Assembly (NCBI GenBank): GCA_951406725.2
Contig: OX597817.1
Coordinates: 165,168,001-165,232,000 of the forward strand
Source of the DNA: Octopus vulgaris
Lineage: Eukaryota
Direction: 5' to 3'
DNA length: 64,000 nucleotides
A model generated the notes under the pieces. That model worked only from the letters and a program-made list of their open reading frames with translations, did not search any database and had not been told where the DNA came from. This document shows, piece after piece, positions 1 through 64,000 of this stretch. A program made the position numbers and the translations under genes. Position 1 is the stretch's first letter; every line of letters starts with the position of its first letter.

Positions 1-100
1 AGGTATTAGCATTAATGGAGCTGCTTGTTGCTTGTTAATTTTCCCAGGGTATTTCCATATTAGTTACTCACTTCATCAAGGCCCCATTTTGCCACGAATA

Positions 101-307
101 CTCTTTTACTTGTTTCAGTCATTTGACTGCGGCCATGCTGGAGCACCGCCTTTAGTCGAGCAACTCGACCCCAGGACTTATTCTTTTGTAAGCCCAGTAC
201 TTATTCTATCGGTCTATTTTGCCGAACCGCTAAGTAACGGGGACATAAACACACCAGCATCGGTTGTCAAGCAATGCTAGGGGGACAAACACAGACACAC
301 AAACACA

Positions 308-357
<50 letters not shown>

Positions 358-518
358 CGGGCTTCTTTCAGTTTCCGTCTACCAAATCCACTCAGAAGGC
401 TTTGATCGGCCCGAGGCTATAGTAGAGGACACTTGCCCAAGATGCCACGCAGTGGGACTGAACCCGGAACCATGTGGTTGGTAAACAAGCTACTTACCAC
501 ACAGCCACACCTGCGCCT
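101..518 (-). mobile_element. tRNA-derived SINE, family A (internal microsatellite, CR1-like tail), full length
   Basis: Minus strand has A/B-box-like TGGCTGTGTGG...GGTTCAGTCC, a central (AT)n and the tail CCAGCATGGCCGCAGTCAAATGACTGAAACAAGTAAAAGA; 8-bp TSD ccacgaat at 92-99 and 519-526; more than 15 related copies in the window. Confidence 0.9.
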
Positions 519-1218
519 CCACGAATGCCGAAAGAACCACTCCCAAATCCACCCGTTCTACTTTATGAGTGAACACTGAGCATAGTCACAGCCCTACGCT
601 GTTGATTGGTGGTTCATGGCTTCATTGTTTGCAGCAGTCCTGCTATTGATTAGTTTCACACGTCCAATCAGCATTGTTCAGTCAGCGTGCAGCAGCTTGC
701 TTTTGTGTCATGACGTTCGTTCATACGGAGAACTGACATATAAACGTGTGCGTGTGTGCATGTATGTGTATGTGTTTGTGAGAGAAGGAGAGGGACAGAG
801 AAGGAAAGGGAGTGAGATAGAGAGAGAGAAAGAGAAAGAGAGAGATCTGTCGTCATTGCTGTTTTATTTAGCCCCTGGTCAGCTCAACTGCAATAAACCT
901 ATGATCAAATGTAAGTCATTCAAGCGGGGTTTTTGTTCAGAGCAATATTATCCTCGATACACGCCTCCTTTCCCTTTCGAAGTAATAAATATTTTATCTT
1001 CACTTTGACTCCGTATACCAACCACTGTGCTGGAACACATTACAGAAATAGCAGCCACAACACCTTCAAATTGCACACCTAAGTATCATTCTAAAGGAAA
1101 AGACACGTTGTATAGAACAGTCTTACATATGCTATGGGTGAATGAAGCCAAGATGGCTAAAAATTGAACATTTTCGATCAAGGCTAAGGTGCAGTAACAT
1201 TGTTAGATATACTTATTG

Positions 1219-1630
1219 ACGGCGAGCTGGCAGAATTGTTAGCCGGGCGAAATGCTTAGCAGTATTTCGTCTGCCGCTACGTTCTGGGTTCAAATTCCGC
1301 CGAGGTCGACTTTGCCTTTCATCCTTTCGGGGTCGATAAATTAAGTACCAGTTGCGCACTGGGGTTGATGTAATCGACTTAATCCGTTTGTCTGCCCTTG
1401 TTTGTCCCCTCTATGTTTAGCAACTTGTGGGCAATAAAGAAATAAGAATCGTTAGCACGCTAGGAGAAATGCTTAGCGGCATTTCGTCTGTGTTTACGTT
1501 TTGAGGCCAAATTCCGTCGAAGTCGTTTTTACCTTTAATCCTTTCGGAGCCGATAAATTAAGTACCAGTATAAAACTGGGGTCGATGTAATCGACTAGGC
1601 CTCTCCCTTGTGCCTTTAGTAGAAAGGATT
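1219..1630 (+). mobile_element. tRNA-derived SINE, family B, dimeric body
   Basis: Head GGCGAGCTGGCAGAA...GGTTCAAATTCC, then GTCGACTTTGCCTTTCATCCTTTCGGGGTCGATAAATTAAGTACCAG; the body occurs twice; a further degenerate copy lies at ~1665-1830. Confidence 0.85.
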
Positions 1631-2133
1631 ATTAGATATATATTAATATAATGTGACAGAGTCGTTGCACGCTGGACCAAATGCTTAGCGGCTTGTATTC
1701 GGCTTTACGTTTTCAATTTAACTGCCACCGAGGTTGACTTTGCTTTTCTTCCTTTCGGGGTCGATAAAATAAGTCTCAGTTGAGCAGGGGGTTGATGTAA
1801 TCGCCCCCACCAAATCCCGGCCGTGTACCTGTGTTCCAAACGCTTTTCCTACGTCTGCTCCAGTAGGGCTAAGCGAGGGCTAAACGGCGTCCTTTGCTGA
1901 AGTACTCTAAACGTTTCTGCAAAATCAGGAATAATTATCTTACTTAGATAATATTTATGATATTTTAAATAAGCACAGAGACAGTGTTAGTAATTATAGA
2001 CGAAAAAAAAATTGAAATATTATAGAATTCAGAATGAAACAGGTTAGTAATTATCTGATAATGAATCAAGCGTAAATCTACAGAGAAACGGATGTCTACA
2101 TAATCGTTATACGTATGTGTGAGTATGTAAATA

Positions 2134-2183
<50 letters not shown>

Positions 2184-2489
2184 GGTATACACAGGTGCTT
2201 ATAATTATCAAGTACTCATCCCGAATTTCTATATATATATAACATAGACGCGAAGGATATATAAAACGGAATTACAGAACTAAAACGAATTAAATACGTA
2301 TATATGGATCCTTCACCAGTTGTCGGCTGTCTATCTACCCTCATTTCGAACATACACATACATGCTTGTCAATATGTAATTACAAACATACGCTCACATT
2401 ATATATGCACATACAGATGTATATATGTATATTTATGTATGTTTGTAATTATATATGTATGTATATATAAATATATATATATATATATA

Positions 2490-2648
2490 CGTACAAAATG
2501 TGACCTCGTGTGTATACTTTTCCTCTGTCTTCCTTCTCTGGATATTTCTTCTCCTATGTTTCGACGAGTCCGCCGAAACGTTAAACCTCCTTCTTTCCTT
2601 CTTTCCTGAGCGTCCAATAATACATATTTGTTCCACATTAACTTTATT
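2490..2648 (+). mobile_element. Degenerate copy of the ~200-bp P1 element (minimal-HHR family), in copy 1 only
   Basis: Reverse-complement similarity to 5737-5945, including tgtttcgacgagtccgccgaaacgttaaac; flanked by (AT)n. Confidence 0.7.
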
Positions 2649-2678
2649 TATATATATATATATACATACATACATACA

Positions 2679-2733
<55 letters not shown>

Positions 2734-2838
2734 ATATGAGATAGACAGACAGACAGATAGATAGATAGACAAATAGACAGATAGATAGATAGAATGGTAG
2801 ACAGATAGCTAGATAGATAGGTAGATAGATAGATAGAT

Positions 2839-2934
<96 letters not shown>

Positions 2935-3314
2935 GTAGAAAGATGGATAAATAGAAAGGGAGAGAGAGAGAGAGAGAGAGAGATAGACTGAGTGATAGAT
3001 AAGTGGGAGAAAGAAATGTATGCATATATATCTGCACCGATATACTTATAAATCTGCATACATATATATGTATATGTACATATGCGTGTGTGTGCATACT
3101 GTCACGCATACGCATCCCCGCCACACACAAAATTATACACATACACAGCCTCCACACACACAAACACAACCTCCATACAAAAACACACATATTGATATAT
3201 TTTTTAGTTTCGATTTTTTGATAGCTCTTCGATATTTAAATACACATTGAACAATTCTATATCTCCTATATTAATATAAACAGCCATTCACATTCACACA
3301 CACACGCTTACTTA

Positions 3315-3349
<35 letters not shown>

Positions 3350-3567
3350 TAAGAGTCACACATTCATACGCACACATTTATATCAGAATGAATGGATATC
3401 CGCCAGTTTCGTTTTCCTGAATTTGGCGCGCAAATATCTACACGTCTCATTAACGTTTTTTACCCCAATATTCCCAAGGAGAATCAACGTGATAAAAACG
3501 CACGAAACTCTCGGACTTTGAGTCACTCAGCTGCTTCTGCTAAATATTAATAAAAATATACTCATAT

Positions 3568-3980
3568 AAGGCGGCGAGCTGGCAGAATTGTTAGCACGCC
3601 GGACGAAATGATTAGCAGTATTTCGTCGGCCGCTACGTTCTGGGTTTAAAATTCCGCCGAGGTCGACTTTGCCTTTCATCCTTTCAGGGTCGATTAAATA
3701 AGTACCAGTTACGCACTGGGGACGTTATAATCGACTTAATCCGTGTGTCTGTCCTTGTTTGTCCCCTCTGTGTTTACCCCTTGTCGGTAGTAAAGAAATA
3801 GGTATTTCGTCTGCCGTTACGTTCTGAGTTCAAATTCCGCCGAGGTCGACTTTGCTTTTCATCCTTTCGGGGTCGATTAAAGAAGTACCAGTTACACACT
3901 GGGGTCGATGTAATCGACTTAATCGCCTTGTCTGTCCTTGTTTGTCCCCTCTATTTTAAGCCCCTTGTGGGCAATAAAGA
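3568..3980 (+). mobile_element. SINE family B, dimeric, with TSD
   Basis: ~19-bp TSD aataaaaatatac(t/c)atat-like at 3549-3567 and 3981-3999 with one mismatch; two tandem bodies. Duplicate near 17565-17980. Confidence 0.9.
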
Positions 3981-4058
3981 AATAAAAATATACTTATATT
4001 TTGAGTTCTATTTTTCCTGATTGCACCAAATTAACCCCCCCTCTCTCTCTCTTTCTCT

Positions 4059-4123
<65 letters not shown>

Positions 4124-4464
4124 TATGTGTATGTGTGTGTGTTTATATATATACATATATATATGTATTTGGACGGAATGTATCTTTATAACGTAAATTT
4201 CAAAGCAGATACGTATATATTACCTATAATCCACAACATAATATTCTGTCAAAATGTTCAGATATACATGTCGTTCGCCAGGAGACACCGAATAAGACGA
4301 ATATTGAGTGCAACATTAAATTTTTTTATGCTGTATATCGAGTCACACCACAGGGTCGTTATGAAGCAAACGGAGATTAAAAAAAACAGTAAAGAAAACC
4401 CAAACCAAACTCAGCATACGCGTCTAACTTTTCTTACCATATGTGCGTATGTGTACATACATAT

Positions 4465-4557
<93 letters not shown>

Positions 4558-4941
4558 CACACACACGTATATATATAATACAAAAATGGGACAAGAACGC
4601 AAAACTTCCAGACAGTTAGGTGAAACAAAAAAAAGGAAAACAAAATATCCAGATGATACAAGGAAAACAAAGACGGATCATTCGAAGTTTTCTATCCTCA
4701 GTTGAGTTCCGGATTATCGTTGCAATTTCGGCTAGTAAATCCCCCAAAATGAAGAACAAGCACAAAAAAGACAACAACACGAGGATGTGGTACATGTAAA
4801 GTATTAACAGACGCTCGGGAAAGGAAAGAAAGATGGGTTAACGTTTTGAGCAACGCTCTTCTTCAGAAACAGAGGTAAGTCTAATAGAAAGGAAGACGGA
4901 GGAAGAAAATCGCCAAGATTCACATCTGGTAACATTTTGAA

Positions 4942-5037
<96 letters not shown>

Positions 5038-5369
5038 GCATGGCTCAGTGGTTAGAGCGTCGAGCTTACGATCGTGAGGTTGTGAGCTCGAATCCCGGAC
5101 CGGGCTGCGTGTTGTGTTCTTGAGCAAAGCACTTTATTTCACGTTGCTCCAGTTCACTCAGCTGTAGAAATGAGTTGCGATGTCACAGGTCCCAAGCTGT
5201 ATCGGCCCCTTTGCCTTTCCCTTGGATAACACTGGTGGCATGGAGAGGGGAGGCCGGTATGCATGGGCGACTGCTGGTCTTCCATAAACAACCTTGCCCG
5301 GACTTGTGACTAGGAGGGTAACTTTCTAGGTGCAATCCCATGGTCAGTCATGACCGAAGGGGGTCTTTA
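5038..5369 (+). mobile_element. tRNA-derived SINE, family C (CORE-like body)
   Basis: Head TGGCTCAGTGGTTAGAGCG...CTCGAATCCC; CORE-like CTTGAGCAAAGCACTTTATTTCACGTTGCTCCAGTTCACTCAGCTGTAGAAATGAG; flanked by tatagta repeats. Other copies at ~18924-19256, 25123-25462, 32595-32895, 36472-36760. Confidence 0.88.
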
Positions 5370-5656
5370 TAGTAAATACCCAAAAAGAAGAACAAACACA
5401 AAAAAAAAAAACAACGACGCGAGGACGTGGTACATGTAAAGTATTAGCAGACGCCCAGGGAAGGAAAGAAAGATAGTTTAACGTTTCGAGCAACGCTCCA
5501 CTTCAGAAATAGAGGAAAGTTCAATAGAAAGGAAGACGAAGTAAAAAAAATCGCCAGCGATTCACATGTGGTTAGATTTTGAATATATATACATATATAG
5601 TAAATACCCCAAAAGAAGAAGACCAAACATAAAAAAAAACAACGACGCGAGGACGT

Positions 5657-5738
<82 letters not shown>

Positions 5739-5840
5739 GTTAATCCAAACATGAAAGCACAAAAAAAAACACAACAACGCGAGGTCGTGGAACAAATATA
5801 GAGTATTATTGGATGCTCAGGAAAGAAGGAAAGAAAGAGG

Positions 5841-5875
5841 GTTTAACGTTTCGAGCGGAGCTCTTCGTCGGAAAC
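5841..5875 (-). ncRNA. Minimal type I hammerhead ribozyme motif (P1 family)
   Basis: Minus strand GUUU-CCGACGA-A-GAGC-UCC-GCUC-GAAA-CG-UU-AAAC: helix I GUUU/AAAC, helix II GAGC/GCUC, palindromic ACGU helix III, U4C core variant. Identical at 19701-19735. Confidence 0.65.
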
Positions 5876-6010
5876 ATAGGAGAAGGAAAGATCCAGAGAA
5901 GGGAAGACAGAGGAAAAAAAATCGCCAACGGTACACACGCGGTCATATATGTATATAACAATATATGGCACATCGGATTAAGTATACGAATAAGGCATCA
6001 TTTCAAATAT

Positions 6011-6365
6011 GGATGGAAGCAGTCCGTCGGTTCCGACGATATTCCGGTTGATATCAACAACAGCCTGCTCGTGATTAACGTGTAAGTGGCTGAGCACTCC
6101 ACAGACACGTGTACGTAGTTCTCGGGGATATTCAGCATGACAGCAGAGAGTGACAAAGTATTTGAAAATACAGGTACAACAGAAACAGGAAGAAAGAGTG
6201 AAAAATTTGTGGTGAAAGAATACAGCAGGGATCACCACCATCCTTCAGCCTCAAGCTTTTTTATGTTTTCGCTCAGTAAACACTCACAACGCCCAGTCTG
6301 GGAATCGAAACCGCGATCCTACGACCGCGAGTCCGCTGCCATAACCACTCCATTGCGCCTCCACT
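6011..6365 (-). mobile_element. SINE family D insertion, absent from the duplicated copy
   Basis: 11-bp TSD atttcaaatat at 6000-6010 and 6366-6376; single empty site at 19860-19870; tRNA-like head GGCGCAATGG...GGTTTCGATTCC on the minus strand. Confidence 0.92.
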
Positions 6366-7137
6366 ATTTCAAATATATGAATAGTTGGACCGTGCATTCT
6401 GAAACCCGGAAAAACACTGACTGTATCTCAAGAAAAATACTGTGAGATAAGGCGGTGGGAAACAGCAAAGTAATTTGGCCGTTGCTCGGAGTTGTCCTTA
6501 TCTGTTCTCTTTATATCATCTTGTATAATATATTGTTAATAAACTACCAAAACAAACTTAGGTGTCATAAGTTCGAGGCCCATGGCCTTACGTATTCATG
6601 CTCAAACATATAATCTTTTCAATTTTATGGAGTTTTCTGTTACTCCATTTTATAAATACGTCTTGTGTCAGCGTGTATGTGTATGCGTGATTTTGTATTC
6701 ATATGCATGTATAGTGTATTGGTGAGAGTGAATGATGATGAATGAGTGTGTAAATGAATATGGGTTTGTTGTGCTCATGAATATATGTCCTTTTTTTACG
6801 AACGCGGTTAAATTTAAATGTGTGCGCAAGCGTGCGTGCGTGTGTGTGTTTGGGTATGTGTGTGAGTGTATGTATGTGTGGTTAATGACGTATGTTTGAA
6901 TCTGGGTATGAATATATATGAGTTTGGACGAATGCGTGAATGCGTGATTATGTAGGGAAAAAGTCTGTGTTTGTTTCTGTGCGAGTTTACGTAAATGTGT
7001 ACGTAAACGTTAGTGTATTAATATGTTACTGATGTGTGTCTGAACCTGCGTATGAATATATATGAATATGGATGTATGCGTGAATATGCGAACGTATAAG
7101 TATGTATGTGTAAGCGCATCATTATTAGTATATGTGT

Positions 7138-7735
7138 AAGGCGGCAAGCTGGCAGAAACGTTAGTACGCCGGGCGAAATGCTTGTGCGGTATTTCGTCCG
7201 CAATTACGTTCTGAGTTCAAATTCCGCCGAGGTCGAGTTTGCCTTTGATCCTTTCGGAGTCGATAAATTAAGTACCTGTTACGCACTGGAGTCGGTATGA
7301 TCGGCTTAATCCGTTTGTCTGTCCTTGTTTGTCCCCTCTGTGTTTAGCCCCTTGTGGGTAAGTATTTCGTCTGCTTTTACGTTCTGAGTTCAAATTCCGC
7401 CGAGGTTGACTTTGCGTTTCATCCTTTCACGGTCGATAAATTAAGTACCAGTTTCGCACTGGGATTGATCTAATCGACAGCCCCTCCCCCAAAATGTTGG
7501 ACCTTGTACCTAAAGTAGAAAAGATTATAAGTAAATGTTTTCAGACGGCGAGCTGGCAGAATCGTTACCATGCTGGGCAAAATGTCTTTATGTTGTGAGT
7601 TCAAATGCTGTTGGGATCGACTTTGCCTTTCATCCTTTCGGAGTAGATAAATTAAGCACCAGTTGAGTACTGGGGTCTATATAATCGACTATCCCCCTCC
7701 CAAATTTCAGGCCTTGTGCCTATAGTAAAACCGAT
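7138..7735 (+). mobile_element. Two adjacent SINE family B copies (7138-7525 dimeric; 7545-7735 diverged)
   Basis: Same head and GCCTTTCATCCTTTCGG core; duplicate at ~20635-21245. Confidence 0.82.
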
Positions 7736-7930
7736 TATTGGTATATATGTTTGAGTCTGCGTATGAAGATATGTAGGTCTGTATATGTGTGGGCACGTGT
7801 AAATGTGTGCGTATGTGTAAATGTGTGCGTGTGTGCGTATGTGTACGTGAATGCTAGTGTGTGTTTATGCGTGCTCATGATTATATATATGCGTGTGTAT
7901 GTATGTAGGTATGTATAAATATGTGTGTTA

Positions 7931-8303
7931 TTCTTTTATTTGTTTCAGTCATTTGACTGCGACCATGCTGGAGCAGAGCCTTTACTCGAACAAATCGACC
8001 CCAGGACTTATTCTTCGTAAGCCTAGTACATATTCTATATGACTCTTTTTGCCGAAGCGCTAAGTTAAATGGACATAAACACACCGACATCGGTTGTCAA
8101 GCAATGATAGGGGGGGACAGACCTAGACACACTAACATATCTATATATACTTTTCAGTTTCTGTCTACCAAATCCACTCACAAGGCTTTGGTCGTCTCGA
8201 GGCTATAGTAGAAGACACTTGCCAAGGTGCCACGCAGTGGGACTGAACCCGGAAACATGTGGTTGGTAAGCAAGCTACGTACCACACAGCCGCTCCTGCG
8301 CCT
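7931..8303 (-). mobile_element. SINE family A
   Basis: Matches 101-518 with a shortened centre; duplicate at ~21438-21810. Confidence 0.85.
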
Positions 8304-8447
8304 ATGTCCATAAGAATGCATTTATATTTTGGGATAAGAATGATTGTCTATGTCTGTGTATCTGTGTGTGTGTATGTATGTATGTATGTATGTATGTATG
8401 TATGTATGTATGTATGTATGTATGTATGTATGTATGTATGTATGTAT

Positions 8448-8891
8448 AGATTGAAGGATAGAAGGATTCCAAAGCAGATGCTCTATGGAGAACTTGTGAA
8501 TGGAAGGAGACTCCGGCAGAAACCAAGGCTGCGATTTAAGGACTGTGTTAAGTCCTCGTTAAAGGCCTGTGATATGCAGGACACTGACTGGGAGAACAAT
8601 GCCTGTCATCGCCACAGATGGAGGAGAAAGTTAAGGAGGGGATGTTGACACTTTTGAGAGAGCACGTATCCAAGCATGAAGAACTTAAGCGAGCTGCAAA
8701 GCGCACGGCTCGTATAGTGAATGGGGAAAGCTTGGTCTGCAATGTTTGCAGTCGTGTATGCTTGTCAAGAGCAGGGCTCATTAGCCACCAACGGAGCCGC
8801 AAATGCAAAATATAAGTTAGTCCTAGAGCGCACAATGTTCCTGAAGGTCGGCAATGGTCTTTCTCGGTCACGAGTGGACGGCCATCATCAT
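8448..8891 (+). pseudogene. 5'-truncated RTE-clade LINE 3' end (ORF C-terminus, C2H2-type finger, (CAT)n tail)
   Basis: RIPKQMLYGELVNGRRLRQKPRLRFKDCVKSSLK...WENNACHRHRWR is the typical RTE C-terminal motif; after a frameshift comes LVCNVCSRVCLSRAGLISHQRS; ends in gccatcatcat, within (TATG)n. Confidence 0.88.
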
Positions 8892-9148
8892 GTATGTATG
8901 TATGTATGTATGTATGTATGTATGTATGTATGTATGTATGTATGCGTGTATGTATGTATGTATGCGTGTATGTATGTATCTATGTATGAATGTGTGTATG
9001 TATGCATGTATGTATGTTTGTATGTATGTATGTATGTATGTACGTATGTATGTATGTATGTATGTATGTAATATGTATGTGTATGTATGTATGCATGTAT
9101 GTATGTATGTATGTATGTATGTATGTACATGCATGCACACGTACACAC

Positions 9149-9179
<31 letters not shown>

Positions 9180-9484
9180 CACACATGCATACATACATAC
9201 ATGTATACATGTATGCACATGTATACACATTCATGCACATAGATATGCATACATACACACATATACATACATACACGCATACATATATGCATACATGTAT
9301 ACATATACATACATACATACATATGATGATGAGCATCCATCATTGATTGACTGATATACATTTCAGGCCATGTGCCTCTAGGACTTTAATATTTTGCATT
9401 GCTGACTCCGTTGGTTGTTTTTAATGGCCCTATAATGACAAGCTGCATGTATGTAGGCAGATGCAGTACTTTCCCCATTCACTA

Positions 9485-9584
9485 NNNNNNNNNNNNNNNN
9501 NNNNNNNNNNNNNNNNNNNNNNNNNNNNNNNNNNNNNNNNNNNNNNNNNNNNNNNNNNNNNNNNNNNNNNNNNNNNNNNNNNNN
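9485..9584. other. Assembly gap (100 N)
   Basis: Run of exactly 100 N, typical of a scaffolding gap of unknown size. Confidence 0.99.
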
Positions 9585-9737
9585 AATTGTTAAGATATTA
9601 AGACATTTTCCTTAACATGAAACCAATGGTACACTTACTACACCAATAAAGAAATTCTACCCACCAATGCGGTGTTGAGTACTCATTCTCGTCGTTCGAC
9701 ACTTATGCATATGTATGTATGCATGTATGTATGTATG

Positions 9738-9802
<65 letters not shown>

Positions 9803-9803
<1 letters not shown>

Positions 9804-9978
9804 GTATTTCTTCTGCCGTTACGTTCTGGGTTCAAATTCCGCCGAGGTCGACTTTGCCTTTCATCCTTTATCGATAAATTAAGTACCAGTTACGCACTGG
9901 GATCGATGTAATACGACTTAATCCCCTTGTCTGTCCTTGTTTGTCCCCTCTGTGTTTAGCCCCTTGTGGGTAGTAAAG

Positions 9979-9981
<3 letters not shown>
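9803..9981 (+). mobile_element. SINE family B single body unit between (AT)n tracts
   Basis: Runs from gtatttcttctgccgttacgttctgggttcaaattcc to gggtagtaaagaaat. Confidence 0.8.
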
Positions 9982-10040
<59 letters not shown>

Positions 10041-10140
10041 CGAGAAGCTTTATGAAAATAAACAAAAGACGAAGGCAGGTGGAATACGAACAAACAATTG
10101 TATTAGTATGGCGCTCAGGAATATAAATAAAAAAACAAGT

Positions 10141-10176
10141 CTTTTATGTTTCGAGCCTACGCTCTTCAACAGAAAG
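10141..10176 (-). ncRNA. Minimal hammerhead-like motif, diverged P1 relative (element ~10038-10250)
   Basis: CUUU-CUGUUGA-A-GAGC-GUAG-GCUC-GAAA-CA-UA-AAAG: helix I covaries (CUUU/AAAG) relative to 5841-5875; the core has A6U, so this copy may be inactive. Confidence 0.5.
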
Positions 10177-10249
10177 ATACACAGAAAAGAAACACAGAAA
10201 GAAACAAGGAGAGAAAAAAATGCGTGCAGAGGCTAGCGAATCAACATGG

Positions 10250-11000
<751 letters not shown>

Positions 11001-11689
11001 CCTCAAGTTTGTATGTATGTATGTATGTATGTATGTATGTATGTATGTATGTATGTATGTATGTATGTATGTATGTATGTAGATAAGTAGGTAGTCAGGT
11101 AGGTAATTGTGTGTGTGTGTATGCGTGAGCGTATGTGTGTGCTTGTGCGTGTGGCTCTATAGTAAGCCTTATCTATGTATTATAAAACCATTAGCAATAA
11201 TCTATACTAAAATTACTTACTGTTGCCTTTTTTGTTGTTATCTTTGCTCTTGTAATTGTTGTTATTGTTTGTTGTTGTTAGCCCAAGATCGCCTCCAATC
11301 GAACAGTAAACCATCCCACTTACAAACCTTATTCAATGTTCCCCTTCCTCTAATCAAACAGTCAGATCTTAAACTCATATGGTAAAGATTATTACTGCTA
11401 TTTCTAGTTGGTCGAGCGACCACGTGAGGGCATCCCCGTTGAGTACATAATACACAAACTAGTCTTATACGTAGTAACAAGGGTGGTATTACCAAATTTC
11501 ATAGACATCCTAAGGTGGCCCTTTTAAAGCAGGGCTGTAAATATGTCAGTTTTAGTTACGTTGTGTTTTATAACAACACACATCTGTATACGAGACTATA
11601 TAGGGAGTTGCAGGGGGGTCTGTTTATATAGGATTATGGCGATTACTAGCGAGGTGGTGCTTACGTCAGTGGATATGTGTATGTCTAGT

Positions 11690-11912
11690 TTGTGTGTTTG
11701 TATGTATGTGTGTATGTATATGTATGTGTATGTATGTATGTATGTATGTATGTATGTATGTATGTATGTATGTTTGTATGTATGTATGTATGTATGTATG
11801 TGTGTGTATGTATGTATGTATGTATGTATGTATGTATGTATGTATGTGTGTATGTCTACTGTTTGTGAGTTCTATGTAAGTAGGTGTGTATATATGTATG
11901 TATGTATGTATG

Positions 11913-11946
<34 letters not shown>

Positions 11947-12190
11947 TGTATGTATGTATGTGTGTATGTCTACTGTTTGTGAGTTCTATGTAAGTAGGTG
12001 TGTATGTATGTATGTATGTATGTATGTATGTATGTATGTATGTATGTATGTGTGCGTGCATTTGTGTTTATGTAAGTGTGTATGTATGTGTGTATAAGTA
12101 CGTATATATGTATGTATGTATGTATACATGTATGTAAGTAGTATGTGTGTGTGTCTATGTATGTACGTATATATGTATGTGTGTGTATGT
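11690..12190. repeat. (TATG)n compound microsatellite with a ~115-bp internal duplication
   Basis: tgtgtatgtctactgtttgtgagttctatgtaagtaggtgtgta occurs at ~11847 and ~11962. Confidence 0.9.
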
Positions 12191-12395
12191 GTTATTTTCG
12201 TTTTGTGAATGGTTTATGCATATCTATATGCGAGTGTATGCGAAAACAGAGAGAGAGGGGGGAGAGAGAGGGGGAGAGCGAGGGGGGAGAGCGAGGGGGG
12301 AGAGCGAGGGGGGAGAGCGAGGGAGAGAGATAAATAAGGAAAGAGGGGAGTTTATACGTGTGTAAGTGTTTATCTATATATGTATATATAATCCA

Positions 12396-12777
12396 TTGTG
12401 GCACTCCGTCGGTTACGACGACGAGGGTTCCAGTTGATCCGATCAATGGAACAGCCCGCTCGTGAAATTAACGTGCCAGTGGCTGAGCACTCCAGAGACA
12501 CGTGTACCCTTAATGTAGTTCCCGGGGAGATTCAGCGTGACACAGGGTGTAACAAGACTGGCTCTTTGATATACAGGTACAACAGAAACAGGAAGAAAGA
12601 GTGAGAGAAAGTTGTGGTGAAAGAGTACAGTAGGGTTCGCTACCAACCCCTACCGGAACCTCGTTGAGATTTAGGTGTTTTCGCTCAATAAACACTCTGA
12701 ACACCCGGTCTGGGGATCGAAACCGCGATCCTACGACCGCGATTCCGCTGCCCTAACCACTAGTCCATTGCGATTCT
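12396..12777 (-). mobile_element. SINE family D, full length
   Basis: Collinear with 48286-48671 and 58563-58948. Confidence 0.88.
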
Positions 12778-12794
12778 ACTGTATATATAATATA

Positions 12795-13200
12795 CAAGGT
12801 GCGAAGCGTACATTGTCGCCATTTTATATTTTTATTTTCGCGCATGCACATTGTTTGTTTTTGATTTTATCGACTACACAGTATAGTAGGGTCAGTTGGG
12901 CACCGTCTATGAGAAAAATAGCACCATGACGCAATTTACTCTGCCAGAATTTTGGAAACGAAATACGGTACTGCTCGGCATTTGTGCTTGAAGCTACAAT
13001 ACGAACAGATGGTAGACAGTCAGAACAACCCTTAGCCGTGTCCCCTCAACCTGTACCGAAAGTAATAAAAATCAAACCTCCAGTCAGCATCATGACGTTT
13101 GGTAAGATTACTCCTCATGGCGACATTATGCCTCCTTCATTGCTCCGGAACGAACATTTCAGGGTGTGTGCGTGCCAATCTGAGGACATGTACCGAGAGT
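12795..13200 (+). pseudogene. Internally deleted and rearranged Tc1/mariner (maT/DD37D-like) transposon 5' part
   Basis: Starts TA|CAAGGTGCG; ATG at 12926 gives MTQFTLPEFWKRNTVLLGI; the segment LAVSPQPVPKVIKIKPPVSIMTFGKITPHGDIMPP resembles the KHP.S.MV(W/F)G.IT.DG motif of maT-type transposases. Confidence 0.65.
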
Positions 13201-13432
13201 GACAAAAATCAAATATCCAGTCAACATTCGGAGTTTTCTATCCTCAGTCGAGTTCCAGATTATTTTTGCAATTTCGGCTGGTTATACTCAAGATTGCTTC
13301 AAACTGGCCAGCCCCAAGGAAAAACTAAGCTAAGAACATTAGATTTCTTGGAAGAAAGGCTTTGAGGGTGGATTTGGTATATGGAATCTGAAAGACGTCC
13401 ATCGTATATATAAACAGAAAGTGAAAAAGTTC

Positions 13433-13467
<35 letters not shown>

Positions 13468-13494
13468 ACCCACACGTATATATATATTTATACA

Positions 13495-13591
<97 letters not shown>

Positions 13592-13769
13592 AATAGACAC
13601 ACACATATGCACACACATACACACGCACAGATTTAGTCATATGATTGATGTGTGGCTTGTGTTTTCAATGTCATTAATCCTCACTGTGACACTGACATAC
13701 CACGACAACGCAGGGATCTTTAAATCCGATTGGCTCCGCGAATAATTCTTTGTACCTACTTTCACTTAC

Positions 13770-13865
13770 TGGATAAGGTGAACCCGGGACAACAGTAGAT
13801 GACAGATGCCCAACTGAGGTTCTCCTAATGTGACAGGAATGACCTCAGATGTTAATATTATAATG
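13770..13865 (-). CDS. Candidate isolated 96-bp exon, unknown gene
   Basis: Minus-strand tttcAG acceptor and GTAAGT donor enclose 96 bp of non-repetitive sequence with one open frame ([31 protein letters not shown]). No recognised homology. Confidence 0.25.
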
Positions 13866-14479
13866 CTGAAATGCATAATCCCACAATCATGCTAAAAATA
13901 CATGTATGTATGTATGTATGTATGTATATTTGGTGCAACGAACGCGAGAGAAGGAGTACATGCATACATGCACACACGCATGCGCACACACACACATTCA
14001 CACATGCACGTACATATATACATACACACATACATACACACACACATACATACATACATACATTCACACATGCACGTACATATATACATACACACATACA
14101 TACATACATACATACATACATACATACATACATACATTTCAGAGGCTGAAACATTATATAGGGGACTCAAAAGCCAGAAGTTTTCGAACAGGTTGTGTGC
14201 GGGTGGGATGTGGGGGGCTCGTTGCTCCTGCGTGTTATAAGCTTGTGTGTGTGCGTATGTATTGATTTGGCTTTCATCAAGGAAATAGGAACGGCAGCTG
14301 AAACTAACTGAATGAAGCTGGTTATTGCTGATAAGAGCCCGCAAGTGGAACTCTTCCATATGTGAAGACTAGCACAATCCTTGCTGGCCCTCTCGGGTGA
14401 AGCGTACAGGCCAAGGGGTGAAATGCTTGTGATCCAGAGATACCTGTTAACGATATTATATAGCGAGAGAGAGACTTAC

Positions 14480-22570
<8,091 letters not shown>

Positions 22571-23473
22571 GTATGTATGTATGTATGTATGTATGTATGT
22601 ATGTATGTATGTATGTATGTATGTATGTATGTATGTATGTATGTATGTATGTATGTATGTATGTATGTATGTATGTATGTATGTATGTATGTGTGTATGT
22701 ATGTATGTATGTATGTATGTATGTATGTATGTATGTATGTATGTATGTATGTATGTATGTATGTATGTATGTATGTATGCATGCATGTATGTATGTATGT
22801 ATGTATGTATGTATGTATGTACGTACGTATGTATGTATGTATGTATGTATGTATGTATGTATGTATGTACGTATGTACGTATGTATGTATGTATGTATGT
22901 ACGTACGTATGTATGTATGTATGTACGTATGTATGCATGTATGTATGTATGTATGTATGTACGTATGTATGTATGTATGTATGTATGTATGTATGTATGT
23001 ATGTATGTATGTATGTATGTATGTATGTATGTATGTATGTATGTATGTATGTATGTATGTATATGTGTGTGTATGTATGTATGTATGTATGTATGTATGT
23101 ATGTATGTATGTATGTATGTATGTACGTACGTACGTACGTATGTATGTATGTATGTATGTATGTATGTATGTATGTATGTATGTATGTATGTATGTATGT
23201 ATGTATGTATGTATGTATGTACGTACGTATGTATGTATGTATGTACGTATGTATGTATGTATGTATGTATGTATGTATGTATGTATGTATGTATGTATGT
23301 ATGTATGTATGTATGTATGTATGTATGTATGTATGTATGTATGTATGTATGTATGTATGTATGTATGTATGTATATGTGTGTGTATGTATGTATGTATGT
23401 ATGTATGTATGTATGTATGTATGTACGTACGTACGTACGTATGTATGTATGTATGTATGTATGTATGTATGTA

Positions 23474-23504
<31 letters not shown>

Positions 23505-24165
23505 ATGTATGTATGTATGTATGTAGGTATCTATGTATGTACGTATGTATGTATGTATGTATGTATGTATGTATGTGTGTGTGTATGTATGTATGTATGT
23601 ATGTATGTATGTGTGTATGTATGTATGTATGTGTGTATGTATGTATGTATGTATGTATGTATGTATGTATGTATGTATGTATGTAGTATGTATGTATGTA
23701 TGTATGTATGTATGTATGTATGTATGTATGTATGTATGTATGTATGTATGTATGTATGTATGTATGTATGTGTTCTCCAGTAATTCTTGCTACAAAGACA
23801 TACAGTAAGAGTGCGAGTCCTTAAATTACATTAAGAGGTGAGGGTCATAACGAATGTTGTTTATATCATGTTTGAAGAAAACAGATTATTTAATTACCAT
23901 CATCGCCATCACAATCATCATTATCAATATCATTATCATCAACATAACTAGCAAGCAAAGCCGTTGTTGTTGGTGTTGTTGTCTTCGTCGTCGTCATCCT
24001 CAACATTGTGATGATGATCATCATCATCTCCAGTACATTCTATATTTGTATTGTTTCATGGAGTTTGTGGTCATGTGATCATCAAGAGTTATGCCAATGC
24101 ATTTAAACACATGCATCTAATTAGAACGACTCCGCACGAACACGCATCCACATGGATATACATAC

Positions 24166-24245
<80 letters not shown>

Positions 24246-24299
24246 GTGTGTATGTGTATATATATATATATATATGTGTGTGTGTATCTGTGTATGTGT

Positions 24300-24515
24300 A
24301 TGTGTGTGTGTGTCTGTGTTTGTCCCCCCATCAACATCGCTTGACAACCGATGCTGGTATGTTTACGTCCCCGTACCTTAGCGGTTCGGCAAAAGCGACC
24401 GATAGAATAAGTGCTAGGCTTACAAAAAAATAAGTCCTAGAATCGATTGCTCGACTAAAGGTGGCGTTCCAGCATGGCCGCAGTAAAATGACTGAAACAA
24501 ATAAAGGAATAAAAG
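24300..24515 (+). mobile_element. SINE family A 3' half
   Basis: Runs from tttgtccccccatcaacatcgcttgacaaccgatgctgg to ccagcatggccgcagtaaaatgactgaaac. Confidence 0.82.
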
Positions 24516-25122
24516 AATATATATATATAATGTAATAAATAAAATATATGCATACATACAAATATATATGTACGTACCTACATCTACATGTATATATACA
24601 TGCATATATAAAATGAGATAGGGGTTGTAAATTCAACCCTCCATGGGATAACATATATCCAATATACTGCTATGACTTGTTATATTTGTACTATATTAAT
24701 GTATAATATCATTGCTATTGTGTAGTGTTTTAATAAAGTATTGATTCGGTATTATCTGATAGGTGATGATTGATTTAGATATATTTCTCCATTTTCTCAT
24801 TTTGTACATGCATATATAAATATATATACTTAAGTACAGGACACCACAAAAAGACGTAGAACTCAATAGAAACGAAAACGGAAAAGCCATTTTTTTACAA
24901 CAGAAAGACAGAGACGTGGAAAGGACGAGAACGAAAACGGGAAAAACATTATTTACAACAGAAAAACAAGGTACAGGACAAGCTATACAAGGAAAAATCC
25001 CCAATCATCACTGTCGCTTGTAGACTTAAGCGTGTGAGATACTAATAGTCTCATGCTTTGAAAACACAAGCAAAAACACACACACACGCAGACATACACA
25101 CACGCACATACACCTATATATA

Positions 25123-25462
25123 AGGGTAAAGACCCCCTTCGGTCATGGATGACCATGGGATTGCACCTAGAAAGTTACCCTCCTAGACACAAGTCCGGGC
25201 AAGGTTGTTTATGGAAGACCAGCAGTCGCCCATGCATACCGGCCTCCCCTCTCCACGCCACCAGTGTTATCCAAGGGAAAGACAAAGGTCGATACAGCTT
25301 GGCACCAGTGACGTCGCAACTCATTTCTACAGCTGAGTGAACTGGTGCAACGTGAAATAAAGTGTTTTGCTCAAGAACACAACACGCAGCCCGGTCCGGG
25401 ATTCGAGCTCACAACCTCACGATCGTAAGCTCGACGCTCTAACCACTGAGCCATGCGCCTTC
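25123..25462 (-). mobile_element. SINE family C, full length
   Basis: Reverse complement of 5038-5369 with an intact tRNA-like head. Confidence 0.88.
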
Positions 25463-25661
25463 AATAATCTTGATAAAAGTGATGCAGCTAAATTGCAGTC
25501 ATGTTTTCCATACAGTTTGCCTAAAATCAAAATTCGTTTTCCGTCTGTTAGACTTAGTATACACGTGCATGTCTCTGTGCTTGTCTGTCTGCTTCTCTCT
25601 TACTCTCCCTCTCTCACTCTGTCTCTCTCTCTCTCTACATGTGTTTGTGTGTGCATACATA

Positions 25662-25726
<65 letters not shown>

Positions 25727-25760
25727 GTATGTATATGCATATGTGTATGCTTCTACGTAA

Positions 25761-25796
<36 letters not shown>

Positions 25797-26757
25797 GTAA
25801 GCAGGCATGTATGTGTGAATGCATGAATGGACGTATGCGTGAGTGTGTATACCTATGTATCTTCATCTGTGTATACACACACATAGACACACACGCATAG
25901 ACGCACACACATGCACACACACACATATGTACATTATGCATTCAAGAAATGCGCTCTGATTAAACATTTGGCAGTTTTTCAGTTTCATCTTATATGTGTG
26001 TGCATGTGTGTATATGTGTGTGTATGTGTGTGCATATGCGCATATGTATGTGTGTGTATGTGTTTTGTATGTATATATCTCAATATCTGTATCTAGACTC
26101 ATATATATATTATATACTTACATTTGTGTGTACATGTGTGTACGCGTGTGTGCATGTGTATGTATTTACAAATAAGTGTACGTATGTACATATATGTGCA
26201 TATAGGTGAGAGAGAAAGAGAGTAAGAGTGAAGGAGAGTAAGAGAGAGTAACAGAGAGAGAGAGAGATGAAAGAGAGAAGCATTAAGGAAGAATTGTGAT
26301 GCACATTGGCACGCGGCCACATATTTCTGGAGAATTTGATTCGTCTTTAGTATATTACTGTTTACTTATTTTCTTGAGAGCTCCGAAGTTCTCCCGCCAA
26401 GTCATTTGGTCTGCTAAATATAGCATCCAAATTTCCCTCAAATGAGACTATACGGTCTTTAAAAAATGTAAAGAGACATTACGTAACGTATAGATATAAA
26501 CACAGTCATTGAATAAAAGTGAGGATAGATATGGTTGCGTCAGTTCGCATTGTATTTGCGCTCATTCTGTGCTGGCTCTTCATTAAAGAGTATGTGTGTG
26601 TTTCCGCTCTAAACTTTTAAACAAAAATTCTGTAAGAATTTGAGTGTTACTTGAATTAGAGTGGTAATCATTTACAGCTCAGGAAGATTTTATCAAACCA
26701 AACTTTAAATTTCAGTTTGATTTATGTTTTATTGAAATTCATGCAAAGTTTCTTCAT

Positions 26758-27680
26758 TAGAGGTTTCCAAACTCAAATGCCGCAGCTATTCTCTAGGCGC
26801 GTGGCAGTTAATTTTTAGGTGTGTCGGAAAATGCAGTCAAACACGATCAATTTTCAAAAATATTTGGTTGTAAAGCATATTTTAGAAGTCGACAACACCC
26901 CGTATCATTTAGACACATGACTAGTAACGTGGTACTACATCTAACTCATACCGTAACTCAATGCGTCACAAAGAATTTTATTCTTAAAAATTGTGTCACC
27001 AATGTGAAAAGTTTAGAAATTTCTGCTTCTAAATGTTTGTGATAAATTGTTATCAAGGTTAAAATTATGTTGCTGACCTTATCTTTAAAATTTATATCTA
27101 CAATAGTTGCATCTTCGATATTTATTTTATCGGTTTATCTCTGATCCGCATCAGGTGGCTTATTCTTGGATGCCTAGGCTGGAATTGAACGAGGAATCTT
27201 TATTTCAAAATGAAACCGTAGTAATATTGTTATGCATGCTCCAATGTCTTAGTTGATATGAGATTTACAACCCTTATTTTAGAACAAAATTTTCATTGCT
27301 CCATTGAAGCATAAGTGTATATAAGTAGATGCCAAGGAATAAAACACCTGATGAATATTGGAGATGAAACCAACTGACAATAGTGCAGATATAAATATTA
27401 CAACTATATATTCTGAAAATAAGGCTAATAGTTAGAAAAGAAAGGTTTATGAAACAAATATAATTTGATTTATTCTCCGAGTATATTCAATTTAAAACAA
27501 TTTCTTGGTATTCGTATTCTTTAGTTTTTGCATTTTCTTATACAATGCATAGGAAAGAAAACATTGAAGAAGTTCTGCGAAAAAGATACGCATGGAACAA
27601 AATGATGTTTATTACTGTTTAGTACTGAATGGAACAAAATCTAAGCTTGCTTTTCAAAAGAATAATTCCTTTAGATGTGC
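26758..27680 (-). pseudogene. Fossil hAT (Charlie/Buster-like) transposon 3' end
   Basis: hAT-like terminus TAGAGGTTTCCAAACTC at 26758; minus strand ~27170-27345 reads SLASTYIHLCFNGAMKILF*NKGCKSHIN*DIGACITILLRF...PA*AS, resembling the hAT C-terminal dimerisation motif (F.STY.CE..FS.MK...AQ.SH); many stops. Confidence 0.5.
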
Positions 27681-27727
27681 ACTCGTCCTGCTAGTATAAG
27701 AGGCAAAATGCCTTACAAACTATACCC

Positions 27728-27902
27728 AGGCGCAGATACGTCCGTCTGATTAACAAGATCGTTTCGCAACTACATGATTTCGGGTTCAGTCCCACTGTGT
27801 AATACCTTGGACAAGTATCTCCTACTATAGTTCCGGGATGATGTGAGTAAATTTGCGAGATAGAAACTGTATGGAAGCCCGTCGTACACACACAAATATA
27901 TG

Positions 27903-27934
<32 letters not shown>

Positions 27935-28185
27935 TGTATGTATGTATGTATGTATGTATGTATGTGTGTATGTATGTATGTATGTATGTATGTATGTATA
28001 AATGTGTGTGATTGTCTCACACGTCCGCTTGACAATCGGTGTGGATTTGTTTACGTCCCTGTAACTTAGTGACGCGGCATAAGAACTGATAGAATAATTA
28101 CCAGACTTGAAATAGGTTCGACTATACCCTTCAAGTTTAATGCCCCAGCATGGCCGAAGTCCAGTGAGTGAAACACGTAAAAAAA
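27728..28185 (+). mobile_element. Diverged SINE family A with an (ATGT)n centre
   Basis: Head cgggttcagtcccactg and tail ccagcatggccgaagtccagtgagtgaaac. Confidence 0.75.
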
Positions 28186-28504
28186 TGATAAAGGATAATG
28201 TTTTAATAAAAAGACGGAACATGTTACATAATACAGGCGGCGTGTATGTCTTGCTAACATATACTATGCTTTCGTTAATTGGTTTAGGTGCGCAAAGATA
28301 ACAGTTCTTTAAATCACTGCAGTTTTGATGCTGCGGTATATCCAGGATGAGAGAGAAAGCAGCACCAACAGTCAGCTGGTACTCATTTACAGTTGAATAG
28401 ATTGAAGAAACATATTTAGCTGGCGGAGACAATTGCCGAGTTCAAGGAAACAATCACCTAGCTTAAAGAAACGTTGTTTAATTCAAAGAAACAACTGCCT
28501 AGCT

Positions 28505-28730
28505 TACTCTTTTACTCTTTTACTTGTTTCAGTCATTTGACTGTGGCCATGCTGGAGCACCGCCTTTAGCCGAGCAAATCGACCCCAGGACTTATTCTTT
28601 GGAAGCCTAGTACTTATTCTATCGGTGTCTTTTGCCGAACCGCTAAGTTACGGGGGCGTAAACACACCAGCATCGGTTGTCAAGCGATGTTGGCGGAACA
28701 AACACAGACACACAAACATATACACACACG
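28505..28730 (-). mobile_element. SINE family A 3' half
   Basis: Matches 101-310. Confidence 0.85.
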
Positions 28731-28732
28731 TA

Positions 28733-28773
<41 letters not shown>

Positions 28774-28775
<2 letters not shown>

Positions 28776-28938
28776 CCCCAAATTTAGTCAATTCGTGCTA
28801 GTCCCGAGTCCAAACATCCCTGAAAGTTTCATCCAAATCCATCCAGCGGTTCTTGAGATATCTTCTTGTCCACGGACAAACAAACTAACAAACACGACTG
28901 AAAACAATACCTCCACCTTAGCGAAGGCGGAGGCAACA
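28774..28938 (+). mobile_element. Helentron/HINE-like non-autonomous element 3' end
   Basis: aagtttcatccaaatccatccagcggttcttgagatatc, a short ACAA run and the terminal hairpin cctccacctt-agcg-aaggcggagg; this layout is typical of HINE/DINE-like repeats. Confidence 0.5.
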
Positions 28939-29345
28939 AGATTTAGTCTGATTTAGGTTATAGAATAACAACAAATCTATAACCGCTATATTTCTACACA
29001 CACCCTACAAAATTCAAAATCAGATAGAAAACATTCTGTCCTACATTACTTATTTACGCTATTTAATCAAACTTCTTTTCAATATTCTTTGGTACGGTTC
29101 ACCCTTCCTCTCTCTAACTCGAAACAAAGTCACGATGGCGTGCATGTTTCCTGACTACGCACCCTAGCGAAGCAACTTACACCACGTCAGGAACCTACTA
29201 CGTGTGCAATCAGTCCAATCTAAAGCTGCGCCCTATTCTAAATCCTTTTCTGCACATGTGTTCGTTTATTTATTTATCTATTTATTTATTTGTTTATTCA
29301 TTTTTCTTGGCTTATCCATCAGATACCAACTCACAATATATATAT

Positions 29346-29837
29346 AACTAGCAGTATCGCCCGGCGTTGCTCGGGTTTGTAAGGGAAATAACTATATAAG
29401 CATTTTTAGAGAGTTACTTCCCTTATAAATTCGGGCTTTCTTAGCCATTTTTGTTTTGGTGTCTTCGAGCCATGAAGTCGTTGTTCTAAAAGAACGCTGG
29501 TCTCCTTCACAACGCATTACGACGTTGATTTCTTTACACTCCCTTCCCCACAGCTTCACGAGGGAGGGAAGGGGGAGAAGCAAACAGGTGCAGCTGTGAG
29601 CGTGGACGCCAACTCCGCCGCCATCGACACACGATGCATTTTATGCATTAAAATGGAATAAAAAATGATGTTAATTTATTTTTAAAATCGTAGACTCATC
29701 GTTGACGCGCGCTAATAGTCAGACGGGCTCGATATGAATCACGACTATAAGATACCCGAATTTGGTTAAATTGCACCGCAAAATGTGGGAGGAGTTAGGA
29801 ATCTAAATCGAAGGGGACAGACACTCACACAACTAGA

Positions 29838-29842
<5 letters not shown>
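29346..29842 (+). mobile_element. Non-autonomous Helitron-like (Lep1-type) element
   Basis: 5' AACTAGCAGTATCGCCCGGCGTTGCTCGGG stem-loop start; 3' ...ggacagacactcacacaactagagtttt running into (AT)n. Confidence 0.55.
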
Positions 29843-29887
<45 letters not shown>

Positions 29888-30086
29888 TATATCCAAGGTG
29901 AGGTTTTCAATGGAATGGAATAGAACGTAAGCTGGTATACATTACATATGCACACACATACACATGTACTACATACATGCACACTCACACACACACGCAC
30001 ATAGACATACACACACACACACACACACGCAGATTATGGACATAGGTATATACAATAAATCTGTGTATGTACACACAGATATCAGT

Positions 30087-30166
<80 letters not shown>

Positions 30167-30527
30167 TGTATGTATGTATGTATATATGTGTGTGTGTGTG
30201 TGCGCGCACACACACATGCACGCACACTCACACACGTACATATAAGCCACACCATCCAGGTTTCGATTCTTCATTTTTCTTCTGTGCAGCTAATGTCCGA
30301 TATTTAAATGAAAAATTCAATCATACGAATGGTTTTGAGTTACATATATACATACATGCATATATACATCCACTGCAGTTATTTAGTACATTTTTGTTTT
30401 GCTATTATCACCGAATGAATGAAAGACAAAGCTGGCTCTGTCGAGAATTGAATTCCGATCGCAGGGAATCGTGGGTAATCTCATCCATGCATATGATAAC
30501 TCTGACAATTCATCGTCTCAAAGTACA

Positions 30528-30576
<49 letters not shown>

Positions 30577-30639
30577 CGCGCAACACAAAGATAATGCACA
30601 ACAATCAGTTGAAATAATTATTCAGTCTTAGCTATAGTC

Positions 30640-31243
30640 CGTCCTACTATAGGCACAAGGCCCGAAATATTTTGGGGAGGGGGCCAGTCAATTAGATCGA
30701 TCCCAGTACGCAACAGGTACAAAATTTATCGACCTCGAAAGGATAAAAGGCAAAATCGACCTCGGCGGAATTTAAACTCAGAACGTAAAGACAGACGAAA
30801 TACTGCTAAGTATTTCACCCGATGTACCAACGTTTCTTATTTTCCATAAGGGAATGAACATAGAGGGGACAAACAAGGACAGACAAAGGGATTAAGTCGA
30901 TTATATCGAGCCCAGTGCGTAACTGGTACTTATTTAAACGATCCCGAAAGGATGAAAGGCAAAGTTGACCTCGGCGGAATTTGAGCTCAGAACGTAAAGA
31001 CATGAAATACATATTTCTTTACTACCCACAAGGGACTAAACACAGAGGGGACGAACAAGGACATACAAACGGATTAAGTCGATTATATCAACCCAGTGCT
31101 TAACTGGTACTTAATTTATCGACCCCGAAAGGATGAAAGACAAAGTCAACCTCAGCGGAATTTGAACTCAGAACGTAACGGTAGACGAAATACGGCTAAG
31201 CATTTCGCCCGGCGTGCTCATGTTTCTGCCAGCTCACCGCCTT
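30640..31243 (-). mobile_element. SINE family B, trimeric body
   Basis: Three tandem bodies behind one head at ~31243. Confidence 0.87.
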
Positions 31244-31665
31244 TTTATTAGCTAAATTGAGTAACGAATAACAATTATAATATTATTTTTCAATATATAA
31301 ATATTTCTACAGTTAAAACCAAGCGGTTTTCAGTCTTACAGCTGTTCAAGGACCAATACATATTTTGCTTAAGTAAGTAGGAAAAAATCGTTAAAGTTTG
31401 TAACGTTTGCTTTTGCATAAAAGCCTTTTTGATTTAAAAGCTGTGTAGTTACACTGAATATTTAAACAAACGTGTAAGTGTGGCATATATTTCTTTATAA
31501 ATTGTTTTTCCTTGTTTATTTGTTGTTGCACTGTGGTTCAATCGGAACATTAATATTCTGGAAGCACTTTGATACTGAAGTCTTACATTTCTGTGTAACA
31601 TAATTTACTTTAATTTGGTTGCCACTGAATCTACCTGATCCTTACAGCACTGAAGCTAGAATTTG

Positions 31666-32076
31666 GGATCTTTTCGGTTTGAACGGTAGTTTTTTCTAGC
31701 GGTGTCATATGAAATTGTCACCCATAATTATGACCCTAGTATCGATCTATTTCAATCTATTTTAGGGCTAGGGTTAGGTGTGGGGTGAAGGGTATCTTTT
31801 TTTCTTCACAAATGTAGATAAACCCAATCTGTTTCTTAAACGAGGGATACATTCATACGGCACAGAATGTTGTTTACCTCAATGGACGTCAGTGATTGGT
31901 TGAAATTGCAGAAATTGAAGAAAAAAACAACAAATATCTTACAAACTATAGAATTTTCTCAATAAAGCCTAGAGAAAAAGATGTTTTATGAATACATTCT
32001 ACCAGTATACGAAGTTTAAAATTTTTTAGTTACCTAGAAATTATGTTAGAAACTGCCGTTCAAACCGAAAAGATCC
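31666..32076. mobile_element. 411-bp MITE with ~27-bp TIRs and 4-bp TSD (TTTG)
   Basis: ggatcttttcggtttgaacggtagttt ... aaactgccgttcaaaccgaaaagatcc; tttg at 31662-31665 and 32077-32080. Confidence 0.85.
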
Positions 32077-32240
32077 TTTGAGCTGTTTGAGGTAGTCCTT
32101 GAGTTTGTCACCGTCTTTCGAAAGACACAACGTAAGTATATACAATGAAACCCTTCCCACCAAATGCCACTGGGTTTGGAAGGTGCTCTTTCAGTTTTTT
32201 CCATAAAGCTAGGTTAGTGCAACGCAAATATTCTTTCATG

Positions 32241-32578
32241 CTTTTATTTTTTGTTTCAGTCATTTGGCTGCGGCCATGCTGGAGCACTGCCTTAAATGGT
32301 TTTTAATCGAAGGAATCGACCCCAGGGCTTATTCTTTTTAAGCCTATTACTTATTCTATCGGTCTTTTTTGCCGGACTGCTAAGTTAGAAGGACATAAAC
32401 ACACCAACATCGGTGATCAAGCGATTGTACGGGAAAAGCACACACACACACATACACTAATACATATACGACAGGCTTCTTTCAGCTTCCGTCTACCAAA
32501 TCAATTCACAAGGCTGAAGCTATAGCGAAAAACATTTTCCTAAGGAGTCACGCAGTGGGAATAAACCCGGAACCATGT
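32241..32578 (-). mobile_element. SINE family A, diverged
   Basis: Tail and body match family A. Confidence 0.8.
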
Positions 32579-32594
32579 ATATACATGCTGTATA

Positions 32595-32895
32595 AGGGTA
32601 AAGGGTAAAGACCCCCTTCGGTCAGGCACTGACCATGGGTTTGCACCTAGAGAGATACCCTCTGAGGCACAAGTCTGGGCAAGGTTGTTTTATGGAAGAC
32701 CAGCAGTCGCCCATGCATACCGGCCTCCCCTCTCCACGTCACCGATGTTGTCCAAGGGAAAGGCAAGGGCCGATACAGCTTGGCACCTGTGACGTCGCAA
32801 CTCATTTCTACAGCTGAGTGAACTGGAGCAACGTGAAATAAAGTGCCTTGCTCAAGAACACAACACGCAGCCCCGTCCGGGATTCGAGCTCACAG
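32595..32895 (-). mobile_element. 5'-truncated SINE family C with 12-bp TSD
   Basis: TSD acatgctgtata at 32583-32594 and 32896-32907. Confidence 0.9.
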
Positions 32896-33333
32896 ACATG
32901 CTGTATAGTATGTATTAAAAGAAAAAGTAGAATGGGTGAAAGTAAGAGAAGGAAAATAAAAGGTAGACAGAAGAGAGAAGCAGAGAAATAGAAAGGGATA
33001 GAGCAAGGAGGAAGTGAGAGAATATCTCGTGTGGTACGTATCCCAAGTTCAGAACTGAACGTCTCTCAAGTCTTAGTAACCAAGGGTAGCCTGGTTTAGC
33101 GACTGAAATATATAATCTGTTTTACCTCGATGTTCAAATAAATGATATTAAGAAACATATGTTACGTCGTGAATAGAGGTCGGGCAATGACCATTTGTCA
33201 AAGATCTGACAGAATGAATGGTGACATACACATGGTTTCCTTACGGTGCGACTGGTGAACAACAGCGTCGCTTTTACAGCTTTCCGACTGGCGAATTTGG
33301 GAAAACGCCAAAGATGGCCGCTGTGTGTGTGTG

Positions 33334-33369
<36 letters not shown>

Positions 33370-33470
33370 TGCGTGTATGTGTGTATGTGTGTGTGTGTGT
33401 GTGTGAGTGTGTTTGTGTGTGTGTGTGAATGTCTGTGTGTGAGTGTGTGAGAGTGTGTTTGTGTGTGTGT

Positions 33471-33510
<40 letters not shown>

Positions 33511-33633
33511 TTACAGGTAAGTTCACCGCCATCAGTTCACCGCTGGAGAGTTCATGGTGAATTCACCGTGAGGGAAGTTCACCGCGAAGAAAATTATATT
33601 TGTAAGTGTGTGTATATAAATATATGCATAATG

Positions 33634-33680
<47 letters not shown>

Positions 33681-34213
33681 GAGAGAGAGAGAGAAGGAAA
33701 AGAAACAGAAGGAGAGATAAAGAAGCGGGAAGGAGAGAATGATTTATATAAATATAAGACATTTAAGATTATCTGATGTTGGTAATGGAGTAGGTTTTGC
33801 TTGTACAGGAAGAGCTTGAGGCCGAAAAAGTGCAGAGGTTTCGATGTTAAAAGAAAAAATTAAAGGTAGAACACAGTTGTTAGAGCTGTGTACTTTGATT
33901 TTATGCGATAAAATAAGTAGATGATAATTTAAGTCTTTCAACCTTGTGCCTGGTATATAAACTGAACTTATGTAGTTATCTATAAAGATAAGATTTTGTA
34001 TAATCAAATATGCTGTTAGGCAAGGTGTGAGTGTGTTCAGGGTATCATAGGTGTATTCCGCACATCTTCGAAAGTCTTTAAGAAATAACGATGTAGTAAT
34101 TTTTCCTTATTGTTAATACAGTAAATATACTATATACTACAATTTTTTTTCCATATAATAGATATATTTAGATTTCGAATGTACTTTGTATTTACACTGT
34201 ATATTTATATTAA

Positions 34214-34424
34214 CCCTTTAGTGTTGGCATTATTCTGCCAAAATTAATGCTTTTTCATCCACATTGCTTTGAACTAATCATGCATTATCTTGTAGCTATG
34301 AGATTTTGATGAGGTAGCTGTTAATTTTTAAAACGATATTGTAGGGTTGGTGTGAGAGACCAGATCTGGCCAGTTTGAACATAAAACAGGCAGAATACTT
34401 TTGGCCGGATATGGCCAGTTAAAC
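34214..34424. mobile_element. piggyBac-like MITE fragment (TTAA|CCCTTT start); similar start at 60118
   Basis: ttaaccctttag terminus; the second terminus was not clearly seen. Confidence 0.4.
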
Positions 34425-35103
34425 ATAGTGTACGAGAAATTAGGGGAATTGGAACATAAATGCAAGTGAATCATTAGGTTAAAAATATTTTATGGTCCTG
34501 ATATTTCGGGCAGAAAAGCACTTTTCGTATGAAAGTATAAGAGAACTTGGCATTGAAATAGAAAATGAAAGCCTTTTTATATTAGCGACAGTACTAACCT
34601 AAAGAGAGCATCAATTCTTATCTCGTCTCTAATACTTTTAACAAGCTCGAAATTCTTAGTTATAGTATGTTGATTTTAATATGATAGGGATCACAGCTGA
34701 GTTAAAACAGTAGCAGGGAACTGTCTCATTCAACTGCGATCTCTGCCATCAAAACAGTATTGGTCACACATTTCTTGTTGCACTCAATGACATTATGCAA
34801 TATATATGTGTGTGCATATATTTATATATATATAACACGGGCTGATTTGCAACGGATGAAGTTGAACAGCTACATAAACAGAAACTATTGGAAGAATGTC
34901 ACAATGAGATAGCATTGTTGGGACAGAATTATCTTAGTTATCTTAGTTAATCTTTTGCTCATTTATCGATTTCACTCAGTTGGCTTTGGCCTCGGCGAGA
35001 CTCCACCGGCAAAGAAAATATCTAATATATGCATTTTAGAAGAATACACGGACGAAAGTGGATGGTAAACCAGAGTCATCTCACACACACACACACACAG
35101 ACA

Positions 35104-35168
<65 letters not shown>

Positions 35169-36257
35169 GTACACTTGCATACATACACACACAAGTTCAG
35201 GCACGCACATGCATAAAAACCCGCTCACACAAACACGGCGCACAAATACAAAATGTGCACATACAAGCGTGCGCACACACGCGTACGTTCGCACACACAT
35301 GCATCCTCCACACACAAACAAACAGACATAGAGACGTATGAAAGTGTGAGTGTACATTTCACCTTGATTGATTAATTTTGTATATCATTATGTATGGGTA
35401 GTGAAAGGCAGCGAGATAGCAGAACCGTTAGCGCGTCGGACAAATTTCCTAGCGACATTCCTTCCAGGTTCTTTACGTTCTTAGTTCAAATTGCACCGCG
35501 GTATACTTTGCATTTCATTCAAGATCGATAAAATAAGAACTAGTTGAGATCTGGGGTCTTATGCCATCCCCTAAAATTGTTGGGCTTGTGCCTAAATTAG
35601 AAAGAATTACGTATGTTCTGTGGTTTGTCAGAATCATTAGAGTGCCTAGTAAAATACTTCGAGATATTTACTCTTTACGTTTTGAGTTCATATTACATCT
35701 AAGATAACTTGACCTTTCATCCTTCCGGGGTCGATAAAATAAAGCACCGATCAAGTACCAGCCCCAAAATTCCTGGCCTCTTGCCTAAATCAGAAACCAT
35801 GATGTATATATCTATAAGTATATACACAGCTGTGAGTAACTCTGCAACAGAAAGGAGTCCTGTTTAATAGGAATGTAGAGATTACGGTCACCGAGTAACC
35901 GTCTTGATGAAACCTAAGACTCGTTACATAAATATAATTTTCTATACATCAGAGCTAATGATGGGGGATTACCAATCCGGGAAAAATTCTTCATAAGCTC
36001 TCTGTTGGCACATCAGGCAAACAATATTGTTTAGATTAGTGACGAACACCAAGTATTCATATGGAAGGGACCAAGGTTATGGTTCATTAGAATTCTACAT
36101 AGTAAAGCCACGGCTGGGCTCCAGAAAACTGTTTCTTTACACAGAATGATATAAAAGACACCATATAAATAATGGCCATTAAATATTTTTCCTTTATGAG
36201 AATGAATTGCTCTGATAAAGAAAGAAATATGTAATCACCATTATTTATACCTTTATA

Positions 36258-36760
36258 AGGCGGCGAGGTGGCAGAAACACTAGCACACTGAGTAAAATGT
36301 TTGTCTTTACGTTCTGAGTTCAAATTACGCCGAGGTCGACTTTGCCTCTCATCCTTTCGGGGTCAATAAAATAAGTACCAGTTGCGTACTGGGGTCGATC
36401 TATTTGACTGGCACTTCCTCCCAAATTTCTGGCCTTGTGTCTAGAGTTGAAAATATTATTTATACCTTTATATGGCTCTTTAGTTAGAGCGTCAGGCTCA
36501 CAATCATTAGGACGTGGGCTCGATTCCTGGAACGGGTTGTGAGTTGTGTTCTTGTGCAAGACACTTTTTTTCACGTTGCTCTAGTTCACTCAGGTGTAGA
36601 AATGAGTTGTGACATCACTGGTGCCAAACTATATTGGCCTCTGCCTTTACCTTGGATAACATCGGTGGCCTTCCTTAAACTACCTTACTCAAACTTGTGC
36701 CTTGGAGGGTAACTTTCTAGATGCAATCCCATGGTCATTCCTGATCAGAGCAGGTCTTTA
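36258..36760 (+). mobile_element. Adjacent diverged SINE B (36258-36455) and SINE C (36472-36760)
   Basis: Family motifs present; SINE B is flanked by the repeat ttatttatacctttata. Confidence 0.8.
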
Positions 36761-36913
36761 ACCTATGCATATATGGGTACAGGACATCAAAAAAAAAAAA
36801 ACGTTGAACACAAGGAGAAGCGAAAACATAAAAACAAAAACAGAAACGAAACTTACAACATAAAGAATATTCCCCTTCTTCAGTTTTCCCTGTTTCATCT
36901 ACTCCGCGTTTCG

Positions 36914-36981
<68 letters not shown>

Positions 36982-37176
36982 TATGTGCGTGTTTGTGAGT
37001 ATGTATGTATGTATGTATGTATGTATGTATCAGTGTAATATGTATATATGCGTACCTGTCTAGGTTTTGGTATACTTAGAAGGAAATGCTATTCGCAGGT
37101 AAATTGACACAGATTTAACAGGGTATATAACTAAGCATATCTGTCAATCTGTCATCTATGTACATACATACATACA

Positions 37177-37237
<61 letters not shown>

Positions 37238-37914
37238 CTCTAAACACACGCACACACACATATATAAAGGTGTGTGTATGTATGTATATATTCATATTTA
37301 CATACACAAACGCAGGTAGGAAACGTAGACAGGTAATTAAGCAGTAACGAGATATGCGGGGGTACTTAAGTTTTGTGGGGTACGTAAGATGGTATGGTAT
37401 GGTATGGTTTGGTAGCTTGAATAAAACTCTACATAGTTTATTAGTAAAAAAAAAAAACCGCAAAAAAACTGTGTAAATGTGTTTCATCGACGTTTGTAAG
37501 TGCAAAGCCATTTTCTAACGATTACAATCTGATTAGAAAAAAACCGAGTTAATAGCTTGTAATGTTTGAATCTGAGCTTGAACTGTTAACTGTGATAGAC
37601 ATGCATACATGCACATCATATATCCCCGTACTGCATAACTTGCTTATCGTTTTTGCACCTCACTGACATTGCTTTATAAAGTCCCCCCACACAACCAACC
37701 AACCAACCAACCAACCAACAAACCAGCCAACCAACCACCACTACTACCACCACCACCACCACCACCACCACCACCATCACAACCACCACCACCATCACAA
37801 CCACCACCACCACCACCACCACCACCACCAACAGTGCCGCCACCACTCTCAGCATCACAGCTCAGCAGTGCCTCGCACACACACACACACACATATGTAT
37901 ATACATATATATAC

Positions 37915-37945
<31 letters not shown>

Positions 37946-37946
37946 C

Positions 37947-38016
<70 letters not shown>

Positions 38017-38237
38017 ATATATACATGTATATCTTTAATGTTATTATGAATATCGTCCGGATGAGTTTTCTATCTTGTTTATATTTGTATTTTGGATGTC
38101 TTAATGTGCTTTATCAGTGTGTAGGTGGGAGCTTATTTATATATATGTGCATATGTATCTAAGACATAGAGCGAAGTTGCATGTATGTGCGTGTGTGTGT
38201 GTGTGTACGATTATATATTTACATATATATAATCACA

Positions 38238-38314
<77 letters not shown>

Positions 38315-38315
<1 letters not shown>

Positions 38316-38600
38316 GGACGCATTGCCTAGTAGTCAGGGTTTTGCGTTCACGATCGCGATATCGTGGTTTCATTTCTTAGACCGGGTGGTGCGTTGTGTT
38401 CCTGAGCAAAGCGCTTCATCTCAAGTTGCTCTGCTATGACTTCGACACCTGAAGCGTGGTACTTGGTGCACCTGTTCAGCCGACGTTGATTTGGTGGAGG
38501 AAGTGAGCTAGCATACAGCACCTACATTTGATCACTATACACGAATCTTTTGCTCAGGTCGTTCGGCAAAAGCTGAACACTCAGACATCACTCAGACATC
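38315..38600 (+). mobile_element. Diverged tRNA-derived SINE of another family (E)
   Basis: Degenerate tRNA head (gcattgcctagtagtcaggg...tggtttcatttc) and gcgttgtgttcctgagcaaagcgctt, followed by a distinct body. Confidence 0.55.
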
Positions 38601-38635
38601 ACCGAAGATCGGAGAGTCTTTCATGCAAGCGCACT

Positions 38636-38672
<37 letters not shown>

Positions 38673-39549
38673 TCACACAAACACACGCAAACATATACTC
38701 GCCCTCCACATATATTCTTTTACTTGTTTCAGCCATTTGTCTACGGCCATGCTGGAACACCGCTTCAAAGTGGTTTTTAGTCGAAGATTTCGCCCCCAGG
38801 ACTTATTCTGCGTAAGCATAGTATTTACCCTGTCGGTTACTTTTACCGAACCACTAATTTTACGGGGACGTAAACACACCAAGATCGGTTGTCAAACGAT
38901 GGTGGAGGGGACAAACACAGACACAAAGACAGACACACATAAATACATGCACACGCGCGCGCACACACAAGCACACACGTAAACAACATGAAATAAGAAA
39001 ACATGGAATACGAACTTTTTTTGCGAACAACGAAAGAAACAAATGTTTCTTTCGTTGTTCGCAAAATAGTTCGTATTCCATGTTTTCGTATTTCGTTTTT
39101 TATGTTGTTTTCGCATTACATGTTGTTTACGATCTGTGGTGTTCTGTGTCCATATATGCACGTGTATATACCTATATATGTATGTACATATATGTATGTA
39201 TATATATTTATATATTATTTATGCCATTATATGATTGAACGCCAAGCATCCACTTCCAAGTAAGTTTTATCTATCTATATATATATATTTGTTTGCTTTT
39301 TCATCTTTGTTCCTATACACATACGCTAGCTTTCTTACAAGGGGGTCTAATGCTCTTAGCTTAGACTTTTTTTTGGGAGGGGGGCAACCAGATCGAACCA
39401 TCTTAAGTGTAAATGCCCGAAATGGTCGTAAGATCTGGAACTTGACTGGCGAAAGAAAGCCACGAATGACCCGTCTTTTTTTGCCTGTCCTTCTAATTGT
39501 TGTTTCTCTAGTCCGCCTGTGTATTGTCTATATGTCCGAATTTTTTAAA

Positions 39550-39678
<129 letters not shown>

Positions 39679-40099
39679 TGAGAGAGAGGGGGCATTGTGT
39701 AAAGAGAGAGAGGGTTCGTGTAAAAATACACAAGCACACTAATTCACTCACATACAGGGACACACACACGCACACACATACACACACACACGTATTCAGT
39801 CATGCTCATACGTGCATTTGTGTTTGTATGCGTTCATGTGAGTGTGTGCGCGTGTGTGCCTGTGTGTGTTCATTGAATTTTACTTTAATCACAGAAATAA
39901 ATAATGGCCTACTGACCCTCCCCGCTTATAAATCTAGCTTCTTTGTTAACACCACTCCATACTATACCGGTTAGACGATCAACAAAACAACATGAAACGT
40001 CTCTCTCGGTGAAGGTTAATTAAGTGACATAAATACTAGCTGTTTATCAGAGCTAACATATCGTATACAGAAATATAACTGTAATAACGATGGCTTCAA

Positions 40100-40515
40100 A
40101 TTTTGGCTACAAGGCCAGTAGTTTTGAAGGTAGAGCTAGTCGATGACATCGAACCCCGTGTTCAGCTGGTACTTGTTTTATCGACTCCGAAAGAATGAAA
40201 AGCAAAGTCGACCTTGGTGGGATTTGAACTCAGAACGTAAGGACGGACAAAATGCAACTAAGCATTTTGTCCGGTGTGCTGTCAGCTCGCCGACTGATAA
40301 TCCTTTCTACGGGAAGCACAAGGCCTCAAATTTGGGAGAGGGATTAAGTCGATTAGAACGACCCCAGTGCGTAACTGGTACTAATTTTATCGACCCCGAA
40401 AGAATGAAAGGCAAAGTCGACCTCGGCGGAATTTGAACTGAGAACGTAGCGATGGACAAAATACCGCTAAATATTTCGTCCAGCGCACTAACGTTTCTGC
40501 CAACTCGCCGCCTTA
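40100..40515 (-). mobile_element. Two SINE family B copies
   Basis: Reverse-complement core aaaggcaaagtcgacctcggcggaatttgaact occurs twice (one diverged). Confidence 0.8.
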
Positions 40516-40788
40516 AGCTCGCCTACTAATAATAAATAGACACAAACTTGATACCAGTTGAAATATGCTTGAGGCATACTCGAACCCGAAAGAAAGCCTT
40601 TCACTGTGTTTTGTCATGGAGAAAATATTTCGTTGTAGACAAGGAGGTGGAAAACACTGGGTCAGCTCACAGCGATACCCTAAACAGACTGTAGGATGAA
40701 TGCATTTTGCAGTGGTTATCTCCTCTTCAGCAGCAGAGATTGGAAAGGCAGACGCTGCGATCTAACACGAGAGACAGGTTCCTCTTAA

Positions 40789-41298
40789 GGGATCTAGGAC
40801 AATTGACCGTAGGACTATTCACCGAAAGATAATTCACTGTACGGATATTTCGCCGCAAGGACATTTTGTAGTAAAGCATAAGAAGAGAAGGATTAAAATA
40901 TAAATAAAAATAATGAAAGTTATACACTTTCTTTAAAAAGTTAAGCTAAAAAACTAAAAATCTTAATATCTTGTAAGTTCATTGAAATTGCACGCAAATA
41001 AATGTTCAACGACCTTTCTGCTTTTAAATTCTCATATCAGCAATTAACGATGTAGTTACAAATTCAAACGACCTATCCGTTTTTAAATTATCATTTCAGC
41101 AATTACCGAAGATGATTGCTGTAAATGCTATTCCTTTATCTAACTTATTTAATTAACGAATCAATTTCAAGTTTCTAAGCTTTACGGCAAAATGTCCTTG
41201 CAGCGAAATATTCGTACGGCGAATTATCTTACGGCGAATAATCCTACGGTCAATTGTCCTACGGCGAATTTGATTACGGGAAATTGATCGGTCACCCC
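40789..41298. mobile_element. MITE/foldback element whose long TIRs consist of ~15-bp subrepeats
   Basis: taggacaattgaccgtaggactattcaccg...aaggacattttgtagtaaagc is inverted at gctttacggcaaaatgtcctt...cctacggtcaattgtccta; similar 15-bp repeats at ~33515-33590. Confidence 0.75.
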
Positions 41299-41853
41299 GC
41301 TTCTTATATTCTCGTCTCAGCGGCTCACCATAAATGAAAAGCAGGGTGACAGCGCTAAGTAGCAATGCGTAGAAATAAACTTGTTACCAGTTCATATAGG
41401 CTTTAGATGTATTCGAACCCGTAATAAAGCATTTCACTGTGTTTCATGGAGAAAAATTCTCGCTATAGATAAATGGGGGTAAATACACCGGGTCAACTCA
41501 CAGGGGTCCCCTAACCAAACTGTGGGATGTATGCATATCGGAGTGCAACAAAGACTGGAATTGTAGCCTCTGCGAACTGACACGAAAGACAGGTCCCTCA
41601 TGATATTTTTGTCATCGTTTACTGACTGGTTGCGCTATTCAGCTGCTCACCGTAAATGAAATGCAGGGTGACGGCGCTAAGTAGTAATGCGTAGAAATAC
41701 AAACTTCTTACCAGTTTTAATATGCCTTAGGTGTATTTGAACACGTAAGAAAGCCTTTCACACTTTTGTCATGGAGAAAATTTCTTGCTGTTGACAAACT
41801 GCTGTAAATGAGTGTATTTACATCCATTTGTCTATAGTAAGAAATTTTCTCCA

Positions 41854-42242
41854 GAAGGCGGCGAGCTGGCAGAATCGTTAGCACGTCGGGCGAAATGCTA
41901 AGCAGTATTTCGTCTGCCACTATGTTCTGAGTTCAAATTCCGCCGAGGTCCACTTTGCCTTTCATCCTTTCGGGGTCGATTAAATAAGTACCAGTTACGA
42001 AATGGAGTCGATATAATCGACTTAATCCGTTTGTCTGTCCTTGTTTGTCCTCTCTGTGTTTAGCCCCTTGTGGGTTAATAAAGAAAAGTTCAAATTCCGC
42101 CGAGGTCGACTTTGCCTTTCATCCTTTCGGGGTCGATTAAATAAGTACCAGTTACGCACTGGGGTCGATATAATCGACTTAATCCGTTTGTCTGTCCTTG
42201 TTTGTTCCCTCTGTGTGTAGACCCTTGTGGGCAGTAAAGAAA
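41854..42242 (+). mobile_element. SINE family B, dimeric, with 16-bp TSD
   Basis: TSD taagaaattttctcca at 41838-41853 and 42243-42258. Confidence 0.92.
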
Positions 42243-42870
42243 TAAGAAATTTTCTCCATACAGTGAATTGCTTTCTTACGGGGTTTCGAATACACATATT
42301 TGAACTGGTAACAGGTTTGTATTTATACACATCACTGCTTAGCACCATTACTTCGTATTTTAACAATTAATAAATATTGAGTCTATTTGTTTGACTTGAA
42401 ATCTTTCACGGCGATGGATGTCCCTGGCATGGCTGCAGTCCAGTGACTGATACAAGTGACAAGATGGCGATGAGTTTGATACATTCGATTATATGTCTGC
42501 TCAGCTAGAAGTGATCTAGGAGTTACACAACAGCAACAGCAAAAGTCACGGTAAGAATATGAGCAGCAGCAGCAGCAGCAGCAGCAGCAGGCCATCCAAG
42601 AATTTGGACCTGGAGATCTCCATTTCCAGCGACTTCGAGGACCACCTCCCAGTGGTGTCGGGCGTCAACGAAGAGCCCTCGACTACAGCAAGACGACCAA
42701 ATTTTTTTTTCAAGGTCTGGGGTCTCCCGCCCCTAATCACCCTTACCCGTCTTGTTGCTTAACAACAACAACAACAACAACAGCAGCAGCAGCCGCAGCA
42801 ACAACAAGGGGATTAGGAGGAAAGCCAATTTGGTTATTTTATTCTATGGTGAGTTGGAATGAGGTCAGTC

Positions 42871-42907
<37 letters not shown>

Positions 42908-43887
42908 GAGGGAGAGAGAGGAGAGATACATATCTCTAAGTAGACACTGGTAGAGGTAGTGGATGTAGTAGTGGTGGTTGTAGTAGCTGGTGCTATGAAT
43001 AAAGAAAAGTGGTGGTGGTGTTGGTGGTGGTGGCGAGTAGTGGTGGCACTGTTGGTCGTCGCAGAAGGTGACCCTCGTGGTCCTGAGGTTGGTATTGGTG
43101 TTAATGAGAGTGCTGGTTATGTTGGTATTGGTTGTGGTGGTTTGGTGGTAGATTTGAGAATATTTAGTGTAGGCAGCGACGGTCATGATGGTGGTTGGAG
43201 AGTTGATGGTGTTGGTGGTGGCGGCGGTGGTGGTGGTGGTGGTGGTGGTGATGGTGATGGTGGCAGCAGTGATAGTAGTGTCGGCGGCAGTGGCGGTAGT
43301 GGTGGTGATGGTGATTGTGATGCTAATGGTGGTGGTAACGGTAGTAGTGGCAATTTCGATGGGTAATGGTGTTCAAAGACTATGGTGCTCAACTTGCATT
43401 TAAAAAATGTTTTTGAGTGAGGGTATACCTAGGAATACATATCTAATATGTTCTTCACTTTCTTTGAAGTCGGTACAGTGTACTTTGAGGGAGATTTGGT
43501 TGCTATTTCTAGCAGGTTGAATGAATACCTGGAGTCTCTCACGTTCTGTAATGTGTATGTGTGAGGGAGATGGGAACGTGTTACTAGTTGTTCTGGCTGG
43601 TGCTATGAATAAAGAAAAGATGACGATGGCGGTGGTGGTGGTGATGGTGATGGTGGTAATAAGATGGTGACGATACTGATGAGGAGGAGAGGGAGGAGGA
43701 GAAAGAGGGGGAAAGAAGAGAAGGTAGTAAAAATGAAATAAAGGTAGTGTGAGGAGGAGGAGGAGGAGGGTTCATAAGACGAAAGGAAGAACAGGAAGCG
43801 TATGAGGAAGTAAAGGCTGAAGGCAAGAGATAAAGAGGTTGACGGAGAGGAAATAAAAGATAAGACGGCAAGGGTGGAGGCAGCGAA

Positions 43888-43898
43888 GTAGTAGTAGC

Positions 43899-43934
<36 letters not shown>

Positions 43935-43952
43935 GGTAGTAGTAGTAGTAGC

Positions 43953-43983
<31 letters not shown>

Positions 43984-43997
43984 GTAGTAGTAGTAGC

Positions 43998-44062
<65 letters not shown>

Positions 44063-44063
44063 C

Positions 44064-44128
<65 letters not shown>

Positions 44129-44135
44129 CAGTAGC

Positions 44136-44182
<47 letters not shown>

Positions 44183-44204
44183 CAGCAGCAGTAGTAGTAG
44201 TAGT

Positions 44205-44236
<32 letters not shown>

Positions 44237-44246
44237 TATTGGTAGC

Positions 44247-44283
<37 letters not shown>
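43888..44283. repeat. (TAG)n trinucleotide array
   Basis: Seen directly; produces poly-T/V/Y ORFs. Confidence 0.97.
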
Positions 44284-45008
44284 AAAGAAGAAGTAATAGT
44301 ATGAGGAGGTGGAGGAGGAGGAGGAGAAAATGATGCTGATGCTGATGCTGCTGATGAAGTAGGTCGAAGTAGAAATAAGTCGAAAGAAGGAATCAGATTG
44401 GTACACACAGAGATACACACAGATTGGCGCATGCGTACACACACTCACACACACACACACACACAAATTTAGACACGCACCGTACATACACAGACACAGG
44501 GAGATAAATACACACACACACACACATATATAGAGAGAAAGAGAAAAAAGAGAGAGAGAGTGGGAAAGAAAAGAGAGAAGAGAAAGTGGAGAAAGAAAGA
44601 GGTATATATAAAGAGAAAGGATTAAGAGCATAAGTATAAAAATTGAGATATGGTGGTGGTGATGGTGGTGGTGATGGAGTAATGTCGAAAGGAACCATCT
44701 GGAGTATTATCAACTTGCAATACTCCTGACAGGCCAGATGTACTCTATGACATGATCAAATCATTTCTTTAGATTCGCCTCTGTCCTCCTGCCAGACATA
44801 TCTGTACTATGATCTTGGTGGTCCCGTAGACGATTTGAACTCGCCACCTCCCTTACATCATCGAATAGGAATGCTCGTATATTCTTAAACAGAAATTTAT
44901 ATCAAAACGACATAGGGCTACATAACTATGTATCGAGTCATATTTAAATGTGCTTATATCATTTTGCATATTCATGAATATTTGTGTGTGTGTGTGTGTG
45001 TATATAAG

Positions 45009-45056
<48 letters not shown>

Positions 45057-45295
45057 AGAATAAGGTGTACGTACGCCGCAATAATATATATATATAAAAA
45101 TACAAAATGGGATAAGAACGCAAAACATTCAAATAGACGATACAAAAAACAAGGACGGGTCCTCGCAATTTCGACTGATTAATCAGCCGAAATTGCGAGG
45201 ATGATCGGGTTCTTGACTGAAGATTAGAGGCTTCGAATGACCTGATAGTGTTTTTTGTATCGTCTATTTGAACGTTTTGCGTCCTTGTCCTATTT

Positions 45296-45524
<229 letters not shown>

Positions 45525-45538
45525 ATATATATATATAC

Positions 45539-45795
45539 TGGCACCTTACTGGCATCTGTGCCGGTGGCATGTATAAAAAGATTCGAGCGAGGTCGTTGCC
45601 AGTACCGCCTGACTGGCCCCCGTGCCGGTGGCACGTAAAAGCACCCACTACACTCTCAGAGTGGTTAGTGTTAGGAAGGGCATCCAGCTGTAGAAATTCT
45701 GCAAGATCAAGATTGGAGCCTGGTGCAGCCATCTAGTTCGCCAGCCCTCAGCCAAATCGTCCAACCCATGCTAGCATGGAAAGCGGACGTTAAAC

Positions 45796-45843
<48 letters not shown>
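45539..45843 (+). mobile_element. 3' part of an RTE-related SINE or non-autonomous retroposon with (ATG)n tail
   Basis: gttaggaagggcatccagctgtagaaa motif (RTE-UTR-like, recalled from memory) and aacccatgctagcatggaaagcggacgttaaacg followed by (atg)n. Confidence 0.65.
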
Positions 45844-45847
45844 AATT

Positions 45848-45878
<31 letters not shown>

Positions 45879-46021
45879 TTCACTGCGACAAGAACTGTCT
45901 AACACAGCTCTTACACCACATCGATGATATTCTTAAAGCCTTGGGAACAGGTTCGAAATCTGATATCATATATCTTGACTTCAGTTAAGCGTTCGACAGA
46001 GTTGACCACAATATCCTACTG
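45879..46021 (+). pseudogene. CR1-type LINE reverse transcriptase fragment
   Basis: FHCDKNCLTQLLHHIDDILKALGTGSKSDIIYLDFS*AFDRVDHNILL matches the RT motif YLDFSKAFD.V.H, with a stop in place of K. Confidence 0.85.
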
Positions 46022-47518
46022 TTGGAATCCGTGGAAAACTTCTACACTGGCAGAAAATTCCTATCGGTTAACAGATGGTGTAGAACTCCATTTCGAAAGC
46101 AACAAATGTTTATTATGCACTAATCAAATCTGTCAAGGAAAGGAATGAAGTAGTCAATACTGCAAGGGGCGCTGGGTGCATAATATGCAACTTAGCAAAT
46201 GTTTCGTGGCTACCCTGAGTCCATTCTCACCGGGTGCATACGGCTATTCTGTTCGAAATTAATTGGCGTAATGAATGAATTTTTTTTATTTTTTGCATAA
46301 TTCATTGCGGCAAATAACTTTCAACAGAATAGTAGTTTTCACTCGATGAGCGGGGACACCAGACCGCCATGAAACATTCGTAATGTTACATAATAAGCAC
46401 CTAGTAACCCCGTTGAAACAGCTGTAGCACTTGACTACTTCTTCCATTCCTTTCGTTTACAAATCCATACATACACACACACACACATCTCTCTCTCTCT
46501 CTCTCTCGCTCACTCTCTTTATATATATATATATATTTTCTCATATATATATATTTCATAGCATTTTTCCGATGGCCGGATAAATGAAGAGATGGCGGCG
46601 TGGATTTCCAGTTCTTCATCCGAAATTCGGAGTTTTATCATGGCTACCGAATAATTGTCACATATTACATTTACAGATATATATATATATATAAATGAAA
46701 AATATATAGTAAATACAGAAACGACATAACGTATACAGAGTATAAAACCGAACGGGAGACAATATACATACATACATACATACATACATACATACATACA
46801 TACAAACATACTTACATACATACATACATACATGCATACATACATACATAAAAAAAAGTAACGAACAACTAGATTTTGCTTTATGTCATCTAGATGCCGG
46901 AAATGGGCACGAAGTCATCGGAGGGGTAAGGGCTCAACATAGGTATTAAATCCTTATGCATTTCACGCTAAAGAAATCGAAATTAAGAACAGACTCTTTT
47001 GAACCGCGCGAAGTAGGAAGGAAATAATGAATAATACTTGTTTATTATTATTATTTTTTTAAAATCAGTTTAAATGAAAACTCCACTTGTCTGGTTTACT
47101 CGCAACATTAAACTACGTCAGAATAACTTCCTCGTTTTCACGACACAAAACACAAGTACAAGAATGAGACGAAATAAAAAAAAAATATTGACTTCCAAAA
47201 CTATTTATTTAATCTATGTTACTGGCTAGAATGACTTCATTTGCAGAACTTGTAGTCAGGTCTCCGTTAGTTTATATAGCCAGCTCTTACGACTTTATTC
47301 ATCTGTTAGGCAAGTAATTCTAGCCCATCCGATGTTGACATATCAACAGTTTGGTGATCAGCTGATCGGGTTAGCAGGGCAAAATGTCTGCAGAGTATAA
47401 ATGTCCCCTTCTAAGCAGGAGCTATAGGATCCCTCCCCCGTTCCCCACCCCCAGTGTAACTATCGCCATCATCACACTAAAATAAGTGCCAGGAATCGCC
47501 GATGCCACCATCATTACA

Positions 47519-47531
47519 CTACCACCACCAT

Positions 47532-47575
<44 letters not shown>

Positions 47576-47605
47576 TTACTGCTACTACTACTACTACTAT
47601 TACTG

Positions 47606-47650
<45 letters not shown>

Positions 47651-47665
47651 TCGCTGCTGCTGCTG

Positions 47666-47739
<74 letters not shown>

Positions 47740-47760
47740 GCTACAACTGCTACTACTACA
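47519..47760. repeat. (CTA)n trinucleotide array
   Basis: Seen directly. Confidence 0.97.
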
Positions 47761-47840
47761 CGTACCACAGTTTCCACCAGTATTACAGCAACTGCATAAT
47801 GACCACACTACCACCGTTACCATACCAACTACCACTGAAC

Positions 47841-48103
47841 CATTTATTCAGGACTCTGCAGAATAGTCTTAATGGTAAAAATTTCAATTCCTTGGATGAC
47901 GTAAAAAGATACCTTGATGAATTCTTTGCCATGAAACCACCTCAATTCTGGGAAGAGGGTATTTTCAAGTTAAAGGAAAGATGGAGATGCATTGTGCAAC
48001 GAAATGGTTCATATTTGGTTGATTAAAAATGTAATGGCAAGTATTTAGTGACCTTTTTCTTTCCTTTAAAAATCGGACATTCCGAACTTTCCGGACAACC
48101 AAT
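47841..48103 (+). pseudogene. mariner transposase C-terminus plus 3' TIR
   Basis: HLFRTLQNSLNGKNFNSLDDVKRYLDEFFAMKPPQFWEEGIFKLKERWRCIVQRNGSYLVD* is the classic mariner C-terminus; TIR-like ...cgaactttccggacaaccaat follows. Confidence 0.9.
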
Positions 48104-48285
48104 TAATGCAAAAAACACCAACAACAATAACAATAACAACATCAAAAATAACAATAACAACAAAAATGTTCGCTAAAATACGTCACAACACTGATGATTG
48201 GACTTCAGTTCTGTTACTGCACACATCTTAGCAATACAGAGCGCATTAGTAGCATAAAACGTATAAAACGGTTGAAGATAAGATT

Positions 48286-48671
48286 GTGGAAGCACTCCGT
48301 CGGTTACGACGATGAGGGTTCTGGTTGATCCGATCAACGGAACAGCCTGCTCATGAAATTAACGTGTAAGTGGCTGAGCACTCCACAGACACGTGTACCC
48401 TTAACGTAGTTCTCGGGGAGATTCAGCGTGACACAGAGAGTGACAAGGCCGGCCCTTTGAAATATAGGTACAACAGAAACAGGAAGTAAGAGTGAGAGAA
48501 AGTTGTGGTGAAAGAGTACAGCAGGGATCACCACCATCCCTGCCGGAGCCTCGTGGAGCTTTAGGTGTTTTCGCTCAATAAACACTCACAACGCCCGGTC
48601 TGGAAATCAAAACCGCGATCCTACGACTGCGAGTCCGCTGCCCTAACCACTGGGCCATTGCGCCTCCACCA
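48286..48671 (-). mobile_element. SINE family D, full length, 12-bp TSD
   Basis: TSD gaagataagatt at 48274-48285 and 48672-48683; tRNA head GGCGCAATGGCCCAGTGGTTAGGGCAGCGGACTCG. Confidence 0.92.
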
Positions 48672-48994
48672 GAAGATAAGATTACGATGATGATGAAGCT
48701 GATGAAGATGAGGAGGTTGAAAATGACGATGACGATAATGAGGATGATGGTTGTTATAATAATGGTTTCAAATTTTAGCACGAGGCCAGCAATTTCGGGG
48801 GAGGGGTAAATCGATTACATCGACTCCAGTTCTCAACTGGTACTTATTTCATCGACCCCGAAAGGATGAAAGACAAAATCGACCTAGGCGAGATTTGAAC
48901 TCGATTCAATACAGAATTACAGATGGTATTTGTTGAATTCTGATTTACTGTCGGCTGACTTTTGGCCAACACTGTATGTGTACGTGTGAATCTG

Positions 48995-49159
<165 letters not shown>

Positions 49160-49228
49160 ATATCTATCTATTTGTATGTATGTTTACAAATACATATACA
49201 AATACATGTATATGTGCATGCGTACGTA

Positions 49229-49287
<59 letters not shown>

Positions 49288-49847
49288 ATATACATACACA
49301 CACACACACACATATAATCCCAACATTAAATCTTTACACTATTTCCACCATGATTACCCGATCAGATATGGTATTACCCTACTTGTAAAAGCAACCATCT
49401 CTAAACACATTACAAAGAAACAACGTTATGCAATAAACGGCACTAAACACATTCATACACATCCACATACACATTCACAAACCTACATACACATAGATAT
49501 GTCTGCAAACATGCACTTATACACACATGCATATACAATACATGGACACACATCTCTCGAACTTCCGGCTAATGAAATGACCATATATGGTGTGGATATA
49601 TTTGTATTAAGAGGAAGTAAGTATCAGTGATGCTATGTCATTTTCTGCATATTTAGGAAGAGTGAAATGATGTGTATGTATGCATATACATACATATGTT
49701 TATATATATATATATATATATATGTATGTAGGTGTGTATATGTATGTATACACTTATGCATGTGTGTATCCATGTATGCATGCATGCATGTATATGTGGA
49801 TGAACGTATGTGCATGTGTCTATATATGTGAGTGTGTGTTTGTATAC

Positions 49848-49899
<52 letters not shown>

Positions 49900-49925
<26 letters not shown>

Positions 49926-50036
49926 ATATATATATATGTATGAATATATATATATATATGTATATATATATGCATGTAAGTTGTATATGTATATATATAT
50001 ATGTATGTATGTATACACTCACACACAGATATATAC

Positions 50037-50092
<56 letters not shown>

Positions 50093-50197
50093 ATATATAT
50101 ATGTATGAATATATATATATATGTATATATATGCATGTAAGTTGTATATGTATATATATATATGTATGTATGTATACACTCACACACAGATATATAC

Positions 50198-50249
<52 letters not shown>

Positions 50250-50356
50250 ATATATATATATGTATGAATATATATATATATGTATATATATGCATGTAAG
50301 TTGTATATGTATATGTATATATGTATGTATGTACACACTCACACACAGATATATGC

Positions 50357-50390
<34 letters not shown>
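49900..50390. repeat. ~160-bp higher-order repeat (3 units) built from AT/ATGT microsatellites
   Basis: gcatgtaagttgtatatg...cactcacacacagatata recurs at ~49972, ~50133 and ~50292. Confidence 0.85.
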
Positions 50391-50393
<3 letters not shown>

Positions 50394-50988
50394 TGCAAAT
50401 ATGTATGTATGTTCATGTACATACGTACACAAAGAAAAAGAGAGAAGGGAAGAGAGAGAGAGAGAGAGAGATAGTTAAAGAAGAAAGAAATGGCAACATA
50501 GCAGAGACCGTACGATGCCAGTGAAGAGAACGTGATAGTGGTTGAACTCGTGATTATAAAGACCCCCTCTTGCATATCGCCCGGAACGGAGAGCTTATGT
50601 GACTTCATTTGATTTTCTGCTCGGACGACAAAGACACTAGGCAGCTGACACTTTGTAACTGTGGAAGCTGAGCCCGCTTTTAGCAAGAGAGATGAAGAGA
50701 GAGAGAGATAAAGATAAAGAGGAAAGGAGGGGGGAAGAGGAGGAGATATAATAAAGAAGTAATCGGTGGGGGGGGGAGGGAGGGAGAAAGTTTATTAGCA
50801 ACGTGGGAGGTGTCATGGAAGTGGAAGAAGCAGTGTGAGTTCCTGTATTAGGCTGGTAACATATCGCTCGTAACGTGTTCAGTTTACGACGTCTTCTTTC
50901 GTAGGAAAATGTACGTCGGTGATTATCAGAACTGCATCATTCATTTGATTACGTACTCTGTATACTATCGTCCATATATTTTCTTTTA

Positions 50989-51661
50989 TCTTTTACTTGT
51001 TTCGGTCATTAGACTGCGGTCATGCTGGGGCACCGTCTTGAAGAATTTTTCGTCGAATGAGTCGACCCCAGCACCTCATTTTTTTCTTTTTCTTTTTTTT
51101 TCTTTCTTTCTTTCTCTCTTTCCTGTTTTCTTTTTTTTTTTTGAGCATGGTGTGTATTTCATGAATCTCTCTGGCCGAACGGCCAAGTTACATGGACGTA
51201 AATAAACTAACACCGTTGTCGGCCGGTGGTGGTCAGACACAAAGACACATACACCCACAACACACACACACACGTATACGACGGGCTTCTTTCAATTACC
51301 GCCTTTCAAATCCACTCACAAGGCTTTGGTCAGTCCGAGATTTTAGTAGAATACGCTACCTCAAGATGCCATGTTTCTTAACAAACAACTACACCTGAGC
51401 CTATGTATACTTTTAATCTTATTTCACTGCCTTTTCCCTTTATTTTTCTTTAACTCTTTTCCACTTTTACTTGTTTCAGTCATTTGACTGTGGCCATGCT
51501 GGAGCACCGCTTTTAGTCGAGCAAATCGACCCCAGGACGTATTCTTTGTAAGCCTTGTACTTATTCTATCGGTTCTCTTTTACCGAACCGCTTAGTTACA
51601 GGGACGTAAACACACCAGCATCGGTTGTCAAGCGATGTTGGTTGGACAAACACACACACAA

Positions 51662-51732
<71 letters not shown>

Positions 51733-51825
51733 TACGACGGGCTTCTTTCAGTTTCCGTCTACCAAATCCACTCACAAGGCTTTGGTCGGCCCAAGGCTAT
51801 AGTAGAAAACACTTGCCCAAGATGT
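50989..51825 (-). mobile_element. Two tandem SINE family A copies (50989-51400 diverged; 51463-51825 5'-truncated)
   Basis: Family A tail and body motifs. Confidence 0.82.
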
Positions 51826-53532
51826 GTGATGTTATATATTGGCAAAAGTCAGTCTATGAATTTTACGTTTATATTGAAAGATTCCGTATTCTTTCCCTAT
51901 GAAAAAAGAAAATTGTCCGAAACGTTAATATCTTGCCATTTTTACTAAATATCTGTTTTATTTCTCGTAGTCCACATAGAAATGTCTCTGTTGGTCTTCA
52001 TAAACGCTAGTACTTGATGATATACTGGTTTCCTCTACCATTGATATGATCTCTAATAGTAGCGCACGAAGTATAGCATGTTTGCTTATTGACTCAGTTT
52101 TTGTGATGAAAAACTATTGCAGGCAGTGTAAAATGCAATATACTATACACGCGGTTTCTCTTTTGCCAATAAAAAAATTGGATGTTACAATGTCTAATTT
52201 GTGTGTGCATGTGTATGTGTGTGTATGTAGATATGTGTGTATGGTTGTGGTCATGAGAACTTTATAAATTTTGGAGTGAATGTGAAATAATTCTTGTTTT
52301 GGAACGTTAGATCTTTAAGCACAACACATTATACTAAAATAAAATCTAAAAATAATTAACATGTAAATATTGGGTTTGAAAATCTCTTTGGGATAATAAA
52401 AGTCGAAGTCTGCCCGTGGAACACGAACCCAGGAGATGTAGGTTTGTGTCCCACAGTCAACCTTCGACGGAATGACTTGCGAAAAAAGGTACCAGCGATA
52501 GATCGGGGCTTGTGGGGTCGGAGCGTGGCCTGATCATCGCTACATTTGTGTTGTCTCTATATTGTTAACTTCATTCGATTTTTTAATATTTTATTTAAAT
52601 GTTTAAAGTCATATTATATGTAAAATCATATCGCACTACTGATCCCATCAGTTGTTCTGTCCATTTCTATGTTTGGCCCCCGGTGGGCAATAAAAAAATT
52701 GGTATTACTTCTGGCCCTTTTCATTCTTAGTCCAGATCCATCCGAGTTCAAATTTGTCCTCATCTTCTCAGGTGTAATAAAAGAAAGTAATAGTCATGTA
52801 CGAAAGTTAATTTAATCGAAAGTTGAAACTACAGGTCTTATTGGCTGGCAGAATCGTTAGGGGCAGCTGACGAAATGCTTTGTGGCATTTGTTCCGGCTC
52901 GTTACGAGTTCAATTCCAACCAGTGTCAACTTAATATTTTATGAAAGGATTCGATAAAATAAGATATAAGTCAAGCACTGGGATCGAGGTAATCAATTAG
53001 CATTCTCTCCATAAATTTATTGGTCTTGTGCTAAAGTTTGAAATAATTACTAATATTTTTTACTCTTGTACTACTAAAATATCTACAAATTGTAGTCTAC
53101 ATTTATATTTTATCCTTTGGAGAAATTGATGCATTGAAACATTTGTAAAGTTGTAAGGTATTGATTATTAGAAAGATATACTCTATGATCATATGTATTG
53201 AGTACTTTATTATGTCGTAGCACTTGAAATTCTATCGCAGACTACATAGATGCCTACATAAAAATGCACACATATACATGTGCGTGCGTGTGTGTATGTG
53301 TATGTATATACATATACATATGTATATACACATATAAATACGTATGCACGTGTATACACACATATTTGCATACATGCAAACATACATGTTACTCACGTAT
53401 ATAGATACAAACATGTATGCATATATATGTGCGTGCGTGTGTATATGTATGCGTGTATGTATGTGTGTGTGCATTTGTGTGTGTATTTACCTATACGCAC
53501 ATACTTGCATATATATTTTTTTTTTCTCTTTT

Positions 53533-53925
53533 CTCTTTTACTTGTTTCAGTCATTTGACTGCGGCCATGCTGGAGCACCGCCTTTAATCGAGCAACTCGA
53601 CCCCGGGACTTATTCTTTGTAAGCCCAGCACTTATTCTATCGGTCTCTGTTTTGCCGAACCGCTAAGTGACGGGGACGTAAACACACCAGCATCGGTTGT
53701 CAAGCAATGCTAGGGGAACAAACACAGACACACAAACAAACACATATATATATATACATATATACGACAGGCTTCTTTCAGTTTCCGTCTACCAAATCCA
53801 CTCACAAGGCATTGGTCGGCCCGGGGCTATAGCAGAAGACACTTGCCCAAGATGCCACGCAGTGGGACTGAACCCGGAACCATGTGGTTGGTTAGCAAGC
53901 TACTTACCACACAGCCACTCCTGCG

Positions 53926-53928
<3 letters not shown>
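53533..53928 (-). mobile_element. SINE family A, full length
   Basis: Close match to 101-518 and 59633-60037. Confidence 0.9.
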
Positions 53929-53985
<57 letters not shown>

Positions 53986-54849
53986 TTTATGTACGCAAGC
54001 CCATTTATAGATTTGGAAAGCGAAGCATATGTGCTGTACAGGTCAAGTTAGCGTCACGAACATACCAGCAACAGGGGCCATTACACTTCTCATACGTCTT
54101 TGCTAATCAGTTACTTCAAAATTTCATGCCTACCATCATCTTACTGATTATTCACTCAACCGCTTTGACCGCATGTTTTCAGATTAATCTCCAGATCTAT
54201 TCTAGTTTCATACGGTTATCTCTTTATCTCGCTATTTATTTGATCGTATTTCGTCTGCAGCTAGTCAACCAGTCCCACAGTTGTCTCGTCCATGCTGACA
54301 TTCACACTGCAGTTGTGCTGGCTGTTGTACTGTTCTGTACGTTTTCCCTTTTATTTTTTTTCTTGAATATTTTACTTATATGATATTTCTGTAGTTCTAT
54401 GCTTCAGTGTAGTCGTCAAATCAAATATTACATGACCCAACCACCACATGTTTTTTGTCGGAATTTCAAACCTGGAATCAGATCAGTTCGTGCTAAACAA
54501 GAACATATACGTATACAAGAAGCCATGCACAGAGACAAGCAACCTCGTATACTGACACAACGACATTTTTTTTATCGCTCTTTCACTCTGATTCTAAATT
54601 TCATTCTTTCTATTTCTCTCACTACTTCATCTCTCTTTCTCTCTTGCTTTCTGCCTCTCGTTTATATACACATATATTTATGCATGCATGCGTGCATGTA
54701 TGTATGTATGTATGTATGTATGTATGTATGTATGTATGTATGTATGAATGAATGTATATATGTGTGCTTGTGTATTTAGAAATATAGAAAGCGCGAAATA
54801 TTGTATACTTAAATGAACTTTATTTATATACAAGTATACACGTGTACAT

Positions 54850-54911
<62 letters not shown>

Positions 54912-54926
54912 ATATATATACATATA

Positions 54927-55130
54927 TAGTTAATCTAAACATAAACAAAGAGAAAACACAACAACTCAAAGTACGTGGAACAAGTATAGTGTTATTGGCC
55001 GCTCAGGAAAGGAAAGAAAGAAGGAAGATTTAACGTTTTGAGCGGAGCTCTTCGTCAGAAACATAGGAAAAGGAAAGGTCCAAGGAAGGGAGACGGAGAA
55101 AGAAAATCACCAACGATACACACGCACTCC
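54927..55130 (-). mobile_element. P1 element with minimal HHR motif at 55028-55062
   Basis: GUUU-CUGACGA-A-GAGC-UCC-GCUC-AAAA-CG-UU-AAAU (canonical CUGANGA; G12A change); begins at an (AT)n tract like 5737. Confidence 0.7.
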
Positions 55131-55184
55131 CATATGTATGTATGTATGTATGTATGTATAATAATGCATATTCATACACATATA

Positions 55185-55843
55185 TGAGGGGAAGTCAAAA
55201 ATTATCCGTACTTTTGCCGTAACATATCTTCATTATTGTCACACTGCCTTCTGCGCATGCACTCTGATAGTTGGTAATATTTTAGTCATGTGATCGAAGT
55301 TTGAACCCTGGTCGCGCCATTTTTTCTTTCTGGCTTTACAATGTAAACATGGTCGCTCCACTTGCAATGTGCATTAAAGAAGAACAAAGAGCAGTAATCC
55401 GAGAAATGGTAATGGTGAACCTGTTCACCATTACCATCTCTCGAGCTTGCTGAATCTTCTAGTGAGTAGTGAAGATTTGACAGGCGTCGTGCTCTCTCTC
55501 TTCGTGCGTCACGCTTGTCCGGCCACTTTTAAACTTCTCGATCCACTCATACACACTTCCACATGATAGTGCACTGTTACTGTATTGTTATAAAAGCCTC
55601 CGATAAATTTCAGCACCTGACACATCTTCCGACCAGAGAAATCAGATCGCTACTCTTTGTTCTTCTTCGGTACACATTGCTAATGCTTACACTGTAAAAC
55701 CAGAAAGAAAAATGGCGCGATTAGGCACAAACTTCGATCACGTGCCCACAATAGTACCAACTGTAATCTTGCGTGCGCAGTAGGCAGTGTGACAATAAAT
55801 ATATATTATAGAGAAAGTGCGGATAATTTTTGACTTCCCATCG
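55185..55843. mobile_element. Foldback mariner derivative made of two inverted 5' ends
   Basis: TA-flanked TIRs (t/c)gaggggaagtcaaaaattatccg; both arms encode the transposase start (MCIKEEQRAVIR on +; MCTEEEQRVAI*FLWSEDVSGAEIYRRLL...SVYEWIEKFKSGRTSV on -); central hairpin at 55401-55442. Confidence 0.88.
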
Positions 55844-55940
<97 letters not shown>

Positions 55941-55943
55941 ATA

Positions 55944-55976
<33 letters not shown>

Positions 55977-55979
55977 ATA

Positions 55980-56049
<70 letters not shown>

Positions 56050-56145
56050 ACTAACTATCTATCTATCTATCTACACACACACATACACACACACACATAT
56101 ATATATATATATACATCCATACATTCATAAATACATATCTATATA

Positions 56146-56195
<50 letters not shown>

Positions 56196-56566
56196 CATAT
56201 ATATATATATACATATATATATACGTACATATATACATATATACATGCCTATATACATACATAGTACACACACACACACACACATAGGGATTTTCACGTC
56301 GAGATGGATGTTACATGACCAGTTGTGCAACTGATTAACCAACTCGTTTAAGTTACTGCATGAGTGGCTGAATATTCCGTACAAATGAAAATCAGCATGA
56401 CAGGTTAGGCATTTCAATTACAAGTACAACCCAGCTTTCACACGTTTCCTGTCAGTACATTTGATAACCCGAGGTTATCATCAAAAGATAACCACGCAAG
56501 ATGCCATGCAGTGGGATCGAAATCTGAGGCTTATGATTGAGAATTGAAGCTCTTAACCACCTACCT

Positions 56567-56913
56567 AAGCGCAGGAATGGCTGCGTAGTAAAAAGCTCGC
56601 TTTACAACCACGTGGTTTCGAGGTCAGTCCCAGTTCATGGCACCATGGACTAACGTTTTCTGCTATAGTTCCGGACACACAAATGAATGCTTTGTGAGTA
56701 AATTTGGTAGATAGAAACTGTGTGGCAGAAACGTAAGCACGCCGGGCGAAATGCTTAGTGGTATTCCGTCTGCCGTTACGTTCTGAGCTCAAATTCCGCC
56801 GAGGTAGACTTTGCCTTTCATCCTTTCGGGGTCTATTAAATAAGCACCAGTTACGCACTGGGATCGATGTAATCGACTTAATCCGTTTGTCTGTCCTTGT
56901 TTGTCCTCACTGT

Positions 56914-56952
<39 letters not shown>

Positions 56953-57667
56953 CTGTGTTTAGCCCCTTGTGGGTAGTAAAGAAATAGGTATTTCTTCTGC
57001 CGCTACGTTCTGAGTTCAAATTTCGCCAAGGTCGACTTTGCCTTTCACCCTTTCGAGGTCGATTAAATAAGTACCAGTTAGACACTGGGGTCGATATAAT
57101 CGACTTAATCCGTTTATCTGTCCTTGTTTGTCCTCACTGTGTTTAGCCCCTTGTGGGTAGTAAAGAAATAGGTATTTCGTCTGCCGCTACGTTCTGAGTT
57201 CAAATTTCGCTAAGGTCGACTTTGCCTTTCATCCTTTCGAGGTCGATTAAATAAGTACCAGTTAGACACTAAGGTCGATATAATCGACTTAATCCGTTTG
57301 TCTGTCCTTGTTTGTCCCCTCTGCGTGTAGCCCTTCGTGGGCAGTAAAGAAATAAGAAACTGTGTGGGAGCCCGTCGGATATAAACACACACACACACAC
57401 ACACACTATATATATATACACGTGTGCATGCGTGTGTGTGTGTGTATGTGTGTTTCTTTGTGTCTGTGTTTGTCTCTCGCCAGCGATCGACAACCGGTGT
57501 TGGTTTATTTACGTCTTTGTGAATTAGTTGTGTTTCGGTAATAGAAACCGAAAGAAATACAATCAACACCCGGAATAAATTCTGGGTGTTCATCTGTTCA
57601 ACTAAAACTCTTCAAGGTGGTGCTCCAGCGTAACCACGTTCCAATGACAAAAACAAGTAAAAGATAA
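56567..57667 (+). mobile_element. Old SINE A with a nested trimeric SINE B (56726-57354)
   Basis: 13-bp TSD agaaactgtgtgg at 56713-56725 and 57355-57367; (TAG)n expansion in the first B unit. Confidence 0.87.
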
Positions 57668-57998
57668 CAGATACTCAGATATACATACATACGCATACAC
57701 ACGCGCACACACACACATACACACTTAGTTACACACAAACACACTGACACAAATACGCACGCAATTGCACACACAAGTACACACGCGCGCGCCTTAGTAG
57801 AAACACACTCACATCTATATTTCATCTTTTGAAAGGTTAACCTCGTTTTTTTGTTGTATTTAAACAAACGTTCTTCTCTTTATTACAACATTTTATCTTC
57901 ATCATCGTCATCAACAAGCAGTCTCTTTATCGTAGATGTTTGTCATCATATGTTTCATTCTGCCTGTGTGTTTCTACTGGAACCCCCACCACTATCGC

Positions 57999-58310
57999 AA
58001 ACCACCACCACCACAACCACCACCACCACCGCCAGAACCACCACCACCACCACCACCACCACCAGCACCACCACCAGCACCACCACCAGCACCACCACCA
58101 GCACCACCACCACCACCACCACCGTCGCCGACACCACCACCACCACCACCACCACCACCACCACCACCACCGCCACCACCACCGCCGCCAGAACCACCAC
58201 CACCACCACCACCGCCAGAACCACCACCACCGCAACCACCACCAGAATCACCACCACCACCACCACCGTCAGAACCACCACCACCGCCGCCACCACCACC
58301 ACTACCACCA
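57999..58310. repeat. (CCA)n-rich trinucleotide array
   Basis: Seen directly; poly-P/T/H ORFs in all frames. Confidence 0.95.
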
Positions 58311-58562
58311 TTACCTTCTCTGTTGGATTGGTACATCAATAATGACTTCTGCAGACACATTGACATGGTATCTTTCAAGAATTAACAAGACCCAACCCAC
58401 TTTTGCAATGCCGAAGCAAGAACTAAATTGAGCAATTAACAAACAAATAAACTAATCCTCACAAAAAAAAAAACGAAATTATTTCAAAAATTATAAAATG
58501 TACACAGAAAGTACAAAAGAATGTAAATGATAAACATATTGTATGAAATATATGTAATATAT

Positions 58563-58948
58563 GGATGGAAGCACTCCGTCGGTTACGACGAGGAGGGTTC
58601 CGGTTGATCCGAATCAACGGAACAGCCTGCTCGTGAAATTAACGTGTAAGTGGCTGAGCACTCCACAGACACGTGCACCCTTAACGTAGTTCTCGGGGAT
58701 ATTCAGCGTGACACAGAGAGTGACAAGGCCGGCCCCTTTGAAATACAGGTACAACAGAAACAGGAAGTAAGAGTGAGAGAAAGTTGTGGTGAAAGAGTAC
58801 AGCAGGGATCACCACCATCCCTGCCGGAGCCTCGTGGTGCTTTAGGTGTTTTCGCTCAATAAACACTCACAACGCCCGGTCTGGGAATCGAAACCGTGAT
58901 CCTTTGACCGCGAGTCCACTGCCCTAACCACTGGGCCATTGCGTCTCC
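58563..58948 (-). mobile_element. SINE family D, full length, 11-bp TSD
   Basis: TSD atgtaatatat at 58552-58562 and 58949-58959. Confidence 0.92.
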
Positions 58949-59046
58949 ATGTAATATATATGCATGTGCGAGTATGTATGTGTAAATTTATCAGATAAAT
59001 CCACACACACACGCACACACGCACGCACGCATACACAAATATATAT

Positions 59047-59548
<502 letters not shown>

Positions 59549-59632
59549 TGAATATGTATATATATATTCATGTATATATATTGTATATATGTATGTATAT
59601 ATGTATGTGTGTGTATGTATGTTTTTTTTTAT

Positions 59633-60037
59633 ACTCTTTTATACTTGTTTCAGTCATTTGACTGCGGCCATGCTGGAGCACCGCCTTTAGTCGAGCAGAT
59701 CAACCCCGGGACTTATTCTTTTGTAAGCCCAGTACTTATTCTATCGGCCTCTTTTGCCGAATCGCTAAGTGACGAGGAAATAAACACACCAGCATCGGTT
59801 GTCAAGCAATGCTAGGGGGACAAACACAGACACACAAACATATACACACACATACACATATATATATACATATATACGACAGGCTTCTTTCAGTTTCCGT
59901 CTACCAAATCCACTCACAAGGCATTGGTCGACCCGGGGCTATAGCAGAAGACACTTGCCCAAGATGCCACGCAGTGGGACTGAACCCGGAACCATGTGGT
60001 TGGTAAGCAAGCTACTTACCACACAGCCACTCCTGCA
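59633..60037 (-). mobile_element. SINE family A, inverted relative to 59047-59548
   Basis: Full-length family A match. Confidence 0.9.
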
Positions 60038-60595
60038 CTTGCTATGAGGAAGCACAATTCTGTGGAGTTGGTAAACAGAATTTTCAATTCCGACTCCTCT
60101 ATCTGTTCATAGATTAACCCTTTCATTACCATATTTATTTTGAGATGTTCTGTGTTTCTTTCAATTACTTCAAATATAACGAAGAATTTAGTAAAATAAT
60201 TTAATTATTATTAAGCTAGTGTTAGGAACATTAATTGTGACTAAAGTTTGGTGGAAGCATATATTTATGTATGTGTGTGTGTGTGTATGTATATTGAGGT
60301 GCAGGTGTGGCTGTATGGTAAGACGTTTGTCTCCCAACAATATGGTTCGGGTTCAGTCCCGTTGCATGGTTCCTTGGTTAAGTGTTACTATTGCCTCGGA
60401 CCAAATAATGCTTTTTTGAGTGGATTTGGTATAGACAAACTAAAAGAAACACGACGTATAGATATATATCCATTTATATCTATATGTGTGTGTGTGTTTG
60501 TGTGTGCGTGTGTTTGTGTGTGCGTGCGTGTGTGTGTGCGTCTGTGTGCATATATATATATATTATATGTATACATATACATACATATATACATG

Positions 60596-60644
<49 letters not shown>

Positions 60645-60795
60645 ATAGTTATCGCCATACGAATATGGCATTCTTATAAAAATAAGAATAAAGCTGTCCG
60701 CTTATTAGCTCCATGAGGCCATCGTATGGCGATAACTATTATTTTCCAGGAACGCTGCCGTGTTCTCTTTTAGAGAGACTTAGTAATTTTAATAT

Positions 60796-60833
<38 letters not shown>

Positions 60834-60838
<5 letters not shown>

Positions 60839-61589
60839 AATCAAGGAACGGCCATAATAGGCCATTCACCCACTAGAAATAACAGCCAAAAGCTTTAACC
60901 GCAAAATAACATTAATACCGTAAACCAGGAGAAAATTGAAAAACTTTTACCCTGTAATTTCTTAGACGATGCACCGTTTCATCTACCGTTTAATGGTAAA
61001 CTAACCTGATTAAATTAAATCAAGCCAATCCACCATAGGCCCTTAGACTCATCAGTAAGAAATAGCCAAATCGGAACAGATATTTTTCACGAGGCATTCC
61101 TCTTGCTACCTCGGCAATATCTGACCTAAAATTTTCAAATCGTCGCACTCGCGCCAAATTTATCGGCAGCAAATAAATATAAGCCACCGATTCCTTTACG
61201 GAACTAACCAGAAAATTCATAATTAATCAATATAGGGTGGCAAAAAAATTTTGTAGAATTCTTTTGCCACCAGCGGCCTAGTAGGAAAAAATTAAATAGT
61301 CATAAACCATTTTTACGTTCAACATCACAATCAAGGAACGGCCATAATAGGCCATTCACCCACTAGAAATAACAGCCAAAAGCTTTAACCGCAAAATAAC
61401 ATTAATACCGTAAACCAGGAGAAAATTGAAAAACTTTTACCCTGTAATTTCTTAGACGATGCACCGTTTCATCTACCGTTTAATGGTAAACTAACCTGAT
61501 TAAATTAAATCAAGCCAATCCACCATAGGCCCTATGGTGGCAAAAGAATTCTACAAAATTTTTTTGCCACCCTATATTGATTAATTATG

Positions 61590-61590
<1 letters not shown>
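60834..61590 (-). mobile_element. 490-bp-unit partial tandem retroelement with HHR and terminal inversion (retrozyme or Penelope-pLTR-like)
   Basis: 60834-61043 equals 61324-61533 (210-bp direct repeat, offset 490); 61535-61590 is the reverse complement of 61217-61272; (AT)n on both sides; no ORF of note. Confidence 0.82.
60957..61063 (-). ncRNA. Type I hammerhead ribozyme with extended helix II
   Basis: AUUUCUUA-CUGAUGA-GUCUA[...]UAGAU-GAAA-CGGUGCAUCG-UC-UAAGAAAU: perfect core, 8-bp helix I, GUC cleavage triplet (cut between 60965 and 60964), 19-bp inner hairpin with 6 G-U pairs. Confidence 0.9.
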
Positions 61591-61626
<36 letters not shown>

Positions 61627-61689
61627 ACACACACACATATATATGTGTATATATATATATATATACATGTACATATATATTCTTTTATT

Positions 61690-62078
61690 CTTTTATTTGT
61701 TTCAGTCATTTCACTGCGGCCATGCTGGAGTACCGCCTTTAATCGACCAAATCGACCCCAGGGCTTATTCTTTGTAAGCCTACTACTTATTATATCGGTC
61801 TCTCTTGCCCAGCCGTTAAATTACGGTGGACAAAAACACATCAACATTGGTTGTCAAGTGATGTTGGGTGGTGGGGAAACACAGATACACAACATATAAA
61901 TATATAATATATATATAAGACAGGCTTCTTTCAGTTTACGTGTACCAAATCCACTCCCAATGCTTTAGTCGGCCCGGTGCTATAGTAGAAGACACTTACC
62001 CAAGGTACCACGCAATGGGACCGAACCTGGAACCGTGTGGTTGGTAAGCAAGCTACTTACCACAGAGTATATCCTGCG

Positions 62079-62081
<3 letters not shown>
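61690..62081 (-). mobile_element. SINE family A
   Basis: Full-length, moderately diverged. Confidence 0.87.
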
Positions 62082-62131
<50 letters not shown>

Positions 62132-62959
62132 GCGTGTGTATGTGTTTGTGTGTGTGTGTGCTAGTGTATGAAAGTATTTATGAATGTAAGTACGTATATT
62201 AGTATGTATATGCATCGAGAGAAAGAGTGACAGACAGACAGACAGACAGGCAGAAAGTGGGAGAGAGAGAGAGACAGAGAGAAAGAAGGAGGGAAAGAAA
62301 GAGACGGGAATGATGAAGGATGAAACAGAACCATTTACAAATACAAGTTCTTTATTTCCAGTCTCGTCAGTCTACAGTATTTGGGCGGATGCCCTTAACC
62401 AAACTCTGTCACTGAACGAAAGATTAATTATCCGAAATGGCTGGAGTTTATTTTCTCTCTAAGAGAACCTGCTTCATTAGAATCTGAATCAAAGACTTTT
62501 CTGTGTTATAACGAATGGCTCGGTTCATGTTCCGTTTATTACTTAATTTATATAATTTGCTCGATGAATTTATTTAGCTGTGAGTTACATTGAATGTGAG
62601 AAGTGAGGCGGTTCCCGCAATGGCTTGGTAAAGAACCTAGTGAATATGGCTGTCGGTCGTAATGTTGGTATTGTATTTGTATTGGTGATGATGATGATGA
62701 TGCTGATGTTGGTGGCTGTGGTTCTGCTGAAGAAGGTGGTCATGATGGTGGGGGTTCGAGATAAAGTTTGTGATAAGCAGTGGTGATTGTTGCTGTTGTA
62801 ATGGTAGTGGTTAAGATGTTCAGGCGATAGTCGTAGAGTATCAGCAAGAGATACAGTTTATGAGGAGGCTGGTAAGAGTGGATATACAGAGTCTAGTATA
62901 TGAGAGAGAAAATCATATTACGTATGTATATGATATATATATATATATATATGAGGTGG

Positions 62960-63267
62960 GGGGGGCGCAAAGGCCCAATGGTTAGGGCAGCGGACTCGCG
63001 GTCGTAGGGTCGCAGTTTCGATTCCCAAACCGGGCGTTGTGAGTGTTTATTGAGCAAAAACACCTAAAACACCACGAGGCTCTGGCAGGGGGTGTTGGCG
63101 ACCCCTGCTGTACTCTTTCACCACAACTTTCTCTCACTCTTTCTTCTGTTGGCCTGCTCGCTTAGCCAGCCGGGTGGCGTCATTTGATGGATAAAACAAT
63201 GCGAAGTGCATTGTGACCAGCGATGTGTAGCAACATCTGATAGCCTGGTCGGTCACGGTGTATCACG

Positions 63268-63270
<3 letters not shown>
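62960..63270 (+). mobile_element. SINE family D variant (D2) with a different 3' tail; inverted tail fragment at 63577-63682
   Basis: First ~185 bp match the family D head and body, then switch to ttggcctgctcgcttagccag...ctggtcggtcacggtg. Confidence 0.82.
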
Positions 63271-63320
<50 letters not shown>

Positions 63321-63322
<2 letters not shown>

Positions 63323-63554
63323 GGAGTAAACACATAAATGTGAAACAAGGTGGAAAAAAGAGTACTCAAATACCAGTGGTAGAGTAATATGCTTTATTTA
63401 AAGAACAGAAAATTCAACAAAACCTGCTACTCTGAGTTTCACGTTCCCGTTTGTCGGACAGTTTTTGCTAGAAAAAACTGTCCGACGAACGGGAACGTGA
63501 AACTCAGAGTAACAGGTTTTGTTAAATTTTCTGCTGCTTTTAAATAAAGTATAT
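63321..63554. mobile_element. P2 element: palindromic (inverted pLTR-like) insertion in (AT)n
   Basis: ~80-bp arms 63387-63466 and 63473-63554; shares its left end with 45396. Confidence 0.8.
63473..63520 (+). ncRNA. Type I hammerhead ribozyme (U4C variant); mutated inverted copy at 63419-63466
   Basis: AAAAACUGU-CCGACGA-ACG-GGAA-CGU-GAAA-CUC-A-GAG-UA-ACAGGUUUU: helix I 8 of 9 bp, helix II with GNRA loop, helix III ACUC/GAGU, GUA triplet. Confidence 0.78.
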
Positions 63555-64000
63555 ATATATATATATATTTTTTTTTTGACCGACCAGACCATCAGATGTT
63601 GCTACACATCGCTGGTCACAATGCGTTTTGCATTGTTTTAGCCTTCGAACGACGCCACCCCGCTGGCTAAGCGAGCAGGCCAATATATATATATATATAT
63701 ATATATATAAGCATCTATATGTATTGGTACATATATGCAAATGGATATATACCTATATATGATGGGTTATTGTATGTATGCACACGCACACACACATATG
63801 TATTTATGTGTGTGTGTGCGTATGTGCTCTTGTGTGAGTGTATTTGTGTATGCATGCATGCAAACGCGTACATATATACACTCATAATAGTACTTTTATT
63901 GTTTATATATTGTTACTTGAAGTTTCATAATAAGCAGTAATATCCAAACAGTCGTCAGACCAAAGAATGCAATATCATAACACATTGTCACAAAAAATGA

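What the first reader, a model, noticed from the sequence alone, without database searches (positions are those of the whole stretch)
60937..61089. Canonical hammerhead ribozyme with a long G-U-rich helix II arm and a candidate pseudoknot contact
Seen on the minus strand: AUUUCUUA CUGAUGA GUCUA AGGGCCU AUGGUGGAUUGGCUUGAUU UAAUUU AAUCAGGUUAGUUUACCAU UAAACGG UAGAU GAAA CGGUGCAUCG UC UAAGAAAU. Every conserved core base is present (CUGAUGA, GAAA, GUC), helix I is 8 perfect pairs, and the ~58-nt insert in helix II folds into a 19-bp stem with six G-U pairs that would be A-C mismatches on the other strand, pointing to a minus-strand RNA. Helix I extends further (UGAAAAA/UUUUUCA, UAUCUGU/ACAGGGUA) around the internal loop UCCGAUUUGGCU, which is partly complementary to both strands of the helix II internal loop (GGCC and AAACGG). 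Established: loop I-loop II contacts accelerate natural HHRs, and palindromic helix III with a tiny loop suggests dimeric cleavage in tandem-repeat HHRs. Inference: an active, architecturally unusual HHR in a cephalopod-like genome.
Basis: partly seen in the sequence, partly recalled or inferred. Interest (0 to 1): 0.9.

Follow-up and report, generated by a model that had tools for sequence, protein, structure and literature searches.

The report
Penelope-mobilised hammerhead retrozyme family
The hammerhead ribozyme motif is real, but it sits in a young, non-coding 490-base repeat with hundreds of copies in this genome, whose insertion scars match those of Penelope-like retrotransposons, so it is likely a parasitic self-cutting RNA copied around by their enzyme rather than a host gene.

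Summary
The motif is exactly as described (core, 8-bp helix I, 19-bp arm with six G-U). It is one copy of a 490-nt non-coding unit: 415 exact copies of a 26-mer, in dispersed tandem arrays inside (TA)n. This is a non-LTR retrozyme, a known kind. Three sister families (two are 66-71% identical to it) keep the fold by compensatory change. The new part is the insertion scars. 3' ends fall at two fixed sites about 105 nt apart. Of 46 two-armed (inverted) insertions, 39 have one end of each type, none has two alike, and 7 were unclassifiable. Informative flanks show about 15-bp target duplications. An intact RT-GIY-YIG Penelope-like element in the same genome shows the same two-end pattern and TA target, but no sequence homology to the unit. 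All units and both arms of an insertion share one haplotype, pointing to a monomer (circle) bottleneck. 5' ends cluster at the cleavage site in the first set (13 of 64 arms) but only weakly on replication (4 of 52, p=0.09). Cleavage and expression are untested.

The parts
60957..61063 (-). Type I hammerhead: helix I (61063-61056 / 60964-60957), core CUGAUGA 61055-61049, helix II base 61048-61044 / 60985-60981 (G-U at 10.1-11.1), GAAA 60980-60977, helix III 60976-60967, GUC 60967-60965; predicted cut 60965/60964
60993..61036 (-). 19-bp helix II extension with six G-U pairs; a long extension is also present, with different sequence, in sister families B, E and F
61064..61069 (-). Helix I bulge strand UUGGCU, 5' side of the candidate pseudoknot
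   Evidence: (GG invariant in 4 of 4 families)
61036..61041 (-). Helix II internal-loop strand GGCCUA, 3' side of the candidate pseudoknot
   Evidence: (CC invariant in 4 of 4 families)
60965..61454 (-). One complete 490-nt retrozyme unit (u1-u490, numbered from the cut site); non-coding, 36.5% GC, highly self-paired
60834..60964 (-). Terminal partial unit u1-u131, ending at fixed 3' site S1 (60834) on (TA)n
61455..61533 (-). 5'-truncated partial unit u412-u490: a half hammerhead without CUGAUGA, so this copy alone has only one complete ribozyme
61535..61590 (+). Short inverted second arm u183-u238, ending at fixed 3' site S2 on (TA)n
61219..61323 (-). 'Tail' between the two start sites (u132-u236, about 105 nt), containing a hairpin conserved in families B and E (61271-61236)
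60800..60833 (.). (TA)n target tract, S1 side
61591..61620 (.). (TA)n target tract, S2 side

Best explanation
The motif is a type I hammerhead inside one copy of a young, non-coding 490-nt tandem repeat (a non-LTR retrozyme) that is likely copied in trans by the reverse transcriptase-endonuclease of a Penelope-like element. Shown: dispersed 98-100% identical arrays in (TA)n; two fixed 3' ends, S1 and S2; head-to-head arms with one end of each type; about 15-bp target duplications; one haplotype per insertion; a fold conserved across four families. Inferred steps: (1) arrays are transcribed on the hammerhead strand as multimers; (2) the hammerhead cuts after GUC slowly or incompletely, helped by the GG/CC pseudoknot and possibly by dimer formation through helix III, giving monomers that are likely ligated into circles; (3) a probably dimeric Penelope-type enzyme nicks both strands of an AT tract about 15 bp apart, and one nick primes at S1 and the other at S2 on the same template or sister templates; (4) each cDNA runs round the circle or along a multimer to a variable length, and the two are joined 5'-to-5' at microhomologies. 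The window copy is such an insertion and, with only one complete ribozyme, is probably a dead end.
For: Copy number: 415 exact 26-mer matches against 0 for the reversed control; 151 matches from 40 of 720 candidates scored. Ends: of 70 loci, 46 are two-armed; 39 are S1+S2, 0 are alike, 7 have one unclassifiable end; all 24 single-armed loci end at S1 (11) or S2 (13). The pre-specified replication set alone gives 17 of 21, 0 alike. Sister families B (8 of 10) and E (6 of 7 distinct loci) show homologous ends, read by eye. Both flanks are TA-rich in 51 of 70 loci and one flank in 15 more. 15-bp duplications at L044, L049, L184, L188 and L202 and at E loci L166, L169 and L178. An intact 781-aa RT + GIY-YIG element inserts in (TA)n with two ends 40 nt apart, one of each in L115 and L091. 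Two internal RT start sites explain the PLE tail in vitro (PMC11167929). Haplotypes: 754 of 764 marker-by-locus cases are uniform across units; arms agree in 437 of 441; 15 loci share a private substitution on both arms. 5' ends at u1-16 in 13 of 64 arms against 3.3% expected. Whole-unit circular fold -142 against -111+/-6 for shuffles and -89 for the opposite strand.
Against: No autonomous element with a homologous pseudo-LTR was found among 40 GIY-YIG loci, some overlapping, so the partner is unidentified. The tail is about 105 nt, not the usual 30-40. No target duplication could be read for the autonomous element. The 5'-end cluster replicated only weakly: 4 of 52, p=0.09. It is not evident in B or E: about 3-4 of about 51 arms, by eye. 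About five of the first 13 can be explained by an AGGGT-type microhomology at the join. RT passed the cut site 136 times in set 1. Six loci carry a private variant in only some units, and L052 and L054 mix deleted and undeleted units, which fits multimer templates rather than one circle. The active fold is 1.5-8.8 kcal/mol above the ensemble in the four families. Hammerhead cleavage was dispensable for insertion of the anole PLE in vitro (PMC11167929). Eight of nine Xenopus retrozyme dimers did not cleave in vitro (10.64898/2026.07.22.740005).
Confidence: 0.78

Rival explanations
1. Same Penelope-type mobilisation, but from uncleaved linear multimeric transcripts; the hammerhead is slow or incidental and no circle is involved.
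For: Most RT passages cross the cut site (136 crossings against 13 stops). Mixed units occur in some arrays. Replication of the 5'-end cluster is weak. HHR mutants did not affect insertion of the anole PLE in vitro (PMC11167929).
Against: Units and arms are uniform in 754 of 764 marker cases, and new private variants are fixed in every unit of an array (for example L054 7 of 7, L184 4 of 4), which is hard to obtain without a monomer bottleneck. The hammerhead helices are kept by compensatory change across four families. Arms end exactly at u1-2 at L032, L040, L011 and L210.
Confidence: 0.25
2. The units are pseudo-LTR fragments of an autonomous Penelope-like element not sampled here, not an independent non-autonomous family.
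For: Vertebrate retrozymes are related to PLE pseudo-LTRs (10.64898/2026.07.22.740005). Only the best 150 of 6136 GIY-YIG candidates were scored.
Against: No family A arm in the 70 loci runs out of the unit into other element sequence; ends abut (TA)n, host DNA or the other arm. Arms repeat the unit up to six times. tblastn of the PLE protein found only unrelated neighbouring fragments.
Confidence: 0.1
3. A DNA satellite or DNA-level rolling-circle (Helitron-like) repeat carrying a dead hammerhead.
For: Tandem arrays; no RNA evidence obtained.
Against: Variable 5' truncation with fixed 3' ends, inverted arms, target duplications, a strongly strand-specific RNA fold and covariation.
Confidence: 0.04
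4. A host-adopted ribozyme with a role at this locus.
For: None found.
Against: The copy is about 100% identical to dispersed copies, so it is a recent insertion in repeat-rich DNA. No long non-repetitive ORF lies nearby.
Confidence: 0.02

Closest known systems
Metazoan non-LTR retrozymes (Cervera & de la Pena 2020, PMC7229834; Li et al. 2026, 10.64898/2026.07.22.740005)
   Same: Non-coding tandem units with one type I hammerhead each, low GC, highly self-paired, target duplications longer than 4 bp, coexisting with PLEs.
   Different: The unit is 490 nt (above the 170-400 nt of Cervera 2020, within the 51-972 of Li 2026). It has a long helix II arm, G-U at 10.1-11.1 and a candidate pseudoknot. 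In the parts read, those papers argue the PLE link from shared features, co-occurrence and pLTR homology; here it rests on insertion scars, and no pLTR homology was found.
Penelope-like elements: tail and inverted 5'-truncated copies (Craig et al. 2021, PMC8557442; Frangieh et al. 2024, PMC11167929)
   Same: Two fixed 3' ends, tail at one end only, inverted 5'-truncated arm, partial tandems, AT-rich or (TA)n targets, hammerhead upstream of the RT start sites.
   Different: No ORF; tail about 105 nt instead of 30-40; arms are multimers; strict one-of-each end rule in 39 of 39 classifiable inverted insertions.
Non-autonomous Chlamys elements such as MRC1 (Craig et al. 2021, passage)
   Same: Non-autonomous PLE dependants with multicopy head-to-tail insertions.
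   Different: Those resemble their autonomous partners at the 3' end; no such partner was found here. The abstract says N-terminal-EN PLEs lack canonical hammerheads.
Pseudoknotted hammerheads (Perreault et al. 2011, PMC3088659)
   Same: [quoted passage not shown]
   Different: Here the contact joins the helix I bulge to an internal loop of helix II that continues into a long arm.

Membership tests
Type I hammerhead ribozyme | Core CUGANGA, GAAA and NUH around a three-way junction, helix I open | tested here: met
   core unchanged in 199 of 202 copies (7.7 substitutions expected at background)
Type I hammerhead ribozyme | Helices I and III supported by covariation | tested here: met
   hand-anchored pairs: helix I A-U/G-C, C-G/U-A, U-A/C-G; helix III G-C/U-A/A-U/C-G across A, B, E, F
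Type I hammerhead ribozyme | G10.1-C11.1 closing pair of helix II | tested here: not met
   G-U in A and E, G-C in B, A-A in F; a natural U-U at this pair is reported (PMC3088659)
Type I hammerhead ribozyme | Rfam RF00163 gathering score of 34 bits | tested here: not met
   22 bits, E 0.013, with the long insert placed in loop II
Type I hammerhead ribozyme | Stem I-stem II tertiary contact | tested here: inconclusive
   GG/CC register pairs 5-6 of 6 positions in 4 of 4 families with three compensatory positions, but swapped partners pair about as well
Type I hammerhead ribozyme | Self-cleavage after H17 | not testable with these tools
   indirect only: 5' ends at u1-16 in 13 of 64 and 4 of 52 arms
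Non-LTR retrozyme | Tandem units each with a type I hammerhead | tested here: met
Non-LTR retrozyme | Non-coding, GC below 50%, highly self-paired | tested here: met
   six frames; GC 36.5%, 69% paired, about 5.6 SD below 25 shuffles
Non-LTR retrozyme | Target duplication longer than 4 bp | tested here: met
   about 15 bp at 5 informative A loci and 3 E loci; unreadable in pure (TA)n
Non-LTR retrozyme | Expressed as linear and circular monomers | not testable with these tools
   no holder on record as RNA; contigs only
Penelope-like element (autonomous) | RT plus GIY-YIG ORF | tested here: not met
Penelope-like element (insertion signature) | Two fixed 3' ends (tail), inverted 5'-truncated arm, microsatellite target | tested here: met
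   tail about 105 nt rather than 30-40
Penelope-like element (derivation) | Sequence homology to the pseudo-LTR of an autonomous PLE | tested here: inconclusive
   none in 40 loci; only 150 of 6136 candidates scored and 30 plus 10 stretches fetched

The most novel reading that the evidence does not exclude
A structure-defined retrozyme superfamily with no sequence tie to any Penelope element is copied by an asymmetric RT dimer that always starts one cDNA at S1 and the other at S2 of one hammerhead-made circular RNA, from two nicks about 15 bp apart. This would show directly that animal retrozymes move through PLE enzymes on circular templates, and that the PLE 'tail' reflects an obligatory one-site-per-subunit rule.
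Probability: 0.4. Interest if true: 0.75.

Novelty: new variant of a known kind. Interest (0 to 1): 0.5.

Why it matters
The ribozyme itself is an ordinary class member with a longer arm. The value lies in the insertion record. What mobilises animal retrozymes, and whether circles are the template, was left open in the papers read. This young family shows PLE-type scars, a strict one-of-each end rule, about 15-bp duplications and single-haplotype arrays, and an intact candidate enzyme lies in the same genome. It gives a 490-nt RNA, a protein and exact predicted start sites for an in vitro test of PLE insertion.

Tried and rejected
Rfam at gathering: nothing in the window. Expression: no RNA holder listed; the contigs laid cannot show strand, ends or level, so nothing is concluded. 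Parent element: L081's match to the unit proved to be a separate short insertion, not linked to its GIY-YIG fragment; blastn and nhmmer against 40 PLE loci gave no other hit; downstream regions of 11 further GIY-YIG loci and three other fragments showed no likeness by eye. A Pfam accession recalled from memory was not in the library. Classical non-overlapping twin priming: rejected, because arm 5' ends rarely meet the other arm's start site and the arms overlap. The MAFFT alignment misplaced family F and the pseudoknot, so pairs were anchored by hand and no covariance model was built. The core count was off by one base and was redone. The bacterial promoter scan was uninformative. Earlier findings of this scan: none returned. 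Literature searches listed no paper on this family or on tail-type ends of retrozymes, judged from titles and abstract starts. No supplements were read and Repbase and Dfam are not searchable here, so the family may already be catalogued.

Full report
Observation. The minus strand carries the motif as written. CUGAUGA is at 61055-61049, GAAA at 60980-60977 and GUC at 60967-60965; the 19-bp arm at 61036-60993 has six G-U pairs; helix I is 8 of 8. Rfam aligns RF00163 at 22 bits, E 0.013, below gathering. The helix II closing pair is G-U, so 'canonical' is slightly too strong.

Context. Within the window the motif lies in an element at 60834-61590 between (TA)n tracts. It has a minus-strand arm (u412-490, u1-490, u1-131 of a 490-nt unit numbered from the cut site) and a 56-nt inverted arm (u183-238). 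The genome (G000, 2.8 Gb, unnamed; organism not identified) gave 151 matches from 40 of 720 candidates scored, mostly 98-100% identical, and 415 exact copies of a 26-mer against 0 for the control. The unit is non-coding and 36.5% GC. Folded as a circle it gives -142 kcal/mol against -111+/-6 for 25 shuffles and -89 for the opposite strand. Runs under four organism labels hold the stretch. Contigs from four laid runs of three organism labels cover all 29 bins at 85% likeness or more, with head-to-tail joints. This meets the testable features of a non-LTR retrozyme (PMC7229834: passages and sections 13-14 read; 10.64898/2026.07.22.740005: parts 1-3 of 5, abstract to discussion).

Sister families. 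Chance neighbours led to three relatives: B (487 nt, 71% to A), E (481-483 nt, 66%) and F (full unit not recovered). Hand-anchored pairs show compensatory change in helices I and III. Helix III is self-complementary through its loop in all four (UGCA, UGCA, UGCA, AAUU). A GG in the helix I bulge and a CC in the helix II internal loop are invariant, and the six-position register pairs 5, 6, 5 and 5 positions, with U-A/C-G, U-A/A-U and C-G/U-A swaps. However, swapped partners pair about as well, so the pseudoknot is plausible, not shown. The active fold is 4.3, 1.5, 7.8 and 8.8 kcal/mol above the ensemble in A, B, E and F, pseudoknot not counted, which fits slow or assisted cleavage. Helix III has 3-4 further pairs beyond A15.1-U16.1, so dimers are possible but not required (inference; compare PMC7229834 and PMC4209133, parts 1-2 of 4 read). 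Such pseudoknots are common (PMC3088659, passages), and an unrelated hammerhead family here also has a roughly 60-nt helix II insert (5 of the 30 loci fetched; three folded).

Insertion scars. I mapped 39 loci, wrote down two tests and fetched 31 new loci from the first 100 of the 415 places listed. 3' ends fall at S1 (about u131) or S2 (u233-236). Of 70 loci, 24 are single-armed (11 S1, 13 S2) and 46 are two-armed: 39 S1+S2, none alike, and 7 with one unclassifiable end (contig end, masked stretch, degraded or atypical). The replication set alone gives 17 of 21. By eye, B gives 8 of 10 and E 6 of 7; their queries selected for S2 on one arm. Both flanks are TA-rich in 51 of 70 loci and one flank in 15. 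Informative flanks give 15-bp duplications at five A loci and three E loci, give or take the AT microhomology. This is the PLE tail pattern (PMC8557442, passages), which reflects two internal RT start sites (PMC11167929, parts 1-2 of 4). The genome holds a young element with an intact 781-aa RT + GIY-YIG frame. It has a cysteine linker between the domains like that described for Neptune and Nematis; no tree was made. It inserts in (TA)n with two ends 40 nt apart, one of each in L115 and L091. It has no homology to the unit, so it is a candidate helper, not a shown one.

Template. Family markers are uniform across the units of a locus in 754 of 764 cases and between arms in 437 of 441 (all four exceptions at one site, u65); 15 loci share a private substitution on both arms. 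Both arms therefore come from one template lineage, and a monomer bottleneck is implied. Against a single circle every time: six loci carry a private variant in only some units, and L052 and L054 mix units with and without a 6-nt deletion, so multimers are also copied. 5' ends lie at u1-16 in 13 of 64 arms (3.3% expected, p=1e-7; scan test p=0.0002), as expected if RT runs off a cleaved end. The pre-specified replication gave only 4 of 52 (p=0.09), B and E show no clear excess, about five first-set cases sit at a microhomology, and RT crossed the site 136 times. One degenerate arm (L039) was set by hand to u229. This is suggestive of partial cleavage in vivo, no more.

Verdict. The hammerhead is real and probably functional, but it is a member of a known kind: a retrozyme copy, here probably a dead end, with one complete ribozyme. 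What is new is a variant architecture conserved in four families and an unusually clean record of PLE-type insertion. Searches listed nothing on this family; supplements, Repbase and Dfam were not seen. Cleavage, circles, expression and the helper enzyme remain inferred. Interest 0.5; new variant of a known kind.

Noticed in passing
L109:431-5672 (G000:C16:20834930-20840171): Apparently active Penelope-like family: 781-aa RT + GIY-YIG frame preceded by a separate open frame of 359 codons (stop to stop) with no convincing Pfam match, (TA)n target, 40-nt tail, and by eye a U3-A8-type hammerhead variant in its pseudo-LTR; many 781-aa frames.
   Followed up: partly
L121, L122, L125, L134, L140: An unrelated hammerhead family with a roughly 60-nt, branched helix II insert; three copies pass the Rfam gathering score.
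   Followed up: partly
L126-L133, L135-L139, L141-L148: An abundant compact type I hammerhead family with inverted copies, several ending on (TA)n; probably another PLE-related or retrozyme family.
   Followed up: no
L150-L165 (family F): Sister family whose hammerhead has an A-A mismatch at 10.1-11.1 in the copies shown; activity doubtful or a natural variant.
   Followed up: partly
window 5871, 19731, 18785, 4866, 55058 (minus strand): Minimal-hammerhead-like motifs of the PLE type, some with a decayed GAAA, in a dispersed repeat.
   Followed up: no
window 1-9127 and 14480-22629: Recent segmental duplication, 96-99% identical, offset about 14 kb.
   Followed up: no
L039:1075-1378; L043:1802-2479: Arms with many small deletions or TA-like substitutions beside clean arms; error-prone copying or assembly error.
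   Followed up: no
L001:1908-2574: A family A array and a family B insertion lie back to back in one (TA)n tract; nested use of the same target.
   Followed up: partly
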